Shown: positions 1 through 64,000 of the stretch, piece after piece
Numbering within the stretch: the first letter of the stretch is position 1
Layout: each line of letters begins with the position of its first letter
Source: a virus
IMG/VR virus record: IMGVR_UViG_3300045988_154277
Reading direction: 5' to 3' (one strand)
DNA length: 64,000 nucleotides
Made by a program: the position numbers and the translations under genes
The notes under the pieces: model-generated
Seen by the model: only the letters and a program-made list of their open reading frames with translations
The model's database searches: none
Told to the model about the DNA's origin: nothing

Positions 1-2630
1 CTCTCTTGTCCTTTAGCACTCTTGTCGACAGGACGATATGTCTGGTTGACCTTCTTCGTTCCTGCTCCTCCGACGATCAGGTTACCAGTTACTCCAGCCA
101 GAGCACTATCCTGGTCTTCTGCAGTCAGATATCCAGCAACCTGATCTCTCATCCGAGCTAAATCAGCGTCATACACCAAGGTGAAATCCCCATTCAACAC
201 ATCGTTCATGATCTCGTTGACCAGAACCGAATAGATGTGATGACTATGTGGGATCACGACGAAACTATCATCCACAGGATGCAGCCCTCTGAAATATTCC
301 AAGATCGCGATGCATCGTTCCGTATCGAGGTCATCTCCGTACTGCTGCATCATGTCGTTGACGCTTTCCGGAAGCATCCCTCTGGTGTACCAGATCGCTC
401 CGTTGCGCACACTGTTTGGGAGTTTCAGAAGTCCGTATTCATATTGCAGATCACGGATCGCCAATCCATCACAAGTGAGCATCGCCAGCTCTTGATACCA
501 ATACAAGAGCACGTTCAACGTATCGATGTAGTGAACTTTAACGAATCCATTCTCCTCTGTAAAACAGGGATCTGTTGTCACGTAGATCGTGAGGTTGTTA
601 TCCTCTGTTCCAGAGTTCAAGTATTCACTGTTATTCACCTGGATCGTTTGCGATGCGATATTCCCAAGCATACTCTTATTGACAGCATGAACGTAGTCAA
701 CGTCACGAACCAACTCACGTCCATTCAGATACACGATCGGATGAACCGTGTGGACCAACGGGATCTGGATCTGAGATCCATCACTCCACTGAGTAGCGTT
801 CACCATCAACATACCGGAGCCGATACTGTGACCGTACAGCTCACCTAATTTAAAGGTACGATTGTAAGCAGTGGTCATCAGTCGTTTCGAACAGATCAGG
901 AAGGTTCTTCCGAACTGATCCTCTCCGAACGAGATCGTCGATGTACCGTCTTCATTTTCAGTGATCGAGTAGTACGTCGACGTTAAACTCTCCGGATCGA
1001 TTTGTTCGTAGGTCTGATCTACTGAATACTGATCGGCGAAATAGTTGCTCTTCGGTTCATCGTCATCACGTTCTCTGACACGGAACACTACGACATCACC
1101 AGTGACGGTCAAGGTATTGTTCCCCTCCATCGGAGACAAATATTCCGCATAGAACTTCGAATTCTCAAAGAGTTCCACCACGATCTCTGTATTCAGTGGT
1201 AAAGGAACACTCTTATCGATACTGATGACGACATACTGTCCGTGCTTGTTCACGTTGTAGAGTGTGTCGTCCAGATGTTTTCCATCGACAAACACATGTG
1301 CTCCAATATATCGAAGTGGGATCATCGCCAGTGGAAGATCCACGGTGAACACATGGGTGGTGTTCGGTCCGATGGTTGTTCTGGTAACACGTTTGCACAG
1401 CAGAGACATCGTGTTGTAGAATCCAAGAGCTTGGATGTACCCTGTTAAGGAGTTCACTCCACTGAACAGTGGGTTCTTGAACATCAGGTCCACATATTTG
1501 CTGGATTCCAGATGATCTGCCCTCCAGAAGGGAAGGGATGAGTCTCCTCTTCCCACCAGGAAGTTAAGGATCTCCTCATCGGACAGCTGATACAACATGA
1601 ACAGATAGTTCGCTTCTCGGATCAGCTTCAATCCTTTGTTGTGACGTCTTGCGATCACTCGGATCTCGATCTCCGTGGTATCCAATGCATTCATGTATGC
1701 ATTCAGGAGGATCTCGCTGATCGCGAAATCGTTGTGTGTCAACTGGATGATCGCATCGGTTGTGTTGAACCGATGGAGGAACAGCCCCTTCAGATGAGAG
1801 TTCGCAGTCGATGTATTTAGAGGACGGACGAACATATCACAAGTGTTATGTGTGATCAGATAGTTCTCCGGGTTATCCTCTTTTGGGATATGCATGATGT
1901 AGTTGAATCTCGCGTACTTCTTACTGCGGTAGAGGTAGTTCTGACCAACCACAGACAAGTTCACTGTGAAATCACTGACGATGTCGGGATCCGTGATCAG
2001 CTCGATGTAGTCTCCGATCTGGATATCGTTCATCGAAGCAACCTGGCTTTCACGTCCGTTGATGAACACGATATTCGCCAGACGAGCCATATCCCAAGCT
2101 TGGTTCCTGCTCTCCAGGTTGTTAGGACGGAGACAATCCGTCGATAAGTTCGTCAGAGGTTCTCCGTCACTATCCACATAAACAGAGACGAAGATCTTCT
2201 TAAAGTTGTATCTTGCACCGAGTATCGTCCTGGCCATCTTCGCTTCGATCGCCATGATGAAGGAACTACGGCACGGATAGTTGGTAATGTAGATCCCACG
2301 TCTCCACAACCACTCCCCGTTCGTACCGGTCACTCTGAAATCAAATGGGTTGGTATCCAGCCACTCGTCCAAAGGTACCCAGTCTGGAACGTTGATATTG
2401 AGGTTCCCCATACAGCATTTGGGAACCTCATATACGTAATAAGAGTCGGTATAGGGGAGTAAAAGAGAGACCGGTCCAAGATCGACCGATCCCATCCGTG
2501 GTATCGCACTGATACACCGTGCTATAAAGTTCTGACGATACTCTGTTGTCGGCATGTTCCAAATGTGATCCAGACAGTACTTGTTCAGATATTTGGACAT
2601 CACCGTAGAAGTATCAATCGTAATGGACAT
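1..2630 (-). CDS. Large hypothetical protein, truncated at window edge (>875 aa; start codon at 2630-2628, C-terminal part lies beyond position 1)
   Basis: Manual minus-strand translation from ATG 2630 (MSITIDTSTVMSKYLNKY...) stays open to position 1. Absent from the ORF track because no stop falls inside the window. Start is 4 nt after the stop of the upstream gene (2635). Confidence 0.6.
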   Translation of the reverse strand, partial: MSITIDTSTVMSKYLNKYCLDHIWNMPTTEYRQNFIARCISAIPRMGSVDLGPVSLLLPYTDSYYVYEVPKCCMGNLNINVPDWVPLDEWLDTNPFDFRVTGTNGEWLWRRGIYITNYPCRSSFIMAIEAKMARTILGARYNFKKIFVSVYVDSDGEPLTNLSTDCLRPNNLESRNQAWDMARLANIVFINGRESQVASMNDIQIGDYIELITDPDIVSDFTVNLSVVGQNYLYRSKKYARFNYIMHIPKEDNPENYLITHNTCDMFVRPLNTSTANSHLKGLFLHRFNTTDAIIQLTHNDFAISEILLNAYMNALDTTEIEIRVIARRHNKGLKLIREANYLFMLYQLSDEEILNFLVGRGDSSLPFWRADHLESSKYVDLMFKNPLFSGVNSLTGYIQALGFYNTMSLLCKRVTRTTIGPNTTHVFTVDLPLAMIPLRYIGAHVFVDGKHLDDTLYNVNKHGQYVVISIDKSVPLPLNTEIVVELFENSKFYAEYLSPMEGNNTLTVTGDVVVFRVRERDDDEPKSNYFADQYSVDQTYEQIDPESLTSTYYSITENEDGTSTISFGEDQFGRTFLICSKRLMTTAYNRTFKLGELYGHSIGSGMLMVNATQWSDGSQIQIPLVHTVHPIVYLNGRELVRDVDYVHAVNKSMLGNIASQTIQVNNSEYLNSGTEDNNLTIYVTTDPCFTEENGFVKVHYIDTLNVLLYWYQELAMLTCDGLAIRDLQYEYGLLKLPNSVRNGAIWYTRGMLPESVNDMMQQYGDDLDTERCIAILEYFRGLHPVDDSFVVIPHSHHIYSVLVNEIMNDVLNGDFTLVYDADLARMRDQVAGYLTAEDQDSALAGVTGNLIVGGAGTKKVNQTYRPVDKSAKGQE

Positions 2631-2634
2631 GTTG

Positions 2635-3663
2635 TCACCGTTTAACCTTATTGATCACAGCTCCTGTTCCCATGATGTCATTGGCGAACTGGAGGATCTT
2701 GCCTTTGGTGTTACGTAATTTGATCACATTCGACATCGTCGGGATTTTCGCCCCGGATGCCACTCTCAACAACTGGTAAACCCAGTATGGGGGATACTCC
2801 AACGCGATCGCCATCGTGATGCTGTCTGCTGCACTGGAGGAGAGGAACCGATAGAGCTGAGTTTTCGTCAGCTTCCGCATCCGGTGAGGACCTCTCTGTT
2901 GTAGAGCAGTGCAAATCACTTCTGGTGTCCAGAGTTTATTCGGATGATGGTTAAGATCTTCCACACTCTTGATCCTGGATTGAATATCGTTCATGGTTCC
3001 AAGGAACCCACAACGATTCAACAGAGCAGGATAGAGGTTGGGACCTTCTCCCCCGAGAAGCTGTGCATAATACGCAGCGAACAGAGTCTGAACGAACATC
3101 GATTCATTGTAGTCCAACCCATAGATACGACCCAACTCTACACCGATCGTCGTAGCATACGATTCGATCACGAACGATGCCAGTTTCGGGGAGAGCCAAG
3201 GGTCATGATCCTCATATCCAGTAACCAGTGCAGCACGCACAAACAGACTCGCCAACATGGTCGAATCTGTAATATTGTACTGGACATTGTATGGGTCTAC
3301 TTTTGTCGATATGGAGGTCAAGTTCACCCAACATTTCTGAAACCGTGCCGGTACAGAAAGGTTGCGAACCGACTTCCCGTCGACTACGATGTCTTGGATC
3401 GTTAAGACTTCAGGTATATCGTCCACTACCCCACTTAAGTTGTAGCAGAGGAAGCTTTGAAGCTTATCCGATTCAACAAGATCCTGATAGATCTTGGAGA
3501 TCGGAGTGCTAGAGAAGATCCGTGTCTGCGCAACGTGGGATAACTGATCGGGTGTCAGCACAGTGTCCGCTGTGTCCTTAATAAGAAACGCTACGGCTTG
3601 CTGTAACGGGACTTGCCCGATCCTATCTGCGACGATCGAGACGTCAAAAAGAGATAATTTCAT
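2635..3663 (-). CDS. Hypothetical protein (342 aa)
   Basis: Long minus ORF with unbiased composition, tightly coupled to the downstream gene. Confidence 0.6.
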   Translation of the reverse strand: MKLSLFDVSIVADRIGQVPLQQAVAFLIKDTADTVLTPDQLSHVAQTRIFSSTPISKIYQDLVESDKLQSFLCYNLSGVVDDIPEVLTIQDIVVDGKSVRNLSVPARFQKCWVNLTSISTKVDPYNVQYNITDSTMLASLFVRAALVTGYEDHDPWLSPKLASFVIESYATTIGVELGRIYGLDYNESMFVQTLFAAYYAQLLGGEGPNLYPALLNRCGFLGTMNDIQSRIKSVEDLNHHPNKLWTPEVICTALQQRGPHRMRKLTKTQLYRFLSSSAADSITMAIALEYPPYWVYQLLRVASGAKIPTMSNVIKLRNTKGKILQFANDIMGTGAVINKVKR

Positions 3664-3741
3664 ATCTTTAACCTCGTGTTGTCTAAGATGATTCTAAAGT
3701 CATAGGATCGTCGGCGACAACAAGTAACTGGAGAAATCTTT

Positions 3742-5868
3742 ATGGCGACGACTATTAAGCCATTCCCACATTATCAGATCAATGTGAAAGATAACTCCAT
3801 CTACAACGTGGAGTACACGACCATCCTCCCGGTGCATCGTCCGATCTGGATCATGCGCGCTCAGGAAGGACCGGTTGGGGATCCCGTGTGGTGTCCGACG
3901 TATACATTCGCTGCGGCTACTTTCGGTGAACAGACCTTCACCAATACCAATAAGAAGTACTACAGCAAACAGGCGAAAGTCCTGGTGGATACGCTGACCT
4001 ACAACGGTGCCTTCATCTGTCGTGCCGCCGATGAAACTGCTCTAAACTCAGTGGTGATCATCGAAGCTTGGGTTCGTCAGGTGAATGGAACCGAAGAAGA
4101 CGGAATCCTCCAGTACCTTTACGATGATGATGGACATCGACAAGTCGATGATGATGGCAACTACAAGCCGAAGAAAGACGGTGCTGGCAACAATGTGTAT
4201 GAACCTGGTCTCGAGATCAAGTACACACAGCGTTCCGCTCTGCTCTCTTCGGAAGAAGTTAGCGGTTTCGACTTCAGCTCTCTGCAGATGCGTCCAGAGG
4301 AGGATGGCGGCAAGAACTGGTCGGTTTACCCGATCATGGTCTTCGAAGCCCTCTATCCCGGCGAATACGGCAACGACCTCTGCTTCTCCCTGTTCTACAA
4401 GAACTCTGAGAACCTGGCTGGAGATGTCAACTTCTACAAGACGTTGTTCTACACTTTCGCTCCGGCTCGGAGAGATTACAACAGCACCACGGTTACTCCT
4501 CATTACGACATCTATAACACCACTCAGAACAGCTTCGCTGCGAACCCAGAGACGCTGAACCCCGATACTGGTGCTGAGATGTCGATGCAGGCGGTGTGCA
4601 ATAAAGCCTACGATGAAGATACGCATCAGCTTCCGTACACCATCTACACCTATGAAGAGAACCTGAACAAGATCGGTAACCTTATCGCTCAGTTTGAAAC
4701 GGAAGGGTCTCTTGGACTTACCAAACCTGATAATGTTTCGAATAGCGCTTTCGGCTACATGGTCAATGTGATCTCCTGCCGCAACCTCGGTGGAACGCCG
4801 TATGATCACGTCCGTCTGATCACCATCGACGAGACCGATGAAACTGTCGTTCAGCTTGCTGAAGACAGCTACATCTACCTGGCTGGTGGTTACGATGGCA
4901 GCGACATCGGCGATGAGATGGTTCAGAAGTGCATCCAGCAGTTCTGTGCTAAAAAACTCAATCCGAAGATCGTGGACAAGTTCCGCTATCCATTCACTCA
5001 CATGTACGATGTGGGTTACAACTTCGACACCAAGTACGCGATGCTCGATTTCCTCGATGTTCGCGACGACGTGATGATCGAACTGAGCACCCAGGTGCTC
5101 ATGGCGGATGGTACAGGTCGTACGATCCAGATGAACGACCAGATGACCGATGAGTCCAACGGCGAAGCTCTGCGTAGCCGTGCTCTGCTCATGCGGGAAT
5201 CGGTTCTCAAAGGCACCGACTGCTGCCGTTGTGCGATCTATGCGCATACCGGGTTCCTTGCGGATGGTGTCTACAGTGAACCCATGCCGTTCACTTACTG
5301 GAGTGCGATGAAGCACGCTATGTATGGCAACCTGCCGTATATGAACACGACCGAACCACGTGGTTGGCCTCAGAGCTACAACGAGTACTTCAAAGTCTCG
5401 TCTGTCAACTGGATCAACTACGATCCGGAAGGTCAGTCTCGTGTTTGGGACACTGGTATCAACTATGTCCAGTGGGCAGACATGTCTCGCATCTTCTATC
5501 CTGCTCTTCGCACCGTGTACCGTGCGGAAACCTCGGTGCTCGTCGATCAGTGGTTCGTCGATGCGGTGGTCTACACCAAGCATGTGGTTCGTAAAGCCTG
5601 GGGTAAGTTCAGCGGACGCAACGACAAAGTTGCTGTGCTGCAGCAAGGGATCAAGGAGTACCTTGATACCGAGCTCTCTTACCTGTACAACGGCAAGTAC
5701 GATTTCGAAGTCTCGGTCTATCAGACCGCCGAAGAACAGCGTATCGGATATATCCAGCACGTCCTGATCCGACTCACCAGTCCTGCCACCATGCGTGTGC
5801 TCGACGTTGATATCGAGGTCAACCGTGAAGGTTACAATCCGGAAGAAACAACTGCTGAAGCAGCGTAA
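3742..5868 (+). CDS. Structural protein, possibly contractile tail sheath (708 aa)
   Basis: 708-aa ORF with RBS GGAG 8 nt upstream of ATG. It is followed 10 nt later by a 342-aa ORF (sheath-then-tube arrangement). Size is similar to the phiKZ sheath at about 695 aa. Function inferred only from size and synteny. Confidence 0.35.
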   Translation: MATTIKPFPHYQINVKDNSIYNVEYTTILPVHRPIWIMRAQEGPVGDPVWCPTYTFAAATFGEQTFTNTNKKYYSKQAKVLVDTLTYNGAFICRAADETALNSVVIIEAWVRQVNGTEEDGILQYLYDDDGHRQVDDDGNYKPKKDGAGNNVYEPGLEIKYTQRSALLSSEEVSGFDFSSLQMRPEEDGGKNWSVYPIMVFEALYPGEYGNDLCFSLFYKNSENLAGDVNFYKTLFYTFAPARRDYNSTTVTPHYDIYNTTQNSFAANPETLNPDTGAEMSMQAVCNKAYDEDTHQLPYTIYTYEENLNKIGNLIAQFETEGSLGLTKPDNVSNSAFGYMVNVISCRNLGGTPYDHVRLITIDETDETVVQLAEDSYIYLAGGYDGSDIGDEMVQKCIQQFCAKKLNPKIVDKFRYPFTHMYDVGYNFDTKYAMLDFLDVRDDVMIELSTQVLMADGTGRTIQMNDQMTDESNGEALRSRALLMRESVLKGTDCCRCAIYAHTGFLADGVYSEPMPFTYWSAMKHAMYGNLPYMNTTEPRGWPQSYNEYFKVSSVNWINYDPEGQSRVWDTGINYVQWADMSRIFYPALRTVYRAETSVLVDQWFVDAVVYTKHVVRKAWGKFSGRNDKVAVLQQGIKEYLDTELSYLYNGKYDFEVSVYQTAEEQRIGYIQHVLIRLTSPATMRVLDVDIEVNREGYNPEETTAEAA

Positions 5869-5878
5869 GAGGTGAACT

Positions 5879-6907
5879 ATGGCTTCTAAGAATCAAGAAA
5901 ACCTCGGTCGGTTCTTCTACGAACCGGAACAAGCTGCTCAGATCACCGGTGTCCAGCAGGGTACCTCTCTTCCGATGACCTCGGATGAGAAAGGCATGTC
6001 CTCGGGTCTCCAGCTCGGATCCGGTTCCAACATGCCGCTGTTGGACGTCGCTACGCCGTGTACGTTTACCCCTGTCGTCCTGGTGGTGACTTCGCTCCCT
6101 GCCATGTACGTCGTGGATGGTAAGCCGACCCGCATGGCGTGGGTTCTGAAAGACCTCATCGAAAGTCACGCGAAATCTGTTACTGGCATCGACTTCGGTT
6201 ATACGCTCGGTACACAGGAAGGTCCTGTCGGTCACGACAGCCAGAACTTCCTTGTCCCTGCGAAAACCACTCGTGGTCAGGTCAGTCCTTCGTTCACCTT
6301 CGATGAACTGAGTGGCAACCTTGTCTGGAACACGTTCAAGAAGTGGATCTGGGACATCCAGCATCCCGATACGAACGCGAGTATGGCCAACGTGGTCTTC
6401 CCTGGCGCTTACACGATGTCCGCTTATGCGCTCTCGTTCATGGCGATCCAGTTCGACCCAACCATGCGTCCGGATCACATCATCGACGCCGCCCACTACG
6501 CCAACGTCTGGCCGACGGGCACTGGTGATATCGGATTCCAGCGTGTGATCGGAACGGTTCAGCACCCGGAACGTACGATCCCGATGACGGCTATCGTTCA
6601 ACACAATGATTACATCAAGACCATTGCGATGACGATCGCTGAGCAGTTGGCGCTACACAAGCACAACTACAACATCGCGCCCCCGTACAAATCGAGGGTG
6701 GACAAACCGCTCGAAGGCATGGGTCTCGGTGTGGAACACGAAGAGCGTATGGGTTGGGCGAAGCAGGATGGTATCTCTTCGTTCGATACTCGTCCCTCCA
6801 GTGGCACCACCACCTCGACATCTCATGCGGTTCACCCGGATCAGATGCAGTATCCGGATGGTGTGTCCAACTTCCAGCGTTCCGACAGGAACTGGGACCA
6901 GAACTAA
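5879..6907 (+). CDS. Structural protein, possibly tail tube (342 aa)
   Basis: Immediately downstream of the sheath candidate and followed by a plus-strand terminator hairpin. Confidence 0.3.
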   Translation: MASKNQENLGRFFYEPEQAAQITGVQQGTSLPMTSDEKGMSSGLQLGSGSNMPLLDVATPCTFTPVVLVVTSLPAMYVVDGKPTRMAWVLKDLIESHAKSVTGIDFGYTLGTQEGPVGHDSQNFLVPAKTTRGQVSPSFTFDELSGNLVWNTFKKWIWDIQHPDTNASMANVVFPGAYTMSAYALSFMAIQFDPTMRPDHIIDAAHYANVWPTGTGDIGFQRVIGTVQHPERTIPMTAIVQHNDYIKTIAMTIAEQLALHKHNYNIAPPYKSRVDKPLEGMGLGVEHEERMGWAKQDGISSFDTRPSSGTTTSTSHAVHPDQMQYPDGVSNFQRSDRNWDQN

Positions 6908-6920
6908 TCGTTCTATCGAT

Positions 6921-6954
6921 ATCTACCAAGGAAGTGTATTCTCCCTTGGTAGAT
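6921..6954 (+). terminator. Rho-independent terminator hairpin (atctaccaagg...ccttggtagat) followed by ATTTTACTT
   Basis: 11-bp perfect stem plus T-rich tail, directly after stop 6907. Confidence 0.6.
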
Positions 6955-7048
6955 ATTTTACTTATATCGATCGCATACGATGCCCGGATTGAACACATAC
7001 ATGAATGATCCATCCGTTAATGCTGTTTGATCATTTCTCATGATTTTA

Positions 7049-7066
7049 TCCCTGCTATAGCAGGGA
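7049..7066. repeat. 18-bp perfect palindrome TCCCTGCTATAGCAGGGA; its core CCTGCTATAGCAGG recurs at 34966-34979
   Basis: Exact palindrome seen twice in the window, both times in intergenic DNA next to terminators. Confidence 0.5.
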
Positions 7067-7096
7067 TGTGTTTAAACGAGATGACAAAAAAGAAGA

Positions 7097-7121
7097 AGGT
7101 GTGCCCCGTAGAGCACACCTT
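7097..7121 (-). terminator. Rho-independent terminator (aaggtgtgc...gcacacctt) with U-run on the minus strand
   Basis: 9-bp stem. The minus-strand transcript continues CUUCUUCUUUUUUGUC. Confidence 0.6.
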
Positions 7122-7133
7122 ACTATCCTCTGC

Positions 7134-7361
7134 TTATCGAAGCAGAACTTTTACACGATCTGCAATCACACACATCGTGTCAGTGATCACAGTCGTGAGT
7201 AACGCTGTCGCTTTTGGCATGAACAGCCAGATACCCCAGGTACAGAACCACAAAGCGTTTTCTGTTGTGTAGGCTTTGAAGAGTCCGAACAGTGGGATGT
7301 ATCCGTAGAAGAAGACGGAGAGTGCGATGACGACGACAGTGTCAGTTGTTTTGGTGTTCAT
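7134..7361 (-). CDS. Small membrane protein (about 75 aa, start MNTKTTD)
   Basis: RBS AAGGAAGGAG 8 nt upstream of the ATG at 7361. Two hydrophobic segments (VVVIALSVFFYGYIPLFGLF, LWFCTWGIWLF). The listed ORF has an unsupported N-terminal extension. Confidence 0.5.
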   Translation of the reverse strand: MNTKTTDTVVVIALSVFFYGYIPLFGLFKAYTTENALWFCTWGIWLFMPKATALLTTVITDTMCVIADRVKVLLR

Positions 7362-7495
7362 AATAGAACTCCTTCCTTTTAATTGTTTACGATTACAAAC
7401 ATTATTTGAATAAAGCACGAGTGACATAGCCTATGGCTAGAAGAGTGTTCGCATCACTCAACTAGCAAACAAATTGATTTGGTTAACAGCTCAGT

Positions 7496-7678
7496 TTACT
7501 GAGCTACAGGGATGATGTCGTAAACACCATTCCCAAGGTCAACAACCTTCGCTACTTGAACGTAGCGTCCGTCGTGTGTTCTCACACGAAGACTGGATGC
7601 AGGAAGTCGACCTGTGATGACTTGGCGCAGAAGCCTTGCCATTGTGTAGTCTTTTGGACGTGAGTTAATCACAGCCAT
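7496..7678 (-). CDS. Small hypothetical protein (60 aa)
   Basis: RBS TGGAGGTG upstream. First gene downstream of early-type promoter P1. Confidence 0.5.
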   Translation of the reverse strand: MAVINSRPKDYTMARLLRQVITGRLPASSLRVRTHDGRYVQVAKVVDLGNGVYDIIPVAQ

Positions 7679-7826
7679 AAGTACACCTCCAAGGTTAAGA
7701 CAGTGGCATTGGTTAACGGTAAGGTGAGATTACGATACATCACCAATGAACAACAGAAGCTGATGTAATCACCACTTAACTACATCACAAACAGGAGGCG
7801 AGTCACTCGTCGCTCTATTCGCTTAA

Positions 7827-7847
7827 GTAATATATACGTGAAAAACG
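7827..7847 (-). promoter_or_regulatory. Early-type promoter P1 (minus-strand core TATATATTAC; plus strand GTAATATATACGTGAAAAACG)
   Basis: One of seven copies of the conserved motif. Always placed as gene-stop, hairpin, motif, next minus-strand gene. The core equals the reported phiKZ early consensus TATATTAC. Confidence 0.6.
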
Positions 7848-7866
7848 TTTCACTTACACTTTTAAA

Positions 7867-7902
7867 TAAAGCGATACAGGAGTTGAGGGTTGCCCCTCAA
7901 CT
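7867..7902 (-). terminator. Terminator hairpin (atacaggagttgagggttg/cccctcaactcctgtat)
   Basis: 16-bp stem directly after stop 7920, followed on the minus strand by CGCUUUAUUU. Confidence 0.6.
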
Positions 7903-7919
7903 CCTGTATCTTAATTACG

Positions 7920-10796
7920 TTAGAATGATGGTGGCGGTGGTGTTTCGTCGAAGTTCATGTCCTGAGGTTCTTGTGGTGTACCACCTTCCTCCGGAGCACT
8001 ACCTTGTCCTCCTCCACCTTGATCCACTTGGTCGAATGCCTGATCCAAGTCAGATGCTTGTTCCTCAGGATTCATAGTTCCACCTTCTTCTGGAGCTCCA
8101 CCCGTGGGTTGTTCTCCACCGAACTCATCGGTAGTTCCTCCCATATCGGATCCTCCACCCATATCACCGTACGGGTTATCACCTTGTTCTTCCAGGTGTT
8201 TCCTGGCTTCATCTACGACATATTTCTTGAAGTTATCGAACTTAAGCTTCTGGTTCGTAACGTAGTCGTAGAGATCGAATGCGTTCTTGATGTTGATATC
8301 CTTCGGGAATGGGATATCGAACGAACTCTGGAATCCAACTTGCTTGATGTAATCACGAATCATATCCGATTTAACGGTTTCTCGGAAGAGGGTGAACATC
8401 TCTTTCGCATCCTGATCCATGATCTGATTTTCATTGAAGATCATCTGCAGAACACGATCGATCGCATCCGCATACGAAGTGATCTCTTCGTACTGGGCTT
8501 TGTCGACCACGATCTGAGGAGCAGGCAAGGAAATCTTGATGTTCTTGATCACCGTCTGAAGTTGTTTCTTGATGGAGTCTTTGTTCAGCTCCACTTCCTG
8601 CTTCGACTTCGGAGGTTTCGGATCGGATCCTTCTGCTTCATTGGAAGCTTTCATATCCTTACGGCTCTTGGAAGAGGTCTTCAGGATCTCTTCGATCCTC
8701 TTCTGCAGTGGGGAGGAGTACTTGAGATATGTACGGATCAGCTTGTTTCCGAACTTGGTCGTCGTCTTCTGTTCTCCCTTGATCTTGTTGTTGTACATCA
8801 AGTTCGTAGTAGCAACAGAACGAGAGTATTCCTGTTCCCCTGTTTGGTTAAGAGCAGCATGAGGAACTTCCAACCCGGTGATGATCCAGTTGCTCAGCTG
8901 TTCCAGGAACGCCGTATCAGGAGAGATCGCATTCGCAGATTTCCTATCGGTTGTGATGTTGAGGTTCTCACGAAGTCCTTTCATGTTCTTCGGGAGCAAC
9001 GTAAGTGATCTCTGGAGGAGATCTCGTTGTACCGTCAACGGTTCGTTATCGAACCGCAACATCTTCTTCTCGATGAACGCATCTCGCACCATAGCGAGAT
9101 ACTGTGTGACGTTGGCGTTCTTCTCATCCACATCCACTTCGATGACTTTGTTGTCGATCGCATTCTCTGTGGCAGCCATGATACCGGAGATCAGAAGAAC
9201 CGTTCTCAAGGAGAGAAGTGTACTCAGATCCTCGATACGCGATTTACCAGTTCCATCGATGTGGTAATCATAAGCCATGTACACCATCATGGAAGCTGGG
9301 ACGAATACCAACCCTACTCTCTTACGATCCAAGAGATAACGGAAAAGACAGAGTGTCGTCGCTTCATGCTCTTCGATCGTAGCCCCTGAGAAACCATATT
9401 CTTCCAGTTTGTTGTTGAGCAGGTTCCTCATCGTAAGACCGAACATCATGGCAGTCGCTTTGAAGCGTTGATCGTCGTTGATGCCAGCTGCATATTTGTA
9501 CGCTGCTGGTTGACCGAATGTCGCCTGCATCGCACCTTCTGTCAACTTACGAGGACCGTTGTAGGTAGAACGATCGTAGACATGATCGGTCAATGGAGTA
9601 CCCCACTGGTTCACCAGAATGAAGTAACCGATGTGCTTATCGGGTGCACCAGGGATCGTCACTGGGATCACAGAGGAGTAAGGAAGATCAATCACGGTTG
9701 GATGGTGTTTCTCTTCCAAAGACTCTTCTGTATCGAGAAGATAAGTTGGATTAGCAGCATCCATCAAGAAATGTTCCAGAACTTTCTTCTCCATGTTCTT
9801 CGCAGCACCGTCGTAACGACTCTTCGTATTCAACTTCGTCGCATCGTACGTGATCACAACGGACTTCTTCGCTTCGGAGAACAGCTCCTTGATCGCTTTC
9901 TTGGTCTCTCTTGTGGTTGCAACTACCTCTGGATCTGTGAAGACCTCGTAAGACTTATCACTCAGTCTCCAATTTTCGAACATCTGATCGATATCTGCAT
10001 CGATCTTGTTGAGAAGATCATCATAGTGCTGTTTCTTACGACCCTCTGTTGGACGGATCGTTGGAATAAGCAACTCCATAGATGCGTCTTTGGCGTCGTA
10101 CATCATCGGTGGATCGTTATCATATTCCAGACGTTCACTTCCCATCGTGAAGTTGCCAGGGATCATCTGTTGATTCATCTGAGGATGATTGACATTCTTG
10201 ATGATCTCTTTGACATCGTGACCTGCTTTGATCTCATCGATATCCACCGCCGCATTCAGTGTATCGATATTCACCTGAGGTACTATGAGGATCGGAGAAG
10301 CGCCATCTTGGAAGATGGCTTTCTTCATCCAAGTCTTCATACGAGGAGCCAACTCAAACGTACCGTTGAAGAACTCAGTCAACTCAGAGGAGATCTTATC
10401 TTCGATATCCTGACCGAGATCGGTCTTCTCCAATAAGATCTGAATGCTGTTCGTCTGAAGATCGGTGGGACTGATCACAGAACTCACCCAGATATCGGCA
10501 GCGTCTTTCAGCTCAGGAGCCAACACCCCGAAACTTTGAGCAGTCCGAGACCAATTACCAGCCTGCTGAGAGATACCCAACAGCTGGTCAAGGAATTCAG
10601 AAGTGGAAGGAAGTTGTTCCGTATGGGAACCGTCGGGTGAGTAGATACCAGGAAGGTACCGCATCTCGGTTGGGGTATGAAGAGAGAGTTCGACATCCTG
10701 ATGTTGATCCTGTTCCGGGTTGTCTTCCGGGAACGAAACACCGAGGATTTTGCCTAACCTCTTCAGCCCTCTTGTAAAACTATTGTCTGTAGGCAT
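7920..10796 (-). CDS. Large hypothetical protein (958 aa) with C-terminal acidic Gly-rich low-complexity tail
   Basis: Continuous ORF. The last ~80 aa are GGSDMGGTTDEFGGEQPTGGAPEEGG...PPPPSF. No recognisable catalytic motif. Confidence 0.6.
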   Translation of the reverse strand: MPTDNSFTRGLKRLGKILGVSFPEDNPEQDQHQDVELSLHTPTEMRYLPGIYSPDGSHTEQLPSTSEFLDQLLGISQQAGNWSRTAQSFGVLAPELKDAADIWVSSVISPTDLQTNSIQILLEKTDLGQDIEDKISSELTEFFNGTFELAPRMKTWMKKAIFQDGASPILIVPQVNIDTLNAAVDIDEIKAGHDVKEIIKNVNHPQMNQQMIPGNFTMGSERLEYDNDPPMMYDAKDASMELLIPTIRPTEGRKKQHYDDLLNKIDADIDQMFENWRLSDKSYEVFTDPEVVATTRETKKAIKELFSEAKKSVVITYDATKLNTKSRYDGAAKNMEKKVLEHFLMDAANPTYLLDTEESLEEKHHPTVIDLPYSSVIPVTIPGAPDKHIGYFILVNQWGTPLTDHVYDRSTYNGPRKLTEGAMQATFGQPAAYKYAAGINDDQRFKATAMMFGLTMRNLLNNKLEEYGFSGATIEEHEATTLCLFRYLLDRKRVGLVFVPASMMVYMAYDYHIDGTGKSRIEDLSTLLSLRTVLLISGIMAATENAIDNKVIEVDVDEKNANVTQYLAMVRDAFIEKKMLRFDNEPLTVQRDLLQRSLTLLPKNMKGLRENLNITTDRKSANAISPDTAFLEQLSNWIITGLEVPHAALNQTGEQEYSRSVATTNLMYNNKIKGEQKTTTKFGNKLIRTYLKYSSPLQKRIEEILKTSSKSRKDMKASNEAEGSDPKPPKSKQEVELNKDSIKKQLQTVIKNIKISLPAPQIVVDKAQYEEITSYADAIDRVLQMIFNENQIMDQDAKEMFTLFRETVKSDMIRDYIKQVGFQSSFDIPFPKDINIKNAFDLYDYVTNQKLKFDNFKKYVVDEARKHLEEQGDNPYGDMGGGSDMGGTTDEFGGEQPTGGAPEEGGTMNPEEQASDLDQAFDQVDQGGGGQGSAPEEGGTPQEPQDMNFDETPPPPSF

Positions 10797-10829
10797 CCTA
10801 TGCTCAAACCTTTAAATTAGGAGGTTCAA

Positions 10830-13661
10830 TTGGTTCAGTTAGAATTATACATCAGGGAACCGATCAACTTCTTGAGGACTCTTACACTGAAGAACAGTCA
10901 CTTCGCTGATCTGATTTGGAAGAACGATGTACAACCTGAGTATCAGGATCGATTACCCACTGAGTTGAACCCGTATTACCGGCATATTCGTGGGGAATAT
11001 ATCCTTGCCAATGATACAACGGAAGTGTTCGGAGTTCAGATCCCGAATCATCGGATCTATCGACGTCTCGATGAGATGATTTACATCCAATCTCTCGATA
11101 CGCAACAGCAAGTTCCTTTTACCAAAGAGACGCTTGCTAAGCATCCGAAGACAGCTTCGTTGTATAGGATACCGAATTCCTATTACACAAAACTGTGCGA
11201 GAGCTACCCTCAATATAGCGACTTAATCAAGTCCATCGTGTATCCCATCCAAGAGGAAGTCTGGTGTCCAAGACACCAGCGTATGGAGACGATTGAAACA
11301 GCAGATAACTACACGATCTTCGGATATGATGAAGATATGTTCCAAGAGAACGAACGTACCTCAATCTACACGGCGCTTAAGACAACCCTTGAAATGGTTC
11401 GTGTCCGTTGGGATGTGAAGGAGTTCGACTACGAAGACATGTTCCCGATCGTACATCAGGGGATCTTGTGGCATCTTCTATATCTGACGATCTTCGGACA
11501 GAGGATCCTCAACGTCCGTACCTCCAAGGTACATGAGTTCCATATCTGGAGCTATCTCAATAGCAAGGGTATCGGTGATTACAGAGATGTTCTTTCTTTG
11601 AACCAGGCTCTGTTCTTGTACCGTAACATCAACTATCTGTTGAAGAACAAAGGAACTCAGAAGAACTTCAGTATCCTGATCGGTGCACTTCTCAGACCGA
11701 TGAATGTTTCTCTGTACAGCAAGTCTATCGTGCAGGATGTTACCAGAGGTACTTCTTCTGTTGTCACATCCGGTACAAGTGATGTTGATACGGTCGTTAA
11801 ACCGAAGACGGTTGTCTTGGATCACAACACGTTGAGCGCTTCGTTTTCGAACACTTGTAAACCGTATCCTCAGATCTTGTCGAATGTTGCTGGAGATGAT
11901 GCGATCATCGAACAGGCGGAATGTCTTGTGGATAACACCAGACATCGCGAGTATGGTAAAGCGGTTGATATCGTACAGAGGATCCTGAACCAGTACAAAA
12001 TGGGAGATGGATACACTCGGGTAGAGGAGATGAACACCGGTACGATCGAGGCAACATCGATCACGTACGATAAAGAACAGGAATCCTATCTGGAATACCA
12101 AGATGAGAACTTGTTTGAAGTATCTACTGACAAACAAGACCGTCGATTCGCTGTTACTCCTCACACTTTCTTAGATACGAAAGCTCACGAGATCGACAGA
12201 AACATCACGTCTACTCTGTATAACCAAGTGTATGCGAAGTTCGTTCAAGAGTCGATCTTGTACCGTGCATCCGAGAAAGACCTGAACTTCAGTATCATCA
12301 TAACTCCACCGGATACCAAAGTACCGCTTGCACTGGATGCAGATCAAGTGGTCGCTCTGTTGCTGTACTGTGCGTGTCGGGAAGTTGGGATCACTTTGGA
12401 GAAACCCCCTGTTGCTGCAGAAGTCATGTGGCCGTATAAGAAGGAGTTCCCGGAGATCCCTGAGATCTTCCACTATCAAGGGCACAAGAGACATACGAAA
12501 TCTTACCTCACGGATTACGGGTTTACCGATATGGTACCCTACCCCCTACCGCTCATCTCAGCGGACGATATGGCAGAAAAGATCCACAGCCAGGCGATCA
12601 ACTTTTTGCACAACTTCATCGAAGTGCATCGATCTGCATCATCGATCCACATGGAGATCTTGTTGAAGGTCTACCAGCAGAGATGCGTGAAAGGTTGGAT
12701 CCCGTTGAGTCTGATCAATAACATCCCATACACACAGTTCTTCCGTGTCGTAGATGGATTAGCAGATGTGATCGAACAGTACGACGCCAGTGTTGGTCCA
12801 GAACTGGAATATTCAAGGTTCTTCGATGCCTTAATGGAACAGTTCTATCCTGTGGATACTCCTCTTCTCCTGGAGAGTGAGACTGCTCTGAACGAGAAGT
12901 ATCGCAGAGTGAAACAGTTCTTCGTTGAGATGTGTTCGTACAACATCACGTTCTTCGATCACATCGAAGGGATGACGAACGTATCTCATACATTCTGGCA
13001 CAGTACGTTCGATGTACAGAAGAATATCCAGATCGCACGATTCGAATACATGTGGCATGAGTACTCCATGAAGTGGATGATCCATCATGTGTTCCAAGTC
13101 CCAACGGAACTACTGTTCCGTATGGATGTCCACGGACCTTACGAATACATCTATCGATACGTGTGGGAACTGTGTGATTTCACAGATATCAAACTGGAAC
13201 ATGTCATCCGAACTTACTTCACTTTGTGTGAACGAGATCTGGACATCTCCGGTAAGCTACAACCCAGATGGGAACGTCGCGATAACACGATCACCGATAC
13301 GATCCGAGTAGATCTCGGTGATGATCCGAATATGTACGATCATTACGATCTCACTCAAGAAGAACAAAGTCACTACATGGCTTGTCGTCAAGAGGATCGT
13401 GCGGATGGAAAACGTGTGAAGATATACACTCCATATCCTCAGCATGATCCGAATGATGGTGTGATCATTACCCATTTCAGCATGGGTGTTGAATCCTGGT
13501 CTCCATCGGGAAGTGTAACACCTGTATATCAGAACAACAATGTGGTTGAAGTAATCGAGGAGAAATCTCAATCGTGGAATGAGATCCCAGATTACAAGTT
13601 GATCACAGAGAATGAAACAACAACCTTTGAAAAGATTAACCATAACTACGTAGGAGTTTAA
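10830..13661 (+). CDS. Large hypothetical protein (943 aa, TTG start)
   Basis: TTG start preceded by TAGGAGGTTCAA. Diverges from the 958-aa gene with only 33 bp between the start codons. Confidence 0.6.
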   Translation: MVQLELYIREPINFLRTLTLKNSHFADLIWKNDVQPEYQDRLPTELNPYYRHIRGEYILANDTTEVFGVQIPNHRIYRRLDEMIYIQSLDTQQQVPFTKETLAKHPKTASLYRIPNSYYTKLCESYPQYSDLIKSIVYPIQEEVWCPRHQRMETIETADNYTIFGYDEDMFQENERTSIYTALKTTLEMVRVRWDVKEFDYEDMFPIVHQGILWHLLYLTIFGQRILNVRTSKVHEFHIWSYLNSKGIGDYRDVLSLNQALFLYRNINYLLKNKGTQKNFSILIGALLRPMNVSLYSKSIVQDVTRGTSSVVTSGTSDVDTVVKPKTVVLDHNTLSASFSNTCKPYPQILSNVAGDDAIIEQAECLVDNTRHREYGKAVDIVQRILNQYKMGDGYTRVEEMNTGTIEATSITYDKEQESYLEYQDENLFEVSTDKQDRRFAVTPHTFLDTKAHEIDRNITSTLYNQVYAKFVQESILYRASEKDLNFSIIITPPDTKVPLALDADQVVALLLYCACREVGITLEKPPVAAEVMWPYKKEFPEIPEIFHYQGHKRHTKSYLTDYGFTDMVPYPLPLISADDMAEKIHSQAINFLHNFIEVHRSASSIHMEILLKVYQQRCVKGWIPLSLINNIPYTQFFRVVDGLADVIEQYDASVGPELEYSRFFDALMEQFYPVDTPLLLESETALNEKYRRVKQFFVEMCSYNITFFDHIEGMTNVSHTFWHSTFDVQKNIQIARFEYMWHEYSMKWMIHHVFQVPTELLFRMDVHGPYEYIYRYVWELCDFTDIKLEHVIRTYFTLCERDLDISGKLQPRWERRDNTITDTIRVDLGDDPNMYDHYDLTQEEQSHYMACRQEDRADGKRVKIYTPYPQHDPNDGVIITHFSMGVESWSPSGSVTPVYQNNNVVEVIEEKSQSWNEIPDYKLITENETTTFEKINHNYVGV

Positions 13662-13667
13662 TCGATC

Positions 13668-14501
13668 ATGGCAGATACTGTTTTCAAATCTGCGGGTTCC
13701 GTAACAACGATCATCGGAGCCATGAACCAGTTCCAAGCTTTCGCTGACTTGGACTTCGTGGAAGACCTCAGAACCACGTTGAACACCAAGTACAACATCC
13801 TGGCGGAACGTCGTCCGTCTACGGTACCGATGCTTCGTTACTTCGGGATCGGTGTTCGTGGATATCAGAACACGGATGGCAACCAAGGTGCTCTTCCGTT
13901 CAGCCCTAAAGCTACGGATATGGATCTGTACACTCCGATCCCGTTCCGGTGTGTCCCTGCAACCAACGATCTGACTCAAACCGAACGTCAGAAATATCGC
14001 ATGCGTGTTCGTGCCACCTATAACGGTGTCGAATACATCTGTTACTATCTCAAAACGATCACCTGGGACCCTTCCCATATTGAGCTGGTCCAGAAAGATA
14101 CAGATGATGTTGAGACCCCATACGCTCTGGATCCATCCAACCTGAACCCGGAACCTCCAACATTCGAGACTGGTGGTTCTATCGACACGAACCTGAACCG
14201 TGTGATCGTTCGTGCGACTGGTGTCTGTGAAGTCACTGGTTCGGAAGTGATGGAAGCCGTGAATGTCATCTACGGTGCGAATCTGATGTATGCACGTATC
14301 AGTGAGTTCGGGTTCTACACTGGATGTGAAGTCGGTGTGGATGCGGATGAACAGCCTGTGGATGGATCCGGTGTCAATACCGAAGCAACCTATGTTCAAC
14401 TGTGCAAGAAACGCTGCACACTCGGTACCGATCTGAGTGATCCTGGTTCCTATATGAGACCTTACATCTCGTTTGAATCGAGCTGCTGTCTCGAGATCTA
14501 A
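13668..14501 (+). CDS. Hypothetical protein (277 aa)
   Basis: Begins 7 nt after the upstream stop; same operon. Confidence 0.55.
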   Translation: MADTVFKSAGSVTTIIGAMNQFQAFADLDFVEDLRTTLNTKYNILAERRPSTVPMLRYFGIGVRGYQNTDGNQGALPFSPKATDMDLYTPIPFRCVPATNDLTQTERQKYRMRVRATYNGVEYICYYLKTITWDPSHIELVQKDTDDVETPYALDPSNLNPEPPTFETGGSIDTNLNRVIVRATGVCEVTGSEVMEAVNVIYGANLMYARISEFGFYTGCEVGVDADEQPVDGSGVNTEATYVQLCKKRCTLGTDLSDPGSYMRPYISFESSCCLEI

Positions 14502-14519
14502 TCGAAGACAAAAGAAGAA

Positions 14520-14555
14520 CTACTAGAGAAGAGAGTAACATCTCTTCTCTAGTAG
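14520..14555 (-). terminator. Terminator hairpin followed by UUCUUCUUUUGUC on the minus strand
   Basis: 15-bp stem ctactagagaagaga/tctcttctctagtag. Shares the TTCTTCTTTTGT tail found after several terminators. Confidence 0.6.
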
Positions 14556-14561
14556 TATCAT

Positions 14562-14807
14562 CTATCGGATCAGGGAACATATCGTATCTTCGGTGTAGCA
14601 TGTGGATGATCCATTCACATAGATCTCTGTGACCTCATCCACCGAGTCACAGTTCAGAGTTACTTGTTGACGACCGTCATCGGTCGTGATATCGATCTCT
14701 GGGAACTCCACAGGGACGATGTGTCCGTATTCCTCTGTGTCTTTTCCTTTGATCTTGACCGATCTTACACCGTGTTTTGCTAAGAGTTCCAATAAGAATA
14801 CATTCAC
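14562..14807 (-). CDS. Small acidic hypothetical protein (81 aa, GTG start)
   Basis: RBS GAAGGAGG 5 nt before the GTG. Confidence 0.5.
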   Translation of the reverse strand: MNVFLLELLAKHGVRSVKIKGKDTEEYGHIVPVEFPEIDITTDDGRQQVTLNCDSVDEVTEIYVNGSSTCYTEDTICSLIR

Positions 14808-14902
14808 GGGAACCTCCTTCAGTTAGTGTTGCGTTACCATACCATACTTTCCTATTATCTGTTATCATTTTGTGAAGAACCGACCGTCTCTGTTACATTG
14901 CA

Positions 14903-15097
14903 CTACAGCGGCACGACAGTTACGTCACCAAGGAGATCCTGTTTTGTAACGGGAGTCTTGGCTAATGTATCCATCGACAACTTGTTCTCAGACATAGCTT
15001 TTGCTATACCTTTAAGAAACACAGTGGTTTGCGGTTTCTGAACGAGAGTTGGAATTGGAAGGGTGATTCCATTTCTAACGATAGTTCTTGTATACAT
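14903..15097 (-). CDS. Small early protein, paralog 2 of a tandem pair (64 aa)
   Basis: RBS AAAGGAGG. Protein aligns with 15204..15395 (RTPVTxQDLL, PTLxxQK). The upstream intergenic sequence is also duplicated. Confidence 0.6.
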   Translation of the reverse strand: MYTRTIVRNGITLPIPTLVQKPQTTVFLKGIAKAMSENKLSMDTLAKTPVTKQDLLGDVTVVPL

Positions 15098-15203
15098 ACG
15101 GCACCTCCTTTCACCGTCGTTACCTTAGACGGGGTGAAGTTCAACGTAGTGGTATAACAAGACGATCGGCTCTTCTCAAAATCCTGACAGAGTGTATCAC
15201 AGC

Positions 15204-15395
15204 TCAACCGAGTGGTGTGACAATGGCATTCACCAAGAGGTCCTGTGCTGTGACAGGAGTCCTAGCCAATTGATCCATCGTCGTCCGATTTTCTTTTAGA
15301 AGAGTTGCTGTCTTCTTCAAGAATGGTGTGACACGTGATTTCTGAGTAATCAGAGTGGGTACACGCACACGGGTCGAATTTGTATAGTGATTCAT
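15204..15395 (-). CDS. Small early protein, paralog 1 of a tandem pair (63 aa)
   Basis: RBS AAAGGAGG. First gene after promoter P2. Confidence 0.6.
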   Translation of the reverse strand: MNHYTNSTRVRVPTLITQKSRVTPFLKKTATLLKENRTTMDQLARTPVTAQDLLVNAIVTPLG

Positions 15396-15478
15396 GTTGG
15401 ACCTCCTTTCTCCACCGTTACCTTAGGTGGTGTTGTGTTTAGTGGTTAAGTTGTGATCCTCTGTCAGGTACTCATTAA

Positions 15479-15499
15479 GTAATATATACGTGAAAAACG
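15479..15499 (-). promoter_or_regulatory. Early-type promoter P2 (core TATATATTAC)
   Basis: Sits in a ~55-nt cassette identical to the one at 29850 (ctgtcaggtactcattaagtaatatatacgtgaaaaacgatgaactacactg). Confidence 0.6.
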
Positions 15500-15504
15500 A
15501 TGAA

Positions 15505-15541
15505 CTACACTGAGGGTGCTGACTACGCACCCTCAGTGTAG
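15505..15541 (-). terminator. Terminator hairpin (ctacactgagggtgc...gcaccctcagtgtag)
   Basis: 15-bp stem after stop 15615. The minus-strand tail UUCAUCGUUUUUCACG runs into the promoter. Confidence 0.6.
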
Positions 15542-15614
15542 TTGTGTTATTATACAAAAAAGATAGTGATAACAGAGATGTCCGGACATCTCTGTTATCA
15601 CTTAGTGTGTAAGG

Positions 15615-17318
15615 TTACACCATCATCTTCACCGGCATCAGCCTGATCCAGTCATCGGAGGTGCGCACTGCGATGTAGGAGATCAGAACATTCGAACACG
15701 GCTGGAAGAAGATCGTGAACGTACGAGGATCATTCTGCTTGGACTTCACCATGAAGTACTCACAGTGAGAGGACGGTTTTTCCGGACCACCAAGATCCTG
15801 GGGTTCACAGTTGAACCTGAAGTTCGGCAGTAACATACCGTTGAACGGAAGCGTGGTATACACGACGTTCCTGTTCTTCATACGGACAACCGTATATCTG
15901 AGCAACAGGTCGATCATGTTGGTATAGATCTGCATCGCCTCCAGTGCCTGCGGAGTCTTCTCACCATCGTTGTCGGTATGGAGAGACATCTCACGATATC
16001 TTGCGATATCGCGGATCGGGTGCCCATCCACCAAGACATTGCCATAAACAGCGATGTAGTCGTTCAGACCCTCCGGTGTATTGGGATCGCTCAGCTGGAT
16101 ATCGAGGATCGACTTCAAGATCGTGGAACGAGCCACTGTGTTCAGACGATCACGGAACCCAGCCTGGGACCGAAGTTTGTCGACTTTGGCATCCACCGTC
16201 TCTTCCAAGTCCAGATAGGACAGCAGTTCCCTCAGTGAGTTGATCTTGAACGAACTGTCGGACGGATCCACCGTATTGTCATACAAAGCACCATACATGG
16301 CTGCCATGTTGAACTCCAGGATGAAGATCCCTTCCAACCTGTTCTTGAGATTGGCTTTCAGTTCGCCGAGGATGGCTTCCATGTTGCGGATATATGCACA
16401 CTTGGAGTTCGCCGGAGATGCTTTCGCCATCTCTTTCAGCTTCTTGATCACCGCTTCCGATTCTGCTCTGGGAACCTCATAGGCTTGCAACTGGTTGTAG
16501 TTGACCGATATGTACCTCTCTCTGGAGAGACAGTCCCGCATCCCATGGATCGCCGTCTCGACGGCTTCCTTCGGAGATACGAATCCACGATCCGTATCGA
16601 TCGTAGCCATATCGATCTCCTCTTCCGTAGCGGCATCCTTGTACTGGACGATCGTACCATCACCCCAACCGAGGTGAACATCCGTACCCGCACGACCACT
16701 TTCCGTATTGGTGACCAAGACCGGGGGATTGTAGAGTTCGGGAAGGTCCATCTTCTTCGTCCAGGTCTTCAGATCGGTACCTTCCGAAGACGGCTGCGGC
16801 TGTTGTACAGGCTGCTGAGGCGGAGTGACGATCTGTGTGTTCACCGGAGCTGCTTGCGGGGCAGTCGGAGGCGTCACCACACCATTCGGGTTCGCATAGA
16901 ACCCACCCTGATGAGGAACCGGAGCTTGAACCTGCCCAGTGAACAGAGAGGTTGTCTGATATCCGTTGTTCGCCAACATCGGGTTGTACATCTGAGGTTG
17001 TACCACAACGCCGTTGGTATACTGCGGCTGGTACATCGCCTGACGCTGAACCTGAGCGAACCTGGCAAGCATCTGCTGGATGAGATTCGACAGATACTGC
17101 TGGATCTGTTGATCCGTCGGTTCCGTTCCAAGGGGGAACTTGTTGAAGATAAGGTTGACGAACTCACCGAAGTGCTGGTTGAACTCGTTCACCAGATACG
17201 GCTGGACGTTGGGCAGGATCTGCCCATTGGCGACGAAGGTCTGCAGCATGTTGTTGAACAGAGCATTCACCCTGTTCGAGAACATCGCTGTCGGCGTGTA
17301 GCTAATATTAGCCATAAT
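15615..17318 (-). CDS. Hypothetical protein with Gln/Pro-rich N-terminal region (about 567 aa, start MANISY)
   Basis: RBS TAGGAGAAAACATT before the ATG at 17318. No RNAP motifs. Confidence 0.55.
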   Translation of the reverse strand: MMANISYTPTAMFSNRVNALFNNMLQTFVANGQILPNVQPYLVNEFNQHFGEFVNLIFNKFPLGTEPTDQQIQQYLSNLIQQMLARFAQVQRQAMYQPQYTNGVVVQPQMYNPMLANNGYQTTSLFTGQVQAPVPHQGGFYANPNGVVTPPTAPQAAPVNTQIVTPPQQPVQQPQPSSEGTDLKTWTKKMDLPELYNPPVLVTNTESGRAGTDVHLGWGDGTIVQYKDAATEEEIDMATIDTDRGFVSPKEAVETAIHGMRDCLSRERYISVNYNQLQAYEVPRAESEAVIKKLKEMAKASPANSKCAYIRNMEAILGELKANLKNRLEGIFILEFNMAAMYGALYDNTVDPSDSSFKINSLRELLSYLDLEETVDAKVDKLRSQAGFRDRLNTVARSTILKSILDIQLSDPNTPEGLNDYIAVYGNVLVDGHPIRDIARYREMSLHTDNDGEKTPQALEAMQIYTNMIDLLLRYTVVRMKNRNVVYTTLPFNGMLLPNFRFNCEPQDLGGPEKPSSHCEYFMVKSKQNDPRTFTIFFQPCSNVLISYIAVRTSDDWIRLMPVKMMV

Positions 17319-17449
17319 GTTTTCTCCTATGCATAGATTACTTAAGTGACCAGTTGGACGACTGACCACGGGTCATTAGTCGAATACGTGCGAGATTTCT
17401 TTATACCAGGACGGTATGATAAAGAAACCTGTCTCCATGTCGACTTGGA

Positions 17450-19347
17450 TCATTGGGTTGATCTCACCGGATACAACTGGTGCGGATGGCCTAATGTTGT
17501 TGTTATCATAGCGTTTGCTCGTTAGACAAACTATTCTCTACGTTTCCGTAGATGTTCGGACTATCTTTCAATCCTTATGACTAAGGACAACCGGTCTTTG
17601 GAACACACTTGTGTTCTACTCAGCGTTTCAGCATGATAGTCTCTGATCCTTCTTCCTGGTAACAGGAAGCTTGGAAGCTGATATCCCATTATTACTTCAT
17701 AAGAAGTCTGATCCTTAGCACCATGTGGATACATGGCTTTTATTTCAGCATAGATCATATCAATCATTCTTTCTGCTTTCGCGACTATCACGTTCATCCT
17801 TACGGATCCCGTTGTAGTTGATTGATCTCTTAGGGTATCCCAGCCGTTAACACGGTTTATGCAGCCACAGTGTTACCACTATAGCGCCCCCATACACACC
17901 AGTCATGTGTGAGAGGTAGAGCCAAGATACTTTCAACCACCAACTGAGACGGGTGTGCCTTGAGGAGTGCGACAGGCATATTCCGTCCACCTGTTGTCGA
18001 TTTGGTTTCTGTATTCTCCAGTGAGCGAAATCTCTTCGTGAGTACAGTCAGAAGACTATTGTCGTTGCAAATCGTTGGATTCGCACGGAACACGGAGTTC
18101 GCCATCATCCAGCTCTCTCCTTGAGAAGCTGTGGTGACGAATCGTTTCACCGTATCCGGTGTCAATCCTTCGTTCTTCGCATTGATCACTCCGAAAAGCT
18201 TCGTATTGATTGACGACACCAATGGTGCCATCAACTGACTCAACGAACCGATCTTCTTAGAGAACAAGTTCGTCGGTTCGTAACTGACGATCCACCGATC
18301 GATGTTGTAGAACACCTCTCGGAGAAGTTCGTAGATGCCGTTGACTTGGATGCCGATCGTAGCCAACTGATACTGTGCCGGTGGGTCCAGCAAAGTCGCA
18401 GTGGTCTCAAGATGCTTCTCTGCATTGTCGTAGAGCAGCTGAGCATTCGTAGTACTCGGATAGGTGTATTTGCCTAGCACGGTCTTGTAATAGACCGGGT
18501 GGGTCGCTATCAAATCACGTAATCCGAATCTCGTATACTCAGTGAGACACATCAGGTAAGATGCGATCACCCTTCTCTTGAAGAGATCGTCAAGACAGGA
18601 GTTGTGAACCTTAAGGTAGATATCTTCTCTGATCTCGATGTGAGAGTACTCGTTCGACTCTTCCATCTTCGGTACCAAGGAGATCTCTCCAGGCTGAAAC
18701 CCATAATACTGCATCGTCTTATCGAACGATAGTTCGACCAGATGATACAGGATGATTGGGGTAACACCAGCCTTCTTCCCGCGTCCTCTCTTTCCTTGAT
18801 GGATCTTCACTGTGGGTACGATCTCACGACATACTCTGCCGTCAGTCGTTGTGAAGACGAACTGCTCTGATCTTCTGAAAGTCAATGGTGCACGCATGAC
18901 TTTAATGATCAGACCATCTTGGATACGATGAAGACCGCCGCGCTCTACGATGGCGAACATCGGGAAATATTGCGTGTCGGATAGGATCACCGCTCCATGA
19001 TCCAGATAAGGGATACTGATGTGCAGTGGGTATTGCACATTTTCGAACTCGAAGATGAACTTCAACTGTTCGAATGAACTCTTCTGGATTTGGATCTTCT
19101 TCTTCAGGATCGTGTTGTTACGGATATACTCGATACGCTCGTCAGGAGTTAACCGTTGATACCCAATATAACGTAATCGACCTTTGAAAAGCTTTACTGA
19201 TTCTTGGAACATCACATCGAGATAATCAGGTATCTTCTTAATACTGTTCTCTCTGAAGTGAAGGAGGAAGTCGTCGTTGAAATCCGGGAGCAGATCACTT
19301 GCTCCGATCAGGACATTCCTCAGTACTGGATTGAAATGTTCATCCAC
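17450..19347 (-). CDS. RNAP beta subunit N-terminal fragment, interrupted by a group I intron (exon 1 19347..17905, exon 2 17506..17450)
   Basis: LRYIGYQRLTPDERIEYIRNNTILKKKIQ aligns to E. coli beta [43 protein letters not shown] aligns to the fork-loop GANMQRQAVP. Exon 1 ends on codon CAU (ends in U). The ORF-track reading frame runs on into the intron. Confidence 0.6.
17507..17904 (-). ncRNA. Group I intron A (about 398 nt, no ORF)
   Basis: Homologous to the introns at 40872..41286 and 59203..59606. Shares UGAAAUAAAAGC and the GAAA-capped P4/P5 region (GGUCGAAAGAC-like). Has P7-like GAUCAGAGACUA and a UUAGUC partner. Hairpins carry compensatory changes relative to copy B. Ends ...GCUAUG. 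Confidence 0.6.
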
Positions 19348-19375
19348 TTATGCACTCCTCTCTTATGTGTTGTTG

Positions 19376-20528
19376 CTACTTTGCCCCAGTCTTCATTTTG
19401 ACATAAGCTTCCAACAACTTCACGATGCCCCCGATCACTACGGGGACAGAAGCTGCTACTGCTACATGCCACAACTTGATCTGGGACTCCGCTACCTTAT
19501 TGTCTGATATCGTGACGTTGTTGTCCGATATCTTAGACTTCGTTTCAGTCTCTTTGCGTCTGGCGTTGATATCGCCAAGATCCGCTTGCGTCTTATGGTC
19601 TCCGATGATCGTGTTATATTGATCTCGATATCGATCACGTTCTGCAGTTGTCTGCTCTAGCGTGATCTTCAACTTATCACGCTCTACCTTAAGACCCTCG
19701 ATCGTCACTTTATTACGATCTTCGATTTCAGCGGTTACTTGTTTCTCTCGGTTCTTGAGATCTTGTTCTGTGATCTTACGATACTCACGCTTAAATCGTT
19801 GTGCTTCTCTTCTTGATGTTGCGATGGCTAGATTCAGATTGGAATGTAGTTCGATCACATCGACTGGTTCCTTCGGATCTAACATCGCTTCCAACGATTC
19901 TGTATACGTCATCACTTCACCACCTAACGTCATAGTGGTATAGATCGCACATTGATTGGTGATATCGAGTTGATGAGTGATCGGGATCTCAAAGATCTCA
20001 TCGAACATCACACCATACATCACATCTGTGTTCAGTTTCCGGAACGGATCGTTCACTACGAATTGAACCGTAGGACGATCCTCACGGGTTGCACTGATCT
20101 CACTTTCCGCATTGTTCAGCAGTTGGGCGTAGTTCATGCTGCTATACGGGTGGCTCACAAGATCCGCTCGATCACGGAGACAGATCACCACATTCAGTTC
20201 CTGGATGTAGACTTGGAACTCATTGATCAACAGATTCATCGGGATCGAGATCACGTAGCCTTTCATCAAGACCTGAGTACCATCGTCTTTGATGGATTTA
20301 CCAACAACAGAACGGACGGTGATCGTCACCTGCTGACGTCCGAAGAAGTGCATGTTGCCAGAACACTCCGGAGGCAGGTCAGTTCTCTTCCCACTGAAAT
20401 CAATCACACAGAGATTGGTCGTGCTCGTATTCGAATACGAGATCTCCGTGTAATAGTGGGTTCTAGTCGAAGTTAGCGAGCCCAACGCATCCGCTTGTTC
20501 GACCTTGTAGGGGTTGTCGTTGTACATG
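19376..20528 (-). CDS. Hypothetical coiled-coil protein with C-terminal transmembrane helix (about 384 aa, start MYNDNPY)
   Basis: Promoter P3 lies about 44 nt upstream of this ATG. The listed ORF extends further upstream across the promoter and is trimmed here. Confidence 0.5.
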
Positions 20529-20571
20529 GATGATATCCTTTGGTTGATTTGATTGAACATACTTTCTAGTA

Positions 20572-20588
20572 GTAATATATACGTGAAA
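20572..20588 (-). promoter_or_regulatory. Early-type promoter P3 (core TATATATTAC)
   Basis: Motif GTAATATATACGTGAAAG follows terminator 20658-20693. Confidence 0.55.
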
Positions 20589-20657
20589 GTTGGTTCAGCG
20601 AATATCAACCGAACGAAGGACCCATGTATTCCATTGTCTTGAAGATTAGAAATATAT

Positions 20658-20693
20658 TGATCACTACGTGTAGTTAACTACACGTAGTGATCA
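20658..20693 (-). terminator. Terminator hairpin (tgatcactacgtgtag ttaa ctacacgtagtgatca)
   Basis: 16-bp perfect stem 5 nt after stop 20699. Confidence 0.6.
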
Positions 20694-20698
20694 TCACG

Positions 20699-22456
20699 TT
20701 AACGTAAGACCCATCTGGCTTCATCGATCGCTTTGGTGATATCCGAGTCGAATCGCCATTTGGTTCCAGTGTTGTCACCGAACGATTTCCCGTTGTTGAA
20801 GATCTGTTCGGCAGCTCTAGAGAGTTTCCGATAAGAGCTCCTACCGGAATTATACGAGTTCGAAGATCCATTCTTCGAGAAGACGACTTCTCCTACATCC
20901 TTCAATGCATCCAACTGTCGATAGGTCTCATCATCCAAGACTTCCTTAGCGATACGATCTCCGACATTCGTCAGTTTGTTGAAGAGTTTAGAGTCAGTTG
21001 CTTCATTCATCAACTTTGATACATTATCCACGATGGATCGATCAACACCCAATGCTTCTGCAACATCCCCAACGGTGGATTTCACAGCCTTACAACCGTA
21101 GGATGCGCCTTTGGACAAGATGCCACCAACATTGATCCCAAGGTCATCGATGAGATCCGTGTAATTGCTGAGGTTGTACGGGTTGTTGATCACATTCTCA
21201 GCCATACTGATGATGTCGGATGAGAAGATCCCTTTGTCCTTGGAGAAGTTATCCAAGAGTTTACCGAAGGTGGATACATCTCCGGCATTCTTGGCAACAT
21301 CCAGACCTTTGGTGATGATACCATCGACCAAAGAACTAGTATCAGAGAGGTTGATACCTCCAACACTTTCCAGGACATCACCACCGACACTTTTCGCGAA
21401 GCTGGTAGCAGCACTGGTGATGTTGCTGAGATCGAAAGACCCATTGTTCGATATCGCATCGACAACAGAGCCACCGACACTATCGAGAACTTTATCCGTG
21501 ATACCTTCAAACGTACCACCGGTGATGTCACTGAAGATACTGCTAGCAGTTGTCTCACCGAGGATCGAAGTCATCGAGTTAGAACCGAGCTGCATCCCGT
21601 TGATGCTGGATGCTAGAGTGGAAGTCAGACCAGAGCTTCCACTTAAAGCACCGGTGATCAAACTGGCAGTACCCGATCCACCGAGAAGACCTCCCGTGTA
21701 TCCAGATACCACATTACCAACCAGATCACTTCCGATCGAAGAGAGACTCGGCGTCTCACCTTGGATGATCCCCAACCCAGCATCGGCTACGGTACCAACA
21801 ACAGAAGATGCGATCGTTGGAGGAACCACACCCCCTGTCATAGCAGAGACATACATCCCAGCACCGGATACAGCAAGGTCTCCTAACCCACTGTTCAGAA
21901 GACCTTCTGCACCGCTAGCCAGAGATGATAAATCCCCACTCAGAAGACCGCTAGCTCCACTTGTCAGAGAAGAGAGACCACCTCCCATAGCAGAGCTCAA
22001 TCCACCAGTCAAGGAGGAGAGCCCACTACCACCCAACGCAGATGCTAAACCTCCACCCAGAAGGTCTTTACCTTCGTTGAATAACCCTTGTGTCAATGAG
22101 TTAGCTGTGAGTTCTCCGGTTAAACCACCCAGCAGATCAGAAGACAACGGGTTCGTCACTGCACTTGGCATGATCGATGTCAAGGCAGGTGCAGTGAACC
22201 CAGTTACAAACATATCCTGTGCATGAGACATCATGTCCGTGGCGTAGCTCTGCATCGCAGACAGGTCCAAGTTCGCGATGTCGAGAGCGATCCCACCACG
22301 GACGGTATCGAGAAGACCACGTACATTCGTCGCAGCTTGTAACTGCGACATCATGTTGTTGGCACTCTCGTTGATGATGTCCATTGGATTAAACGGAGCG
22401 ATCTTAAACAACCCACTAAGGTCGAGCGGACTGACTCCGGTTAAATCTGTCAACAT
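20699..22456 (-). CDS. Gly/Ser/Leu/Thr-rich low-complexity protein (585 aa), possibly a virion internal or fibrous protein
   Basis: Long repeats of type GGLSSLTSGASGLLSG. Lies 14 nt downstream of the giant gene in the same operon. Confidence 0.55.
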   Translation of the reverse strand: MLTDLTGVSPLDLSGLFKIAPFNPMDIINESANNMMSQLQAATNVRGLLDTVRGGIALDIANLDLSAMQSYATDMMSHAQDMFVTGFTAPALTSIMPSAVTNPLSSDLLGGLTGELTANSLTQGLFNEGKDLLGGGLASALGGSGLSSLTGGLSSAMGGGLSSLTSGASGLLSGDLSSLASGAEGLLNSGLGDLAVSGAGMYVSAMTGGVVPPTIASSVVGTVADAGLGIIQGETPSLSSIGSDLVGNVVSGYTGGLLGGSGTASLITGALSGSSGLTSTLASSINGMQLGSNSMTSILGETTASSIFSDITGGTFEGITDKVLDSVGGSVVDAISNNGSFDLSNITSAATSFAKSVGGDVLESVGGINLSDTSSLVDGIITKGLDVAKNAGDVSTFGKLLDNFSKDKGIFSSDIISMAENVINNPYNLSNYTDLIDDLGINVGGILSKGASYGCKAVKSTVGDVAEALGVDRSIVDNVSKLMNEATDSKLFNKLTNVGDRIAKEVLDDETYRQLDALKDVGEVVFSKNGSSNSYNSGRSSYRKLSRAAEQIFNNGKSFGDNTGTKWRFDSDITKAIDEARWVLR

Positions 22457-22469
22457 AATCAGACTCTCC

Positions 22470-25400
22470 TTAGAGGTTGGTATCGAGCATCATCGATTGA
22501 AGGAGTTTACTTCCCACTACAGATGCTCGAGTACGACTATTCGGATCGATCGTATCCAGATCAGCTTCTCCGTTCTCTTCCAACATCCTGCGGAACTCGC
22601 TATACCCGTGGATGTTACCACCACGGATGTTCACCAATTCCTGCATCGTCTTGCTGAGTCCACGAGCAGCGAGGATCTGGATCTCCGGGTTCGTGATGGA
22701 ACAAGCGCGACTGTCACCAGTAACTTGCCCAGTCAACCCATCGATCGTCCGATCATTATCCGGAACTGAAATCTTCTCATCCAAGAACTGTTGTTGTCTT
22801 CGGATGGGGAGTTTCACGAACATATACTTGTTGTCGGTCAGATACTTACGACCAGTTGCACGGTCATACATCCAAACACGTTGGAAGAGATCCAACCCGA
22901 TCATATCACAAGCTTTCAGAAGATCTTCGTTCTGCAAGTTCACGATCATGTTGGGAGCGACGATGTGGAGCTGCCACTTGCCTTCCTTCATGTAGTTCAT
23001 GAACTGATCAAACTCTTTGTCATTCATCTGTCCTATGATCTGACGATACCGTTTGGAGTTCAGTCCGGACGGTTCCATCGTATCACAGAGCTTACAGATG
23101 TAGTCCAAGATCTCCTTCTTTTTCTGAGCGATCTTGGATGATGCGGTTGATGCTTCCATAGAAGAACCTAATTGTTCTGTTGACGATTGAGACTCCGAAT
23201 CAAAAGAAGTACATTCCAATGATTCGACAGCTGGTCCGAACTGTTTTACCATACTTGGATCAAACTTAGTTTCCCAAGTCACAGTGATCTTCTGTTTCGA
23301 AGTGTACTTCAATGGTTCATCATCCACATATCGACACTCACGTTTCGTATCTCCACCACCAAACGTTTTTAACTTAGACTTTACATCATCAGTCAGTTTG
23401 ATAGAGTAAAGATACCCAGTGGATTCACCATGTGTTTCTTTAAACGTCTTTGCGTTGTGATACACAGTGATGTGTTTTGGAATTGTATTAAGTTTGGAGA
23501 CGTCTTGTTTCCAAACATCATAACTCCAATGAATAGAACGATAACCGTGGTTCTCTTCTCCATACAAATCTTGTTTGTTTATGATGAAGATAGAAGCGAT
23601 CCCTTTCAGAGGAGAAAGGAAGATTGACTTCTTATATTGAGAAGCTCGTCCATAACCTTTCAGTTCTGTCAGATCGTTTGGAGATCCATGATAGAGTTCA
23701 TCACCCCATGTTTTCATCTGAGCAGAAGTTAGCTTTTCAGCTGACATCTTCAGCACATCAGTCTTCAAGACCATCAAGTACATCTTCTCTCTAGTTTCTA
23801 CAATCTTGAATCCCATAGACTCATACAGATGACACACCTTCTGGTTCGTCTTGTACGCACAGATGTAGATCTCAGTTGTGATTGGGTTGTGTTTCAGCAC
23901 ATATTGAATCGTAGCAGATACACTCTGCTTACCATAGCCCTTTCCCTGATACTTGGGGAAGATACCGAGATTAAACAAATCCACGGTGTTGTCTTTATAG
24001 AACATCACACCGATCGATCCGATCACCTCTGATCCATGCATCAACAAGAAGAACTGACGTCCTTTCTTCAGATCAGCTTTGACATCACTCGGAGTCCATT
24101 TCTTATAGTCATCTGGATCGTCGTCAATCAGATCAGCTGTATCTGTCACATACTTGACTTCTACCTGATTGGATAGATCCAGTTCCTTCAAAGTAATGGA
24201 ACTAGCTGGTAACGTCAGAGATTCAAGACTTATAGGTAACACTTCCATAGACACATGGACAACATCGCCTTCCAATTCCAGACTGGCTAAAGACTTAGAC
24301 ATCCTTTTTGGTTTCGGGGCTTTCCCTCCAGTCAGTTTTGGATTATGAACGTATTGTACATCCACATTGGTGTAAGTATTTGGTTGTATCCCATTAATAC
24401 TCAAATGATTTGGATCACCAGTGTATCTTAGGATAGTCTTCTTGTCTGATACTGTTTCCGAAAGAAAGTCTTGTGTACAGCGGTTTGTTGGAACTTTGTA
24501 AACATCGACCGACACAGTCTGCGTTGGCTTACAACGATATCTCCAATTAGGTTTTCCAATATCGTTGTATTCAACGATGATCAGAGAGTTGTGAAGATTG
24601 ACCTGTTTTGGTATAATGTTAAACAGAACAGTTCCACGTTTCATATTCCAAGTTGCAGTTTTAGCACCAAGCGCAACAGCATAATTGCTATCTGCACACA
24701 CTAGAATTCTATTCCCTACCTTAGGAAGATCCGTTCCACCTGCTGGAATACCAACGTAAACAGGTTTCCCCTTAACGTCAACCACTTCAACTTCGCCAGC
24801 CTGGACATTAGCTGCCTTTTCCTCTGACACCACGCAATCCTCAGGGATATCCAACGACTCAAAACCACGGAAGAACGCTTTCACGTTCTCACGTTCTTTC
24901 TTATCAACGATCTGATCGAACTGGTCTCCGGACCACTGCATGATATCCTCCATACGGGTTGAGAGGTTCGCTTCCTTGCCGGTATCAAGAACCAGACTGA
25001 TGATTTCACAATCTGTATCCTGACCGATACGGTGCACACGGTCAGATGCCTGCTGATACTCGATCGATCTCCAAGGTTTGTTCAGGAAAATCACTGTGTT
25101 GGCAGCCGTCAAGGTTGCTCCAGTACTCAACATCTTCAAAGATGCGATCAATGGATTCAACGACTGATCCTCTTGGAACCGTTTTACCGTGTTAGTCAGT
25201 TCAGAAGCTGTTTTACCGTATACAGCAAGTGGAGAATACCCTTCCTTCTGGAAGTAGTTATAAGCCAACTCGATCGTATCCACATAAGACGTGAATACAA
25301 CAGTCTTCTTCATGGCATCATCCACATACTGCTTCAGATCAGCAGCTTGCATCATCTCAGAGGTCATCTGCATACGGAGATGTGTCAATAAGGTACCGAT

Positions 25401-27623
25401 CACCTCTCCTTTGATCTTGAGAGGAAGGTACTTCACAACAGACTTCGACCAGATGAACTTCTTCTTGAGATCATCAGGAAGAGCAGGGATCAGAACGTCG
25501 CGTTCATACTGATTCGCCCAAACGATATCAGCGTTACCACGAGCATCAACGATATTCGAGTTGCGCAACTCGTCGATGATGTTCATATACCGTTGGAACT
25601 CAGGTTGATCACCGATACCAGGTTCATTCTGCAACCATTCGATCGCGTCTTCGAATGCTGTGATATACGCTGTGAGATTCTGTTGATAATAATCCTGTCG
25701 TTCTTTGACGAAGGTAATGATCTGTTTCTCCACTTGGGATACCGTATACTTCCATCCTGTTGACATACGGACAGAGACCGTTGTTTCTTTCTTCTCAGGA
25801 AGTGACAAGATATCCTTCGTAACACGAGTGATCATACGAGTGAGTCTTGCATTTAAGACGTCGTTTGCGATCGCCGTGTTGAAACCGAATGTCGCTTTGA
25901 AGATCGCACATGCTTCATCATCGAAGTAAGGATCCAAAACAGACATGATCGGGATGAGTTCGACTCCTGCGCACTTGATGGGCGTGCCACTGAGCAAGAG
26001 TAGATCTGCATTCTGATTGTATCTGGCAAGATCCAACAACAACTGTGTACGAAGAGACGAAGTTCTCAGGAAGTTATGAGACTCATCTACGATTACACCG
26101 AGGTTGTTGAGTTTGTTCTTGATCAAGAACTCTTTCACTTCTTCGATCCTCTCATAGTTCACGATGATCCATCGGGAGGATGTAGTGAGAGGACCTTTGG
26201 TATACCCAGCAACCCACACCTTCTGTTTTTGGTTGAAGAACTTAATCAGATGTGTGTTCCAAGTCTCCAACATCGTGTTCTTCGGACAGATGATAACGAC
26301 ATGTTCTTTCTTCAGAGCTGTCATCAACCCTAGAGCTGTGATCGTCTTACCAAGTCCTTGTTCGAAGGACAACAGATAACCTCTCAGGTGGTTCGTCGTC
26401 TTATTGGTTACATAGTTCTTGATGAACTCGATCTGATGCTCATAGAACTTGGCGTTGATCTCTCTATTGAGAACAGTCAGATCTGCGAATTCTGTCGGTT
26501 GAACAGCAGTACCTACCCAAGTATGACTTTTGATCGTATCGGTTAAGCTAACAGGGAATTGAAACTTATCCAAAAGATAGATGAGTTCCGGTATGAAGAA
26601 CTTATGGATACTGATCGTTCTCTTCTGAGCGAAGAAGAACCGGATACCGATCACCTTGAACAGGTGTTCCAGTTTCGTAGTTTTATACTCTTTGCGGAGT
26701 TTGTTGAAGAACTGGATCACCGGAAAGTTCCGTATCGTGTAATACATCCCCTCTTCCACAACAGGATCGAACAACCCTTCTGAAGATATCACAATAGCTT
26801 CAGTAGATGTGGTTTCCTCTCCGACCTGCGAAGTCACACTCATCTTAAGCTTAGGCGGATCCGGGATCGGCTCGCTGCTCTGAACATAGAGTTTAGATGG
26901 GATCCACATCAAGCAAGCTTCCAACACTTGAGTATATCTCGGACCATAAGACCAACGTTTGTCTTTGTTCTTCAGCCACCAGTCTTTCGCGGTATCACCC
27001 ATCTCGATACCAACAGCAGCCCAGTCAGCTACCATTTCACCGAGAGCCATCAGGATCGCAGGATGCCCTCCCTTATCCTTATATGCATCCTTCAGTTTTT
27101 CATCTGAGATCACCCACTGTTCTTTCTCAGGATCCGGACGATGCATATAGTTCTCAGGGTGATGGTCGTTGAGTTGGTGGTGCTTAGGCCATTCAATCTC
27201 TTCATAGACTCGCTTTGCTTCTGGAGAGATCTCATAGAGATCCTTATACTTATAAAGCGGAGCATTCAGTGCGAAAGACGCAACATGTTCGTTCCCTTGA
27301 AGCTTATCGTAATCATGCTGTTGGACTTTGGCGATGAACCGATCGAAATATCCTCCGAACTGGAAGAACTCGCGAAGGTAGTTCGCGCAGATCTTCACAT
27401 TCTCAACGTGGTTCTTCGTCCTTTGAATATGGTAACGTAAGATCCACTGAGCCAATTCAGCATCCGACAGAACAGTGTTGTTCTTCGTGATACAGGACTC
27501 GATGATCTTTAATACAGTTCTGTTAGGATCACACTCGATCAGTACTTGACCGCCTTTTTTAGACAGGTTGTTATAGTACATCGTATCGAATGGGACCTGT
27601 TTGAAATTGAGTTGGTCACTCAT
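22470..27623 (-). CDS. Giant multidomain protein (1717 aa): unknown N-terminal region, SNF2-family helicase, GNAT acetyltransferase, unknown C-terminal region
   Basis: SNF2 motifs LSFEQGLGKTITALG (motif I), VIVDESHNF (motif II), LLLSGTPIKCAG (motif III) and QASDRVHRIGQDTD (motif VI). The GNAT signature is LGIFPKYQGKGYGKQ...HLYESMGFKIVE. Confidence 0.7.
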   Translation of the reverse strand: MSDQLNFKQVPFDTMYYNNLSKKGGQVLIECDPNRTVLKIIESCITKNNTVLSDAELAQWILRYHIQRTKNHVENVKICANYLREFFQFGGYFDRFIAKVQQHDYDKLQGNEHVASFALNAPLYKYKDLYEISPEAKRVYEEIEWPKHHQLNDHHPENYMHRPDPEKEQWVISDEKLKDAYKDKGGHPAILMALGEMVADWAAVGIEMGDTAKDWWLKNKDKRWSYGPRYTQVLEACLMWIPSKLYVQSSEPIPDPPKLKMSVTSQVGEETTSTEAIVISSEGLFDPVVEEGMYYTIRNFPVIQFFNKLRKEYKTTKLEHLFKVIGIRFFFAQKRTISIHKFFIPELIYLLDKFQFPVSLTDTIKSHTWVGTAVQPTEFADLTVLNREINAKFYEHQIEFIKNYVTNKTTNHLRGYLLSFEQGLGKTITALGLMTALKKEHVVIICPKNTMLETWNTHLIKFFNQKQKVWVAGYTKGPLTTSSRWIIVNYERIEEVKEFLIKNKLNNLGVIVDESHNFLRTSSLRTQLLLDLARYNQNADLLLLSGTPIKCAGVELIPIMSVLDPYFDDEACAIFKATFGFNTAIANDVLNARLTRMITRVTKDILSLPEKKETTVSVRMSTGWKYTVSQVEKQIITFVKERQDYYQQNLTAYITAFEDAIEWLQNEPGIGDQPEFQRYMNIIDELRNSNIVDARGNADIVWANQYERDVLIPALPDDLKKKFIWSKSVVKYLPLKIKGEVIGTLLTHLRMQMTSEMMQAADLKQYVDDAMKKTVVFTSYVDTIELAYNYFQKEGYSPLAVYGKTASELTNTVKRFQEDQSLNPLIASLKMLSTGATLTAANTVIFLNKPWRSIEYQQASDRVHRIGQDTDCEIISLVLDTGKEANLSTRMEDIMQWSGDQFDQIVDKKERENVKAFFRGFESLDIPEDCVVSEEKAANVQAGEVEVVDVKGKPVYVGIPAGGTDLPKVGNRILVCADSNYAVALGAKTATWNMKRGTVLFNIIPKQVNLHNSLIIVEYNDIGKPNWRYRCKPTQTVSVDVYKVPTNRCTQDFLSETVSDKKTILRYTGDPNHLSINGIQPNTYTNVDVQYVHNPKLTGGKAPKPKRMSKSLASLELEGDVVHVSMEVLPISLESLTLPASSITLKELDLSNQVEVKYVTDTADLIDDDPDDYKKWTPSDVKADLKKGRQFFLLMHGSEVIGSIGVMFYKDNTVDLFNLGIFPKYQGKGYGKQSVSATIQYVLKHNPITTEIYICAYKTNQKVCHLYESMGFKIVETREKMYLMVLKTDVLKMSAEKLTSAQMKTWGDELYHGSPNDLTELKGYGRASQYKKSIFLSPLKGIASIFIINKQDLYGEENHGYRSIHWSYDVWKQDVSKLNTIPKHITVYHNAKTFKETHGESTGYLYSIKLTDDVKSKLKTFGGGDTKRECRYVDDEPLKYTSKQKITVTWETKFDPSMVKQFGPAVESLECTSFDSESQSSTEQLGSSMEASTASSKIAQKKKEILDYICKLCDTMEPSGLNSKRYRQIIGQMNDKEFDQFMNYMKEGKWQLHIVAPNMIVNLQNEDLLKACDMIGLDLFQRVWMYDRATGRKYLTDNKYMFVKLPIRRQQQFLDEKISVPDNDRTIDGLTGQVTGDSRACSITNPEIQILAARGLSKTMQELVNIRGGNIHGYSEFRRMLEENGEADLDTIDPNSRTRASVVGSKLLQSMMLDTNL

Positions 27624-27660
27624 CAGTAACCTCCTTGGTTCGACATATCTATTGTGAATT

Positions 27661-27670
27661 GCATAGCATG
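27661..27670 (-). promoter_or_regulatory. Candidate second-class promoter element (minus strand CATGCTATGC), 37 nt upstream of the giant gene ATG
   Basis: The same decamer, allowing one mismatch, occurs 35 nt upstream of the 33447..34919 ATG and 33 nt upstream of the beta-prime ATG. It contains TATG, the reported phiKZ late element. Confidence 0.35.
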
Positions 27671-27689
27671 CCTGAACATCAAGAAATCT

Positions 27690-27720
27690 AACTGAGGTAG
27701 AGAGCTACTCTACCTCAGTT
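27690..27720 (-). terminator. Terminator hairpin (aactgaggtagag...ctctacctcagtt) followed by AGAUUUCUUGAUGUUC
   Basis: 13-bp stem downstream of stop 27735. Confidence 0.5.
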
Positions 27721-27734
27721 AGGGTCGATATATC

Positions 27735-28520
27735 TTACATATTGTTCAGTGTACTGCAGATCGCTCTTACAGTACTGATCTCCTGGCGCACTACAAGATC
27801 AGAGAAGTTCAACCAGCATACAGCACATTTACGAATATCTCGTACCGTGCTATCGTTCGATGTGCGAAGCTTCGTATTGTATTCATTTACAACACGATTA
27901 CCAGCATCATCAAGTTTCCAACTGATATCATCCATCTGCAGAACGATAGACTGCATCCGTTTCACGGCTTGTTCAGAACTCCATTTGGAAGATTTGAACT
28001 TGACGACGGGACGAGCCACTCGCGGATCGAAGGTCAAATCATCGTTCTTGTCCAGATAGAAGTTCTTCTGACCGTTCAGAATGGTACGGATCGTTGCAAG
28101 CAATTTCACCATAGAAGTATGCTTCAACGGATCGATACCGACGAAGCCTTGGGTCACTTTCGTAGTAGCCAAAACGAGAGCTTGGATATCCTCGTACTTG
28201 TAGGGATCGGTTTCTTTCTCGGCAAGACGTTTAGGATCCAAGCTGTTCAGCCAATCATAGTAACCTTCGAATGTTTGATTGATTCCATTTTGCCAATTCT
28301 GTTTCTGCTGAGCTCTTCGACGTTCAGCACGCTCTTTCTGTTTCTTGCGGAACCACTCGATAAGATTGGAGATGATACCCTCTTCCGAGATGTAGAGAGA
28401 CTCGGTTCCGATGAATAACTCATCTGGAATACGATCCGATGTGACCGTTTGCATACGTACGTCGAACGATGGATCATTCGTGGTTTTGTTCAGGATATCA
28501 CCCAGGTGAAGATCGATCAT
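27735..28520 (-). CDS. Hypothetical protein (about 262 aa, start MIDLHLG)
   Basis: RBS AAGGAG before the internal ATG at 28520. The upstream extension lacks an RBS. Confidence 0.5.
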   Translation of the reverse strand: MIDLHLGDILNKTTNDPSFDVRMQTVTSDRIPDELFIGTESLYISEEGIISNLIEWFRKKQKERAERRRAQQKQNWQNGINQTFEGYYDWLNSLDPKRLAEKETDPYKYEDIQALVLATTKVTQGFVGIDPLKHTSMVKLLATIRTILNGQKNFYLDKNDDLTFDPRVARPVVKFKSSKWSSEQAVKRMQSIVLQMDDISWKLDDAGNRVVNEYNTKLRTSNDSTVRDIRKCAVCWLNFSDLVVRQEISTVRAICSTLNNM

Positions 28521-28609
28521 AGTAAACTCCTTGATGTTGATAGTTACATAGGATGCTCTGTGCATCAAACGTTCTTCAAACAAAAAGAAAACATCAATAC
28601 CATCGAATA

Positions 28610-28634
28610 CAGGAGGAGTCTCCAGCTCCTCCTG
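28610..28634 (-). terminator. Weak terminator-like hairpin (caggaggag...ctcctcctg)
   Basis: 9-bp stem. The U-run lies about 20 nt further on. Confidence 0.3.
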
Positions 28635-28677
28635 GGTTGCGTTGTTGATGTTCAGCTATAAACTAAGATAGGTTAGG

Positions 28678-28887
28678 TTACGCTACCTTAAATTCACAGT
28701 TGTAGGTACGACCAGTTAGCCAGACCTCGTATTGGATCTTGCGAACCGCCAATTGTGATGCGACAAAGGCATCGTAACCTTGATCCAAGTAATGTTGGTT
28801 CAAGGTATAATACCGTTGTGCAAATTCGGACATAAACTCACCTCCTTTCAAAGTTAGTAGTTTGGAAACATGTTGACAATGCAACAT
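28678..28887 (-). CDS. Small hypothetical protein (69 aa)
   Basis: RBS-like GGAGGTGAGTTT upstream. Confidence 0.45.
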   Translation of the reverse strand: MLHCQHVSKLLTLKGGEFMSEFAQRYYTLNQHYLDQGYDAFVASQLAVRKIQYEVWLTGRTYNCEFKVA

Positions 28888-28941
28888 AGCGACCTGTGTG
28901 GGTGTAGGGATGTTCGCGCATCCCTACACCCACACACCTAT

Positions 28942-29478
28942 TTACGCATCCACGTGAAGCTTATATTCCCTACACACTCGATATAATTCCCAGATGTCCT
29001 GATCGTCCAGATGTTCGAACTCCGCATGGAGACATTTCGTCTTAACGGAGGTTATCTCATCTCTCTTGTTCGATCTCAGGAACCAGAATAACATGATCCC
29101 AGTCAAATTACTGGTCAATGCTCTCTCGTATTTCTTGAGAGCGATGTCCTGGTAGAAGAGATCGCGTGTTGGGAAGGACGATGTGATATCATCCTTCTCA
29201 TCATAGAACGGGATGTTGATCGATCCAAGGAGATGCGATTCATCATCCCCGTGAGTTAAATAGGATACCACATACGGGTACACTTCCTCATCAGGACGAT
29301 ATTCGATAATGATCTCATCAACTTTGGGTTTGTCACACTCCGGGCACTTGCTGTATTTGTCAGCTATGTGTTCCCGAATGACCTTCTCCAATCTGTCACG
29401 AGAGGTGATTCCCGGCATCAAAATGTTGTTGACATCTCCAGTGGGTGCTCCATAGAACGTTCTGTAAATAGCGTGCAT
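28942..29478 (-). CDS. Hypothetical early protein (178 aa)
   Basis: First substantial ORF downstream of promoter P4, after about 370 nt of leader. Confidence 0.55.
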   Translation of the reverse strand: MHAIYRTFYGAPTGDVNNILMPGITSRDRLEKVIREHIADKYSKCPECDKPKVDEIIIEYRPDEEVYPYVVSYLTHGDDESHLLGSINIPFYDEKDDITSSFPTRDLFYQDIALKKYERALTSNLTGIMLFWFLRSNKRDEITSVKTKCLHAEFEHLDDQDIWELYRVCREYKLHVDA

Positions 29479-29849
29479 TTTCTTTTCCTTTTTAGTTATT
29501 GATTATACATGTTGTGAGTACCTGCAGAGTTACATATCCGGACTAGACGTTAGTAATCAACGCCTTTGGAAGGTTGTCCCAAGTGCTTTGGGGCATTCCA
29601 AACTCCTGAACAAAGAACTGCTCAGTGCGTTTGAGATCTCTCCCAAGAAGCAAGTAGACGCTCCGCATATGGACGACTGCAGGATGCAATCCCCATTTCG
29701 AATTAGCCATTGCCATTCGACACCACCGTCCTTTCTGATCTCTTCTTTGAACTACGTGATCAACGTAGGTTCTTGCGATGCTGGTTACATCGCAAGGGTC
29801 GTGGATGAAGTTGTGTAGGAACGATATGTCTCTGTCAGGTACTCATTAA

Positions 29850-29870
29850 GTAATATATACGTGAAAAACG
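29850..29870 (-). promoter_or_regulatory. Early-type promoter P4 (core TATATATTAC), in a duplicated 55-nt cassette
   Basis: Identical to the P2 cassette. Confidence 0.6.
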
Positions 29871-29875
29871 ATGAA

Positions 29876-29910
29876 CTACACTGGGTAGGATCATCTCCTA
29901 CCCAGTGTAG
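29876..29910 (-). terminator. Terminator hairpin (ctacactgggtagga...tcctacccagtgtag)
   Basis: 15-bp stem after stop 29917. Confidence 0.6.
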
Positions 29911-29916
29911 TTGTTA

Positions 29917-30237
29917 TCATAACAGTCCGTGAGACTTGACGGTATTCGCTCTTGCGAATGAGAATGGAACACTCATATCTAGATTCGGGATAACTGTCGT
30001 GCTCGCTCTGGACGGTACTTGTTTAACCAGTCCATCATCTCCGCATATAAACGAAGATGGGTTCGCAAGGAAAGTCTTCAGGTCGATCCTGTTACCAGAG
30101 TGATCCGTAATCACATTTTCGGATACAGAACGAACACGAAGACCATTGGTATCTTCAATAGGAGCTTTCTGTGACTCATTGTACACTTCGGCTCTTACAA
30201 CCACGTCGTCTTCATTGACATATACTGCGATACGCAT
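29917..30237 (-). CDS. Hypothetical protein (106 aa)
   Basis: Last gene of the minus-strand structural-looking block. Confidence 0.5.
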   Translation of the reverse strand: MRIAVYVNEDDVVVRAEVYNESQKAPIEDTNGLRVRSVSENVITDHSGNRIDLKTFLANPSSFICGDDGLVKQVPSRASTTVIPNLDMSVPFSFARANTVKSHGLL

Positions 30238-30247
30238 AGTTGCCTCC

Positions 30248-32245
30248 TTAGACCAACAGGTCGACTTGCTGCAGAACGAATCGATCGTTCAACAGACTGT
30301 TGGTTCCAGTTTGACTCTTCAGGGTCAATGTGAAGTCGGTGATCGTTCTCATGGAACTCTTCGCACTGACCTGTCTGTTCTGCTGAGTCAGAGAACACGA
30401 GATCGCACAGAGATCCTGGATATAATACATCACGATCGGTTCAACACGATCCTGCAATTCGATCACCTGGTTGGAAGACTCCTCGATCACCTGGTTCTTA
30501 TACCGGTCGAAGACCTTCACTTTGATACCTCTGATTTGAGAGATATCGATGTCGTTGTTGTTGATCGTGTGGTTGACCACCATACCCGCTCCATCGATGA
30601 ACGGATCTTCGGGCATACCTCTATCCACAACCCAGGTGTTGTCGGTTGTAATGGCAGCATCTCCATCTCCATTCTTGTAAGACACATTCTCGATGTCCAC
30701 CACATTGACTGTACCAACCCAGGTAGTGTAACGATCGCCCAACACCGATACCGTATTGGTGACAGCAGAGTTCGCTTGAGATGCGATCCACTGTGTACCA
30801 TCCGGGAGAACTGTCTCCGTTTCCGTATTGGGGTGTTTCACACCACCACTGTCGATCACATCCCACACGGTAGCACTACCTGTCTTATCGTAGAACGTAA
30901 GCTGAACATCACCAGGTGTTTTGCCATTGATCGACATCTGCAGGATGAACCCGTGATTGATATCGGTACTGTCATACACGATACGGAACTTCGGAACGAT
31001 CCGAGTATCGAAGTGAGACAACCCATTGTCCTCATATGTGGTTCCATGGACCGACACGTTCGACAACGAGATCTTACCAGAGATCATGTTGTACGTCAAT
31101 GCGAAGTCTGCGTTGTAATCGTAAGTTGGGACTTCCAACCGGAAATACCCAGTACCCACATTGACGATGGGGTTCATCTCGGTCCACGGACCGTGCGATA
31201 CTGCTGCGATATCCACCCAGTTATCGTCACTGTACTGGATCGCGTTGTACGAGAAGTTGGTGATCTCGTAAGTGAACGACACCTGCTTGTAGTGGCGTAC
31301 CGCTTCTTCCACGATCGTCAACCGGTTTTCGATCTCTGTGATGATCGGCTGAGCCGGAAGGTTCTCTGTTGTGATGAATTGACCGCTTCCCAACAACTGG
31401 ATCACATCGATCAGCTCGTCACGCAGACTGTAGAAGTCGTTGGCTGTGATCTCTCCTCCGAACGCACGGTAGTCCACTTGGATCGTACCAACGATCGGTG
31501 TTGTGAGCACGATATACTCATACACGCCACTCTTGTGAGAAGAGACTCTCGTTTTCCCGTGATTCACACCACGAACGATATAGTCTCTACCTTCCACAAG
31601 ATCAGTTCCGTTGTAGGTGAGAACAAGATCGTGTTTGTAGAAGGATCCGTTCGCAGGTCTGATCACGTACTTGTTGTTCGGAACGTTGACCTGATGCTCT
31701 TCGTTGAAGATATGGTTGTTCTCATTCAGACCGGTATAGTCCTCATCCAGGATCTGGAGTGTTGCCAGAGTGTCGCTGGTTACATCGACCACTGGGTCTT
31801 TGACATACTTCAAATACTGAAGATCTTTCAGCATCGCAAGCATCAGACCTGGTGTTGGTGTGGGACCGACACTGGTGTCCGGGTAATCGGTCAAGTACCG
31901 ATAGAACCCTTGGTATTCCACACTGATTTGGAACTCTTGTCCGGTCAGAACGGATCCTGTCATCAGGATCCCACGAACAAGGTTCGCTTGGAAGGTAGAA
32001 TCCTCAAGCTTCGCTTCGGAGATCGCGTTCGTTGCCTGCAGACTGGAACGATGTGCCCAGTCTGTGTTCTCATGCAACTCGATCGGTGCTCCTTGTACGA
32101 TCTTGTAAACTTTGATCGTGCTTGCGAACGCAGGCTCTCCAAAGTCGATCGTCTGTGTGGACTGGAACACCATGTAGCGTCTATCTCCACGCTTGAACTC
32201 GGGATCACTACCAGTGAGATCTGTCATTTTGATATCGTCTGGCAT
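30248..32245 (-). CDS. Structural protein, tail-fibre/baseplate-like (665 aa)
   Basis: Asn/Thr/Gly/Tyr-rich, beta-rich composition typical of fibre proteins. The 702-aa antisense ORF 30146..32254 has Arg/His/Cys/Asp shadow-ORF composition and is rejected. Confidence 0.5.
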   Translation of the reverse strand: MPDDIKMTDLTGSDPEFKRGDRRYMVFQSTQTIDFGEPAFASTIKVYKIVQGAPIELHENTDWAHRSSLQATNAISEAKLEDSTFQANLVRGILMTGSVLTGQEFQISVEYQGFYRYLTDYPDTSVGPTPTPGLMLAMLKDLQYLKYVKDPVVDVTSDTLATLQILDEDYTGLNENNHIFNEEHQVNVPNNKYVIRPANGSFYKHDLVLTYNGTDLVEGRDYIVRGVNHGKTRVSSHKSGVYEYIVLTTPIVGTIQVDYRAFGGEITANDFYSLRDELIDVIQLLGSGQFITTENLPAQPIITEIENRLTIVEEAVRHYKQVSFTYEITNFSYNAIQYSDDNWVDIAAVSHGPWTEMNPIVNVGTGYFRLEVPTYDYNADFALTYNMISGKISLSNVSVHGTTYEDNGLSHFDTRIVPKFRIVYDSTDINHGFILQMSINGKTPGDVQLTFYDKTGSATVWDVIDSGGVKHPNTETETVLPDGTQWIASQANSAVTNTVSVLGDRYTTWVGTVNVVDIENVSYKNGDGDAAITTDNTWVVDRGMPEDPFIDGAGMVVNHTINNNDIDISQIRGIKVKVFDRYKNQVIEESSNQVIELQDRVEPIVMYYIQDLCAISCSLTQQNRQVSAKSSMRTITDFTLTLKSQTGTNSLLNDRFVLQQVDLLV

Positions 32246-32250
32246 GGTGA

Positions 32251-33450
32251 TTAGCCCTTTATATTTTCAATCGCTTTTTCATATGCAGCTAGCTTGACTT
32301 TCAAGCTATCATTCTCTGCGATGAGTTGTTTCATCTCGGTATTGAAGAGTTTGTCGATCAACAGCTCACCAGGTGTATCGTCGATCACTTCCTGTCTGGC
32401 TTGGTTGATACTGTTGTACTCTTCTGTGGTAAGATAGATATCATCGTAGCGGTTGATCTTAACCAGTTCCTTATCCGCTGGGAACTGCTTCCCATCCGCT
32501 TTGATGCCGTATCTCACTTCCAAGAGTTCGGTGAGAAGCATGATCATATCCGTGACCATCTCCAGATCAGAGAAGACTCCAAGATTGATACCTAAGATCA
32601 GTTTGTCATATCGTGCGATGGATCCATCCGGAACTCCATCGACAAAAGACAAAGGTATGTAGATCACGATATCTTCATTCCGTGGATCAACCAACTTGTA
32701 GAACATCGTGTTCTGGAAAGAAGGTTCGTCCTTGTTGTAGACATCCTTAGCAACTCCGATCGGGGCGTACAGATTGTTGTACACGTCGATACCAGACGAC
32801 AACACATCTTTGTAAGAGAGGATCTTATCAACTCGATATACCCCACAGTACACATCGTGATATGGACTGTCTGGATCTCGAGAGTAACCCAACTTCTCAA
32901 AGTCTTTTACGAAGGTGAACCGATAGATCTTCCCAAGGATCAGATTGACTGTATCGTAACGTTGTGTCGTCAACGTGTTGTAGTTGGTCTTGGTCACCGT
33001 CCGGTTGGTCTCAGAGAACCGATAATTCGTGAATGCATTGTAGTACATCACGGACTGCGTTGTGATCAGATCACCTGTCACAGGATCGGTAGATGTGACG
33101 GGTTCACCGACGGTGATCTGGATGTTCGGATCATCGAACGCTGCAAGAGTTGGAGCATTATCCTCTCCGATATCACCTTTCTCCGTATCAACAGCATAGG
33201 TGACATTCCAAGGATCGGTAACTTCTGTTGTCGGTTGATATTCCGAGTAGTAGATTTTGAGACGATCGTACGAAGCGATCACCCATCCTCTACCACTCAA
33301 GTAATATACAACGACCCGTTGATCGAGCTTATCAGCGATACCACTCCACTCTCGGGCATTCCCAGATGTGGAAGGATCAACAACGGTGAGGTTTTGATTG
33401 ACAACAGCGGTTCCGGCTCCTGTAATACGGATACCTCTCTGTTCCATCAA
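32251..33450 (-). CDS. Structural hypothetical protein (399 aa)
   Basis: Tightly coupled within the block. Confidence 0.5.
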   Translation of the reverse strand: MMEQRGIRITGAGTAVVNQNLTVVDPSTSGNAREWSGIADKLDQRVVVYYLSGRGWVIASYDRLKIYYSEYQPTTEVTDPWNVTYAVDTEKGDIGEDNAPTLAAFDDPNIQITVGEPVTSTDPVTGDLITTQSVMYYNAFTNYRFSETNRTVTKTNYNTLTTQRYDTVNLILGKIYRFTFVKDFEKLGYSRDPDSPYHDVYCGVYRVDKILSYKDVLSSGIDVYNNLYAPIGVAKDVYNKDEPSFQNTMFYKLVDPRNEDIVIYIPLSFVDGVPDGSIARYDKLILGINLGVFSDLEMVTDMIMLLTELLEVRYGIKADGKQFPADKELVKINRYDDIYLTTEEYNSINQARQEVIDDTPGELLIDKLFNTEMKQLIAENDSLKVKLAAYEKAIENIKG

Positions 33451-34919
33451 TAACTCTCCTGTTTCAGAAGGTGGAATTCAATGAAGTTGGAGATGAATGC
33501 CAGATACTTCTTCTGTTCCAACGTTTCTTCGGTGAAAAGGTTGTTGTCATTGGATTGCAACCCAAGCGCTACTTTCATAGCGAGTGCAAGATCCATATTG
33601 AAAGATTGTGTCTCCTCAGTCATGAGGTCCCAATACATCCCAGCGTTGGCATCGATATTCTGGTAAGTCGGATGGATGCTTCCGAGATTCAGAAGATCAC
33701 TCGGGTTATCGAGCAACGGGAACGCGTAGATATACAACCCAGATCCAGCAGCCATCAACAGAGAACCGTTCTTACGGATCCAATCGATATCCGTGTTCGG
33801 GAACAGCTGAGCCATCTTCTGGATCATCTGATTGTATCCGATGATGTTCTTATCGATGACATATCCGTCAGTCAGAGAGACACGGTTGATGTAGAACGGG
33901 ATCAAGTAGAACCCACCATCGACGAACAAGTCAGGAAGGACACCTTTCCACACTTCTTCTGTTGCCAACCCAAGAGCAAGGAGTTCTTCACGGATGTAAT
34001 CACGCATCGCAGCAGAGGACGGGGCACACCCCTTGTACAGTACAGTGAACGGCATCCTGTAATACGTGGCGAGGCTGCTGTTGACATATCTCGACACATA
34101 GGTCGCCAACCCACTGTGATCTTCGGATTTGATCGCTTGCTGAAGCTGTTCATCTTTAAACCCAGAAGATTCGACGATAGCAGCAACAGTATTCGCGAAA
34201 TCCATGTCCAGAAGACGTGCTGGATCACAAGGCCAAACAACCTTCACCAAAATGGACAGAGGGTAATCAGCCAGGAACGCTTCCATCCCAAGCCAAATCT
34301 TGAATGTCAACACATCGGTGCCAACTCGGAACTGAAACTGGATCGACTGATAGAACGGAACAGCTGTTCCGTACATTTTGTATCCAGCAAGACTGGTATC
34401 CGACAACCGAATGTCGGAGTTGGTTGTTCCTGCAGATACTTGGATACTTCCAGGGACATACCCAGAGAACGAAGCAGATTCACTCTTCATCGCGCCATCC
34501 AACTGTTCAGCAGAAGGAAGCGTATCAGTACTGGTGTGTTGCAGGAAGCAATACTCGATGATGTTGAACAGATAAGTTCTTGTGACATCACTTTGACTGA
34601 TCGCGTCGATCCCGCGAGCATCCGCTTCATCCATGTACACAGGACGTACATGGGTATAGTCGTTACCATCTCCTTTACGGGTGTTGTCGAACTGAAGAGC
34701 CATACGACCGAACGCCTGTCTTCCAAAGGGAGTAAGAGACATACGTTTGTTATTCTGCGATACCGATCTTGGATCGAACAGAGAAGTTGGGTTGAGGAAG
34801 TAGTTGATCATCTGATCATTGAGAACCCCAAGTTGACTCTTACCGATATCCGGATAAGAGAGCATGGAGCCTCCACTCACCCCAGCGAACGATCCGTCGG
34901 AGCAAAAGGCATAAATCAT
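33447..34919 (-). CDS. Structural hypothetical protein (about 490 aa, start MIYAFCSDG)
   Basis: RBS AGGAGG 6 nt before the ATG at 34919. Candidate promoter CATGCTATGC lies 35 nt upstream. Confidence 0.5.
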   Translation of the reverse strand: MIYAFCSDGSFAGVSGGSMLSYPDIGKSQLGVLNDQMINYFLNPTSLFDPRSVSQNNKRMSLTPFGRQAFGRMALQFDNTRKGDGNDYTHVRPVYMDEADARGIDAISQSDVTRTYLFNIIEYCFLQHTSTDTLPSAEQLDGAMKSESASFSGYVPGSIQVSAGTTNSDIRLSDTSLAGYKMYGTAVPFYQSIQFQFRVGTDVLTFKIWLGMEAFLADYPLSILVKVVWPCDPARLLDMDFANTVAAIVESSGFKDEQLQQAIKSEDHSGLATYVSRYVNSSLATYYRMPFTVLYKGCAPSSAAMRDYIREELLALGLATEEVWKGVLPDLFVDGGFYLIPFYINRVSLTDGYVIDKNIIGYNQMIQKMAQLFPNTDIDWIRKNGSLLMAAGSGLYIYAFPLLDNPSDLLNLGSIHPTYQNIDANAGMYWDLMTEETQSFNMDLALAMKVALGLQSNDNNLFTEETLEQKKYLAFISNFIEFHLLKQESY

Positions 34920-34954
34920 AGTTAACCTCCTATGACGATTGAAGTAGAATTTAG

Positions 34955-34964
34955 GCATAGCATG
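34955..34964 (-). promoter_or_regulatory. Candidate second-class promoter element (minus strand CATGCTATGC)
   Basis: See 27661..27670. Confidence 0.35.
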
Positions 34965-34965
34965 A

Positions 34966-34979
34966 CCTGCTATAGCAGG
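34966..34979. repeat. Palindrome CCTGCTATAGCAGG (second copy)
   Basis: Identical to the core at 7051-7064. Confidence 0.5.
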
Positions 34980-34991
34980 CAAAAAAGATAC

Positions 34992-35024
34992 GTAGATCAG
35001 GAGAGAACACCCCTCCTGATCTAC
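34992..35024 (-). terminator. Terminator hairpin (gtagatcagga...tcctgatctac) followed by GUAUCUUUUUUGCC
   Basis: 11-bp stem with a clear U-tract. Confidence 0.65.
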
Positions 35025-35027
35025 GGT

Positions 35028-35363
35028 TCACAGATAGTATCCGAAGCCCTCTCTGGACTTCCTCTGTTTGGTCATGTTGGACTGTATCTTAGCGATTAAA
35101 GAGTCTGTCTTTTGTGACGGAATCTTCTTCTTGAGATTCGACTCGATCAACCAGTAAGGTTGTCCTTTGTTCGGAACGTGGAATGTGAAAGCCACGTGTG
35201 TCTGGTCGAACCCTCTCGCTATCGAAAAGTGGTAGATCGTTTCATCCTTCGTGAATGTCGCAGGATACTTCTCGATCAAATAACCTTTCGGTAGATACAT
35301 ATGCGGTACTCGCATCCCGATCGTTTGGGAAAAGTCGATCCAAGTGCCATTTAACGTAAACAT
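35028..35363 (-). CDS. Hypothetical protein (111 aa)
   Basis: Overlaps the helicase stop by 13 nt. Confidence 0.5.
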   Translation of the reverse strand: MFTLNGTWIDFSQTIGMRVPHMYLPKGYLIEKYPATFTKDETIYHFSIARGFDQTHVAFTFHVPNKGQPYWLIESNLKKKIPSQKTDSLIAKIQSNMTKQRKSREGFGYYL

Positions 35364-36856
35364 CCTTCAGATCCTCCTCCTGGAAGATGGTAGAAGTAAA
35401 CATTGCGTGCTCGTTCCTGATGCAGATCTTTCCTTTCATGGTAGTGACGTACTTGGGCTTGGATCGCCCAATCTACGATCTCTACATATTCAGGAGTCTC
35501 TCCATCTGGAAGCTCTCTTAACCGTCCTCTTGTCTGATCCACAACAGTATCCGCTTTACAGGATACGGTTTGTATCACAGTCTTAAGGTTCTTGATGTCT
35601 GTCCCACATCCTGCTTTCTTAGGAGTGGAGATGATGATCTCGTGGTTCATCAACACAGTATCATCCATCCCTCCGGTGTACGTTGTGATCTTAAATCCAG
35701 GATACTTGTCTTTGAACCAGTTGTATGCATAATCCACCATTTCCAAACGAGCGAAATAGATCAGCATCTTCTGACCTTCTTTTCTTCTATTGATGAAATG
35801 GATGTTAACAACCGGGAAGACAACTTCGTTGAAAAAAGCCCTCAGATACGTGGGTCTTTTTAACAACTCCAGCTCGTATTTTGCATGGTTGTACCCCCTA
35901 GCCTTGACGCACTTCTTTTCGTTCACATTCCCCATAAAGGCATAGGTGTAAACATCGATGTATCTCTTCCTGAGATGCTCTCCATATCGCATCTCAGATG
36001 GATAAATCATCTTGAAGATCCGACGGGTGATATTGGAAGCAGCAGAGAAGGTAGCTGTCAAGTAGATGTTGTTGATCACATTCGAGTTGAGATCGATGAT
36101 CGTATCAGCGTGGAAGTTCAGATGAACTTCATCCATGATCTTCGTACCAATACCGAAGTACTTCAAAAACGAAGACCAGGAGGGAAGATCCTGATAGTTG
36201 TTCTTCTTGTTCACCCAAAGACGAATGGTCTCCAAGCTACACACGAAGATATCAGGTTTGACCTTCCCTTCCAGAAGTCTGGTGATACTGTCGATCCCTT
36301 GGATCATATACACTTGCCCTGGTTTGGCATTGGTGAACTGGTAGATCGAACGTACCCATTGATCCTGTAGACCAGAGACGATGATCAATCCAGCATAGCC
36401 TAGCTTCACCAGGGAAGCGATCGATGAGACAGTTTTCCCAGAACCAGTTGCCGTCGCCAACCCTTTGCGATACATGTCCTGGTTCGTTAGAAAATTGATC
36501 ACTCCAACCTGTTCTGGTCGAGGAGTGAATGAGTTGATCATGCGGATATCGATCTTCCTTGGGGTAACCAAAGGTTCATCCACGATGTTCAACTCTACGC
36601 CAACTTCTTCGAGTTGGTCGATGATCAGAGGTAGTGCGTTGATCGGAACATAGAGACGATCTCGCACATAATCTGCACTGATGAACTTCCTCGTGGGCAT
36701 CATACGTCTACCGTATCGTGTCTTCACGAAGTCGTAATCTGTGAGTTTATGATGAGTGATCGCTCGGATGTTCGGAGCCCATGCATTGTTAGGGTTGACA
36801 TGGATGATCGCCCTAGTGCTACCTCGTTCGATCAGAACTTGGTTGTTGTTACTCAT
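35351..36856 (-). CDS. SF2 DEAD/DEAH-box helicase (501 aa)
   Basis: Motif I ATGSGKT, motif II DEVH (IMDEVHLNF), motif III TATF and motif VI QTRGRLRE. Confidence 0.7.
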   Translation of the reverse strand: MSNNNQVLIERGSTRAIIHVNPNNAWAPNIRAITHHKLTDYDFVKTRYGRRMMPTRKFISADYVRDRLYVPINALPLIIDQLEEVGVELNIVDEPLVTPRKIDIRMINSFTPRPEQVGVINFLTNQDMYRKGLATATGSGKTVSSIASLVKLGYAGLIIVSGLQDQWVRSIYQFTNAKPGQVYMIQGIDSITRLLEGKVKPDIFVCSLETIRLWVNKKNNYQDLPSWSSFLKYFGIGTKIMDEVHLNFHADTIIDLNSNVINNIYLTATFSAASNITRRIFKMIYPSEMRYGEHLRKRYIDVYTYAFMGNVNEKKCVKARGYNHAKYELELLKRPTYLRAFFNEVVFPVVNIHFINRRKEGQKMLIYFARLEMVDYAYNWFKDKYPGFKITTYTGGMDDTVLMNHEIIISTPKKAGCGTDIKNLKTVIQTVSCKADTVVDQTRGRLRELPDGETPEYVEIVDWAIQAQVRHYHERKDLHQERARNVYFYHLPGGGSEGCLR

Positions 36857-37014
36857 ACTTGTATTATAGGTGGTTATACACCAGGGGTGTTATCCCCTGG
36901 TGTATGGATATTAGTGATGATGTATGTGTACGGTTCTACCGCGAAACATGCATGCTACGATATAACCGATCACGAATCCGATGAAAATCTCGAACATGAT
37001 CACCTCTTACTATA

Positions 37015-38931
37015 TCAATCTAAGATACCGAAGAACGGACCGAACAGACCGATCGGTCGAGCGATGTTCGAAGTCTGAGGATCGTTGAAATAATCCTTGA
37101 GTCGTTCGAATGCAAGCTCCATCGACACAGTTCGGTTGCTGATCACATCTTCCAACTTACCGAACGTCACATGATAGGGATCGGTTACCGTACAGAGTTG
37201 ATAGTTCTGCTGGTTGTCGATCACCAAGTTGTGAAGCACGGTCTCCAGGTGGAAGATCGGGATCGAAGATTTTCGCCAGACGATCTCGCAGAAATCGTTC
37301 AACGCGTGAGGAACACTGTTATAGTTCCCTATCGTAGCGGTCAGGAAGGTCGCTACGCTCTTGGTATACGTGATCATATCATCGTTCATGATGATGAATT
37401 TGAACACGTCCTGCTTCGCATCGAACCCTGCCATCGGTACGATCACACCATCTTCGTCGAACTCCAACTTGTTGTAGTTGGTTCTCATGTGGTCCAGGAA
37501 CGCCTCACTCAGATACGGTACGAACGCATCGTACTCCATCTGGATCGTCTCCACCAGTTCCCCATCTTTCAACAGCTCCAGGTAAGACACCTTACTGAAC
37601 GACTCTGCGATGGGAAGTGTATCCAGGTTCAAGTCAACGATCGGCCCAAGCGCATCACTCGGGATCCGGATCTGATACTTATGGATATGTTTCCCCCACT
37701 TCTGATCGAACAGGATGGAGTTGTTGTTCTTGATGAAATACCTTGCAGCACTTTCCGTCAAGTTGTAGATGAGCGAGTTGGTGTTGATCAGGTGTTTCGC
37801 CGACAACACTTTCTGTGATACAGTGGATGATACCTTCGTAGAGCACAGCAGTCCGATATGGATCCCATGTGGAAGATACTTGATCAACCGATCCTTCCCA
37901 TATCCAGCACAGTGTTCACACATCCCGTCCAGATGGTTGCACCCGAACTGAGAGATCATGTTCACTGTTTGACCAACGTATCGATCGATGACGTTCATGT
38001 TGCTGAGAGCGACCCTTCGTCCATCATCGATGATGATCTTGTTGATGAAGTTCTTGGCATACTCTGGTTTGATCGTCATCGGGATCACGTTGTGATCGGA
38101 TCCACAATTTCCAGGATGAACCGTCTGTACCGTGGAACAACCGAGTCTCATCTTCCTTCCGAAATACTGAGACTTCTTGATCACATCTCGTGAGAAGAAG
38201 ATGGACTTCTTCGCTGAGAGGGATTCGGTTGCGAACTCCACCGGTGATTTCAACCCACTGAAGGATGAGGATGAGATCACGAACTTCCGCATCGTATCAT
38301 CGATGTCCGACCGAGGTCCATATGCCAGCAGCATCTGTGGGATCTGGTTGGTCTTCAGAACACCAGCTTGGATGTAGTGATACAGCACGTTGTTCGGAGT
38401 CTTCGGATCTTTCAAGATCTTCAGAAGTTCCTTCCCATCCTGTCTCAGCTGAGCTTCCGCAACCTGAGTACCCCACTTCGGATCGTAGACCTTATCAGCC
38501 AGTTCCTTGATCGGAGGATACTCCAACAGTTGCGTCAAGCTCAGACCATCGATAGATGGCATGTACTCACCCAACTCCGTTGTGATGAAGTTGTAGATCC
38601 TCGATACATTCCGGAAGATCTTGTGGACCATGAGCATGTGGTCCACGTCTGGACGCTCATCCAAAAACCGATCATAGATGATACTGTAGATCTTACTGCT
38701 ACTATCGCTGGAGATACTCTTGATATTGAACGTCTCCTTGATCGTTGGTAAGATCCCGAAGTACATCAACGGTTCCCAGTACAGGATATTCAGGATCGCC
38801 ATGCGTGTAGGCATCTGAACACTCTTGTTGTCTCCAAGAACCAGTTTACACATCCCACGATCTTGATGTGTCTGACGAAGTTGATCGGCATAACCGGCTT
38901 GGGTATACTGATCTGGTGTTAATACAAGCAT
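37015..38931 (-). CDS. RNAP beta-prime subunit C-terminal fragment (638 aa)
   Basis: NVLYHYIQAGVLKT aligns to bridge-helix NVLQYFISTHGARKG. GCSTVQTVHPGNCG aligns to trigger-loop GEPGTQLTMRTFHIGG. Start overlaps the stop of the beta C-terminal gene (ATGA). Confidence 0.5.
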   Translation of the reverse strand: MLVLTPDQYTQAGYADQLRQTHQDRGMCKLVLGDNKSVQMPTRMAILNILYWEPLMYFGILPTIKETFNIKSISSDSSSKIYSIIYDRFLDERPDVDHMLMVHKIFRNVSRIYNFITTELGEYMPSIDGLSLTQLLEYPPIKELADKVYDPKWGTQVAEAQLRQDGKELLKILKDPKTPNNVLYHYIQAGVLKTNQIPQMLLAYGPRSDIDDTMRKFVISSSSFSGLKSPVEFATESLSAKKSIFFSRDVIKKSQYFGRKMRLGCSTVQTVHPGNCGSDHNVIPMTIKPEYAKNFINKIIIDDGRRVALSNMNVIDRYVGQTVNMISQFGCNHLDGMCEHCAGYGKDRLIKYLPHGIHIGLLCSTKVSSTVSQKVLSAKHLINTNSLIYNLTESAARYFIKNNNSILFDQKWGKHIHKYQIRIPSDALGPIVDLNLDTLPIAESFSKVSYLELLKDGELVETIQMEYDAFVPYLSEAFLDHMRTNYNKLEFDEDGVIVPMAGFDAKQDVFKFIIMNDDMITYTKSVATFLTATIGNYNSVPHALNDFCEIVWRKSSIPIFHLETVLHNLVIDNQQNYQLCTVTDPYHVTFGKLEDVISNRTVSMELAFERLKDYFNDPQTSNIARPIGLFGPFFGILD

Positions 38932-41388
38932 TATACTTCCTCCTCGACTTCTTCGACCTCGAACCCGACGGCTGCCAGCTGGTGTTTGAAGATCCCGATG
39001 TTACTGGCACCATCGATCATCTCTTCTGTAGACATCCCGAGATCGTAGATCCCGCTGGGTTTATCAGCCGTCAGCAACAGATACTGGAGTCGATCGATCG
39101 CTGCAGGAGAGTTGCTGTATGTACACAGTAATCTCACAGCCATCTTCGCACCACAACACATCGTAAGAATAGCGGTCTCATCCTCACCATATCGGATCGG
39201 TGTTTGACCGAACATACTCTGTGCTTTCAGACTCTTGCTGTTGGGTTTGATCGGAGATAGGAACTGACTCTGATATCCGAACTCGATGCAGTTCAACTGG
39301 TCGATCGGGATCTTACCGAGCAGGTGGATATAGAGTTCTCCACAGAGAGCATCCGTACAGGTCTTCACCTGTTTCTTACCACCTTTCCCATCTTTGGCGT
39401 TGTAAGTAACCGGAGTTCTCCGGATCCCATACTTCTTCGCCAATCGATCGATCATCTCAGGACTGATGCTGTCACAGAACGGAGGGATCACCATAAAGAT
39501 CCCGTGTTTCTTGCAGCTGTCCACGAACTCATCTTCATAGTTCTTGGTCTTCTCACGAACATACTGCGCGAACACAGGTCTTACCTCTTGGAGATAATCG
39601 AGGATATACTCATATTGAGCTTCGATCGAACTCCACTGTTGAGTCCAGAGATTCCGCACAACCACATCAGAGACATAGTTGATATATTGTTCGTAATACT
39701 GACCACCATTCAGACGGTTGAACGGAGATGCACCTGTGATCAAGATACTGGCTCTGGTTCCATCCTCCATCGTCGGCATATCTTCATCTTCCCAGATGTC
39801 CGAGATCACACCTTTGTTACCAGCGTTACCAACCAGCTTGTAACCACGGTCGACTTCCCGCTGATAAGCATAAGTGATCTTAACTCGGATGAAGTCAACC
39901 GGTTCCTTCTTATTCATCAGGAACATGGACTTCCCACCTCTCCAGTAACTCCAACCTTTACAGCTGGTTACCAGAGTGTTGAACGCAGGAGTAACCTCAC
40001 GTCCTTCTCGTTTCATCTGCTCATACACATCAACGATAGCCGTCCAATAGGTGTGATACTGATCCTGATACTGCATCAGCTGGGCGTATGCTGTATCAGA
40101 ACTCAGCTCTGGATACTTCTTGTGGTTCGTGAAAATCTCAACATCGATCACAGTTGCACCGGCTTCTGCTCGATAGAGATCATCGTGGAACTCCTCTGCA
40201 CGACGGAGCTTCTCATCGGTCATATCCGTTAAGAACGAACTCTTGTTCTGTTTCCGGAATCCGATCAGGATCCCATCTTCACGGATCTGTTCACCGATTT
40301 CAGGGAACGTCTTATACTCGTTCTCCCCACCGTACAGATTCAGAGGGATGTCGTCGATCTTGACATCGATCGTCACACTGTCGATCACCGTGTGTGAGAG
40401 TTGTTTCTGAAGGCTTCTGCTGATCACGAATGCGTCTTCTGTGGTAGCCCACAGAGGAAGATATGCGACGTTGGCATTCACTCCCATCTTGTACAACCCA
40501 TCTTCGTGATTCGGAGATGTAACGAACTTCGTTGTTTGACTGACCAGACGTCCTTCTTGCAGCTGGTCAAAGTTCATCTGTTTGTTGATGTATCCGAATC
40601 CGCTATACAGTTCGGTATAACTGTCGACTTCGAAATACCCAACTTTACCATCTTCTGCTCCGATGTAGATCACAGTGAGACTGGGGTTGTTCTTGATCTT
40701 CTGAAGACCTGCGTTGACTCGGAACTTCGGGATCACAGCGACGATCTGTACGTCCTGATCTCGAGTACTTTTGTCAAATTCATATTTTCCGATCTTCGTC
40801 TCGTAGCCGGACTGGATCCGTGCTGTCTGACACCCATCCACCACCATCATCTGCGGGGCATTTGAGGAGAGCATTCTTTATGTTCAACCGAGTGCGTTAC
40901 TTCTCGGCCCGCAGCATTACCTGCTCCGCTTATAGATTTGCTATAAGAACAGACTATATCTCACTCCTTACTGAGTAAGGAGAACCTCCATTTCCACCCA
41001 CTTGGGTGTACATTTAGTCGTTGATCTTTCTTCTCAGAGAGAAGCTTAGAAGCTGATTTCCCATTGTTCGTTATCACACGATAACGACATCCCTTAGCAC
41101 CGTGTTGTTACACACAGCTTTTATTTCAGCATAGGACATTCTAATCATTCTTTCTGTCTTTCGACCGCGTTCACGCTTACCCTTGCGAGTTACGTTGTAG
41201 CTGATTAGACTTTAGTGGATCCCAGACCGTTAGAAGGTTGATTTCACCACTACATTACTGTAATAGCGCCCAATGTTGTTTAGGCCACGTTGCGAACTGA
41301 TGAACTGTAAGAAAGGTGAAAGGAGCGCAGGCGTTCCTGTCAATTCCGGTCTTACATTTAGATCTGATACAAATTGCGATGTCTTCAC
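38931..41388 (-). CDS. RNAP beta subunit C-terminal fragment, spliced (exon 1 about 41388..41287, exon 2 40871..38931)
   Basis: GNAGNKGVISDIWEDEDMPTMEDGTRASILITGASPFNRLNGGQYYEQ aligns to beta GRHGNKGVISKI...PSRMNIGQ. QSMFGQTPIRYGEDETAIL aligns to GGQRFGEMEVWAL. The listed ATG at 40874 is the last three nt of the intron. Exon 1 has a GTG start with AGGAGG 7 nt upstream and ends on CGU. Confidence 0.65.
40872..41286 (-). ncRNA. Group I intron B (about 415 nt, no ORF)
   Basis: Contains P7/P8/P7-prime as UCAACGACUAAAUG / CACCCAAGUGGGUG / GAUAUAGUCU. The P4/P5 region GCGGUCGAAAGACAGAAAG is near-identical to the beta-prime intron. P9 hairpins are present. Ends ...AAGAAUG. Confidence 0.65.
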
Positions 41389-41449
41389 ATTGATTCCTCC
41401 TAGTTTGGGTGTTATAGTTTCCAATGTTATGACTCAACATACTCAGATA

Positions 41450-41463
41450 GTAATATATACTCA
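41450..41463 (-). promoter_or_regulatory. Early-type promoter P5 (core TATATATTAC) driving the intron-containing beta-C gene
   Basis: Motif GTAATATATACTC sits about 60 nt upstream of the exon 1 start. The plus-strand gene 41482 also begins 20 nt to its right, so orientation here is ambiguous. Confidence 0.45.
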
Positions 41464-41481
41464 AAAGGGAGATGAAGCCAT

Positions 41482-41835
41482 ATGCCATCTACATTACGTG
41501 AACTCTTCGAAGAGCAAGTGGATCAGTACTGCAGTGAAGATCAGAACTGGGTACAGTTCGTAAGAGATCATTTTCAGTATCTCAGGAACACCGCACAAGA
41601 AGTCACTTTGGATGTCTACCGACACAACACGATGAAGTATCGATTGGAAGACTTCTTGGAGGATCAGCTCAAGATGTACCGATCTACTGCTTGGATCGTG
41701 TTGCTGATCAACCAGATGAACAGTAACGTGGATTTCCGAGAGATGTCATCGATCTTGATCCCTGACATGCGTGTGATCCAGTATCTGAGGAACACATACA
41801 ACACTGTAAAAGCCAATCAAGAAAACATGGTTTGA
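41482..41835 (+). CDS. Hypothetical protein (117 aa)
   Basis: RBS AAGGGAGA upstream. The only plus-strand gene in this region. Confidence 0.5.
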   Translation: MPSTLRELFEEQVDQYCSEDQNWVQFVRDHFQYLRNTAQEVTLDVYRHNTMKYRLEDFLEDQLKMYRSTAWIVLLINQMNSNVDFREMSSILIPDMRVIQYLRNTYNTVKANQENMV

Positions 41836-41839
41836 CCGA

Positions 41840-41874
41840 TAGTGAAGGTAGGGCTAATATCACCCTACCTTCAC
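41840..41874. terminator. Bidirectional terminator hairpin between convergent genes (agtgaaggtaggg...ccctaccttcact)
   Basis: 13-bp stem. Confidence 0.5.
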
Positions 41875-41881
41875 TATATCG

Positions 41882-42340
41882 TTATTGCTTGGAAACTGAC
41901 TTGTAGAGGAAGTTCTGGTACGCTCTGATGAACAGAGGATACGTCCAGAATGTATTATACTTGCGATCGAGATCTCGGATCACATCCCTCGATACATGGA
42001 ACTCTTCCAAGGAACGTAAGCAACGTTCTTTGTACTCAGCCATAACCGATGGTCCGTATTTCACGATACAAGACGCTGTGAATACAGCGATCCGATGTCC
42101 TGTCTTGTAAACAGGACTCTTCGATCCGAATAGATAATCTACACGTTTCACACCAGCTTTAGCGTTCAACGATGATGGATCCAATAGAGCGATGTTCTCA
42201 CAGACGTTATCATTCACCTCTGAAGAACGATCTTGATTCCTTCTATGAAGTTGACACTCCAGATCATAGAAGTATAAGAAATCATTGTAGATCTGATCAT
42301 CCAACTGTGGAGTCAGATGGGATGCTTTTGAAAAGAACAT
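41882..42340 (-). CDS. Hypothetical protein (about 152 aa, start MFFSKASH)
   Basis: RBS AGGAG 7 nt before the internal ATG at 42340. Confidence 0.45.
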   Translation of the reverse strand: MFFSKASHLTPQLDDQIYNDFLYFYDLECQLHRRNQDRSSEVNDNVCENIALLDPSSLNAKAGVKRVDYLFGSKSPVYKTGHRIAVFTASCIVKYGPSVMAEYKERCLRSLEEFHVSRDVIRDLDRKYNTFWTYPLFIRAYQNFLYKSVSKQ

Positions 42341-42383
42341 ATAGTATCTCCTGTTGTATAGGAAGATTGCATGTGATATCTTT

Positions 42384-43589
42384 CTACCCGATCGAAGAGA
42401 TCTTGCAGGGGACCCTTCCGATCGATGGGATCTCGAGCATATAAACATCATCGATCTCACCGATGTTCCAATTACCAGTGGACGCTGTAATAAGGGATGA
42501 TCCAGTAACCAATGTATCACTTCCTATCGTAGTTACTGTACGTGTCGTTTGATTACGGAGTACTGTAGTAGCATTGACGATGTCCGTTTGTAATGTGGTC
42601 ACAGTACGCAGACCTTGGTTGTTGATCATCGCCATCGGAGTATTCGTGATGATGTTCTTCAGCACAGAGAGGGCAAATCCACCCGCTACAGCAGTACCAA
42701 CATCTCCTACATAATTGAACGTAGCGTTCCCAAATCCTTTGTGATGGAACACATCCATCATCGTAGTTCCCACAGGTCCCTTGAACGACGCAACCGTGTT
42801 ACCATTTACATTGGTCACCAGGTTCCCACCTACGAAGAACTCTAAGTTCTTGGGAACATGGATCGCCATGTTCTTATCTTCCAGAGTGATCGATGTGCCA
42901 GCTGCATTTTCCAGCTTGATCCTTCCTCTGCAACCAGGTATCGGCTGAGACTCCAGCTTGATCGAGTTCGATGGGATCGATTTGTCTTTGACAGGTTGGT
43001 CCCAGATCTCAACGCTGCGTGAGTTCGTATCGATCTTGAAGAAATACCTCCAGTCTTCACCATCAGAAGCAGAAGTAGATAACAAGATGTGTTTATGATA
43101 CTTCGTATCGATCTCTAAGAAATAACTGTTGTCATCCGTGATACCAGCTTGTTTGCCTTCTACATCATCTCCGACAGCTCGACTCTTGTTGGTAATCGCT
43201 TGATCCAGAGCTGAGAACCGGATCTGTTCGAAGGTTCGCATGTAATCATCTCGTTCCAACGGTAACCAGAAGAACCGATCATCCGTTGCGAAGTTCAACA
43301 CGAGAACCTGTTGGTTCTTGTACATCGTCGGTACAGTACGGGATGTGAGTACACCAAGATACTCTGCAGTGATCGTCGTAGCGGTCTGTACGTTGACGGA
43401 CTCTTTCTGGTTTGTCATTACATTGGTCACTTCAACCGTATGAGTTGATGTTTCAGGGGTGATATCACCAGTCAACGTTGGGAGATATTCGGGTACGTAT
43501 ATGTGGAAGGTTCTCTGATTCCTGTAACCAGTTGATTCAGCCAGGTAACCGATGAACACTCTCCATCGATCAGACATAGGTGCTGCCAT
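42384..43589 (-). CDS. Hypothetical protein, structural-like (about 402 aa, start MAAPMSDRW)
   Basis: RBS AGGAGG 9 nt before the ATG at 43589. Confidence 0.5.
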   Translation of the reverse strand: MAAPMSDRWRVFIGYLAESTGYRNQRTFHIYVPEYLPTLTGDITPETSTHTVEVTNVMTNQKESVNVQTATTITAEYLGVLTSRTVPTMYKNQQVLVLNFATDDRFFWLPLERDDYMRTFEQIRFSALDQAITNKSRAVGDDVEGKQAGITDDNSYFLEIDTKYHKHILLSTSASDGEDWRYFFKIDTNSRSVEIWDQPVKDKSIPSNSIKLESQPIPGCRGRIKLENAAGTSITLEDKNMAIHVPKNLEFFVGGNLVTNVNGNTVASFKGPVGTTMMDVFHHKGFGNATFNYVGDVGTAVAGGFALSVLKNIITNTPMAMINNQGLRTVTTLQTDIVNATTVLRNQTTRTVTTIGSDTLVTGSSLITASTGNWNIGEIDDVYMLEIPSIGRVPCKISSIG

Positions 43590-43647
43590 GAGTATAATCC
43601 TCCTAATATTTAGGTCGTATAGGATCACTTCCGTAACAAAAGAAGAA

Positions 43648-43680
43648 CTATAGAGAGGGGTACCACCACCCTCTCTATAG
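43648..43680 (-). terminator. Terminator hairpin followed by UUCUUCUUUUGUU
   Basis: 12-bp stem ctatagagaggg/ccctctctatag. Confidence 0.65.
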
Positions 43681-43681
43681 T

Positions 43682-44050
43682 TCAATATACCAGATGTACG
43701 TTAGGATAGTCCTGCGATAACTTCTGTAACACAGGACTGATGATCTCATCGTAGATATGATAACGGTTCGCTAGTCCACTTCCTAACTTCGAGATCAGAT
43801 AGATCCTGTCAGGATGTGACTGGATCTCATCCAGAAGTCTAGCTAACTCTTGATCGAATACAGGACGATACTCGTCTGGACGGTAATACGAACGCTCAGA
43901 TAGACTGGGTCGTCGCTTCGTTACGAACCCATACGTCTGAGGATGCCACCGTAATGCAGCTGCACCACCTCTTCCCTGATGAAGCAGATTATCTCCATAT
44001 ACGAAGATCACGTTCGGATGATCGTCCAAGTACCGTTCTGTTACGATCAA
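43682..44050 (-). CDS. Hypothetical protein (122 aa; motif VIFVYGDNLLHQGRGGAA)
   Basis: ORF only; I could not assign a family confidently. Confidence 0.45.
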   Translation of the reverse strand: MIVTERYLDDHPNVIFVYGDNLLHQGRGGAAALRWHPQTYGFVTKRRPSLSERSYYRPDEYRPVFDQELARLLDEIQSHPDRIYLISKLGSGLANRYHIYDEIISPVLQKLSQDYPNVHLVY

Positions 44051-44505
44051 GCCTTGATAGGGTCCTGAGGATTCACCGGACCAACTCCTGCGTTGGAAGA
44101 TCCTTTGGTCTCCATCATGGTCAAGTAGAACCGAACCTTCGGTCGATCATCCACTTTCTTATCTTCGATCAGCTTCTTGTACCAGGGCGGGATCGCCGTG
44201 GGAGGGACGAAGATATCGATGTATCCCATTCCGTTGTCAACGCCAGTATCGGCTTTCAGACCGAACTCCGTCAACCACGTCGAGTTGATCTTCCGACCTT
44301 CGACGATCTGTTCGAATTCAAGAGCCCATTTCCGTTTGGTGATGTCAGATACTTCCTGATCCAACATCTGCCCAAGGAGTCGATGCAGACGTTCCTTGGG
44401 AGTGAGATTGCGGTCTACCGCACGCTTTACAGCCACAATAACCTCCTTGGTTAGTTGTTGATCGTTCGATTTATCACTCGATGATGTCCGTTGTCCAAAC
44501 ACCAC
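44047..44505 (-). CDS. Hypothetical protein (152 aa)
   Basis: ORF in an operon. Confidence 0.45.
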   Translation of the reverse strand: MVFGQRTSSSDKSNDQQLTKEVIVAVKRAVDRNLTPKERLHRLLGQMLDQEVSDITKRKWALEFEQIVEGRKINSTWLTEFGLKADTGVDNGMGYIDIFVPPTAIPPWYKKLIEDKKVDDRPKVRFYLTMMETKGSSNAGVGPVNPQDPIKA

Positions 44506-44672
44506 GGACAGAGTAATCGAGTATAATGTTGATTCCCTTGCGTAATTGCAAGGTAGTGTTCTTTACAGTGTGGGCAATACACTCTCCCACAACCATCACA
44601 AGCGTACTTGGGATCGTTGGGTTCTAGCTTCTTACCACACTGAGAACAGGTGACTTGATAGTTCGTATGCAT
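44451..44672 (-). CDS. Cys-rich zinc-ribbon-like small protein (about 73 aa)
   Basis: CSQCG...CDGCG...CPHC...CPWC. RBS AAGGAG upstream. Confidence 0.5.
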   Translation of the reverse strand: MHTNYQVTCSQCGKKLEPNDPKYACDGCGRVYCPHCKEHYLAITQGNQHYTRLLCPWCLDNGHHRVINRTINN

Positions 44673-45034
44673 CACTTCTCCTTCTTGATCGTTTCAAGAA
44701 GATCGCGAACAAGCATGTTGATTGCTTGGTTCTCTGGAAGATGACGGTGACCGGAGGCATTCCTTTCCAGCTTATCTTGTATCGTATCGTAGAAAGGTTC
44801 TGACTCTGGGTACCGTCCAACATCCGTCAGGATCTTCGTCAACTCCTCACGAACGATCTTCCTTACATACTCGTGATCGATACACTCATTCGGAAACTTC
44901 CATGCAGGATGCATCCTCGTGACACCTGGAGGGAGCGGTTCTTTTCCAGATGCAGTATCATCGATCAACTTATTCAATTCATCACTCATGATCATTTCTC
45001 CTTGATCGTCCAGATCTTCGAGTTCTTGAAACAA
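44672..45034 (-). CDS. Hypothetical protein (120 aa)
   Basis: ORF in an operon. Confidence 0.45.
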   Translation of the reverse strand: MFQELEDLDDQGEMIMSDELNKLIDDTASGKEPLPPGVTRMHPAWKFPNECIDHEYVRKIVREELTKILTDVGRYPESEPFYDTIQDKLERNASGHRHLPENQAINMLVRDLLETIKKEK

Positions 45035-47268
45035 GACTCCATCGTAAGACCCGTTGAAGTCTGTTTCTTATTCAGAAGGATCTGAACACGTTTCTTGGTC
45101 ATCAGGAATCTGAGACTCTTCAGATAAATGTGTTTAACCACACATCGCATCAGGATATCAGACGGTACTGTAAATCCAACCGACTCGTCCAACTTGAACA
45201 ACCCAACGAAGTGTGTCGTTCCCATCAGAAGTCGGTTGTACTTGGAACCATCTGTTACAAGCTCCAACGTCACAGTATTGAGATCGTTGGTGTTCATCGT
45301 GACCAGAACCAACCCTTCTCCCTGATCCAGTTTATCACCGACATACACCACATCGGTCTTCACACCGGTAGCCATCAGATTCGATCGCTTGGAGAACTCT
45401 GTATAGCGAACGGTACGAACACGACCACTCTTCTCGATCACGGTGAAATCATCACCAACAGGATAACAACTGTAGTTGCTATCGTCGATATACTGAGTTT
45501 CATTCACTCGATAAATCGTGTTCTCAGCGTGGTTCAAGATGATCGTGTGATGTGCGAAGTAAGGTGTGACTCGGAACACGTCACATTGGAACTCCTTCTG
45601 CAGATCGTAGTCTTTTGACAGGAACTGCGGAGGGATATTCGGATAGGGTGTTCCACTCAGATAAGGGATCTTCTTGTGCTTCGTAGAGGGATAGATCATG
45701 ATCTCGATATCACGAGACTCCCAACGACTTACCAAAGAAGACAACTCGGTAAGATCCTTCGCTTGGATCACGCCAGAGCCTTTCACTCTCAGTGCACAAG
45801 TAAACCGATTGAACTCGGTCTTACGAGTACACTTCTTACCATATTTCTCCTTGATCTTGAGAACCTGTTCGCTGACGATCTCATCCACTCTGCCGAACTG
45901 ATGTTGAAGATCATTGATGCGTTTCTTCACATCTTCCACCTTCGCAACCAGTTCTGCTTTACCCTGATGGGTGATCTGATGCATCTGGAGTCGAGACAGA
46001 AACTTCGCCTGATACTGAGACAACCCGAATGCTTGACACAATGGTTTGATCGTTGCTTCTTTGTTCTCCGCTTCTTTGAAGATACGAAGAACCTTATTCG
46101 TATTGTCAGCGATCACAACCAGCGCTGTCAATTCACGATATTCGTTGAAGAGATCAACATTGGTTTGTTTCAGATCAGATACGATCGAGGCGGTACGCAT
46201 CTGATACCAAGCATCCAACAATGTGATCGGATCCATACAGAGAAGTTTACCCTCGTGATTACAGAAGTTCCAGATCGGTGCTCTGGACATCGTGAACCGT
46301 ACGGTCTTCTTCAAAGTATCCAATACTTCGAATGGATCTCCACCTCGCTTCAGAGGGAGTTCCACATCACCCATCATCTTACCAGTAGTAAGATCGAGTA
46401 CTTCTGTGAAGTTCGACGTAACGAACGATGCTTTCTTGGTGAGCTGACCAAGTGGTTGTTTCACACACTTGGAGAAATCCTGACCGAACGGAATCGTACG
46501 GATGTTGATCTTATTGGGATGCAACTCCATCACACCACACGATACCAAAGAAGTATCGAACTTCCCTTCGCTGTAATCCTGCAACAGCTCCTGTTCATTC
46601 AAGATCAAACCAGCGACCGGATAGTCCGGGATCAGATACTTAGCATACTCTTTGTACGCTGTTGCAGCACTGATCGAGTTGTGATGACGTAAGTTGATAT
46701 ACTTCATCACAAGATCACAGACTGAGTTCAGGTTCAGATGAGGAAGTACTGAACGGAATCCGATCGCGATCCCTTGAGATCCTGTCAATAGAGCCATCGG
46801 GATCACCGGGATCAGATACGCTGGTTCCACTCCTTTACCAGTCTCTCTTGGAACATACACCAATGTTTTCTGGTTGGTATAGTTGAAGTAGACATCCCTA
46901 GCGAACTCCGCACTGGTTACGTCCAGATAACGAGGTGCTGCAGGATCACCACCACCATACGCTCCGATATTGCCTTCGCTGTAAACCAGAGGCTGACACT
47001 GGTTGAACGGTTGACACAGTCGGATCACGGCATCGTAGATACCACTATCGCCATGTGGATGATATTGATGCATGCAATCACCAACAACAGCTGCTCCTTT
47101 GATACGATCAGTACTATCTCCGATCGTAACCAAAATACGACGGTGGACCAATCTTAATCCATCGATATAGTTGGGTAATGCTTCCAGGATGGTGTACTTC
47201 CCATACTGTTCCATGTTCATCACAGAAGCATCACTTGCTGATATTTCACTTCTGAAATCTGTTTCCAT
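44992..47268 (-). CDS. DNA topoisomerase II large subunit, GyrA/ParC/T4-gp52-like (about 759 aa, start METDFRS)
   Basis: DGLRLVHRRIL (GyrA DGLKPVHRR), VVGDCMHQYHPHGDSGIYDAVIRLCQPF ([24 protein letters not shown]) and LLTGSQGIAIGFRSVLPHLNL ([21 protein letters not shown]). RBS AGGAG. Confidence 0.75.
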   Translation of the reverse strand: METDFRSEISASDASVMNMEQYGKYTILEALPNYIDGLRLVHRRILVTIGDSTDRIKGAAVVGDCMHQYHPHGDSGIYDAVIRLCQPFNQCQPLVYSEGNIGAYGGGDPAAPRYLDVTSAEFARDVYFNYTNQKTLVYVPRETGKGVEPAYLIPVIPMALLTGSQGIAIGFRSVLPHLNLNSVCDLVMKYINLRHHNSISAATAYKEYAKYLIPDYPVAGLILNEQELLQDYSEGKFDTSLVSCGVMELHPNKINIRTIPFGQDFSKCVKQPLGQLTKKASFVTSNFTEVLDLTTGKMMGDVELPLKRGGDPFEVLDTLKKTVRFTMSRAPIWNFCNHEGKLLCMDPITLLDAWYQMRTASIVSDLKQTNVDLFNEYRELTALVVIADNTNKVLRIFKEAENKEATIKPLCQAFGLSQYQAKFLSRLQMHQITHQGKAELVAKVEDVKKRINDLQHQFGRVDEIVSEQVLKIKEKYGKKCTRKTEFNRFTCALRVKGSGVIQAKDLTELSSLVSRWESRDIEIMIYPSTKHKKIPYLSGTPYPNIPPQFLSKDYDLQKEFQCDVFRVTPYFAHHTIILNHAENTIYRVNETQYIDDSNYSCYPVGDDFTVIEKSGRVRTVRYTEFSKRSNLMATGVKTDVVYVGDKLDQGEGLVLVTMNTNDLNTVTLELVTDGSKYNRLLMGTTHFVGLFKLDESVGFTVPSDILMRCVVKHIYLKSLRFLMTKKRVQILLNKKQTSTGLTMESCFKNSKIWTIKEK

Positions 47269-47319
47269 TGTAACTCCTAGGGTGTTGTGTTCTTGTATAC
47301 TGTGACTTCTTGCTATAGA

Positions 47320-47338
47320 GTTATATATACTTGAAACC
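47320..47338 (-). promoter_or_regulatory. Early-type promoter P6 (variant core TATATATAAC)
   Basis: GTTATATATACTTGAAACC sits about 52 nt upstream of the topoisomerase ATG. Confidence 0.5.
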
Positions 47339-47375
47339 AAGAAGAAACTAATAGTACTAGACATTACTTAAATGC

Positions 47376-47469
47376 ATCTAGTTGAGATGGACACCCATCT
47401 CAACTAGATACTTGAATATAAATCAGTATGTGGTTGTGAACTTGCGCTCTGTATAGTAATACAGAGCGC
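47376..47469 (-). terminator. Two consecutive terminator-like hairpins (15-bp stem atctagttgagatgg; 11-bp stem gcgctctgtat)
   Basis: Directly after stop 47474. Confidence 0.5.
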
Positions 47470-47473
47470 TTAT

Positions 47474-47842
47474 TTAAATATGATCAACTAGTTCACATTC
47501 ACGAAGCAGATCATCGATGTTTGGAATAGTTGGTTTCAACTGATCATACATCGCTTTAAAGATCGGGTCGTTCATTGTAAAGTCTCTAGCGAGATATAGA
47601 AACTCTTTCTGTTCATCTGTGAGATTATTCTTCAGGGTATCCCACAGACCAAGCTCCATGAGTTTCTGAGCAACTTTATACTTACTAAAGATGATACGAT
47701 CTAGAGGAACAACAGGGGTTGGTAGTTCCGGAAGTGTATCAACCTTTTCATACCCTTTTAGTTGCATAGCGGTAGGACCCATACTTGGACCATACCACAC
47801 ATCGTAATTTGTTTTGTCTTCATTCCACTTGATGTAGGGCAT
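47474..47842 (-). CDS. Hypothetical protein (122 aa)
   Basis: ORF. Confidence 0.5.
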   Translation of the reverse strand: MPYIKWNEDKTNYDVWYGPSMGPTAMQLKGYEKVDTLPELPTPVVPLDRIIFSKYKVAQKLMELGLWDTLKNNLTDEQKEFLYLARDFTMNDPIFKAMYDQLKPTIPNIDDLLRECELVDHI

Positions 47843-47843
47843 T

Positions 47844-48707
47844 TTAGTTCTCTGATATAAGTTTAATTTCGTCGGGTGTCATAACCGTGTTAAACACAGC
47901 TCCATATTCAAAGAGTGCGTGGCAATTACTAGTTTTATAGTTATTGTTATTGTTTCCTATTCCAAACCGACATGATCGATAGCTATTATCAACCTGTTGT
48001 CCAACACTCAGTTCATCTCTAGTAGCACTCCACTGTGATGTGGACGCTACAAGACTCCCATTTAAATACAAATTACCTTTTCTAGTTGTTTGATCACAAG
48101 TGAGTGCTAAAGTGATCCACTTGTCAAACAATTCTTTCTTTGCATCATCTACAGTAGAATAGGATTTGCGACATCTAACAATTTGCCCAGAAAAATTATC
48201 AGCAACGTTCTCAGCATGAGTCGCTACCCAAACATCTCCTTTCACCGTAACACCATTTATAGCTGGAGATGGATTACCAGGATCTCCAGTAGTTCCTTCT
48301 ATACCAACATAACACATTGTACCACTTGTATCTAAAAGCGGTGCACCTGCACCTGAAACAAAGCCAATACCAACATAATCTGTAATTATCACATACGGTA
48401 TATACATTCGCATAATAATCGTGTGATTCGGAGTCATCCCAGCTAAGTATAACTTACTAGTAATAAGTGGTGCTTGAGTTTGTTTTGGAGGAAAATAGAA
48501 AGTACCATCTGTACCAGATTGACACGTAACATTCTGCAGTGTCAATAACCCATCCTTGATATCGGTGGAACCGTTCGTTGCACTACCAGGGATCGGAAAT
48601 ACCTGATTATTCATAGGAGAAAACACACTCCCAGCATTATCAGGAAATACAGCCCACAAACAGTCAGGTTGACGTACTCGAGCCCTTATATAGTCCATAA
48701 CAGGCAT
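47844..48707 (-). CDS. LamG/concanavalin-like jelly-roll domain protein, probably tail-fibre associated (about 287 aa, start MPVMDYIR)
   Basis: C-terminal LYLNGSLVAS...FGIGNNNN...ALFEYGAVFNTVMTPDEIKLI resembles the LamG signature. The start overlaps the upstream stop (ATGA-type). Confidence 0.45.
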   Translation of the reverse strand: MPVMDYIRARVRQPDCLWAVFPDNAGSVFSPMNNQVFPIPGSATNGSTDIKDGLLTLQNVTCQSGTDGTFYFPPKQTQAPLITSKLYLAGMTPNHTIIMRMYIPYVIITDYVGIGFVSGAGAPLLDTSGTMCYVGIEGTTGDPGNPSPAINGVTVKGDVWVATHAENVADNFSGQIVRCRKSYSTVDDAKKELFDKWITLALTCDQTTRKGNLYLNGSLVASTSQWSATRDELSVGQQVDNSYRSCRFGIGNNNNNYKTSNCHALFEYGAVFNTVMTPDEIKLISEN

Positions 48708-48708
48708 A

Positions 48709-49278
48709 TCAACTACACCTCCAGTCAACAACCATAGCAGTGATAAGTTCACCATCATCAACCAGTCCATCCGTAGCAGCTAACTCAGCAGTTGTATCTC
48801 TGGATATAGTGATATCACTACCGGTTAGTGGTGTTGACAATTTCAATGTGCTATGTAGGATGATTCCGGCGCCAGCTCTTGCTTTAAACGACTCACTAAC
48901 AGGAACTGCTGCGATACCAAGACCACCCACATTCGCTACACCACTACCAGTCACTTTCAAATATACAATTCCATTGTAATTACTAGCAGGAGTTATCCAT
49001 AGATCGATCGTTGTTATAGGTTGAATGTATGTTCCAGAGAACACCATAGAATTAGTTGCATCTAGATAAGCTACTGTACCATAGGTGCTATTTGCAAATA
49101 TTCGATTGATAAATGGTCTTTCAGAACTAGACCCTCCACCAAGTGATTGTTCTGTTCCATCTTTATCATAGACTTTCAACCCGTCTGACGTTGCACTAAG
49201 CATGAGGTGTCCATCTAGTGCGTTCTTAGAGATCGGGGTATCCACGATCTTAAGATTAAGAGATGCTTGATCTTTCAT
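48709..49278 (-). CDS. Structural hypothetical protein (about 189 aa, start MKDQASL)
   Basis: Start reassigned: the listed N-terminus includes a PPP run encoded by the G11 tract. Confidence 0.45.
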   Translation of the reverse strand: MKDQASLNLKIVDTPISKNALDGHLMLSATSDGLKVYDKDGTEQSLGGGSSSERPFINRIFANSTYGTVAYLDATNSMVFSGTYIQPITTIDLWITPASNYNGIVYLKVTGSGVANVGGLGIAAVPVSESFKARAGAGIILHSTLKLSTPLTGSDITISRDTTAELAATDGLVDDGELITAMVVDWRCS

Positions 49279-49352
49279 ACAACTATTAACTCTCATTCCG
49301 AGCAATATTACAACGGATGCTCGGTTCCCTACCCCTCGATAGTACTGATGTC

Positions 49353-49363
49353 GGGGGGGGGGG
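49353..49363. repeat. G11 homopolymer tract in intergenic DNA
   Basis: gtcgggggggggggtaag. Confidence 0.8.
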
Positions 49364-49466
49364 TAAGCCCTCCCGATAGTCGCATACAACACACAATCAT
49401 AACATCGTTAGTGCTAAAACAGCACTAACGATGTTAGATCGATTCAAACAGTAAGTAGATAGTGCA

Positions 49467-50441
49467 TCACTTGATGTGTTTCTTCATCTTCTGGATCGTA
49501 TAAGCTGCGAATGCAGCTTCGTCTTCCATCTGATCAAGAGCAACCGAGTAGTAGCTCCAGAGATGGACGATGAACGCCCGGAACTGAGCGAAGTTCTTAT
49601 GACGTTCCCTTGCGTTCTCTTTGTCATTCGCATTCAGCATACGACGGATATCCGAAGATGCTTTCTTGGCACCGGATGCGAAGATCGGTCCGAGTTTCTC
49701 ATAATCGGCATAGAGGTCAAACATCTGATCGCCGAACTTCATGACATTATCCAAGGACTGAGCCGTGTAGCCGAGTGCACTCAGCTTTGCCTTACCGAAC
49801 ATTTTCTGAAGAAGACTGTCTTTCTTGTAGGCAACGAACGAGAAGATACGCTTCGTGTTGGAGGAGTCAAGCGATGCAAGGACCTTGTCAACACCACCGT
49901 TCATCATGTTGATCGCTTCTTTCAAAGCGTCCAGACCGTCTTTACGAAGCTTATAGACGCCATCCAGTTTGGAGGCGTTGATCCCACGAACAGACTCATC
50001 GAGGACCGCTTCGTAGTCGATCTGTTTACCTTGGATCGCTGATTTGCCTTCATTGAAGAGTTTCTCATAACGGTTGATCGTCGGGAACCACGTGGAGATC
50101 TTGTGACCGATCCGTGTTCCAAGCCATTCGAATTTCTCTGCGATGCTTGCAAAGAATCCAGTGATCGCATCATCGAGACGCTCCAGAGAGTAGTCATCTC
50201 CGATCAGAGCTCTGATCTGACCGTTGTCGTCGATCAGGGTACGGAACGCTTCCGTAGCACCATACTGTTTCAGATACTGTCCGATCTGGATCAGGTTATC
50301 AACCGCCGTGATATCCCGTTGCAGTTCATCCAACATCGCTGCACATTCCATCGATGTGGTGAGATGCTCGTAAGCGAGTTCCGCATCATCCCACTTAGGA
50401 TATACCTTGGTTTGAGTGAGTGATTCAATACCGAGTTGCAT
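49467..50441 (-). CDS. Alpha-helical hypothetical protein (about 324 aa, start MQLGIESL), member of a 3-gene paralog family
   Basis: RBS AGGAG 7 nt upstream. N-terminus parallels 56575..57567 (MNLGLEHL). Confidence 0.5.
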   Translation of the reverse strand: MQLGIESLTQTKVYPKWDDAELAYEHLTTSMECAAMLDELQRDITAVDNLIQIGQYLKQYGATEAFRTLIDDNGQIRALIGDDYSLERLDDAITGFFASIAEKFEWLGTRIGHKISTWFPTINRYEKLFNEGKSAIQGKQIDYEAVLDESVRGINASKLDGVYKLRKDGLDALKEAINMMNGGVDKVLASLDSSNTKRIFSFVAYKKDSLLQKMFGKAKLSALGYTAQSLDNVMKFGDQMFDLYADYEKLGPIFASGAKKASSDIRRMLNANDKENARERHKNFAQFRAFIVHLWSYYSVALDQMEDEAAFAAYTIQKMKKHIK

Positions 50442-50489
50442 TTGTATGCTCCTGTATAAACACACATATCCCCTTTTAAGATATCATTA

Positions 50490-50521
50490 CATCTATGGGG
50501 GGGGGTTACCACCCATAGATG
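50490..50521. repeat. Hairpin with 9-bp stem (catctatgg/ccatagatg) and G9-containing loop
   Basis: Sits between two paralog genes. No U-tract follows, so it is not a canonical terminator. Confidence 0.6.
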
Positions 50522-50547
50522 TTAACACAACACACTACATAGGATCG

Positions 50548-51741
50548 TTAGTGGTTGATATCGAATGTACCGCGTTTACCTTCACGGTCGTTACCAGTTG
50601 CTCGTAATTGATTGATAATAGCTCGTAAGCGAGAAGCTGCTTGTTCTACACTCCCAAACACCTTCTCCATATCAGTTGAGATTCTCGTGAGACATGTGTG
50701 TATGCTTCTAACAGTCTCTAACATCGCTTGACATGCAGCTGCAAAATTACGCAAATACGTCTTAAAATCAGTTTGTTCCGTTTGCGTTTGTAAACTCTGA
50801 ATGTGTTCGAGTACACGTATATTCACGAGCGACTTACCACTCAATCGTTTGGCAGCAGTTGACAGAGTACGAGTCACAGATGTTATTCGAGCTTCGAGAT
50901 CATGATAATCGTTAACAACCCGATCTACAGAACGAGCTGTATCCCAACCGCTATCAATCGGACCACGCTCCAACCGATTCTCATTCAACTCTGTTATCGC
51001 ATTGTGTAACGTGGTTAAATCGTCTCCTAGTCTATCGACAATCGTTTGTAACTCATCAGTCTTTTTAGTTACATCACAAGAATAAACACCATTCATGATG
51101 TTATCGACCTCTACAGAGGTAAACGCGTTTGCTTGATCTAAACTACGACTTACATCACGTTCGATCGTACGCATGATGTCTCGAATGCACGATAATCTGC
51201 TTTGCAGTGCTGAAAATATAACGTGACTCTTAGGGTTAATTTCACCCTTAGTGTTATACACATCATCACTATCATCAATTTTCATCGCCTGAGTAAACAC
51301 GGGTGGGATAGATATTGGATTCACAGCTTCCTGGCTTATCGTGAAGTTATTCATGTATTTGTCATAAATCTCACGATGCTCCATGATGAACGCTCTGTTT
51401 TCATCCAACTTATCGGTTCTCTTCTTAGAGAACCACTTCTTGATATGTTCAGAGATCCAATCACAGATCTTCTTAAAATATTCACCCAGCTTACGGATGA
51501 ACTTCACAACAAGATCCCAAGCACTCTCCAACAACCCTTCATATGAAGGTGTGATGTTAGCATTTACAAGCGCATCCGTCACTTGTTGGATAAGCAGTGC
51601 TTCTCCAGCTCCAGATGGTTGTAGAGGATGTTCATATACAGGTACTAACTCTACAACATTATTCAAGGCCATCGCAAGCATATAACACTCATGCTGAGCC
51701 TGGTACAACTCAGATATCATCAAATCGTAATCCATATCCAT
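50548..51741 (-). CDS. Alpha-helical hypothetical protein (about 397 aa, start MDMDYDLM)
   Basis: RBS AAGGAG before the ATG at 51741. Confidence 0.5.
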   Translation of the reverse strand: MDMDYDLMISELYQAQHECYMLAMALNNVVELVPVYEHPLQPSGAGEALLIQQVTDALVNANITPSYEGLLESAWDLVVKFIRKLGEYFKKICDWISEHIKKWFSKKRTDKLDENRAFIMEHREIYDKYMNNFTISQEAVNPISIPPVFTQAMKIDDSDDVYNTKGEINPKSHVIFSALQSRLSCIRDIMRTIERDVSRSLDQANAFTSVEVDNIMNGVYSCDVTKKTDELQTIVDRLGDDLTTLHNAITELNENRLERGPIDSGWDTARSVDRVVNDYHDLEARITSVTRTLSTAAKRLSGKSLVNIRVLEHIQSLQTQTEQTDFKTYLRNFAAACQAMLETVRSIHTCLTRISTDMEKVFGSVEQAASRLRAIINQLRATGNDREGKRGTFDINH

Positions 51742-51817
51742 AACGTTCTCCTTATATAGGTCATAGCATGAGACTAAGAATGTGTCTCTCGGAGAAAGAA
51801 AAAGAAGCAAAAAGAAA

Positions 51818-51843
51818 GAGAGTAGAGTGTGATCTCTACTCTC
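51818..51843 (-). terminator. Terminator hairpin (gagagtagag...ctctactctc) with a long U-rich tail
   Basis: 10-bp stem. Confidence 0.55.
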
Positions 51844-51846
51844 TTC

Positions 51847-52191
51847 TCTATACTCTAAATAATATGGTTATCTAACCCCCTAAGAACCCCCGGGTAGGGG
51901 TTGGGGCGTAGCCCTACATTTATGATGCTAAGGATGGAGGGTAGGGGAGATCTGATCATACACTGGATCTATCTCTAACCAATTCAAGATATCTATATCT
52001 TCGATTGATTAGAGGATAGATCTGACAGGCTTACGCTGGTGGATCTCCCCTACCCATCTCTGGATAGATACTCTTATGGTATTCCCGTTCGCTTCACGTA
52101 CGTTACGCTCACTCAAATAATATAGTTGTAGCAATATTTAATTACAGAGTAAAAAGTTACATCGTTATAGGTTAATCATATCTAACAAAAG
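51847..52191. other. About 345-bp non-coding, highly structured element: 14-bp outer inverted repeat (gggtaggggagatc/gatctcccctaccc) enclosing a 13-bp inner inverted repeat, with G-rich palindromes at its 5-prime side
   Basis: No ORF on either strand. Terminators flank it on both sides. Confidence 0.5.
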
Positions 52192-52193
52192 AA

Positions 52194-52226
52194 GAAGAGT
52201 AGAGAGGGTGGATCTCTCTACTCTTC
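52194..52226 (-). terminator. Terminator hairpin followed by UUCUUCUUUUGUU
   Basis: 12-bp stem gaagagtagaga/tctctactcttc. Confidence 0.6.
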
Positions 52227-52261
52227 CATGTAAGATCTTCTACGTTGATAGAGTTATCTGA

Positions 52262-52951
52262 TTAGATATCTCTCATACGTCTTACGACGTCATACAGTTG
52301 GTTGTTGTATTCAGCTAACCTTCTGGTGTAGGTTCTCATCTGTTCAGGGAGGTTAGGAACCTCCCTCTGGATCAGACGGATCGTCGTCTCCATGTTGAGA
52401 TGGGTATCGCTTAATTCAGCAGTCAATGACTTGTACTTATCGATCGTAGACTGCATCTCTGCATAAGCCTTCTTGGAAGACTCGATACCACTCTCCGTGA
52501 CTGCTTTCTGGTTCATCAGATAGAGTAGATATCCACGATAATCTTCGATCGTACAGTCTATACATCCTGCACAAGTCAGCTGACAGGATACCACTACAGG
52601 TGTATGACCTTGATGCTTATATACTTTGGTCTGTACATGGATATCGTAGACGTTCTCGATATCCACGATCGACATCAGGTGTACAGTCACCAGGAAGTCA
52701 TTCTCCACTTTGGATTTATAGAGCATCCCTTCGTGACGGACATACCCATCACTGAATACTTGTTGAGTCGTATGAGTTAACACCTCCAGGTAACTCCCAT
52801 CGTTCTTGGGATAGCCTTCTGGGAAGACTACACGTTTGTGGTCCTCATCCCACTTTAATAGATCGATCTTGTCTTCTGGGAAGACATACGTAGTATCCAT
52901 CAGGTGTTGAACTTTGTTCAACATCGATGTGATCAGTTCGTTCTGTTCCAT
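52262..52951 (-). CDS. Hypothetical protein (229 aa)
   Basis: ORF; RBS GAAGGAG. Confidence 0.5.
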   Translation of the reverse strand: MEQNELITSMLNKVQHLMDTTYVFPEDKIDLLKWDEDHKRVVFPEGYPKNDGSYLEVLTHTTQQVFSDGYVRHEGMLYKSKVENDFLVTVHLMSIVDIENVYDIHVQTKVYKHQGHTPVVVSCQLTCAGCIDCTIEDYRGYLLYLMNQKAVTESGIESSKKAYAEMQSTIDKYKSLTAELSDTHLNMETTIRLIQREVPNLPEQMRTYTRRLAEYNNQLYDVVRRMRDI

Positions 52952-52969
52952 ATTAGATTAATACTCCTT

Positions 52970-53404
52970 CTATTTATGAGTTGGTTGTAACTTGGAGAAC
53001 TCGATCTGTCCTCCGTAGAATGCGTTGTACTTCGGTAAGTGATAGGCTTTCGCTGCACGCTTACCATGTAACTCCCACCAACATCCCCGGATCCACATCT
53101 TCGTAGAACAAGTTGTGGTGAATGTTACATAGGACCAGTGGTTGCTGATCCTTAGTAATTTCTCCTTGAACATATCTACATAGTAGATGCTGAGGTTGTC
53201 CGTATTACAGCTGACGTATTTTAGGATCCATCTTCTCTTATGATAGAAGATGGAGGATGGGAGTCGTTCTTTGATTATGTCGGCATTTACGCTTGTCATA
53301 TCAAGATGTTTTAGTCTGTAGAGGACGTTGGATATAACCTCGTACTCTACTGACCAGAAGTGCCCTAACGACTGATAGGAATAGTTGTTCTCTGTGTACT
53401 TCAC
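52970..53404 (-). CDS. Hypothetical protein (144 aa)
   Basis: ORF. Confidence 0.45.
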   Translation of the reverse strand: MKYTENNYSYQSLGHFWSVEYEVISNVLYRLKHLDMTSVNADIIKERLPSSIFYHKRRWILKYVSCNTDNLSIYYVDMFKEKLLRISNHWSYVTFTTTCSTKMWIRGCWWELHGKRAAKAYHLPKYNAFYGGQIEFSKLQPTHK

Positions 53405-53581
53405 ATGTCACACACTCCTCATCTGACACCTGCATGTTTGATCGACATGCAGGTAGTATAGGTCACCTCTTCAGAGACCCGTTCGAACTTCTTAGTTTGG
53501 GGATACCGTATGTACAGTAACCCATTCCACTTGATGATGACAAGACCATCGTTGCCTTTGTGTAATATTCTGTTGGTCATG

Positions 53582-54157
53582 TTAAACTCTCCCTGGTATA
53601 AATGTGAGGTTCACTCTGAGCATCGGTATGTTGTGGTTGTGATACATCTCAAGAGTTTCTTGTTTTTGATTATCATAGAGTACAGTACACCGGACATTCT
53701 TGAGTGGAGTGTATTGTATCAGTTGTTTGGTGAACTCCTCCGTATCAAGATCCACGTAGAATCTGATGTTTTCCTTATCGGTTGGGAATATATCAGGACT
53801 GAACTCACGATTCAATACAGCTCGGAATGACTCTTCCGAAATGAATTGTATATCCGGTAGTACCGGGCTGGACCATAGTGAGATTTTGCGATCCCACATG
53901 GTACTCCACACAATGTTTTTACTCACTACGTAGTAGTGGAGATCGGGTCGCTGTATGCATTCGGATATGAGCATCGAGAGCAATGTCTCTGTCTTACCGG
54001 ATTGCCGACATCCGCATATTGCAGTGAACACCGGTTCCGGATGCCAAACACGAGTACGAACTTTATCAAAGAACACATCCAACTCATGGTCGTACATGTG
54101 TTCGAAGGTTCGACGAATGGTTTCGAGCTTCTCAGCTCTGTTTGGTTTAGATTGCAT
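53582..54157 (-). CDS. P-loop NTPase (about 191 aa, start MQSKPN)
   Basis: Walker A GCRQSGKT. RBS AAGGAGG before the ATG at 54157. Confidence 0.5.
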   Translation of the reverse strand: MQSKPNRAEKLETIRRTFEHMYDHELDVFFDKVRTRVWHPEPVFTAICGCRQSGKTETLLSMLISECIQRPDLHYYVVSKNIVWSTMWDRKISLWSSPVLPDIQFISEESFRAVLNREFSPDIFPTDKENIRFYVDLDTEEFTKQLIQYTPLKNVRCTVLYDNQKQETLEMYHNHNIPMLRVNLTFIPGRV

Positions 54158-54280
54158 TAGAATCCTCCTTGGGTTGATGGGTATAACTTGTTTGTCCTTG
54201 TGATATATTAAGAGTGACATCATACAACAACGACGATCTACATTGACCAGATCAGACATCAGGGTAGAATTGGGAGAACG

Positions 54281-54421
54281 TTAGTTAGTTACAACACTCT
54301 TCTTAGAGAAGAGTTGTCGTCTTAATTCTCGCAGATATGCTTCTTTTGCTCTGACACGAGTCATGACCTCGTCCATATGCTGAGAAGCACTCTTACTTGA
54401 ATTAGCGTAAGAGAACGCCAT
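54281..54421 (-). CDS. Small protein (46 aa, MAFSYANSSKSASQHMDEV...), member of a tandem small-gene family
   Basis: Below the ORF-track cut-off; found by manual translation. RBS GGAGGTGATCGAT. Paralogous to the next three small genes. Confidence 0.5.
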   Translation of the reverse strand: MAFSYANSSKSASQHMDEVMTRVRAKEAYLRELRRQLFSKKSVVTN

Positions 54422-54581
54422 ATCGATCACCTCCAGTCTAACCGTTCAGGTACGAATGAACGGATAAGTTCGGTTAGATCAGATCTGTATGTTGTTGTAT
54501 GAGTCACTTAAATTCAAAGAGTGATAGGAAATGTTACGGCAGTTGTTGACCAGACAAGACATCAACAACCGAGTTCACTGG

Positions 54582-54728
54582 TTATTTCTGTGGATGCTTG
54601 ACGATCCATCTTCTCCAATCTAAGTTAGACTGGTTAGGATGTCTTTGCATTACAGATTGCATGTGTTCTGAAGCTGTCGGTGGGACTAATACTTCAGGAT
54701 GTTTAGCATCGATGTATGCAAATGCCAT
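54582..54728 (-). CDS. Small protein (48 aa, MAFAYIDAKHPEVLVPPTASEHMQSV...)
   Basis: Manual translation. RBS GAAGGAGGTGAGCTCT. Confidence 0.5.
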   Translation of the reverse strand: MAFAYIDAKHPEVLVPPTASEHMQSVMQRHPNQSNLDWRRWIVKHPQK

Positions 54729-54894
54729 AGAGCTCACCTCCTTCTACCACAAACAGGGAACTGTCTTTGTGGTGTGACAGGTTGGAGCATGTCTGTAATA
54801 CACCTCCTATCACTTAAATTCAAAAGAGTGATGGGTTGTAGATGTGCGAAAATCACCAACCAGATCAGTCATCGGTGATTTGTGTCACGTACGA

Positions 54895-55068
54895 TCATTG
54901 AGCGATAGCAACACTCGATGCTTTTGACGTGAGTTTTGCATCAATAACACGTGTTTGCTTAAGAGCATTGCGCTCCCAGCGTTGACGATCACGTGCTTCT
55001 TGTTCAGCAACACACTTGTATCCGGCATTCGGATCTAAGATGCGTTTGAAGAACTCATCTGAGGTCAT
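54895..55068 (-). CDS. Small protein (57 aa, MTSDEFFKRILDPNAGYKCVAEQ...)
   Basis: Manual translation. RBS TAGGAGGTGATGTCAT. Confidence 0.45.
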   Translation of the reverse strand: MTSDEFFKRILDPNAGYKCVAEQEARDRQRWERNALKQTRVIDAKLTSKASSVAIAQ

Positions 55069-55547
55069 ATGACATCACCTCCTAACTACTGTAGATTAAA
55101 CAGTCTTGCAGTAGGACTGGTTATAAGAGTCAGTAACAGAACCTCTCTCCTTCAGGTGAGGGATGTATGTTACTACGAACTATTCTTCCGTTGGACGTTA
55201 GTCCATCGTGATGTAATAGAAGGACAGTATGCTAAGAACATATGGTTAAAATGTTCTTGTTGCCTGGAACAGGCCATCGACGTAAGTCGGTGTACTCGGT
55301 AACACGAGGAAGCTCCTTCCTTCAGGTAGGAGTAGTTCACGTTCAGATCTGTAGTCACCTACCATCCATCACTCGTCTTATCGAAAAAGAGACAGCTAAG
55401 GGATGAAGGATACAACTCCTTCATCCCTTAGCTAATCGTGTATTCGAAGTATAACTCTACACACGTTGGATATAGTAAGAACAACACTTCACAGTTGTCG
55501 AAACAACATCGACCAGATCAGTCATCGATGTTGAATTGTACTCACAT

Positions 55548-55745
55548 CTAAGTGGTTAACATTGCCACGATAGATGGCGTTTTAGTTGGTTTGTTGCTGT
55601 GATATATTCCGTAGTGTTTACGGAGCATATCCATCAACATCTTCTGCTTAGCTTTGGCACGTGCTACACGAGCATCATGCATTTCAGAAGCAGATTTAGG
55701 AGATAGCACGGTTGGGTGCTTCTCATCCATCATCGCAAACGGCAT
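55548..55745 (-). CDS. Small protein (65 aa, MPFAMMDEKHPTVLSPKSASEMHDARV...)
   Basis: RBS TAGGAGGTGATTTGT. Shares MxFA...KHPxVL...ASExH with the 54582 gene. Confidence 0.5.
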   Translation of the reverse strand: MPFAMMDEKHPTVLSPKSASEMHDARVARAKAKQKMLMDMLRKHYGIYHSNKPTKTPSIVAMLTT

Positions 55746-55846
55746 ACAAATCACCTCCTAACTACCGACTCAAGCACAAGTGAGTCGATCAGCTTGGTTG
55801 GATCAGATCTGTAAAACTATGAAGTGTTGTTCAATACAAACAAGTT

Positions 55847-55886
55847 AGCTAGGGATAGTGGAGTGTTCGCCTCCACTATCCCTAGC
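55847..55886 (-). terminator. Terminator hairpin (17-bp stem agctagggatagtggag)
   Basis: Follows the lysozyme stop at 55893. Confidence 0.55.
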
Positions 55887-55892
55887 TGGTTA

Positions 55893-56426
55893 TTAGTTGA
55901 CTTTGTTCCAGAGGTTGGACTCAGCCTGTCTACGTTTAACAAGCCCCGGTGCGATATCGTAAACGATCTTACCGTTCTTATCCTTTACGATTTTGCCCTT
56001 CGAGACTCTCTTCACTTTGTTCCATCTCTGGATCTCAGAGGGAACCGAACCATACTGGCGCTGGTTCAGTTTCTTAAGGAGAGTGGATGAAGCGAAGTTC
56101 GATCTCCCCACGTTGTAAGTGAATACGATGAGAGCAGCCTTCTGGTTGTCCGTCAGAGGGACCTTGACCTGTGTATCGATATATCCACCGATACTGGTTA
56201 CGTATCCGTCCAGAATACGATTTGCTTCTTCTTTAGTCATGTGACCACGAGCAACGAGGTTCTTATCATTAAACCCCCAACCGATGGCTTTCTTGTTGAC
56301 ATCAGTGTAGGGGGCTGAACGGAAGGTTTCGAACTGCTTGATCAGTTCGGTTGCCGAAGTCTTCCAATCTTGTGCGAAGACGTTGATGGTGAGGATGATG
56401 GTGATAAGAGTGATGATGTGTTTCAT
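55893..56426 (-). CDS. GH24 (T4-lysozyme family) muramidase with N-terminal signal peptide (177 aa)
   Basis: Signal peptide [45 protein letters not shown] aligns to [44 protein letters not shown] aligns to [29 protein letters not shown] at the C-terminus. Confidence 0.7.
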   Translation of the reverse strand: [177 protein letters not shown]

Positions 56427-56485
56427 GTTGTTGATTCCTTTTGTTTAGGGTTGTTGGGTTGATACAGCTAGATGTATTCAATAAG

Positions 56486-56504
56486 TAATATATATGCGAA
56501 ATCT
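56486..56504 (-). promoter_or_regulatory. Early-type promoter P7 (core TATATATTAC) with upstream CAGTGTAGTTCA element
   Basis: CAGTGTAGTTCA sits 12 nt upstream of the core, the same spacing as in P2 and P4. Confidence 0.55.
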
Positions 56505-56527
56505 TTTGAACTACACTGCATACGGTG

Positions 56528-56562
56528 TATCTAGGTATGGGATAACTACCCATACCTAGATA
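56528..56562 (-). terminator. Terminator hairpin (tatctaggtatggg...cccatacctagata)
   Basis: 14-bp stem after stop 56575. Confidence 0.6.
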
Positions 56563-56574
56563 CGTTGAAATGTA

Positions 56575-57567
56575 TTATGCGTTGGCGGGAGCAGGAAGTT
56601 CTTTCGTATTGGAGAACTTACGATTGAATGCTTCAAGACGGTTCTTGATGTAGAAGATACCATTAGCTGCTTGTTTCGCACATTCTTCGATAGCATACAT
56701 CACAGTTGCGGCTTGTCTGATTGTATTCTGAGCAACCTTAAGTTGATCTACATCACCCTTCTTCTCAGCACGTGCTTTGAGTTTCTCAGGGATCGTACGG
56801 AGACTGTTCACCAGGTTCTCACCCTTCTTGCACATTTCGTGGAGAGATTTGGACATCTCAGGCGCTTCATTGATAAACTTCTCATCGACTGGCTTTTTAG
56901 GATACTCACGTCCACCAGTCATAACAATACCGAGTTCGCCAGCCAGATCATTGCCGTGCTGACGGATCTGATTAGATTCTTCGTCGTTCATAGAACGGAT
57001 CACATCAACATTGGCTTTGGCACAGATCGACCGATCGAAATCAGAGATGATCTTCTGGATGTTGGAGTTGGTGAACGATTCGGCAACCATCGTTGGATTA
57101 CTGTCTGTAATGATGGTATCTGCTCTGAATGGTTGCTTCTTTGACTGTCGTTTCTTTGAATGATTGTTTTTGGCTTCCTTAGCCTCCTCTTGGACAGCTT
57201 GGTTGGCTTTGTCCGTAGACTTGAACAAGTTCGTAAAGAACTTCTTGATCTTCGTCCACAGATCTTGGAACCATTTCACAACAGCATCCCAACCTTTCGA
57301 GATGGTCTCACCGAGACCTTCCATCGTGAGCGATATGTTGTTCTGTCCGTAAAGGTACTGAATTGTTTCAGTACTTCCAGACTGTTGGATCACATCACGG
57401 ATTTGGATCAGCTGATCCATCGTGGTGATACGATCCATCAAGCAGTTGTATGCTTCCCAAGTGACGTCATAAGCCGACTCCATCGCGATATAAGCATCCA
57501 GGAGTTCTTCGTTGCTTGCGACACTGGATGTCTGCGGGATGCTCAGGTGTTCTAATCCGAGGTTCAT
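56575..57567 (-). CDS. Alpha-helical hypothetical protein (330 aa), paralog of 49467..50441
   Basis: N-terminal similarity (MNLGLEHL...MDQLIQIRDVIQQSGSTE versus MQLGIESL...VDNLIQIGQYLKQYGATE). Confidence 0.5.
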   Translation of the reverse strand: MNLGLEHLSIPQTSSVASNEELLDAYIAMESAYDVTWEAYNCLMDRITTMDQLIQIRDVIQQSGSTETIQYLYGQNNISLTMEGLGETISKGWDAVVKWFQDLWTKIKKFFTNLFKSTDKANQAVQEEAKEAKNNHSKKRQSKKQPFRADTIITDSNPTMVAESFTNSNIQKIISDFDRSICAKANVDVIRSMNDEESNQIRQHGNDLAGELGIVMTGGREYPKKPVDEKFINEAPEMSKSLHEMCKKGENLVNSLRTIPEKLKARAEKKGDVDQLKVAQNTIRQAATVMYAIEECAKQAANGIFYIKNRLEAFNRKFSNTKELPAPANA

Positions 57568-57601
57568 GATGTTGTTTCCTTTTGATGATACATTGTAATT
57601 A

Positions 57602-57611
57602 CCCCCCCCCC
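57602..57611. repeat. C10 homopolymer tract (G10 on the minus strand) in a divergent intergenic region
   Basis: accccccccccgcag. Confidence 0.8.
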
Positions 57612-57686
57612 GCAGAGGGAGAGAAGGGTAAGTGATAATACGAGTAAAAGCCCTCTGTATACCATTGTTTCTTGAGGGTATCCCAG

Positions 57687-57696
57687 CATGGTATGC
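57687..57696 (+). promoter_or_regulatory. Candidate second-class promoter element CATGGTATGC, 33 nt upstream of the beta-prime ATG
   Basis: See 27661..27670. Confidence 0.35.
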
Positions 57697-57729
57697 ACTC
57701 TGATATACACTACACTGAAGGAGGTATTT

Positions 57730-59786
57730 ATGGCTTTAGATCCAGTACGCATCTGGCTGATGGATGTGCCTAAATTCATACGAGAGAATAAATGTCAACC
57801 TGTAACATCCGTCTTCATCCGTGAGACCACAACGAATGAATTTAAACACGATGGGTTGTTCTCAGAAGACATCTTCGGTCAGATCAATACTCCGGAGCGG
57901 TTGATCCGGTTCGGATATGTCGATCTTCGGACGAAGATCCTACATCCGCTCATCTACATCGATATCGTGAAGCTGAAGGCTTTCTATGGAGAGATCATGG
58001 CTCGGAAAGCTTATGCCGTGTTCAATCCAGAGACCAAAGAGTTCATTCGTGCATCGGAAGAAGACGAAGATGCTGATACAGGGTATCAGTTTTTCATGAG
58101 TCATTTGGATGATTTGAAGTTCGAGAAGAACAAGTCCTTGAAACACAACGAGATGGTTGATGTGATCGAGCGACACCAAGGCAAGTTGACATTGGAACAA
58201 TGCCTTGTGATGCCAGCTGGATTACGAGACCTTAGAGAAGACGAAGGTAAACCAGCTGCAGATAGTATCAACAAACTCTACTCTTCTCTGATCAACTACA
58301 CACTGGCTCTTCCCACTACCAAGACTACGTCTGATATTTATGACAATGTCAGGTTCTCGATCCAGAAGAAAGTCTCTGAGATCTATCAGTATCTATTCGA
58401 TATGATCGAAGGGAAGTTCGGGTTCTTCCAGAGGAAGTACGGTTCTCGTAACCTTGCATTGGGTACTCGTAATGTGGTATCCACAGCATCCATGGCTGCG
58501 TTATCACCAGATGATCCTCAGTATCTGAAAATGGATGAGATCAAGATCCCACTCTTCCAGTTATGCAAGATGTTCACTCCGTTGATCATCTACAACATCC
58601 GGATGCTATTCCTGAACGAAGTGTTCCATATCACATCGGACCAGGTTGCTTTGATCGATCCAGAAACCAATAACTTGGTCTACCAGCCGATCGATGAGGA
58701 TGAGAAGAGTCGGTTCCTCTCATCGGAAGGGATCGAGAAGATGATCGATCTTTTCAGGGATCCTGAGTTCCGGTTCACTCCTGTTGTGGTATACAACGAA
58801 GAGGGCAAAGGATATTACCTCTACATGGTCTACGATGATACGGAAGTGATCTACTTGACGAGAAGCGTCAGTGAAGTGATCAACAAGATCAAGGATAAAG
58901 TAGGTGTCTACGATCCTCAGAAACTGAGACCTCTCACTTATGCTGAGATGTTCTACATCGCAGCGTATCGTGCTACTTACGACAAGACTTCATTGATCAC
59001 ACGATATCCTGCCATCGAAGTAGGATCTGAAGTACCGAATCGTGTACATCTGATCTCAACGAACCCTGCAAGGAAGATCAATCTGTTCTCTACGATGGAT
59101 GATGATAACTGGATCATGCTTCCAGAGTATCCGATCATCAACAATACCTTTGTGGATAGTCTGATCCCGCATCCACAGATCTTAGGAGGGTTAGGGATGG
59201 ATTCGCTAAACAGTCGAAGTCCCGCTATCGGGTAACCGGTGGTGACAAGAAAGTGAATTGCTGGAAACATCTAAGAGCTAGTTTGGCTACAGCGTGATCC
59301 GAAAGGATGAATGCGATATGCGGTCGAAAGACAGAAAAAACAAACTAGATGACCTATGGTGAAATAAAAGCTTGTATGTACCACACCAACATACAGGTCC
59401 TAAAGGTTGATGCTTCTATATGAAGCGGAACAATGTGCAATCAGCAGCTAAGCTTATAGATAACTCTCTGAGTCGCTATGAGAAAGTTCATCGACTAGGT
59501 GCTCCCACCCGAGCGATTGGGTGGATGGTATAGTCAGGCCGCTAATGAAGATTAGTGGGTAAACGTATGTAAGTTATTGATATTCAATGAGTTACAACGG
59601 AAGATGTTTGATGGCGACACAGCCTCGTCCAATGGTGTATTGAGCAAACAAGCCAACCAAGAAGTCAATGAGTATTTGGATTCAATAGGACGTTACATCC
59701 ACAGTAACGGAAAATTGATGCACGGTACCACTGACTTGATCAAATTGACGATCTTCAACTTATCGAGAGATCCTGTTCTCGTTTAA
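57730..59786 (+). CDS. RNAP beta-prime subunit N-terminal fragment, interrupted by a group I intron (exon 1 57730..59202, exon 2 59607..59786; about 550 aa spliced)
   Basis: RBS AGGAGG 7 nt before the ATG at 57730. FKHDGLFSEDIFGQ aligns to PERDGLFCARIFGP. LVMPAGLRDLREDEGKPAADSINKLYSSLINYTLAL aligns to [39 protein letters not shown]. Joining ...GLGMD (exon 1, ends in U) to FDGDTASS... (exon 2) recreates the catalytic NADFDGD motif. Exon 2 continues HSNGKLMHGTTDLIKLTIFNLSRD, matching [25 protein letters not shown]. Confidence 0.7.
59203..59606 (+). ncRNA. Group I intron in the beta-prime gene (about 404 nt, no ORF)
   Basis: P7/P8/P7-prime present as UCGACUAGG / CCCACCCGAGCGAUUGGGUGG / GGUAUAGUCAGG, matching the phage group I R/S consensus. 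GAAA-capped helices AUCCGAAAGGAU and GGUCGAAAGAC. P9 is CGCUAAU-GAAG-AUUAGUG. The 5-prime exon ends in U and the intron ends in G (AAGAUG). Confidence 0.75.
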
Positions 59787-59799
59787 AACAAAAGAAGAA

Positions 59800-59835
59800 C
59801 TAAGGAGGGATAGGACCAACCCTATCCCTCCTTAG
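59800..59835 (-). terminator. Terminator hairpin (14-bp stem ctaaggagggatag) followed by UUCUUCUUUUGUUUU
   Basis: After stop 59838. It also lies 14 nt downstream of beta-prime exon 2 on the other strand, so it may act bidirectionally. Confidence 0.65.
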
Positions 59836-59837
59836 TA

Positions 59838-60164
59838 TTAGTACAGGTCCTCTTCCTCTTTTTGGATCTGTATTTCATCGTCCATCAACCCTTCGACTAG
59901 TTCGATGATCTCTTCATCATCTTCCGGCATACCAGTTAGATACCGTTTCTGAACGAAAGATCCACCACACCAATCGACTGTCCATTCAGCTTTTACTTCA
60001 GTCCGATCATCACCCAAGAGGTTGGTGATGATACACAGACTCCAAGCACCACGTGTGTTCTCATGTGGTATTTCGATGGAGCCTTCTGCTCTACGAACAT
60101 CTCCGGCTTCTGGATGATGCATCGTGAGCTCGTTGTAATCAACTTTGGTTTGGTACTTGGACAT
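59838..60164 (-). CDS. Acidic hypothetical protein (108 aa)
   Basis: ORF. Confidence 0.5.
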   Translation of the reverse strand: MSKYQTKVDYNELTMHHPEAGDVRRAEGSIEIPHENTRGAWSLCIITNLLGDDRTEVKAEWTVDWCGGSFVQKRYLTGMPEDDEEIIELVEGLMDDEIQIQKEEEDLY

Positions 60165-60165
60165 A

Positions 60166-61059
60166 TCAACTCTCCAGGTTGGAGTTGAGGATCTTGTGAC
60201 ACAGATCCAACCGGCTGTTCAACATCCTCAGGTGGTTTTCGATAGCTGAGGTGAAATCGATCCGTTTCAGAGCATCGTGCATGTAGATGGCTGTCAGCTC
60301 CATAAATCCCACATCATCGAGTTGGAAATCGGTGATGGAAACACCGTTGATCCGTACGGTTTCCACCTTGGTATGGAACTTCTGGGAAGTTCCATCGTAA
60401 CACACATAAACATTCAGAAGAACGGATTTGATGTGTGGATAAACACCGATGCCTGTCAGATCTACTTCAATTTCGTAGATCGGTGTTGGTGACTGATTGG
60501 GGACACCACTCAGATTGTAGATGATGTTGTTGATTTTGATCCTCTTCCTGAGAGCATCCGGAAGTTTGGTCACATCCTCTTGGTTGCATTCATTTTCTTT
60601 CATGGCAGCTATGCCTTTCTCTGGTTGTTCCATTTTGGTGTTCTTGTAATACTGAACGATTCTTTCAGCGATGTCTTCCAACAATTTGTTGAAGTCATAA
60701 TCTGTGTTGTTGATCGTTGTGTGATTCGTGACATAGTAAGGAGATCGTAAGAAGGTATCGTACGGTGTTTTGTCAATCGATAACCTCCATGTGATATTTG
60801 ACGTATCGATGTTACGTGGTGTATCACCTTCGATTCCTAAGAACCCGATGCGAACATCCACATCTTGGTTCATCTTTGTTGGAACATCGATCGATTGTGG
60901 CTGTTTGCGACCGACTGTGCTGTGTTGATAGACCAACATGTCTTTCTTGGTGGTATAGATCACATCTATGATAGTCTTGTTATAGGTGTGATCGTCGTTA
61001 TATTCCGTGTTCACAACCACGAACTTAATCGGTCCGTTATTCGGTTGGTAAGTTTTCAT
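60166..61059 (-). CDS. Hypothetical protein (297 aa)
   Basis: ORF, coupled to its neighbour. Confidence 0.5.
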   Translation of the reverse strand: MKTYQPNNGPIKFVVVNTEYNDDHTYNKTIIDVIYTTKKDMLVYQHSTVGRKQPQSIDVPTKMNQDVDVRIGFLGIEGDTPRNIDTSNITWRLSIDKTPYDTFLRSPYYVTNHTTINNTDYDFNKLLEDIAERIVQYYKNTKMEQPEKGIAAMKENECNQEDVTKLPDALRKRIKINNIIYNLSGVPNQSPTPIYEIEVDLTGIGVYPHIKSVLLNVYVCYDGTSQKFHTKVETVRINGVSITDFQLDDVGFMELTAIYMHDALKRIDFTSAIENHLRMLNSRLDLCHKILNSNLES

Positions 61060-62002
61060 AATGATTCTCCTTAAATGGGTTTAACACTTCTACGCGATTG
61101 TACAGTTCGTTGATGTACGACGGATCTGTGATGCGAAGTACCGTGGGCGCATCTTGTTCGACAGTCTGTTTGGTTGGTGAACAAAGACGATCCAACATTC
61201 CGTATTGTGTGATGTAGGTGGCTTCGAAGAAGAGAACGTACAACTGTATCAGTGTCTTCGCAGACACTGATACATCTTTGTATGTCTCGAAGGTCGGCCC
61301 ATCGATTACATACGGACGGAACAGAGTGTTGATGAGATGCTTTGATTCTCCAGACAGAGAATTAGCTTCGATTCCACCCAGACTGAGTGGACTGATGCGG
61401 ATACAGTCTTTTTCGTAAGATACAAATACGGATCCGATAGTGATGTGCCGTAGTATCTGGCTTACAATACGGAAGTCCACATGTCCTCCATTCTTGGCAA
61501 ATCCAGCATCTTCAATCACCACGTGGAATGGTGTATGAAAGATCGTAAGATACGAATCCTTCGGGTTGGGCAGTATTGTGTTCAGCTCTCGTACATAGAT
61601 CGGAAGTTGATCGAACGGTATGCGATAATGAGCTTTGTGTTTTGCATCATATCCGTACTGTTCGATGAACTCTGCTGTTTTGTGAAACAGGTTGTTCAGT
61701 ATAGATGGTGTAACGAGTAAGTTTGGAAAAACAACATTGTCGAATGAACTGACATAACACAGATTATCACCTCTATCATTGTCGAGATACACATCGATAG
61801 CGATGAATGGAGCATTGGGTGCCGGTTGGACCTTCAGCAACATGATTCGACCGATTGTCAGCTCATTGGTTATGATGTCATACACACAAACCAATTCTTT
61901 CAGGTTCGGCATGAGTTGATGTTGTCTCAATGCATAAGTGTCGTTCTTAACGAACGTCACGTTTCCGACGACCATTTCGGTTGTCAATTCTACTTTAGTC
62001 AT
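61037..62002 (-). CDS. Hypothetical protein (321 aa)
   Basis: ORF. Confidence 0.5.
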   Translation of the reverse strand: MTKVELTTEMVVGNVTFVKNDTYALRQHQLMPNLKELVCVYDIITNELTIGRIMLLKVQPAPNAPFIAIDVYLDNDRGDNLCYVSSFDNVVFPNLLVTPSILNNLFHKTAEFIEQYGYDAKHKAHYRIPFDQLPIYVRELNTILPNPKDSYLTIFHTPFHVVIEDAGFAKNGGHVDFRIVSQILRHITIGSVFVSYEKDCIRISPLSLGGIEANSLSGESKHLINTLFRPYVIDGPTFETYKDVSVSAKTLIQLYVLFFEATYITQYGMLDRLCSPTKQTVEQDAPTVLRITDPSYINELYNRVEVLNPFKENHYENLPTE

Positions 62003-62097
62003 GATTGTATCCTTCTTCGTTGTTAGTTGAAATAGAGTCTATAAGTGTACGGTATACCGTACACTTATAGTTCTCAGTTGGTTAGATTTCGTTGGGT

Positions 62098-63354
62098 CTA
62101 GTCAGTAGAGCACGGCTGTGTATTCTGCTGAAGATGTTGTAGGTACTGAAGGTGTGGAAGATACTTCAACGCGTTGTTGTATTGTTCGTGGAAGTTCTTG
62201 TTCCAAGCGACGGTATAGATCCGTGCGAGCTCGACAAGATCTTCACACTCTGAATCAGAACCAACAAGTTTGAAGCTTTCTCCTTCGTCTATCTCGGTAC
62301 CATTGATGCATTCGGCGAAGATGGTCCAACCATCTTGTCCTCTGTGGATCCGTATCCTTGCATTGTTGAGGTAATGTGGTGGAACCGCTCCATATGCTTC
62401 TTTTGGGATGACGTGATAAGTAAGAATGAATCCTTCCGATCCCCAAAATACACGAGGTATGATGGAGTCACATACCACCTGTATCGTGTAATCGATGTGA
62501 CTTTGTTTTTGGTTGGCTGTTTCTTTCGGTTGTTCTTGACGGACTTGTTTGGTCTTCTTGCGCTCCTTACGAACCTTCTTAGGTGTCTGCTTGAAGAACT
62601 CATCATAGAGTTCCTTTATAACAGCTTCAAGATGATCCTCGATGTTGGAGTATTCGTAACCACACTGCACGATCCAGTGTTTGAAAGTTCTTTCAGAATC
62701 AGGTATGATGGAAACTTCACCTGTGACGTAGTTGGCTGTTTCACCAAGCTTATCACGCGAGATGTTTCTCGTTATGACGACATGACCGATATATCGTGAT
62801 GTGCTTGTGAAGATTTCCCAGCGTGAAGATCTGCACTCGGCATTTTCTTCATCAAGACAAAGCGTGAAATCCTTCGTCTGTACACTGATGATCTTATCGC
62901 AGTCGTTACGTCTGTATCGATACTCCAGGTTGTCTTCAGCATCCGACTTCACCCTACCGTTTAACAACTTTTGAAGTTTAACACCTAGTTCATTAAGTGT
63001 CTTGGCATCGGTTGAGAATCCAGTGACAATCGTTATAAAGATTGCTCTTTGGAGTTCTGTATGAGGTAGATCAGACCGTTTATAGTGTACCAACGAATAG
63101 ATCCCTGCATCGTTAGTGATATATTCGATTTGCGATAATGGGTGATGAGTGGCGCAGTATATCTGTATCTCTCCATGTTTCTGGCCATTCTTGAACACAT
63201 CCCATACGACCTTTCGAAAAGTCTCCATAGCGGGTGTGTCACTGTAGTCGCCGGTCCACGGTTTCTGTACATAGCAGGATGAATTAATATTGATTGTAAA
63301 CACACCGTGTGTGAGTGTTACGATACAATCGTCTGGTGGTTGATTGGTAGTCAT
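62098..63354 (-). CDS. Hypothetical protein (418 aa) with internal Lys/Arg-rich linker
   Basis: ORF. Confidence 0.5.
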   Translation of the reverse strand: MTTNQPPDDCIVTLTHGVFTININSSCYVQKPWTGDYSDTPAMETFRKVVWDVFKNGQKHGEIQIYCATHHPLSQIEYITNDAGIYSLVHYKRSDLPHTELQRAIFITIVTGFSTDAKTLNELGVKLQKLLNGRVKSDAEDNLEYRYRRNDCDKIISVQTKDFTLCLDEENAECRSSRWEIFTSTSRYIGHVVITRNISRDKLGETANYVTGEVSIIPDSERTFKHWIVQCGYEYSNIEDHLEAVIKELYDEFFKQTPKKVRKERKKTKQVRQEQPKETANQKQSHIDYTIQVVCDSIIPRVFWGSEGFILTYHVIPKEAYGAVPPHYLNNARIRIHRGQDGWTIFAECINGTEIDEGESFKLVGSDSECEDLVELARIYTVAWNKNFHEQYNNALKYLPHLQYLQHLQQNTQPCSTD

Positions 63355-63356
63355 AG

Positions 63357-63524
63357 TTACTCTTCTTCCTTCTGAGGTAAATACTGATCACAGTGGTAGT
63401 TGCGTTTAACCACGTGATGGTTCAATTGACAACGTACAACCTCGTGGTGGTTGTACCGAACAACCACCCTGTGCACGCAGTTGCGGCAACAGGGTGTGTG
63501 ATGTACTGGATGCAATTCGTTCAT
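63357..63524 (-). CDS. Possible Cys/His-rich small protein (55 aa, MNELHPVHHTPCCRNCVHR...)
   Basis: Manual translation. Starts 2 nt after the upstream stop and ends 2 nt before the next ATG. No clear RBS. Confidence 0.3.
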   Translation of the reverse strand: MNELHPVHHTPCCRNCVHRVVVRYNHHEVVRCQLNHHVVKRNYHCDQYLPQKEEE

Positions 63525-63526
63525 CG

Positions 63527-63985
63527 TCACCGAACAGGTTCGATGTTCTTCAGAGTTTCCATGATGTCTTCTGCCGTTGGCATCGTATCATGGAACTTCT
63601 TCAACCTGGAAGTAGCGTTCTCCACCACGAGGTTCAGCTCTTCCAGAGTCAAACTGTCTGTATCCGTCACCCAGTCAGCGACGTAATAGAGTCGTCTGGA
63701 TCCTTCGATCATGCCGAAGAGGATCGGATCTCTCTTCTTGATCACGGCTTTGTCCAGTTCCGCTACTTTGAAAGCTTCCAAGTTGGGATCGTAGTGTGCG
63801 ATACAGTAGTTATCGAACACCTTCAGTTTGTCCATCTTGTCTTTCTTCTCAGCAACAGGGAACGGAATCAACCCAGTGTAGTTCCTTATGAAGTCGATCC
63901 GAACACCTTTCTTACATTTCAGGAAGAACTCAACCATCTTCTCTTCTGAGACGTATTCAAGATATCCATTCTTGACCAACGTCAT
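63527..63985 (-). CDS. Hypothetical protein (152 aa)
   Basis: ORF. Confidence 0.5.
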   Translation of the reverse strand: MTLVKNGYLEYVSEEKMVEFFLKCKKGVRIDFIRNYTGLIPFPVAEKKDKMDKLKVFDNYCIAHYDPNLEAFKVAELDKAVIKKRDPILFGMIEGSRRLYYVADWVTDTDSLTLEELNLVVENATSRLKKFHDTMPTAEDIMETLKNIEPVR

Positions 63986-64000
63986 CTCACCGACAAGTGC

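Follow-up and report, generated by a model that had tools for sequence, protein, structure and literature searches.

A variable array of small-gene cassettes bracketed by long-range inverted repeats in a phiKZ-like jumbo phage

Four small genes, designated A to D, are arranged in tandem next to an endolysin gene in the window, i.e. the whole 64-kb stretch of DNA analyzed here. Their positions and those of the surrounding non-coding elements are compiled in Table 1. The window originates from gut metagenomes and represents a divergent jumbo phage of the phiKZ-like type. It contains split genes for the beta/beta' subunits of multisubunit RNA polymerases (PHROG families 3015, 3295 and 2986; E 1e-87 to 1e-125), which matched 314 jumbo-phage records with about 32% identity in tblastn searches, and a neighboring gene encodes a phiKZ-type internal head protein (PF12699, phiKZ_IP). 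Its relatives are located on contigs of 255-278 kb and hence exceed the jumbo-phage limit of 200 kb. The assignment to a jumbo phage, which had been made from the letters of the sequence, is well founded on these three features.

The small ORFs are specific for this clade. A profile search of 1.84 billion representatives retrieved members of the same clade and only three marginal matches in addition, and neither a blastn comparison of the 3-kb region with 50,697 phage records nor a tblastn search of protein A against known phages resulted in a match. PHROG and Pfam searches yielded nothing significant for A-D or for the neighboring genes E, g53 and g144, no tRNA was found, and the Rfam scan (E up to 1) returned only chance matches of microRNA models on the terminator hairpins. 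Collection scans with short motifs (a loop 15-mer and a leader 17-mer) gave mostly chance matches, but they also recovered the true relatives L050, L213, L221 and L243.

The presence of four minus-strand genes of 46-65 aa with strong ribosome-binding sites (RBS) had been predicted, and our analysis confirmed products of 65, 57, 48 and 46 aa. The spacing between GGAGGTGA and the ATG is 5-6 nt in all four genes, and strong, correctly spaced RBS are kept in all relatives. A comparison of orthologues from more than 20 related contigs revealed dN/dS values of 0.03-0.24 in frame versus 0.8-3.4 in out-of-frame controls, and this in-frame purifying selection documents that A-D are real protein-coding genes, conserved in related genomes as a clade-restricted family. 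The supposed rapid evolution of the genes is contradicted at the sequence level by gene C with its dN/dS of 0.03 and a protein identity of 91-100% across relatives. A common N-terminal pattern had been ascribed to three of the genes. A and C indeed have MxFA..D.KHPxVL.P..ASE in common; D shares only MAFxY and SASxHM, the KHPxVL segment being absent owing to a 7-residue gap, and B belongs to a separate family with conservation around DRQRW. The proteins are short, hydrophilic and mostly single-helical; according to their sequences they are also basic and lack a membrane segment. The AlphaFold2 model of protein A consists of one long helix (residues 19-45) with a mean pLDDT of 68, thus a fold search was not justified.

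The non-coding elements follow a strict order on the coding strand. Each gene is preceded by a cassette-specific 5' arm of 15-19 nt, a leader motif of the type (T)ACAG-NNN-TG, a short leader hairpin and the strong RBS, and the ORF of 46-65 aa is followed by a 3' hairpin, whose 12-nt loop is near-invariant, by the complementary 3' arm and by a U/A-rich junction. The stem sequence of the leader hairpin differs among A, B, C and D, with the pairing being kept. The repeated spacer elements of the original prediction were recovered as four copies of the GACCAGATCAGTCATCG-type repeat (54243-54261, 54546-54564, 54856-54874 and 55509-55527). TCACTTAAATTCAAA is present in two exact copies (54504-54518 and 54810-54824) and a third, degenerate one (54203-54217). 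Two "AAATTCAAA hairpins" had been proposed; both exact copies exist, but they are actually junctions between neighboring arms. The spacers are hence not plain copies of promoters and terminators, but parts of a predicted long-range fold around each gene. The elements are specific for the locus: TACAGATCTGA occurs exactly three times in the 64 kb, always within the array, loop-motif matches with at most one mismatch are confined to the array within the 64-kb window, and the same applies to the junction box, for which 0.02-0.41 matches are expected by chance. The original prediction had included neither the gene-spanning inverted repeats nor the complementarity between leader and 3' loop nor the 216-nt insertion in the B leader.

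Table 1. Positions of the genes and non-coding elements of the cassette array, listed in the direction of the coding strand
Feature	Position	Strand	Remarks
Intrinsic terminator after endolysin gene	55847..55887	-	canonical; 17-bp stem, then T-rich tail
Cassette A 5' arm GAACAACACTTCATAGTT	55815..55832	-	pairs 18/18 (one G-U) with 55479-55496
Cassette A leader motif TACAGATCTGATCC	55800..55813	-	hexamer CAGATC complementary to loop of A 3' hairpin
Cassette A leader hairpin (CGACTCA/TGAGTCG)	55766..55787	-	directly 5' of RBS
Gene A	55548..55745	-	65 aa; preceded by TTAGGAGGTGA; RBS AGGAGGTGA at 55751-55759; dN/dS 0.24
Cassette A 3' hairpin	55504..55533	-	9-bp stem, conserved loop TGACTGATCTGG
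Cassette A 3' arm AACTGTGAAGTGTTGTTC	55479..55496	-	pairs with A 5' arm
Second canonical intrinsic terminator	55394..55433	-	between cassettes A and B
Cassette B 5' arm GAGTGATGGATGGTAGGTG	55356..55374	-	inverted repeat with B 3' arm
Cassette B leader motif TACAGATCTGAAC	55341..55353	-	between 5' arm and leader hairpin
Miniature element, 216 nt, in B leader	55123..55338	+	right end matches right end of IS605-family TnpB element in a relative
Cassette B leader hairpin (CTACTG/CAGTAG)	55086..55114	-	
Gene B	54895..55068	-	57 aa; preceded by TTAGGAGGTGA; DRQRW-motif family; dN/dS 0.16
Cassette B 3' hairpin	54850..54881	-	10-bp stem, loop TGACTGATCTGG
Cassette B 3' arm CATCTACAACCCATCACTC	54826..54844	-	inverted repeat with B 5' arm
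B/C junction TTTTGAATTTA	54815..54825	-	AT-rich; small hairpin with ends of flanking arms
Cassette C 5' arm AGTGATAGGAGGTGT	54800..54814	-	inverted repeat with C 3' arm
Cassette C leader motif TACAGACATGCTC	54785..54797	-	hexamer CAGACA matches C's own loop
Cassette C leader hairpin (CCACAAA/TTTGTGG)	54747..54772	-	
Gene C	54582..54728	-	48 aa; preceded by GAAGGAGGTGA; dN/dS 0.03
Cassette C 3' hairpin	54542..54570	-	loop TGTCTTGTCTGG, hexamer TGTCTG
Cassette C 3' arm ACATTTCCTATCACT	54520..54534	-	inverted repeat with C 5' arm
C/D junction CTTTGAATTTA	54509..54519	-	
Cassette D 5' arm AGTGACTCATACAACAAC	54491..54508	-	inverted repeat with D 3' arm
Cassette D leader motif TACAGATCTGATCT	54476..54489	-	between 5' arm and leader hairpin
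Cassette D leader hairpin (CCGTTCA/TGAACGG)	54442..54463	-	
Gene D	54281..54421	-	46 aa; preceded by ACTGGAGGTGA; dN/dS 0.23
Cassette D 3' hairpin	54237..54268	-	loop TGTCTGATCTGG
Cassette D 3' arm GTTGTTGTATGATGTCACT	54213..54231	-	18 bp, one bulged T

Each gene is bracketed by its own long-range inverted repeat of 15-19 bp, with one arm located just upstream of the leader motif TACAGATCTGA and the other just downstream of the 3' hairpin. The duplexes of cognate 5' and 3' flanks in the window have energies of -26 to -29 kcal/mol compared with -6 to -21 kcal/mol for non-cognate combinations, and only 0-3 of 1000 shuffles reached the observed cognate values. After removal of the shared ends, the cognate duplexes still amount to -10 to -25 kcal/mol, and none of the off-diagonal pairs is more stable than -7 kcal/mol; across relatives, the cognate energies range from -21 to -36 kcal/mol. 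In the arm alignment of B, C and D 94.4% of the cells are paired, versus 24-52% with the partner slid, and 11 of the 15 pairs are changed on both sides, which was matched by none of 500 shuffles; most of the covariation is found between the four paralogous cassette types and thus reflects few independent events. Within the B orthologues, compensatory changes are present at four arm pairs (94.7% paired). The non-Watson-Crick pairs of the terminal stems comprise 22 G-U versus five A-C on the coding strand. This wobble bias is also compatible with folded single-stranded DNA of the coding strand. The terminal stem is present in the minimum-energy and the centroid folds of whole cassettes (z-scores -5.4, -8.4 and -4.7). 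Very negative values of this kind (-4.7 to -8.4) would also be in agreement with structured non-coding RNAs in which the ORFs are incidental, a scenario that is scarcely conceivable in the light of the strong, frame-specific purifying selection and of the RBS maintained throughout the clade. Retrons, type III toxin-antitoxin systems and CRISPR-like arrays were considered and rejected, since the units encode selected proteins and have no reverse transcriptase or nuclease partner.

A second layer of complementarity would connect the two ends of each cassette. In the stems of the 3' hairpins 88.8% of the cells are paired and eight of ten pairs are changed on both sides, and each leader hexamer has its complement in the loop hexamer of its own cassette. 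Three co-varying states of leader and loop are found (CAGATC/GATCTG, CAGACA/TGTCTG and CAGGCG/CGTCTG), and all 192 of 192 cells of this 6-bp contact are paired. Only two positions of the loop hexamer vary and both co-vary with the leader (UA to CG; CG to AU or GC), every wobble being a G-U on the coding strand, and the covariation of the contact rests on about three double substitutions. Cognate leader-loop duplexes have energies of -8.8 to -12 kcal/mol compared with only -3.9 to -4.9 kcal/mol for the C leader and the neighboring B loop. GATC is 3.7-fold over-represented in the window, hence the canonical CAGATC/GATCTG match is in itself weak evidence and only the variants of cassette C carry weight. 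Arms, 3' hairpin stems and leader-loop contact are, as seen in their sequences, all conserved with compensatory changes. An additional function of the leader motif as anti-RBS element is predicted for A and D, but it was dismissed because it is not conserved in B or in the variants of C. A resemblance of CACTCTTT to the lambda/rrn boxA, with the hairpin as boxB, was likewise discarded, because the match comprises only 6 nt and the host RNA polymerase is probably irrelevant.

These observations point to a variable array of self-contained small-gene cassettes, in which each message would be closed by its own terminal stem. We give this reading, with the pairings placed in the mRNA, about an even chance of being correct. 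Each mRNA would then close on itself, thereby defining and protecting its ends. Transcription that starts at or after TACAG yields an RNA in which the terminal stem is unable to form. The 5' arms of A and B are preceded, at a distance of 14-20 nt, by strong canonical terminators, so the presence of these arms in the RNA requires either read-through or a start within the short AT-rich junction. Comparable leader-trailer duplexes are known from short Firmicute mRNAs with a strong RBS. One example is hbs of B. subtilis, whose 14-bp interaction between 5'- and 3'-UTR modulates the cleavage by RNase Y (PMC5737220), and another is icaR of S. aureus, whose interacting UTRs also involve its own RBS (PMC3868564). 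Control of nuclease access is the role proposed for such duplexes and would equally suit the cassettes; however, hbs and icaR are single chromosomal genes without kissing loop and cassette array, and the cassettes do not pair with the RBS as icaR does. Long-range pairing also occurs in the processing stalks of RNase III, where the sequences flanking the rRNA in its precursor pair into a stem of about 15-20 bp and both ends are thereby defined. In both cases the flanks of a functional unit are complementary across a long distance, but the units studied here would be mRNAs rather than rRNAs and their stems just reach the lower limit of RNase III.

The original prediction had likened the array to early or host-takeover gene families. 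In a corresponding model of ordinary genes, each with its own copies of promoter and terminator, the long-range complementarity would be a functionless relic of duplication. The small orphan proteins, the strong RBS and the jumbo-phage background conform to this model, and a phiKZ-type motif TATATTAC is located upstream of the neighboring endolysin gene (56485-56492). This motif occurs seven times in the window, always on the minus strand, versus 1.07 expected, but no exact copy was detected inside the array or its cassettes, and early or host-takeover expression is not supported. PhiKZ-like phages do not rely on the host RNA polymerase (PMC7598289), and sigma-70-like promoters show no excess (five found versus 7.7 expected), with none in the junctions. 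The jumbo phages N1M2 and OBP have predicted promoters with the terminal sequence AAGTGWA (PMC7058600), and the AT-rich junctions, which terminate in AAGTGA, are similar to them. A role of the junction box as genome-wide promoter was rejected, because it is restricted to the array in the window and in a 197-kb relative, and TACAGATCTGA as a general promoter class is unsupported for the same restriction to the array. The terminator scan called both canonical terminators and none of the conserved-loop 3' hairpins, whose 12-nt loops and weak tails contrast with the criterion of a G+C-rich stem, a 3-8 nt loop and a U-tract. Cassette A has, moreover, a canonical terminator 70 nt further on, thus indicating that the conserved-loop hairpin cannot be regarded as a mere terminator. 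The relic model appears distinctly unlikely on this basis, as it accounts neither for the compensatory changes in arms, hairpin stems and leader-loop contact nor for the high conservation of gene C.

Self-closure of the messages is reminiscent of hok/sok, where the tac/fbi pairing of the 5' and 3' ends of the hok mRNA is supported by covariation (PMC9841398). Both systems have ORFs of about 50 aa and complementary ends with covariation, which in our case would pair in the RNA. The cassettes might be type I toxin-like modules, in which the mRNAs for small toxic peptides stay inactive through end pairing up to the point of mRNA processing, and the predicted fold of A in fact allows an alternative pairing of the leader motif with the spacer between RBS and AUG. 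This alternative is not conserved across the cassettes, however, and the products of 46-65 aa, which are hydrophilic and basic, contain one amphipathic helix but lack a membrane segment, unlike the hydrophobic toxins of hok/sok. No conserved mok-like overlapping frame was found: the only overlapping upstream frame, an ORF of 18 codons in the C leader (54734-54790), is not conserved in relatives, lies inside the 5' arm and leader hairpin and was discarded as spurious. No antisense RNA signal was recognized at the sequence level. The pairing would also be longer than in hok/sok (15-19 bp plus the loop contact), and four tandem modules would be atypical for a lytic phage. Overall, a toxin system is highly improbable.

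The composition of the array varies among relatives. Cassette A is present or absent, arrays comprise two to four genes, and B exists in two alleles with only about 44% protein identity, the B leader being 98-100% identical in genomes whose B coding sequence cannot be aligned. Gene B is missing from L134 and L135, where the deletion extends to the junction or to the AGTGAT with which an arm starts, and the mosaic blocks of identity have breakpoints near cassette borders. Cassettes are thus gained, lost and swapped among relatives, as are the PeSL (promoter-early stem-loop) cassettes from the hyperplastic regions of T4-type phages (Arbiol et al. 2010, PMC2839356). Both systems concern large lytic phages with a variable region of small orphan genes, each of which is flanked by conserved composite non-coding modules. 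These modules seem to promote insertions, deletions and replacements among close relatives; they insulate the genes transcriptionally in PeSL and presumably do so here. The present array differs from PeSL by the absence of a sigma-70 promoter in a phage with its own multisubunit RNA polymerases, by a main stem that is long-range, gene-spanning and cassette-specific in addition to the local 3' hairpin, and by the covarying contact between leader and 3' loop.

The gain and loss of whole cassettes, the position of the B deletion and the breakpoints near cassette borders would also be explained by a function at the DNA level. The arms would then be halves of a hairpin that is local only in a circular or tandem cassette, their pairing would be selected in single-stranded DNA, and recombination in the AT-rich junction loop common to the cassettes would mobilize them in the manner of integron cassettes or PeSL mini-circles. 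[quoted passage not shown] This outer repeat is missing in relatives without cassette A, however, and the indel of cassette A is found between two homologous canonical terminators rather than at its arms. About 300 nt separate the arms in the present array, and the hairpins at the junctions comprise only 5 bp. All elements are, moreover, in gene orientation, and U/A-rich tails follow the 3' arms, albeit only moderately U-rich with four to five U in 8 nt. The tandem, co-oriented small ORFs with a hairpin-forming element after each and a variable cassette content resemble an integron. In attC sites the bases of the stem are conserved and the center varies; the cassettes show the reverse, with a conserved loop and variable stems, and the arms bracket the gene instead of lying between genes. 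No integrase was seen, and a domain search of the neighboring genes recognized no recombinase domain. We regard the DNA-level explanation as unlikely.

The array has also been targeted by a mobile element. The 216-nt insertion in the B leader is, judged by its right end, a TnpB-related miniature element of the IS200/IS605 family. This end matches the right end of an IS605-family element in L134, beside a TnpB of 408 aa (PF12323, PF01385 and PF07282), four sites all share the end boundary GTAGTTC|A, and the Rfam scan gave no match for the element.

The reading of a message closed by its own terminal stem can be outlined as a sequence of steps. Once the 3' hairpin is transcribed, its loop would kiss the leader motif and hold the 5' arm beside the emerging 3' arm. 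The two arms would zip up and thereby close the entire message by a terminal stem. Together with the U/A-rich junction, the closed stem would most likely combine the role of a long-range terminator or processing stalk with that of a double end-cap. The outcome for each small gene would be an insulated, nuclease-protected monocistronic unit, and the conserved leader and 3' modules could act as patches of homology for swap, loss and gain among co-circulating phages. We tentatively suggest, as a possibility only, that the array exemplifies an undescribed class of gene-in-a-stem mRNA cassettes. Their closure would be nucleated by a re-codable contact between leader and 3' loop, of which three orthogonal "codes" were observed, and it might serve a jumbo phage with RNA polymerases of its own to terminate, insulate and end-protect the messages of portable genes, perhaps also for sorting or export.

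If the fold forms in RNA, it would represent a compact and repeatable route to insulated, nuclease-resistant monocistronic messages without host factors, whose specificity resides in six changeable base pairs. The fold might then also provide a design for the stabilization of synthetic mRNAs in bacteria. The movement of a TnpB-derived miniature element in the locus is indicative of active IS605-family mobility inside jumbo phage genomes. The cassettes would bear on the expression of small orphan genes in jumbo phages that bypass host transcription, and they would carry the PeSL idea, i.e. regulatory modules that double as shuffling sites, from the T4-type to the phiKZ-like lineage.

The four cassettes, each comprising a small gene (A to D) with its leader motif, leader hairpin, 3' hairpin and 5' and 3' arms, are listed in the table together with further features of the window. 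The genes were read off the minus strand of 53800-56300 and the ORF listing, which bore out the original prediction of four minus-strand genes of 46-65 aa with matching ribosome-binding sites: (A/T)GGAGGTGA lies upstream of all four, and the ATG follows 5-6 nt further on. Of the N-terminal pattern ascribed to three of them, A and C have MxFA..D.KHPxVL.P..ASE in common; in D it is limited to the segments MAFxY and SASxHM, and B represents a distinct family. Orthologues are present in related genomes and show frame-specific selection, with in-frame dN/dS values of 0.24 (A), 0.16 (B, 57-aa allele), 0.03 (C) and 0.23 (D) vs 0.8-3.4 in the other two frames of the same alignments. All 29 proteins retrieved with an A/C/D profile stem from the clade of the window phage, and nothing convincing was gained when 1.84 billion representatives were searched exhaustively by profile. 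These patterns indicate that the small ORFs are real genes restricted to this clade. The hydrophilic proteins have no Pfam or PHROG family, and AlphaFold2 predicts a single long helix (residues 19-45, pLDDT ~81-87) with disordered ends. The C-terminus of gene C is frameshifted or truncated in several relatives (P0012, P0013, P0022, P0023; e.g. metagenome contig L127:4001-4168), despite very low dN/dS elsewhere. An 18-codon ORF with its own GGAGGTG overlaps the ribosome-binding site of C and is joined to C in the metagenome gene calls P0005, P0007 and P0010; it is probably not a gene, as it lies inside the 5' arm and leader hairpin of C and is unconserved in relatives.

Coordinates of the cassettes and other features in the window
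Feature	Position	Strand	Remark
Gene A	55745..55548	minus	65 aa
Gene B	55068..54895	minus	57 aa
Gene C	54728..54582	minus	48 aa
Gene D	54421..54281	minus	46 aa
Cassette A arms	5' 55815-55832; 3' 55479-55496		inverted-repeat search
Cassette B arms	5' 55356-55374; 3' 54826-54844		inverted-repeat search
Cassette C arms	5' 54800-54814; 3' 54520-54534		inverted-repeat search
Cassette D arms	5' 54491-54508; 3' 54213-54231		inverted-repeat search
18-codon ORF	54734-54790	minus	upstream of C
Insertion in B leader	55123-55338		216 nt
12-nt inverted repeat	55836-55847; 54184-54195		brackets array
Downstream gene	53582-54157	minus	191 aa
TATATTAC sites	56485-56492, 41450-41457, 33301-33308, 29850-29857, 20572-20579, 15479-15486, 7827-7834	minus	56485-56492 upstream of endolysin gene
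CATGCTATG sites	27662-27670, 34956-34964, 51762-51770	minus	exact copies
Terminator-plus-promoter units	15486-15543; 29857-29912		~60 nt
G11	49353-49363	plus	homopolymer
G10	57602-57611	minus	homopolymer

The repeated spacer sequences described originally were recovered as four copies of the GACCAGATCAGTCATCG type and two exact plus one degenerate copy of TCACTTAAATTCAAA; within the 64-kb window, all repeated motifs are located in the 1.7-kb array stretch. Behind each gene stands a 3' hairpin whose 12-nt loop, TG(A/T)CT(G/T/C)(A/G)TCTGG, is near-invariant and sits on a cassette-specific stem of 9-10 bp. In this hairpin 88.8% of the cells are paired (21-53% with the partner slid), eight of ten pairs are changed on both sides, and the A orthologues document a change from C-G to U-A including the G-U intermediate. 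Because cassette A possesses both the conserved-loop hairpin and a canonical terminator 70 nt beyond, the former is not simply a terminator. The four leaders are also alignable: (T)ACAG-NNN-TG...yAACC is followed by a short hairpin and the ribosome-binding site. The leader hairpin stems are unrelated, namely CGACTCA (A), CTACTG (B), CCACAAA (C) and CCGTTCA (D), each with its complement.

Each gene is spanned by a pair of complementary arms of 15-19 nt: the 5' arm directly precedes the leader motif, and the 3' arm directly follows the 3' hairpin belonging to that cassette. The arm sequence is unique to each cassette, and only the outer AGTGA/TCACT ends are common to B, C and D. The matrix of duplex energies is diagonal, with -26 to -29 kcal/mol for the cognate pairs of the window; without the shared ends, cognate arms retain -10 to -25 kcal/mol and non-cognate combinations are no stronger than -7. 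Only 0-3 of 1000 shuffles reach the observed energies. The terminal stems are kept in every relative (-21 to -36 kcal/mol), and A-type arms with compensatory changes are also readable on a more distant 361-kb contig; there, flanks extracted automatically reached only -9.9 kcal/mol. When B, C and D are compared, the paired cells amount to 94.4%, 11 of 15 pairs are changed on both sides and none of 500 shuffles matches; compensatory pairs also occur within the orthologue sets of B (four) and C (two). The proposed “tcacttAAATTCAAAgagtga hairpins” are present as sequence, but each is a junction between neighbouring cassettes, in which an AT-rich spacer of 11 nt separates the end of one 3' arm from the start of the next 5' arm.

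A second long-range contact connects the leader with the 3' hairpin: within a cassette, a leader hexamer and a hexamer of the hairpin loop are reverse complements of each other. The pair is CAGATC/GATCTG in A, B and D, which alone is weak evidence because GATC is 3.7-fold over-represented in the window (913 copies vs ~246 expected from base composition). The argument is carried by the variants of cassette C, which combine CAGACA (or CAGGCA) with TGTCTG in the window type and CAGGCG with CGTCTG in the type of contig L003. The contact is paired in 192 of 192 cells (32 distinct cassettes), and the two variable positions of the loop hexamer are exactly those that co-vary with the leader. Cognate duplexes reach -8.8 to -12 kcal/mol; the C leader paired with the adjacent upstream B loop attains only -3.9 to -4.9.

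Across the relatives, the endolysin gene on one side and a conserved gene of 144 aa on the other enclose two to four small genes, with C and D in every relative, B in most and A in a subset. B occurs in two alleles of only ~44% protein identity. Identity across the locus is mosaic: segment by segment, the window matches contigs L001/L213 at ~100% from A through B and at only 90% in C, and L005, L221 and L243 at 96-100% from C onwards. In the alignment with L005, the B leader and 3' hairpin are near-identical and enclose a different allele, which is the signature of cassette replacement via conserved linkers. For B, the indel ends at the junction or where an arm starts, and for A it lies between two homologous canonical terminators. 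In their behaviour as recombination linkers, the conserved modules resemble what has been proposed for the promoter-early stem-loop (PeSL) cassettes of T4-type phages (PMC2839356). A perfect 12-nt inverted repeat (TAACTTGTTTGT / ACAAACAAGTTA, minus strand) brackets the four-cassette array: one copy stands just past the first terminator, and its partner lies within the leader of the 191-aa gene downstream. Relatives without cassette A lack this repeat, which could be of chance origin (roughly 0.1 expected in the region). A Walker A-like motif, GCRQSGKT, is present in the 191-aa gene, whose similarity to the N-termini of terminase ATPases is only weak. Replacement of this gene by a 59-aa gene in some relatives shows that the variable region reaches past the four small genes.

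The B leader of the window harbors a 216-nt miniature element that is missing in L005, L004, L002 and L003 (empty site TACAGATCTGAACGT/AACCAG, slash marking the boundary). The relative L134 contains a full IS605-family element encoding a 408-aa TnpB (L134:1956-3218), with a right end that the end of the miniature element matches; further matches are remnants at other sites of the locus in L135 (~4849-4921), L003 (~4637-4658) and L125 (4143-4279). The right-end boundary is GTAGTTC/A at all four readable sites (window, L003, L134, L135), and hairpins with a (C)TTCAGGT loop are found at both element ends. No tnpB was detected in the 64-kb window by tblastn. The D genes P0021 and P0033 of relatives are fused to or interrupted by the same element. 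The 216-nt insertion lies inside the predicted closed loop of cassette B, leaving arms and leader motif intact.

The postulated jumbo-phage setting is well founded. The window encodes split RNA polymerase beta/beta' genes and a tail sheath gene, a phiKZ-type internal head protein gene adjoins the array, the endolysin gene lies directly upstream of it, and metagenomic relatives reside on 255-278 kb contigs (at least one sample labelled gut). The nearest cultured phages exhibit only ~32% identity in one RNA polymerase subunit, and 50,697 phage records contained no nucleotide match; the window derives from a divergent phiKZ-like jumbo phage. Two long G homopolymers are present in the window (0.05 expected). 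TATATTAC, given as the predicted core of a phiKZ-type promoter motif (PMC7058600), occurs seven times, always on the minus strand (1.07 expected), mostly in the context TTTTTCACGTATATATTACTTAATGAGTA and usually just past a terminator; these sites are probably early-type promoters of the phage. Two terminator-plus-promoter units are near-identical. CATGCTATG is found three times, in each case upstream of a gene and a short way past a canonical terminator, and may be the counterpart of the TATG element of phiKZ late promoters (PMC7598289). The motif of the array belongs to neither class and a window scan found no TATATTAC in the cassettes, so that early expression of the small genes is unsupported, though conceivable.

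The pairing could act in the transcript or in single-stranded DNA of the coding strand. The non-Watson-Crick pairs of the terminal stems, read on the coding strand, comprise 22 G-U vs 5 A-C, and all leader-loop wobbles are G-U. The terminal stem appears in the minimum-energy and centroid folds of whole cassettes (z-scores -5.4 for C, -8.4 for A, -4.7 for D), U/A-rich junctions lie directly behind the 3' arms, and the arms have the length of the stems of the phage's canonical terminators. Together, these observations favour the coding-strand transcript; the strong canonical terminators 14-20 nt upstream of the A and B 5' arms are in tension with it, and the single-stranded DNA alternative stays in contention. 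AAGTGA stands at the end of the AT-rich junctions and AAGTGWA at the end of the promoters predicted for the jumbo phages N1M2 and OBP (PMC7058600), a resemblance that provides no more than a lead to a candidate transcription start. If transcription starts at the junction, the 5' arm would be the extreme 5' end of the message.

For the transcript, we infer an RNA-level mechanism in which the 5' arm and leader motif would be transcribed first. Once the ORF is passed, the 3' hairpin would form and its loop kiss the leader motif, setting the 5' arm beside the emerging 3' arm so that both could zip into the terminal stem. With its U/A-rich tail, this stem would serve as a long-range terminator or a processing stalk, leaving both message ends base-paired. 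Pairing of mRNA ends has precedents in tac/fbi of hok (PMC9841398), in Bacillus subtilis hbs, where a 14-bp interaction modulates RNase Y cleavage (PMC5737220), and in icaR of Staphylococcus aureus (PMC3868564). No description of a gene-spanning fold with a leader-loop code was found in the searched literature. The observations behind the original prediction are borne out, and its interpretation only in part: the jumbo phage and the real genes stand, and the early timing is unsupported. We rate the architecture as related to known end-paired mRNAs and PeSL-like cassettes. What stands out is the long-range fold drawn around every single gene, with a leader-loop code that covaries, in a jumbo-phage array whose cassettes are shuffled; the structural case for it is strong.

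What the first reader, a model, noticed from the sequence alone, without database searches (positions are those of the whole stretch)
59203..59606. Group I intron splits the catalytic NADFDGD motif of the RNAP beta-prime gene
Exon 1 (+ strand 57730..59202) encodes a beta-prime N-terminal fragment and ends ...ILGGLGMD on a GAU codon. After about 404 nt of non-coding sequence, an in-frame segment beginning exactly at UUU GAU GGC GAC encodes FDGDTASS...HSNGKLMHGTTDLIKLTIFNLSRD. This aligns to E. coli beta-prime [14 protein letters not shown]...[25 protein letters not shown]. The metal-binding Asp triad of a multisubunit RNAP exists only in the spliced mRNA. The intervening RNA has the group I catalytic-core signature: UCGACUAGG (P7), hairpin CCCACCCGAGCGAUUGGGUGG (P8), GGUAUAGUCAGG (P7-prime), GAAA-capped P4/P5-like helices, a 5-prime exon ending in U and an intron ending in G. 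It has no homing-endonuclease ORF. The ORF track represents this locus as a 515-aa ORF plus an unrelated 69-aa TTG ORF, which hides the gene structure.
Basis: partly seen in the sequence, partly recalled or inferred. Interest (0 to 1): 0.9.

Follow-up and report, generated by a model that had tools for sequence, protein, structure and literature searches.

The report
Self-splicing intron inside phage RNA-polymerase active site
A 404-base self-splicing (group I) intron really does interrupt the catalytic DFDGD motif of a phiKZ-like jumbo phage's RNA polymerase beta-prime gene, but the same motif is already known to carry an intron in Bacillus phage AR9, so this is a well-supported new example and not a new kind of thing.

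Summary
Window 59203-59606 (+) is a group I intron with no endonuclease ORF. It splits codon D|F of the GMDFDGD motif in a phiKZ gp180-type (virion RNAP) beta-prime N-terminal gene.

- **RNA model:** the match to Rfam RF00028 is full-length, at 38.9 bits (E 2e-8), which is below the curated cut-off of 50.
- **Protein continuity:** PHROG 2986 places exon 1 at profile positions 5-484 and exon 2 at 485-538.
- **Intron-less allele:** a natural uninterrupted allele (99% aa, 94% nt identity) carries exactly the predicted junction GAT|TTY.
- **Structure:** across seven orthologous introns, 95% of cells pair and 31 pairs show compensatory changes. The guide sequence UCGAA|GUCC pairs with both exons, and its P10 part covaries with the 3' exon. 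The upstream U and the terminal G are present.
- **Selection:** exon 2 differs from the intron-less allele at 16 synonymous codons and 1 non-synonymous codon.

Novelty is modest. AR9 g270 (nvRNAP beta-prime N) is annotated with an HNH-carrying intron at DYDG|D, and jumbo-phage RNAP genes are known to be rich in introns.

In this clade the motif is an insertion hot spot, with several apparent intron positions plus inteins. The window also holds two paralogous introns in other RNAP genes. The inteins in relatives replace the third catalytic Asp with Asn; this is unexplained.

The parts
57720..57724 (+). Shine-Dalgarno GGAGG, 5 nt upstream of the ATG at 57730
   Evidence: Read directly from the sequence.
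57730..59202 (+). Exon 1 of the RNAP beta-prime N-terminal gene (491 codons). It ends ...ILGGLGMD, and its last codon GAT encodes the first Asp of the DFDGD triad.
   Evidence: PHROG 2986 profile positions 5-484, E 4e-125. Colinear with the intron-less allele in L056. Codon differences from L056: 71 synonymous, 6 non-synonymous.
59203..59606 (+). Group I intron, 404 nt, with no endonuclease ORF
   Evidence: RF00028 full-length match over 59198-59557, 38.9 bits, E 2e-8. Covariation over 7 orthologs. No ORF longer than 38 aa. Absent from alleles L056 and L057.
59199..59222 (+). P1 hairpin. The 5' exon GGAU (59199-59202) pairs with the guide sequence GUCC (59219-59222), and U59202 forms a wobble pair with G59219 at the splice site. 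The stem extends with U59203-A59218, C59204-G59216 and G59205-C59215.
   Evidence: Read from the sequence. 89% of cells pair across orthologs; the misses are due to L062 being misaligned.
59214..59218 (+). The 5' half of the internal guide sequence (UCGAA). It pairs with the first five bases of exon 2 (UUUGA, 59607-59611) to form P10.
   Evidence: 20 of 20 cells pair. Covariation: L058 UAUGA/UCGUA, L059 UUCGA/UCGGA, L062 CAUGA/UUAUG.
59223..59244 (+). P2, 9 bp with a GUAA loop. The loop contains the TAA (59233-59235) that stops translation of unspliced RNA.
   Evidence: Three pairs show compensatory changes.
59252..59255 (+). P3 5' strand (AGUG). It pairs with UGCU at 59500-59503. This is the shortest and weakest helix of the model.
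   Evidence: 96% of cells pair. One U-G to G-U double change (L061) and G-U/G-C alternation.
59260..59264 (+). P4 5' strand (GCUGG). It pairs with UCAGC at 59441-59445.
59278..59430 (+). Extended P5 domain. It comprises a long helix, two GAAA-capped hairpins and two further hairpins, and includes the family signature GGUCGAAAGACAGAAA.
   Evidence: Helices 5-11, of which 16 pairs show compensatory changes. The 16-mer recurs in 51 IMG/VR loci.
59446..59488 (+). P6/P6a
   Evidence: Six pairs show compensatory changes.
59493..59497 (+). P7 5' strand GACUA. By analogy this holds the guanosine-binding helix. It pairs with UAGUC at 59531-59535 and forms a pseudoknot with P3.
   Evidence: Invariant in all 7 orthologs and 100% paired. 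Matches the RF00028 consensus GACUA...AUAUAGUC.
59505..59524 (+). P8, 8 bp with a GCGA tetraloop
   Evidence: Three pairs show compensatory changes.
59539..59558 (+). P9, 8 bp with a GAAG loop
   Evidence: Two pairs show compensatory changes.
59569..59595 (+). P9.1-like hairpin upstream of the 3' splice site
   Evidence: Present in the MFE and centroid folds. Orthologs L058 and L059 keep a hairpin at this place with different sequence.
59606..59606 (+). Terminal (omega) G of the intron
   Evidence: Read from the sequence. Also G in L001, L059 and L058.
59607..59786 (+). Exon 2 (59 codons plus stop). It encodes FDGDTASS...NLSRDPVLV and carries the second and third catalytic Asp.
   Evidence: PHROG 2986 profile positions 485-538. 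Codon differences from the intron-less allele: 16 synonymous, 1 non-synonymous. No SD before the TTG at 59577.
59799..59836 (.). 17-bp perfect hairpin between the convergent gene ends. It is a probable bidirectional terminator.

Best explanation
Window 57730-59786 (+) is one gene. It encodes the N-terminal fragment of the beta-prime subunit of a phiKZ-like multisubunit phage RNA polymerase and is orthologous to phiKZ gp180 / PhiPA3 gp212, the virion-RNAP set. A 404-nt group I intron without an endonuclease ORF interrupts it.

Proposed mechanism. The anatomy is shown; the chemistry is inferred from the family.
1. The pre-mRNA folds into the P1-P9 ribozyme.
2. The 5' exon end GGAU pairs with the guide sequence GUCC, with a U-G wobble at the cleavage site.
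3. A free guanosine bound at P7 attacks after U59202.
4. The guide sequence's 5' half, UCGAA, holds the first bases of exon 2 (UUUGA) in P10.
5. The freed 3'-OH of U59202 attacks after the terminal G59606.
6. The exons join as ...GGG AUG GAU|UUU GAU GGC GAC..., giving GMDFDGD and a 550-aa protein with the complete Mg-binding Asp triad.

Unspliced RNA is translated only to the UAA in the P2 loop. That yields a 501-aa product with one of the three Asp residues, so an active enzyme depends on splicing.

The intron belongs to a widespread phage intron family. Two paralogs sit in other RNAP genes of the same window. It has no endonuclease of its own, so it is either inherited vertically and occasionally lost, or mobilised in trans.
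For: **RNA model**
- The RF00028 match is full-length (model positions 1-253), 38.9 bits, E 2e-8 and E 2e-6 over the whole window.

**Protein continuity**
- PHROG 2986 matches exon 1 at profile positions 5-484 and exon 2 at 485-538. The spliced protein scores E 1.5e-139.
- tblastn of the spliced protein crosses the junction in a single piece in 300 phage records.

**Natural intron-less alleles**
- P0001 (550 aa, 99% identity, 133 members) is encoded on L056, which has the same neighbouring genes.
- L056 is 94% nt identical to exon 1 plus exon 2, with junction GAT|TTC.
- L057 and L004 are also uninterrupted.

**Structure**
- Over 7 orthologous introns, 95.2% of cells pair, against 32-42% when the partners are slid.
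- 31 pairs show compensatory change, against 3-6 when slid. No shuffle out of 500 reaches the observed values.
- P10 pairs in 100% of cells and covaries with the F-to-Y and F-to-H codon changes of exon 2.
- The MFE z-score is -4.1.

**Selection and identity**
- Codon differences from the intron-less allele are 16 synonymous to 1 non-synonymous in exon 2, and 71 to 6 in exon 1.
Against: - No RNA data exist, so splicing is inferred and not observed.
- The Rfam score is below the curated gathering threshold (38.9 against 50), and the default scan is empty.
- P3 is only 4 bp.
- P5 proper could not be drawn consistently across the orthologs.
- P7 is invariant, so it carries no covariation evidence.
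- Two distant orthologs (L060, L062) lack a G at the expected last intron position. L060 also has an SD and ATG before its exon 2. Some members of this lineage may therefore be decaying or expressed differently.
- The window itself has no identifiable host or sample.
Confidence: 0.92

Rival explanations
1. The element is a decayed group I intron that no longer splices. Either the gene is a pseudogene, or the two parts are made as separate polypeptides that assemble, adding one more split to an already split RNAP.
For: - In the related contig L060 the intron starts with UAA. Its 3' part is replaced by about 130 nt carrying AGGAGA plus ATG in frame with FDGD, and no G precedes the expected 3' splice site.
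- The window intron has no endonuclease, which is typical of introns on the way to loss.
Against: - In the window all canonical splice-site features are intact: the upstream U, the U-G wobble, P10 and the terminal G.
- There is no SD or ATG in front of exon 2. The only start is a TTG 30 nt upstream, inside the P9.1 hairpin.
- The intron structure is kept by compensatory changes among orthologs that differ by 5-30%.
- Both exons are under strong purifying selection.
Confidence: 0.05
2. The 404 nt is some other insertion, such as a small mobile element or an unrelated structured RNA, and the similarity to group I introns is superficial. The gene would then be restored by another route, for example translational bypassing.
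For: The Rfam hit is below the gathering threshold.
Against: - The covariance-model alignment is full-length, with the conserved J3/4-P4, J6/7-P7 and J8/7-P7' core sequences.
- Guide-sequence pairing to both exons, with covariation, is specific to group I splicing.
- 404 nt with stop codons in all frames is far beyond any known bypass.
- Family members lie in unannotated gaps of many cultured phages.
Confidence: 0.02
3. It is an assembly or chimera artefact of a metagenomic contig.
For: The window has no near-identical match among cultured phages.
Against: - The same intron sits at the same codon in independent assemblies from IMG/VR, ENA and Logan. These are L001, L058, L059 and L061, at 78-99% protein identity.
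Confidence: 0.01

Closest known systems
Bacillus phage AR9 g270/g271: group I intron in the non-virion RNAP beta-prime N-terminal gene
   Same: - It is a jumbo-phage split beta-prime N-terminal fragment whose DxDGD catalytic motif is interrupted by a group I intron.
- The CDS is annotated as a join, and the spliced protein has been solved (7s00/7s01).
- Close relatives (Goe21) are uninterrupted, as here.
   Different: - The AR9 intron sits at DYDG|D, four codons downstream of the site here (D|FDGD).
- It carries an HNH homing endonuclease (g271).
- It is in the nvRNAP paralog, not the gp180-type gene.
- Its RF00028 hits are fragmentary.
- No sequence relationship between the two introns was tested.
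PhiPA3 gp210 intron in the virion RNAP beta gene gp211/209 (Birkholz et al. 2024, PMC11620839)
   Same: - It is a group I intron in a virion-RNAP subunit gene of a phiKZ-like phage.
- It is inserted right after conserved catalytic-region Asp residues.
- The gene is adjacent to the ortholog (gp212) of the gene studied here.
   Different: - It is in a different subunit (beta, not beta-prime).
- It carries an HNH endonuclease with a demonstrated role in phage-phage competition.
- The window intron has no ORF.
Endonuclease-less group I introns of phages, such as the multiple small introns of Staphylococcus phage Twort and the introns of T-even phages (from general knowledge)
   Same: - They are self-splicing ribozymes in essential genes at conserved motifs.
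- They are patchily distributed among close relatives.
- Several copies occur per genome.
   Different: - The host gene differs.
- The window intron has an extended P5 domain and lacks P7.1/P7.2 in this copy.
- The subgroup (IA/IC etc.) was not determined here.
Intron- and intein-rich uncultured huge phages (Jug phages, crAss-like phages; PMC12880540)
   Same: - Many essential genes are fragmented by group I introns and inteins.
- Splicing there is supported by metatranscriptomes.
   Different: - The window has 43-49% GC against 27-30% for Jug phages, so it is not a Jug phage.
- That paper names terL, nrdD and DNA polymerase, not RNAP, as examples.

Membership tests
Group I intron | Match to the family covariance model (Rfam RF00028) | tested here: inconclusive
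   Full-length match (model 1-253) at 38.9 bits, E 2e-8 locally and 2e-6 over the window. This is below the curated gathering score of 50, so nothing is reported at default settings.
Group I intron | P1: the 5' exon end pairs with an internal guide sequence, with a U-G wobble at the 5' splice site | tested here: met
   GGAU (59199-59202) pairs with GUCC (59219-59222), including U59202-G59219, plus 3 further pairs inside the intron. The helix is kept in the orthologs.
Group I intron | P10: the 3' exon start pairs with the 5' part of the guide sequence | tested here: met
   UUUGA pairs with UCGAA. 20 of 20 cells pair, and the guide sequence changes compensate for the F-to-Y and F-to-H codon changes in L058 and L062.
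Group I intron | Terminal guanosine (omega G) at the 3' end of the intron | tested here: met
   G59606. Also G in L001, L058 and L059. Not G in the divergent L060 and L062.
Group I intron | Conserved core of P3-P4-P6 and P7-P8-P9 with a P3/P7 pseudoknot, maintained by covariation | tested here: met
   97 pairs with 95.2% of cells paired. 31 pairs show compensatory change against 3-6 in the slid controls, and 0 of 500 shuffles reach the observed values. P7 is invariant and P3 is only 4 bp.
Group I intron | Exon ligation restores a continuous, conserved reading frame | tested here: met
   PHROG profile positions 484 and 485 abut. The intron-less alleles L056, L057 and L004 carry the predicted junction.
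Group I intron | Guanosine-dependent self-splicing | not testable with these tools
   This needs in vitro transcription and splicing, or RNA from infected cells.
Multisubunit RNAP beta-prime, N-terminal fragment of phiKZ-like phages (gp180 type) | Double-psi beta-barrel region ending in the (N)ADFDGD metal-binding motif | tested here: met
   The profile of 35 homologs aligns GLGaDFDGD with NADFDGD of bacterial and plastid beta-prime (E 3e-10 to 2e-6) and with the AR9 beta-prime N subunit (E 5e-19). D491, D493, G494 and D495 are invariant.
Multisubunit RNAP beta-prime, N-terminal fragment of phiKZ-like phages (gp180 type) | Orthology to the virion-RNAP subunit and not to the non-virion one | tested here: inconclusive
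   The single best tblastn place per genome is PhiPA3 gp212, annotated as similar to phiKZ gp180, and several records annotate it as virion-associated. No phylogeny against the nvRNAP paralogs was made.
Multisubunit RNAP beta-prime, N-terminal fragment of phiKZ-like phages (gp180 type) | Packaged in the virion | not testable with these tools
   This needs virion proteomics.
Mobile (homing) group I intron | Intron-encoded homing endonuclease | tested here: not met
   No ORF longer than 38 aa on either strand inside 59203-59606. The flanking genes have no PHROG hit.

The most novel reading that the evidence does not exclude
The endonuclease-less introns in this phage may be more than passive relics. 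There are three paralogous copies in the window, all in RNAP subunit genes. They may be retained because occupying the site destroys the target of homing endonucleases carried by competing phages. In this clade the 21 nt that encode DFDGD are contested by several apparent intron positions and by an endonuclease-bearing intein, so an occupied site would act as immunity in the intron-endonuclease warfare shown for PhiPA3 against phiKZ.

A second, separate possibility concerns relatives only. The inteins at this motif put Asn in place of the third catalytic Asp and end in Tyr-Asp. They may therefore splice by a non-canonical route, or yield an RNAP with a DFDGN centre.
Probability: 0.12. Interest if true: 0.6.

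Novelty: new member of a known kind. Interest (0 to 1): 0.3.

Why it matters
**Annotation.** Gene callers report a truncated 515-aa ORF and an orphan 69-aa ORF. This hides an essential polymerase subunit and its active site. The same error affects two more RNAP genes in this window and about a fifth of the 120 closest homologs in public metagenomes.

**Biology.** The catalytic-loop codons of a jumbo-phage RNAP are a recurrent landing site for self-splicing elements, with several apparent intron positions plus inteins and sometimes both in one gene. This fits the idea that homing elements target sequence that cannot change, and it gives natural intron-plus and intron-minus allele pairs for studying competition between related jumbo phages.

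It does not change what is known about group I introns or about RNAP.

Tried and rejected
- **Rfam at gathering thresholds:** no hit anywhere in the window. The E-value mode was needed.
- **Megablast of the locus against cultured phages:** no match.
- **Exact 28-mer of the P7-P8 core in IMG/VR:** no match, because even the 99%-identical relative has one substitution there.
- **phmmer of the spliced protein against the PDB:** nothing. A profile of homologs was needed.
- **Pfam on the exons and the spliced protein:** nothing significant.
- **Jug-phage origin:** considered because a related contig is 361 kb and those phages are rich in introns and inteins. Rejected on GC content, 43-49% against 27-30%. 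No supplementary tables of that paper are held.
- **RNAalifold helix:** it pairs the 5' splice-site region with GUGAAUU (columns 8-15 with 65-72). I replaced it with P1 and P3, which fit the family architecture and the covariation.
- **P5 proper:** I could not find a register that pairs in all orthologs, so it is left unassigned.
- **Third intron (about 17549-17889, minus strand):** no RF00028 hit even at E 1, and its splice sites could not be fixed by P1/P10 logic.
- **Intein insert:** phmmer against the PDB gave nothing. Only weak Pfam hits and a pairwise alignment support an intein.
- **Translational bypass and intein for the window's own insert:** rejected, because of stop codons in all frames and the 404-nt length.
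Full report
**1. What is in the sequence**

The + strand has an ATG at 57730, preceded by GGAGG at 57720-57724. It opens a frame that reads ...ILGGLGMD up to the GAT at 59200-59202. The frame then runs ten more codons (SLNSRSPAIG) to a TAA at 59233-59235.

From 59607 the same strand reads TTT GAT GGC GAC ..., encoding FDGDTASSNG...NLSRDPVLV, with a stop at 59784-59786. The 404 nt in between hold no ORF longer than 38 aa on either strand. The base before the proposed 5' splice site is U59202, and the last base of the insert is G59606.

**2. The two coding pieces are one gene**

- PHROG 2986 ("RNA polymerase beta subunit") matches exon 1 at profile positions 5-484 (E 4e-125) and exon 2 at positions 485-538 (E 6e-7). 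The pieces abut on the profile. The joined 550-aa protein scores E 1.5e-139.
- tblastn of the joined protein against 50,697 phage records gives 314 records, and 300 of them cover the query in a single piece across the junction. These are phiKZ-like jumbo phages at 30-33% identity.
- The strongest evidence is a natural uninterrupted allele. P0001 is 550 aa, 99% identical, and represents 133 sequences.
  - Its 17.5-kb contig L056 has the same neighbours as the window: a lysozyme and a phiKZ_IP internal head protein upstream on the other strand.
  - Its gene is colinear with exon 1 plus exon 2 at 94% nucleotide identity, with ...GGT ATG GAT|TTC GAT GGC GAC at the junction.
- L057 (90% aa identity) and L004 (52%, motif GADHDGD) are uninterrupted as well.
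- Between the window and L056, exon 1 differs at 71 synonymous and 6 non-synonymous codons. Exon 2 differs at 16 synonymous and 1 non-synonymous codon. Exon 2 is therefore translated in the predicted frame.
- There is no Shine-Dalgarno sequence before the TTG at 59577.

**3. The gene is a beta-prime N-terminal fragment and the motif is the catalytic one**

- Pfam and a single-sequence PDB search found nothing.
- A profile of 35 uninterrupted homologs (A2) hits the beta-prime N-terminal subunit of the AR9 non-virion RNAP (7s00/7s01, E 5e-19). It also hits dozens of bacterial, cyanobacterial and plastid beta-prime chains.
- That profile aligns its LhpsklkgLgaDFDGDtvs stretch with [23 protein letters not shown]. 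In E. coli the aligned stretch is residues 446-516.
- D491, D493, G494 and D495 are invariant in A2.
- The PhiPA3 homolog is gp212, annotated as similar to phiKZ gp180. It lies next to the vRNAP beta gene gp211/209, which carries the published gp210 intron (PMC11620839).
- Taking gp180 to be the virion-RNAP beta-prime N fragment (from general knowledge), I call the gene gp180-type. I did not make a tree against the non-virion paralogs.

**4. The insert is a group I intron**

- Rfam at gathering thresholds reports nothing. With E-value thresholds, RF00028 matches 59198-59557 over the whole model (positions 1-253) at 38.9 bits. That is E 2e-8 for the local search and 2e-6 for the whole window. 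The curated cut-off is 50 bits, so this alone is suggestive only.
- The splice-site logic is textbook.
  - The guide sequence is 5'-UCGAA|GUCC-3' (59214-59222).
  - GUCC pairs with the exon end GGAU, with the U59202-G59219 wobble. P1 continues with three pairs inside the intron.
  - UCGAA pairs with the first five bases of exon 2 (UUUGA), forming P10.
- I collected orthologous introns at the same codon from independent assemblies: L001 (99% aa), L059, L058, L061, L060 and L062.
- P10 covaries with the exon.
  - L058 has exon UAUGA (Tyr instead of Phe) with guide UCGUA.
  - L059 has UUCGA with UCGGA.
  - L062 has CAUGA (His) with UUAUG.
- On the 7-sequence alignment A1 I scored a canonical structure: P1, P2, P3, P4, an extended P5 domain, P6, P7 as a pseudoknot with P3, P8 and P9.

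| Measure | Observed | Partners slid by 1-3 columns | 500 shuffles |
|---|---|---|---|
| Cells forming a standard pair | 95.2% of 646 | 32-42% | mean 88.2%; none reach the observed value |
| Pairs with change on both sides | 31 | 3-6 | mean 9.3 (sd 2.3); none reach the observed value |

- The single sequence folds with a z-score of -4.1.
- Weak points:
  - P3 is only 4 bp (AGUG/UGCU), although it shows a U-G to G-U swap.
  - P7 (GACUA/UAGUC) is invariant and so uninformative.
  - I could not draw P5 proper consistently.
  - The subgroup was not determined.

**5. How it most likely works**

1. The pre-mRNA folds into the ribozyme.
2. A free guanosine attacks after U59202.
3. The exon's 3'-OH attacks after G59606 while P10 holds exon 2.
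4. The exons join as GAU|UUU, giving GMDFDGD and a 550-aa subunit.

Without splicing, translation stops at the UAA in the P2 loop. The product then has one of the three metal-binding Asp residues. The anatomy is shown. The chemistry is inferred from the family, and no RNA data were available.

**6. Context**

- The 16-mer GGTCGAAAGACAGAAA of the P5 domain occurs in 51 IMG/VR loci. nhmmer relates almost all of them to this intron.
- Nucleotides 54-173 are 74-82% identical to unannotated gaps in Enterococcus, Listeria, Klebsiella (Miami), Pseudomonas, Shewanella, Staphylococcus and Lactococcus phages. The intron therefore belongs to a widespread phage family.
- The window holds two paralogs.
  - One lies at 40876-41281 (minus strand; RF00028 36.5 bits). 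It sits between a 44-codon first exon and the 647-aa ORF of an RNAP beta fragment (PF00562; PHROG 3295 from profile position 35), with its own P1 (GGCCU/GGGC) and P10 (AAUG/CAUU).
  - The other lies at about 17549-17889 (minus strand), after a 496-aa ORF that matches PHROG 2943, annotated only as "polymerase". I read it as beta-like from its sequence. Rfam does not detect it, and I could not fix its ends.

**7. The motif is an insertion hot spot**

- Of the 120 best homologs, 23 are ORFs that break off inside or at the motif.

| Apparent break point | Homologs |
|---|---|
| After the first Asp (D\|FDGD) | 11 |
| Around DF\| | 3 |
| After DFD\| or DYD\| | 6 |
| After DFDGD\| | 2 |
| Just before the motif | 1 |

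- Only some of these were checked at DNA level (L058-L063). L063 has an intron at DFD|GD.
- Eleven more homologs carry a 196- to about 410-aa in-frame insert after DFDG-N. It starts CL(I/V)GST and ends (V/I/T)YD before T(A/V/I/C)S.
- The insert has sub-threshold Pfam Intein_splicing hits. It is probably an intein.
- L058 has both the intron and the intein in one gene.

**8. Comparison with what is known**

- AR9 g270, the nvRNAP beta-prime N-terminal gene, is annotated as a two-piece join with the HNH endonuclease g271 inside.
  - Its exon 1 ends ...SGDYDG (GGT|AAGGCG...) and its exon 2 starts (..AAAUG|) GAC GUA = DVLNI.
  - The AR9 intron therefore splits the same motif four codons downstream.
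  - The relative Goe21 is uninterrupted.
- The literature already states that jumbo-phage RNAP subunit genes are frequently disrupted by introns (bioRxiv 10.1101/2020.12.14.422802, citing the AR9 genome paper).
- The PhiPA3 gp210 intron shows a competitive role for such elements (PMC11620839; PMC12908238).
- The present case differs in four ways. The position is D|FDGD. There is no endonuclease. The gene is the gp180-type paralog. The phage lineage is uncultured, with 43-49% GC, so it is not a Jug phage.
- It is a new member of a known kind.

**9. Verdict**

Confidence that this is a functional group I intron is 0.92; splicing itself remains unobserved. Interest is modest (0.3) because of the AR9 precedent.

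The most intriguing by-product is the intein puzzle in relatives. Asn replaces the third catalytic Asp, which is invariant in every intein-less homolog, and the intein ends Tyr-Asp instead of His-Asn. I could not explain this.

Noticed in passing
window 40876-41281 (- strand): A second group I intron of about 406 nt (RF00028 36.5 bits, E 1.4e-7), paralogous to the first. It splits an RNAP beta-fragment gene between a 44-codon first exon (41293-41424, ...ISSQRG) and the 647-aa ORF 38931-40874 (PF00562; PHROG 3295 from profile position 35). P1 is GGCCU/GGGC and P10 is AAUG/CAUU, which puts the splice sites after 41282 and after G40876.
   Followed up: partly
window about 17549-17889 (- strand): A third paralogous intron-like element (nhmmer E 1e-27 to the second intron and 3e-13 to the first). 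It follows the 496-aa ORF 17857-19347, which matches PHROG 2943 ("polymerase") and reads as RNAP beta-like (...AHPSQLVVESILALPLTHD). Rfam RF00028 gives no hit even at E 1, and the exact splice sites were not resolved.
   Followed up: partly
L002/L003 4001-6241; proteins P0003, P0005, P0013, P0023, P0026, P0029, P0035, P0070, P0077-P0079: Relatives carry a probable intein four codons downstream of the intron site. All read DFDG-N|C...(V/I/T)YD|T. Asn replaces the third catalytic Asp, which is invariant in 35 intein-less homologs, and the intein ends Tyr-Asp instead of His-Asn. Canonical splicing would give a DFDGN active site. This is unexplained.
   Followed up: partly
L058 3974-5996: One gene carries both elements. 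The group I intron sits at GMD|YDGN, with the guide sequence compensating for the Tyr codon. Immediately after it, the intein follows in exon 2 (YDGN|CLIGST...VVVYD|TASS).
   Followed up: partly
L060 3974-4486: This orthologous intron begins with UAA directly after GAU. Its 3' part is replaced by about 130 nt carrying AGGAGA plus ATG (MERSRSVVSEGSYCVA-FDGD...), and no G precedes the expected 3' splice site. The gene may be expressed as two polypeptides split inside the DFDGD motif. Its intein variant starts with Ser and keeps Asp at position -1.
   Followed up: no
proteins P0017, P0052, P0063, P0098, P0099, P0102, P0103, P0106, P0113, P0117, P0119; L063 3977-4296: Truncated homologs break off at other points of the motif: around DF|, after DFD| or DYD|, and after DFDGD|. 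This suggests several distinct intron insertion sites within seven codons. Only L063 (DFD|GD) was inspected at DNA level.
   Followed up: partly
window 59186-59209 compared with L056 7456-7476: Synonymous differences between the intron-containing and intron-less alleles cluster at the insertion site, at positions -16, -13, -12, -10, -7 and +2. That is 6 differences within about 20 nt, against 6% overall. It is consistent with a diverged homing site or a co-conversion tract.
   Followed up: no
L005-L055 (IMG/VR) and hits H41-H64 in cultured phages: The 16-mer GGTCGAAAGACAGAAA from the P5 domain marks a large intron family. It occurs in 51 viral contigs, and the similar stretches in Enterococcus, Listeria, Klebsiella Miami, Pseudomonas, Shewanella, Staphylococcus and Lactococcus phages are mostly unannotated.
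   Followed up: partly
window 59799-59836: A perfect 17-bp hairpin (ACTAAGGAGGGATAGG...CCTATCCCTCCTTAGT) lies between the convergent ends of the beta-prime gene and the 108-aa minus-strand ORF. It is a probable bidirectional terminator.
   Followed up: no
window 15495-15549: A weak hit to the microRNA family mir-5881 (26.7 bits, gathering score 87) appears on both strands at the same place. This indicates a palindromic hairpin just downstream of the 584-aa minus-strand ORF, and is almost certainly not a microRNA.
   Followed up: no
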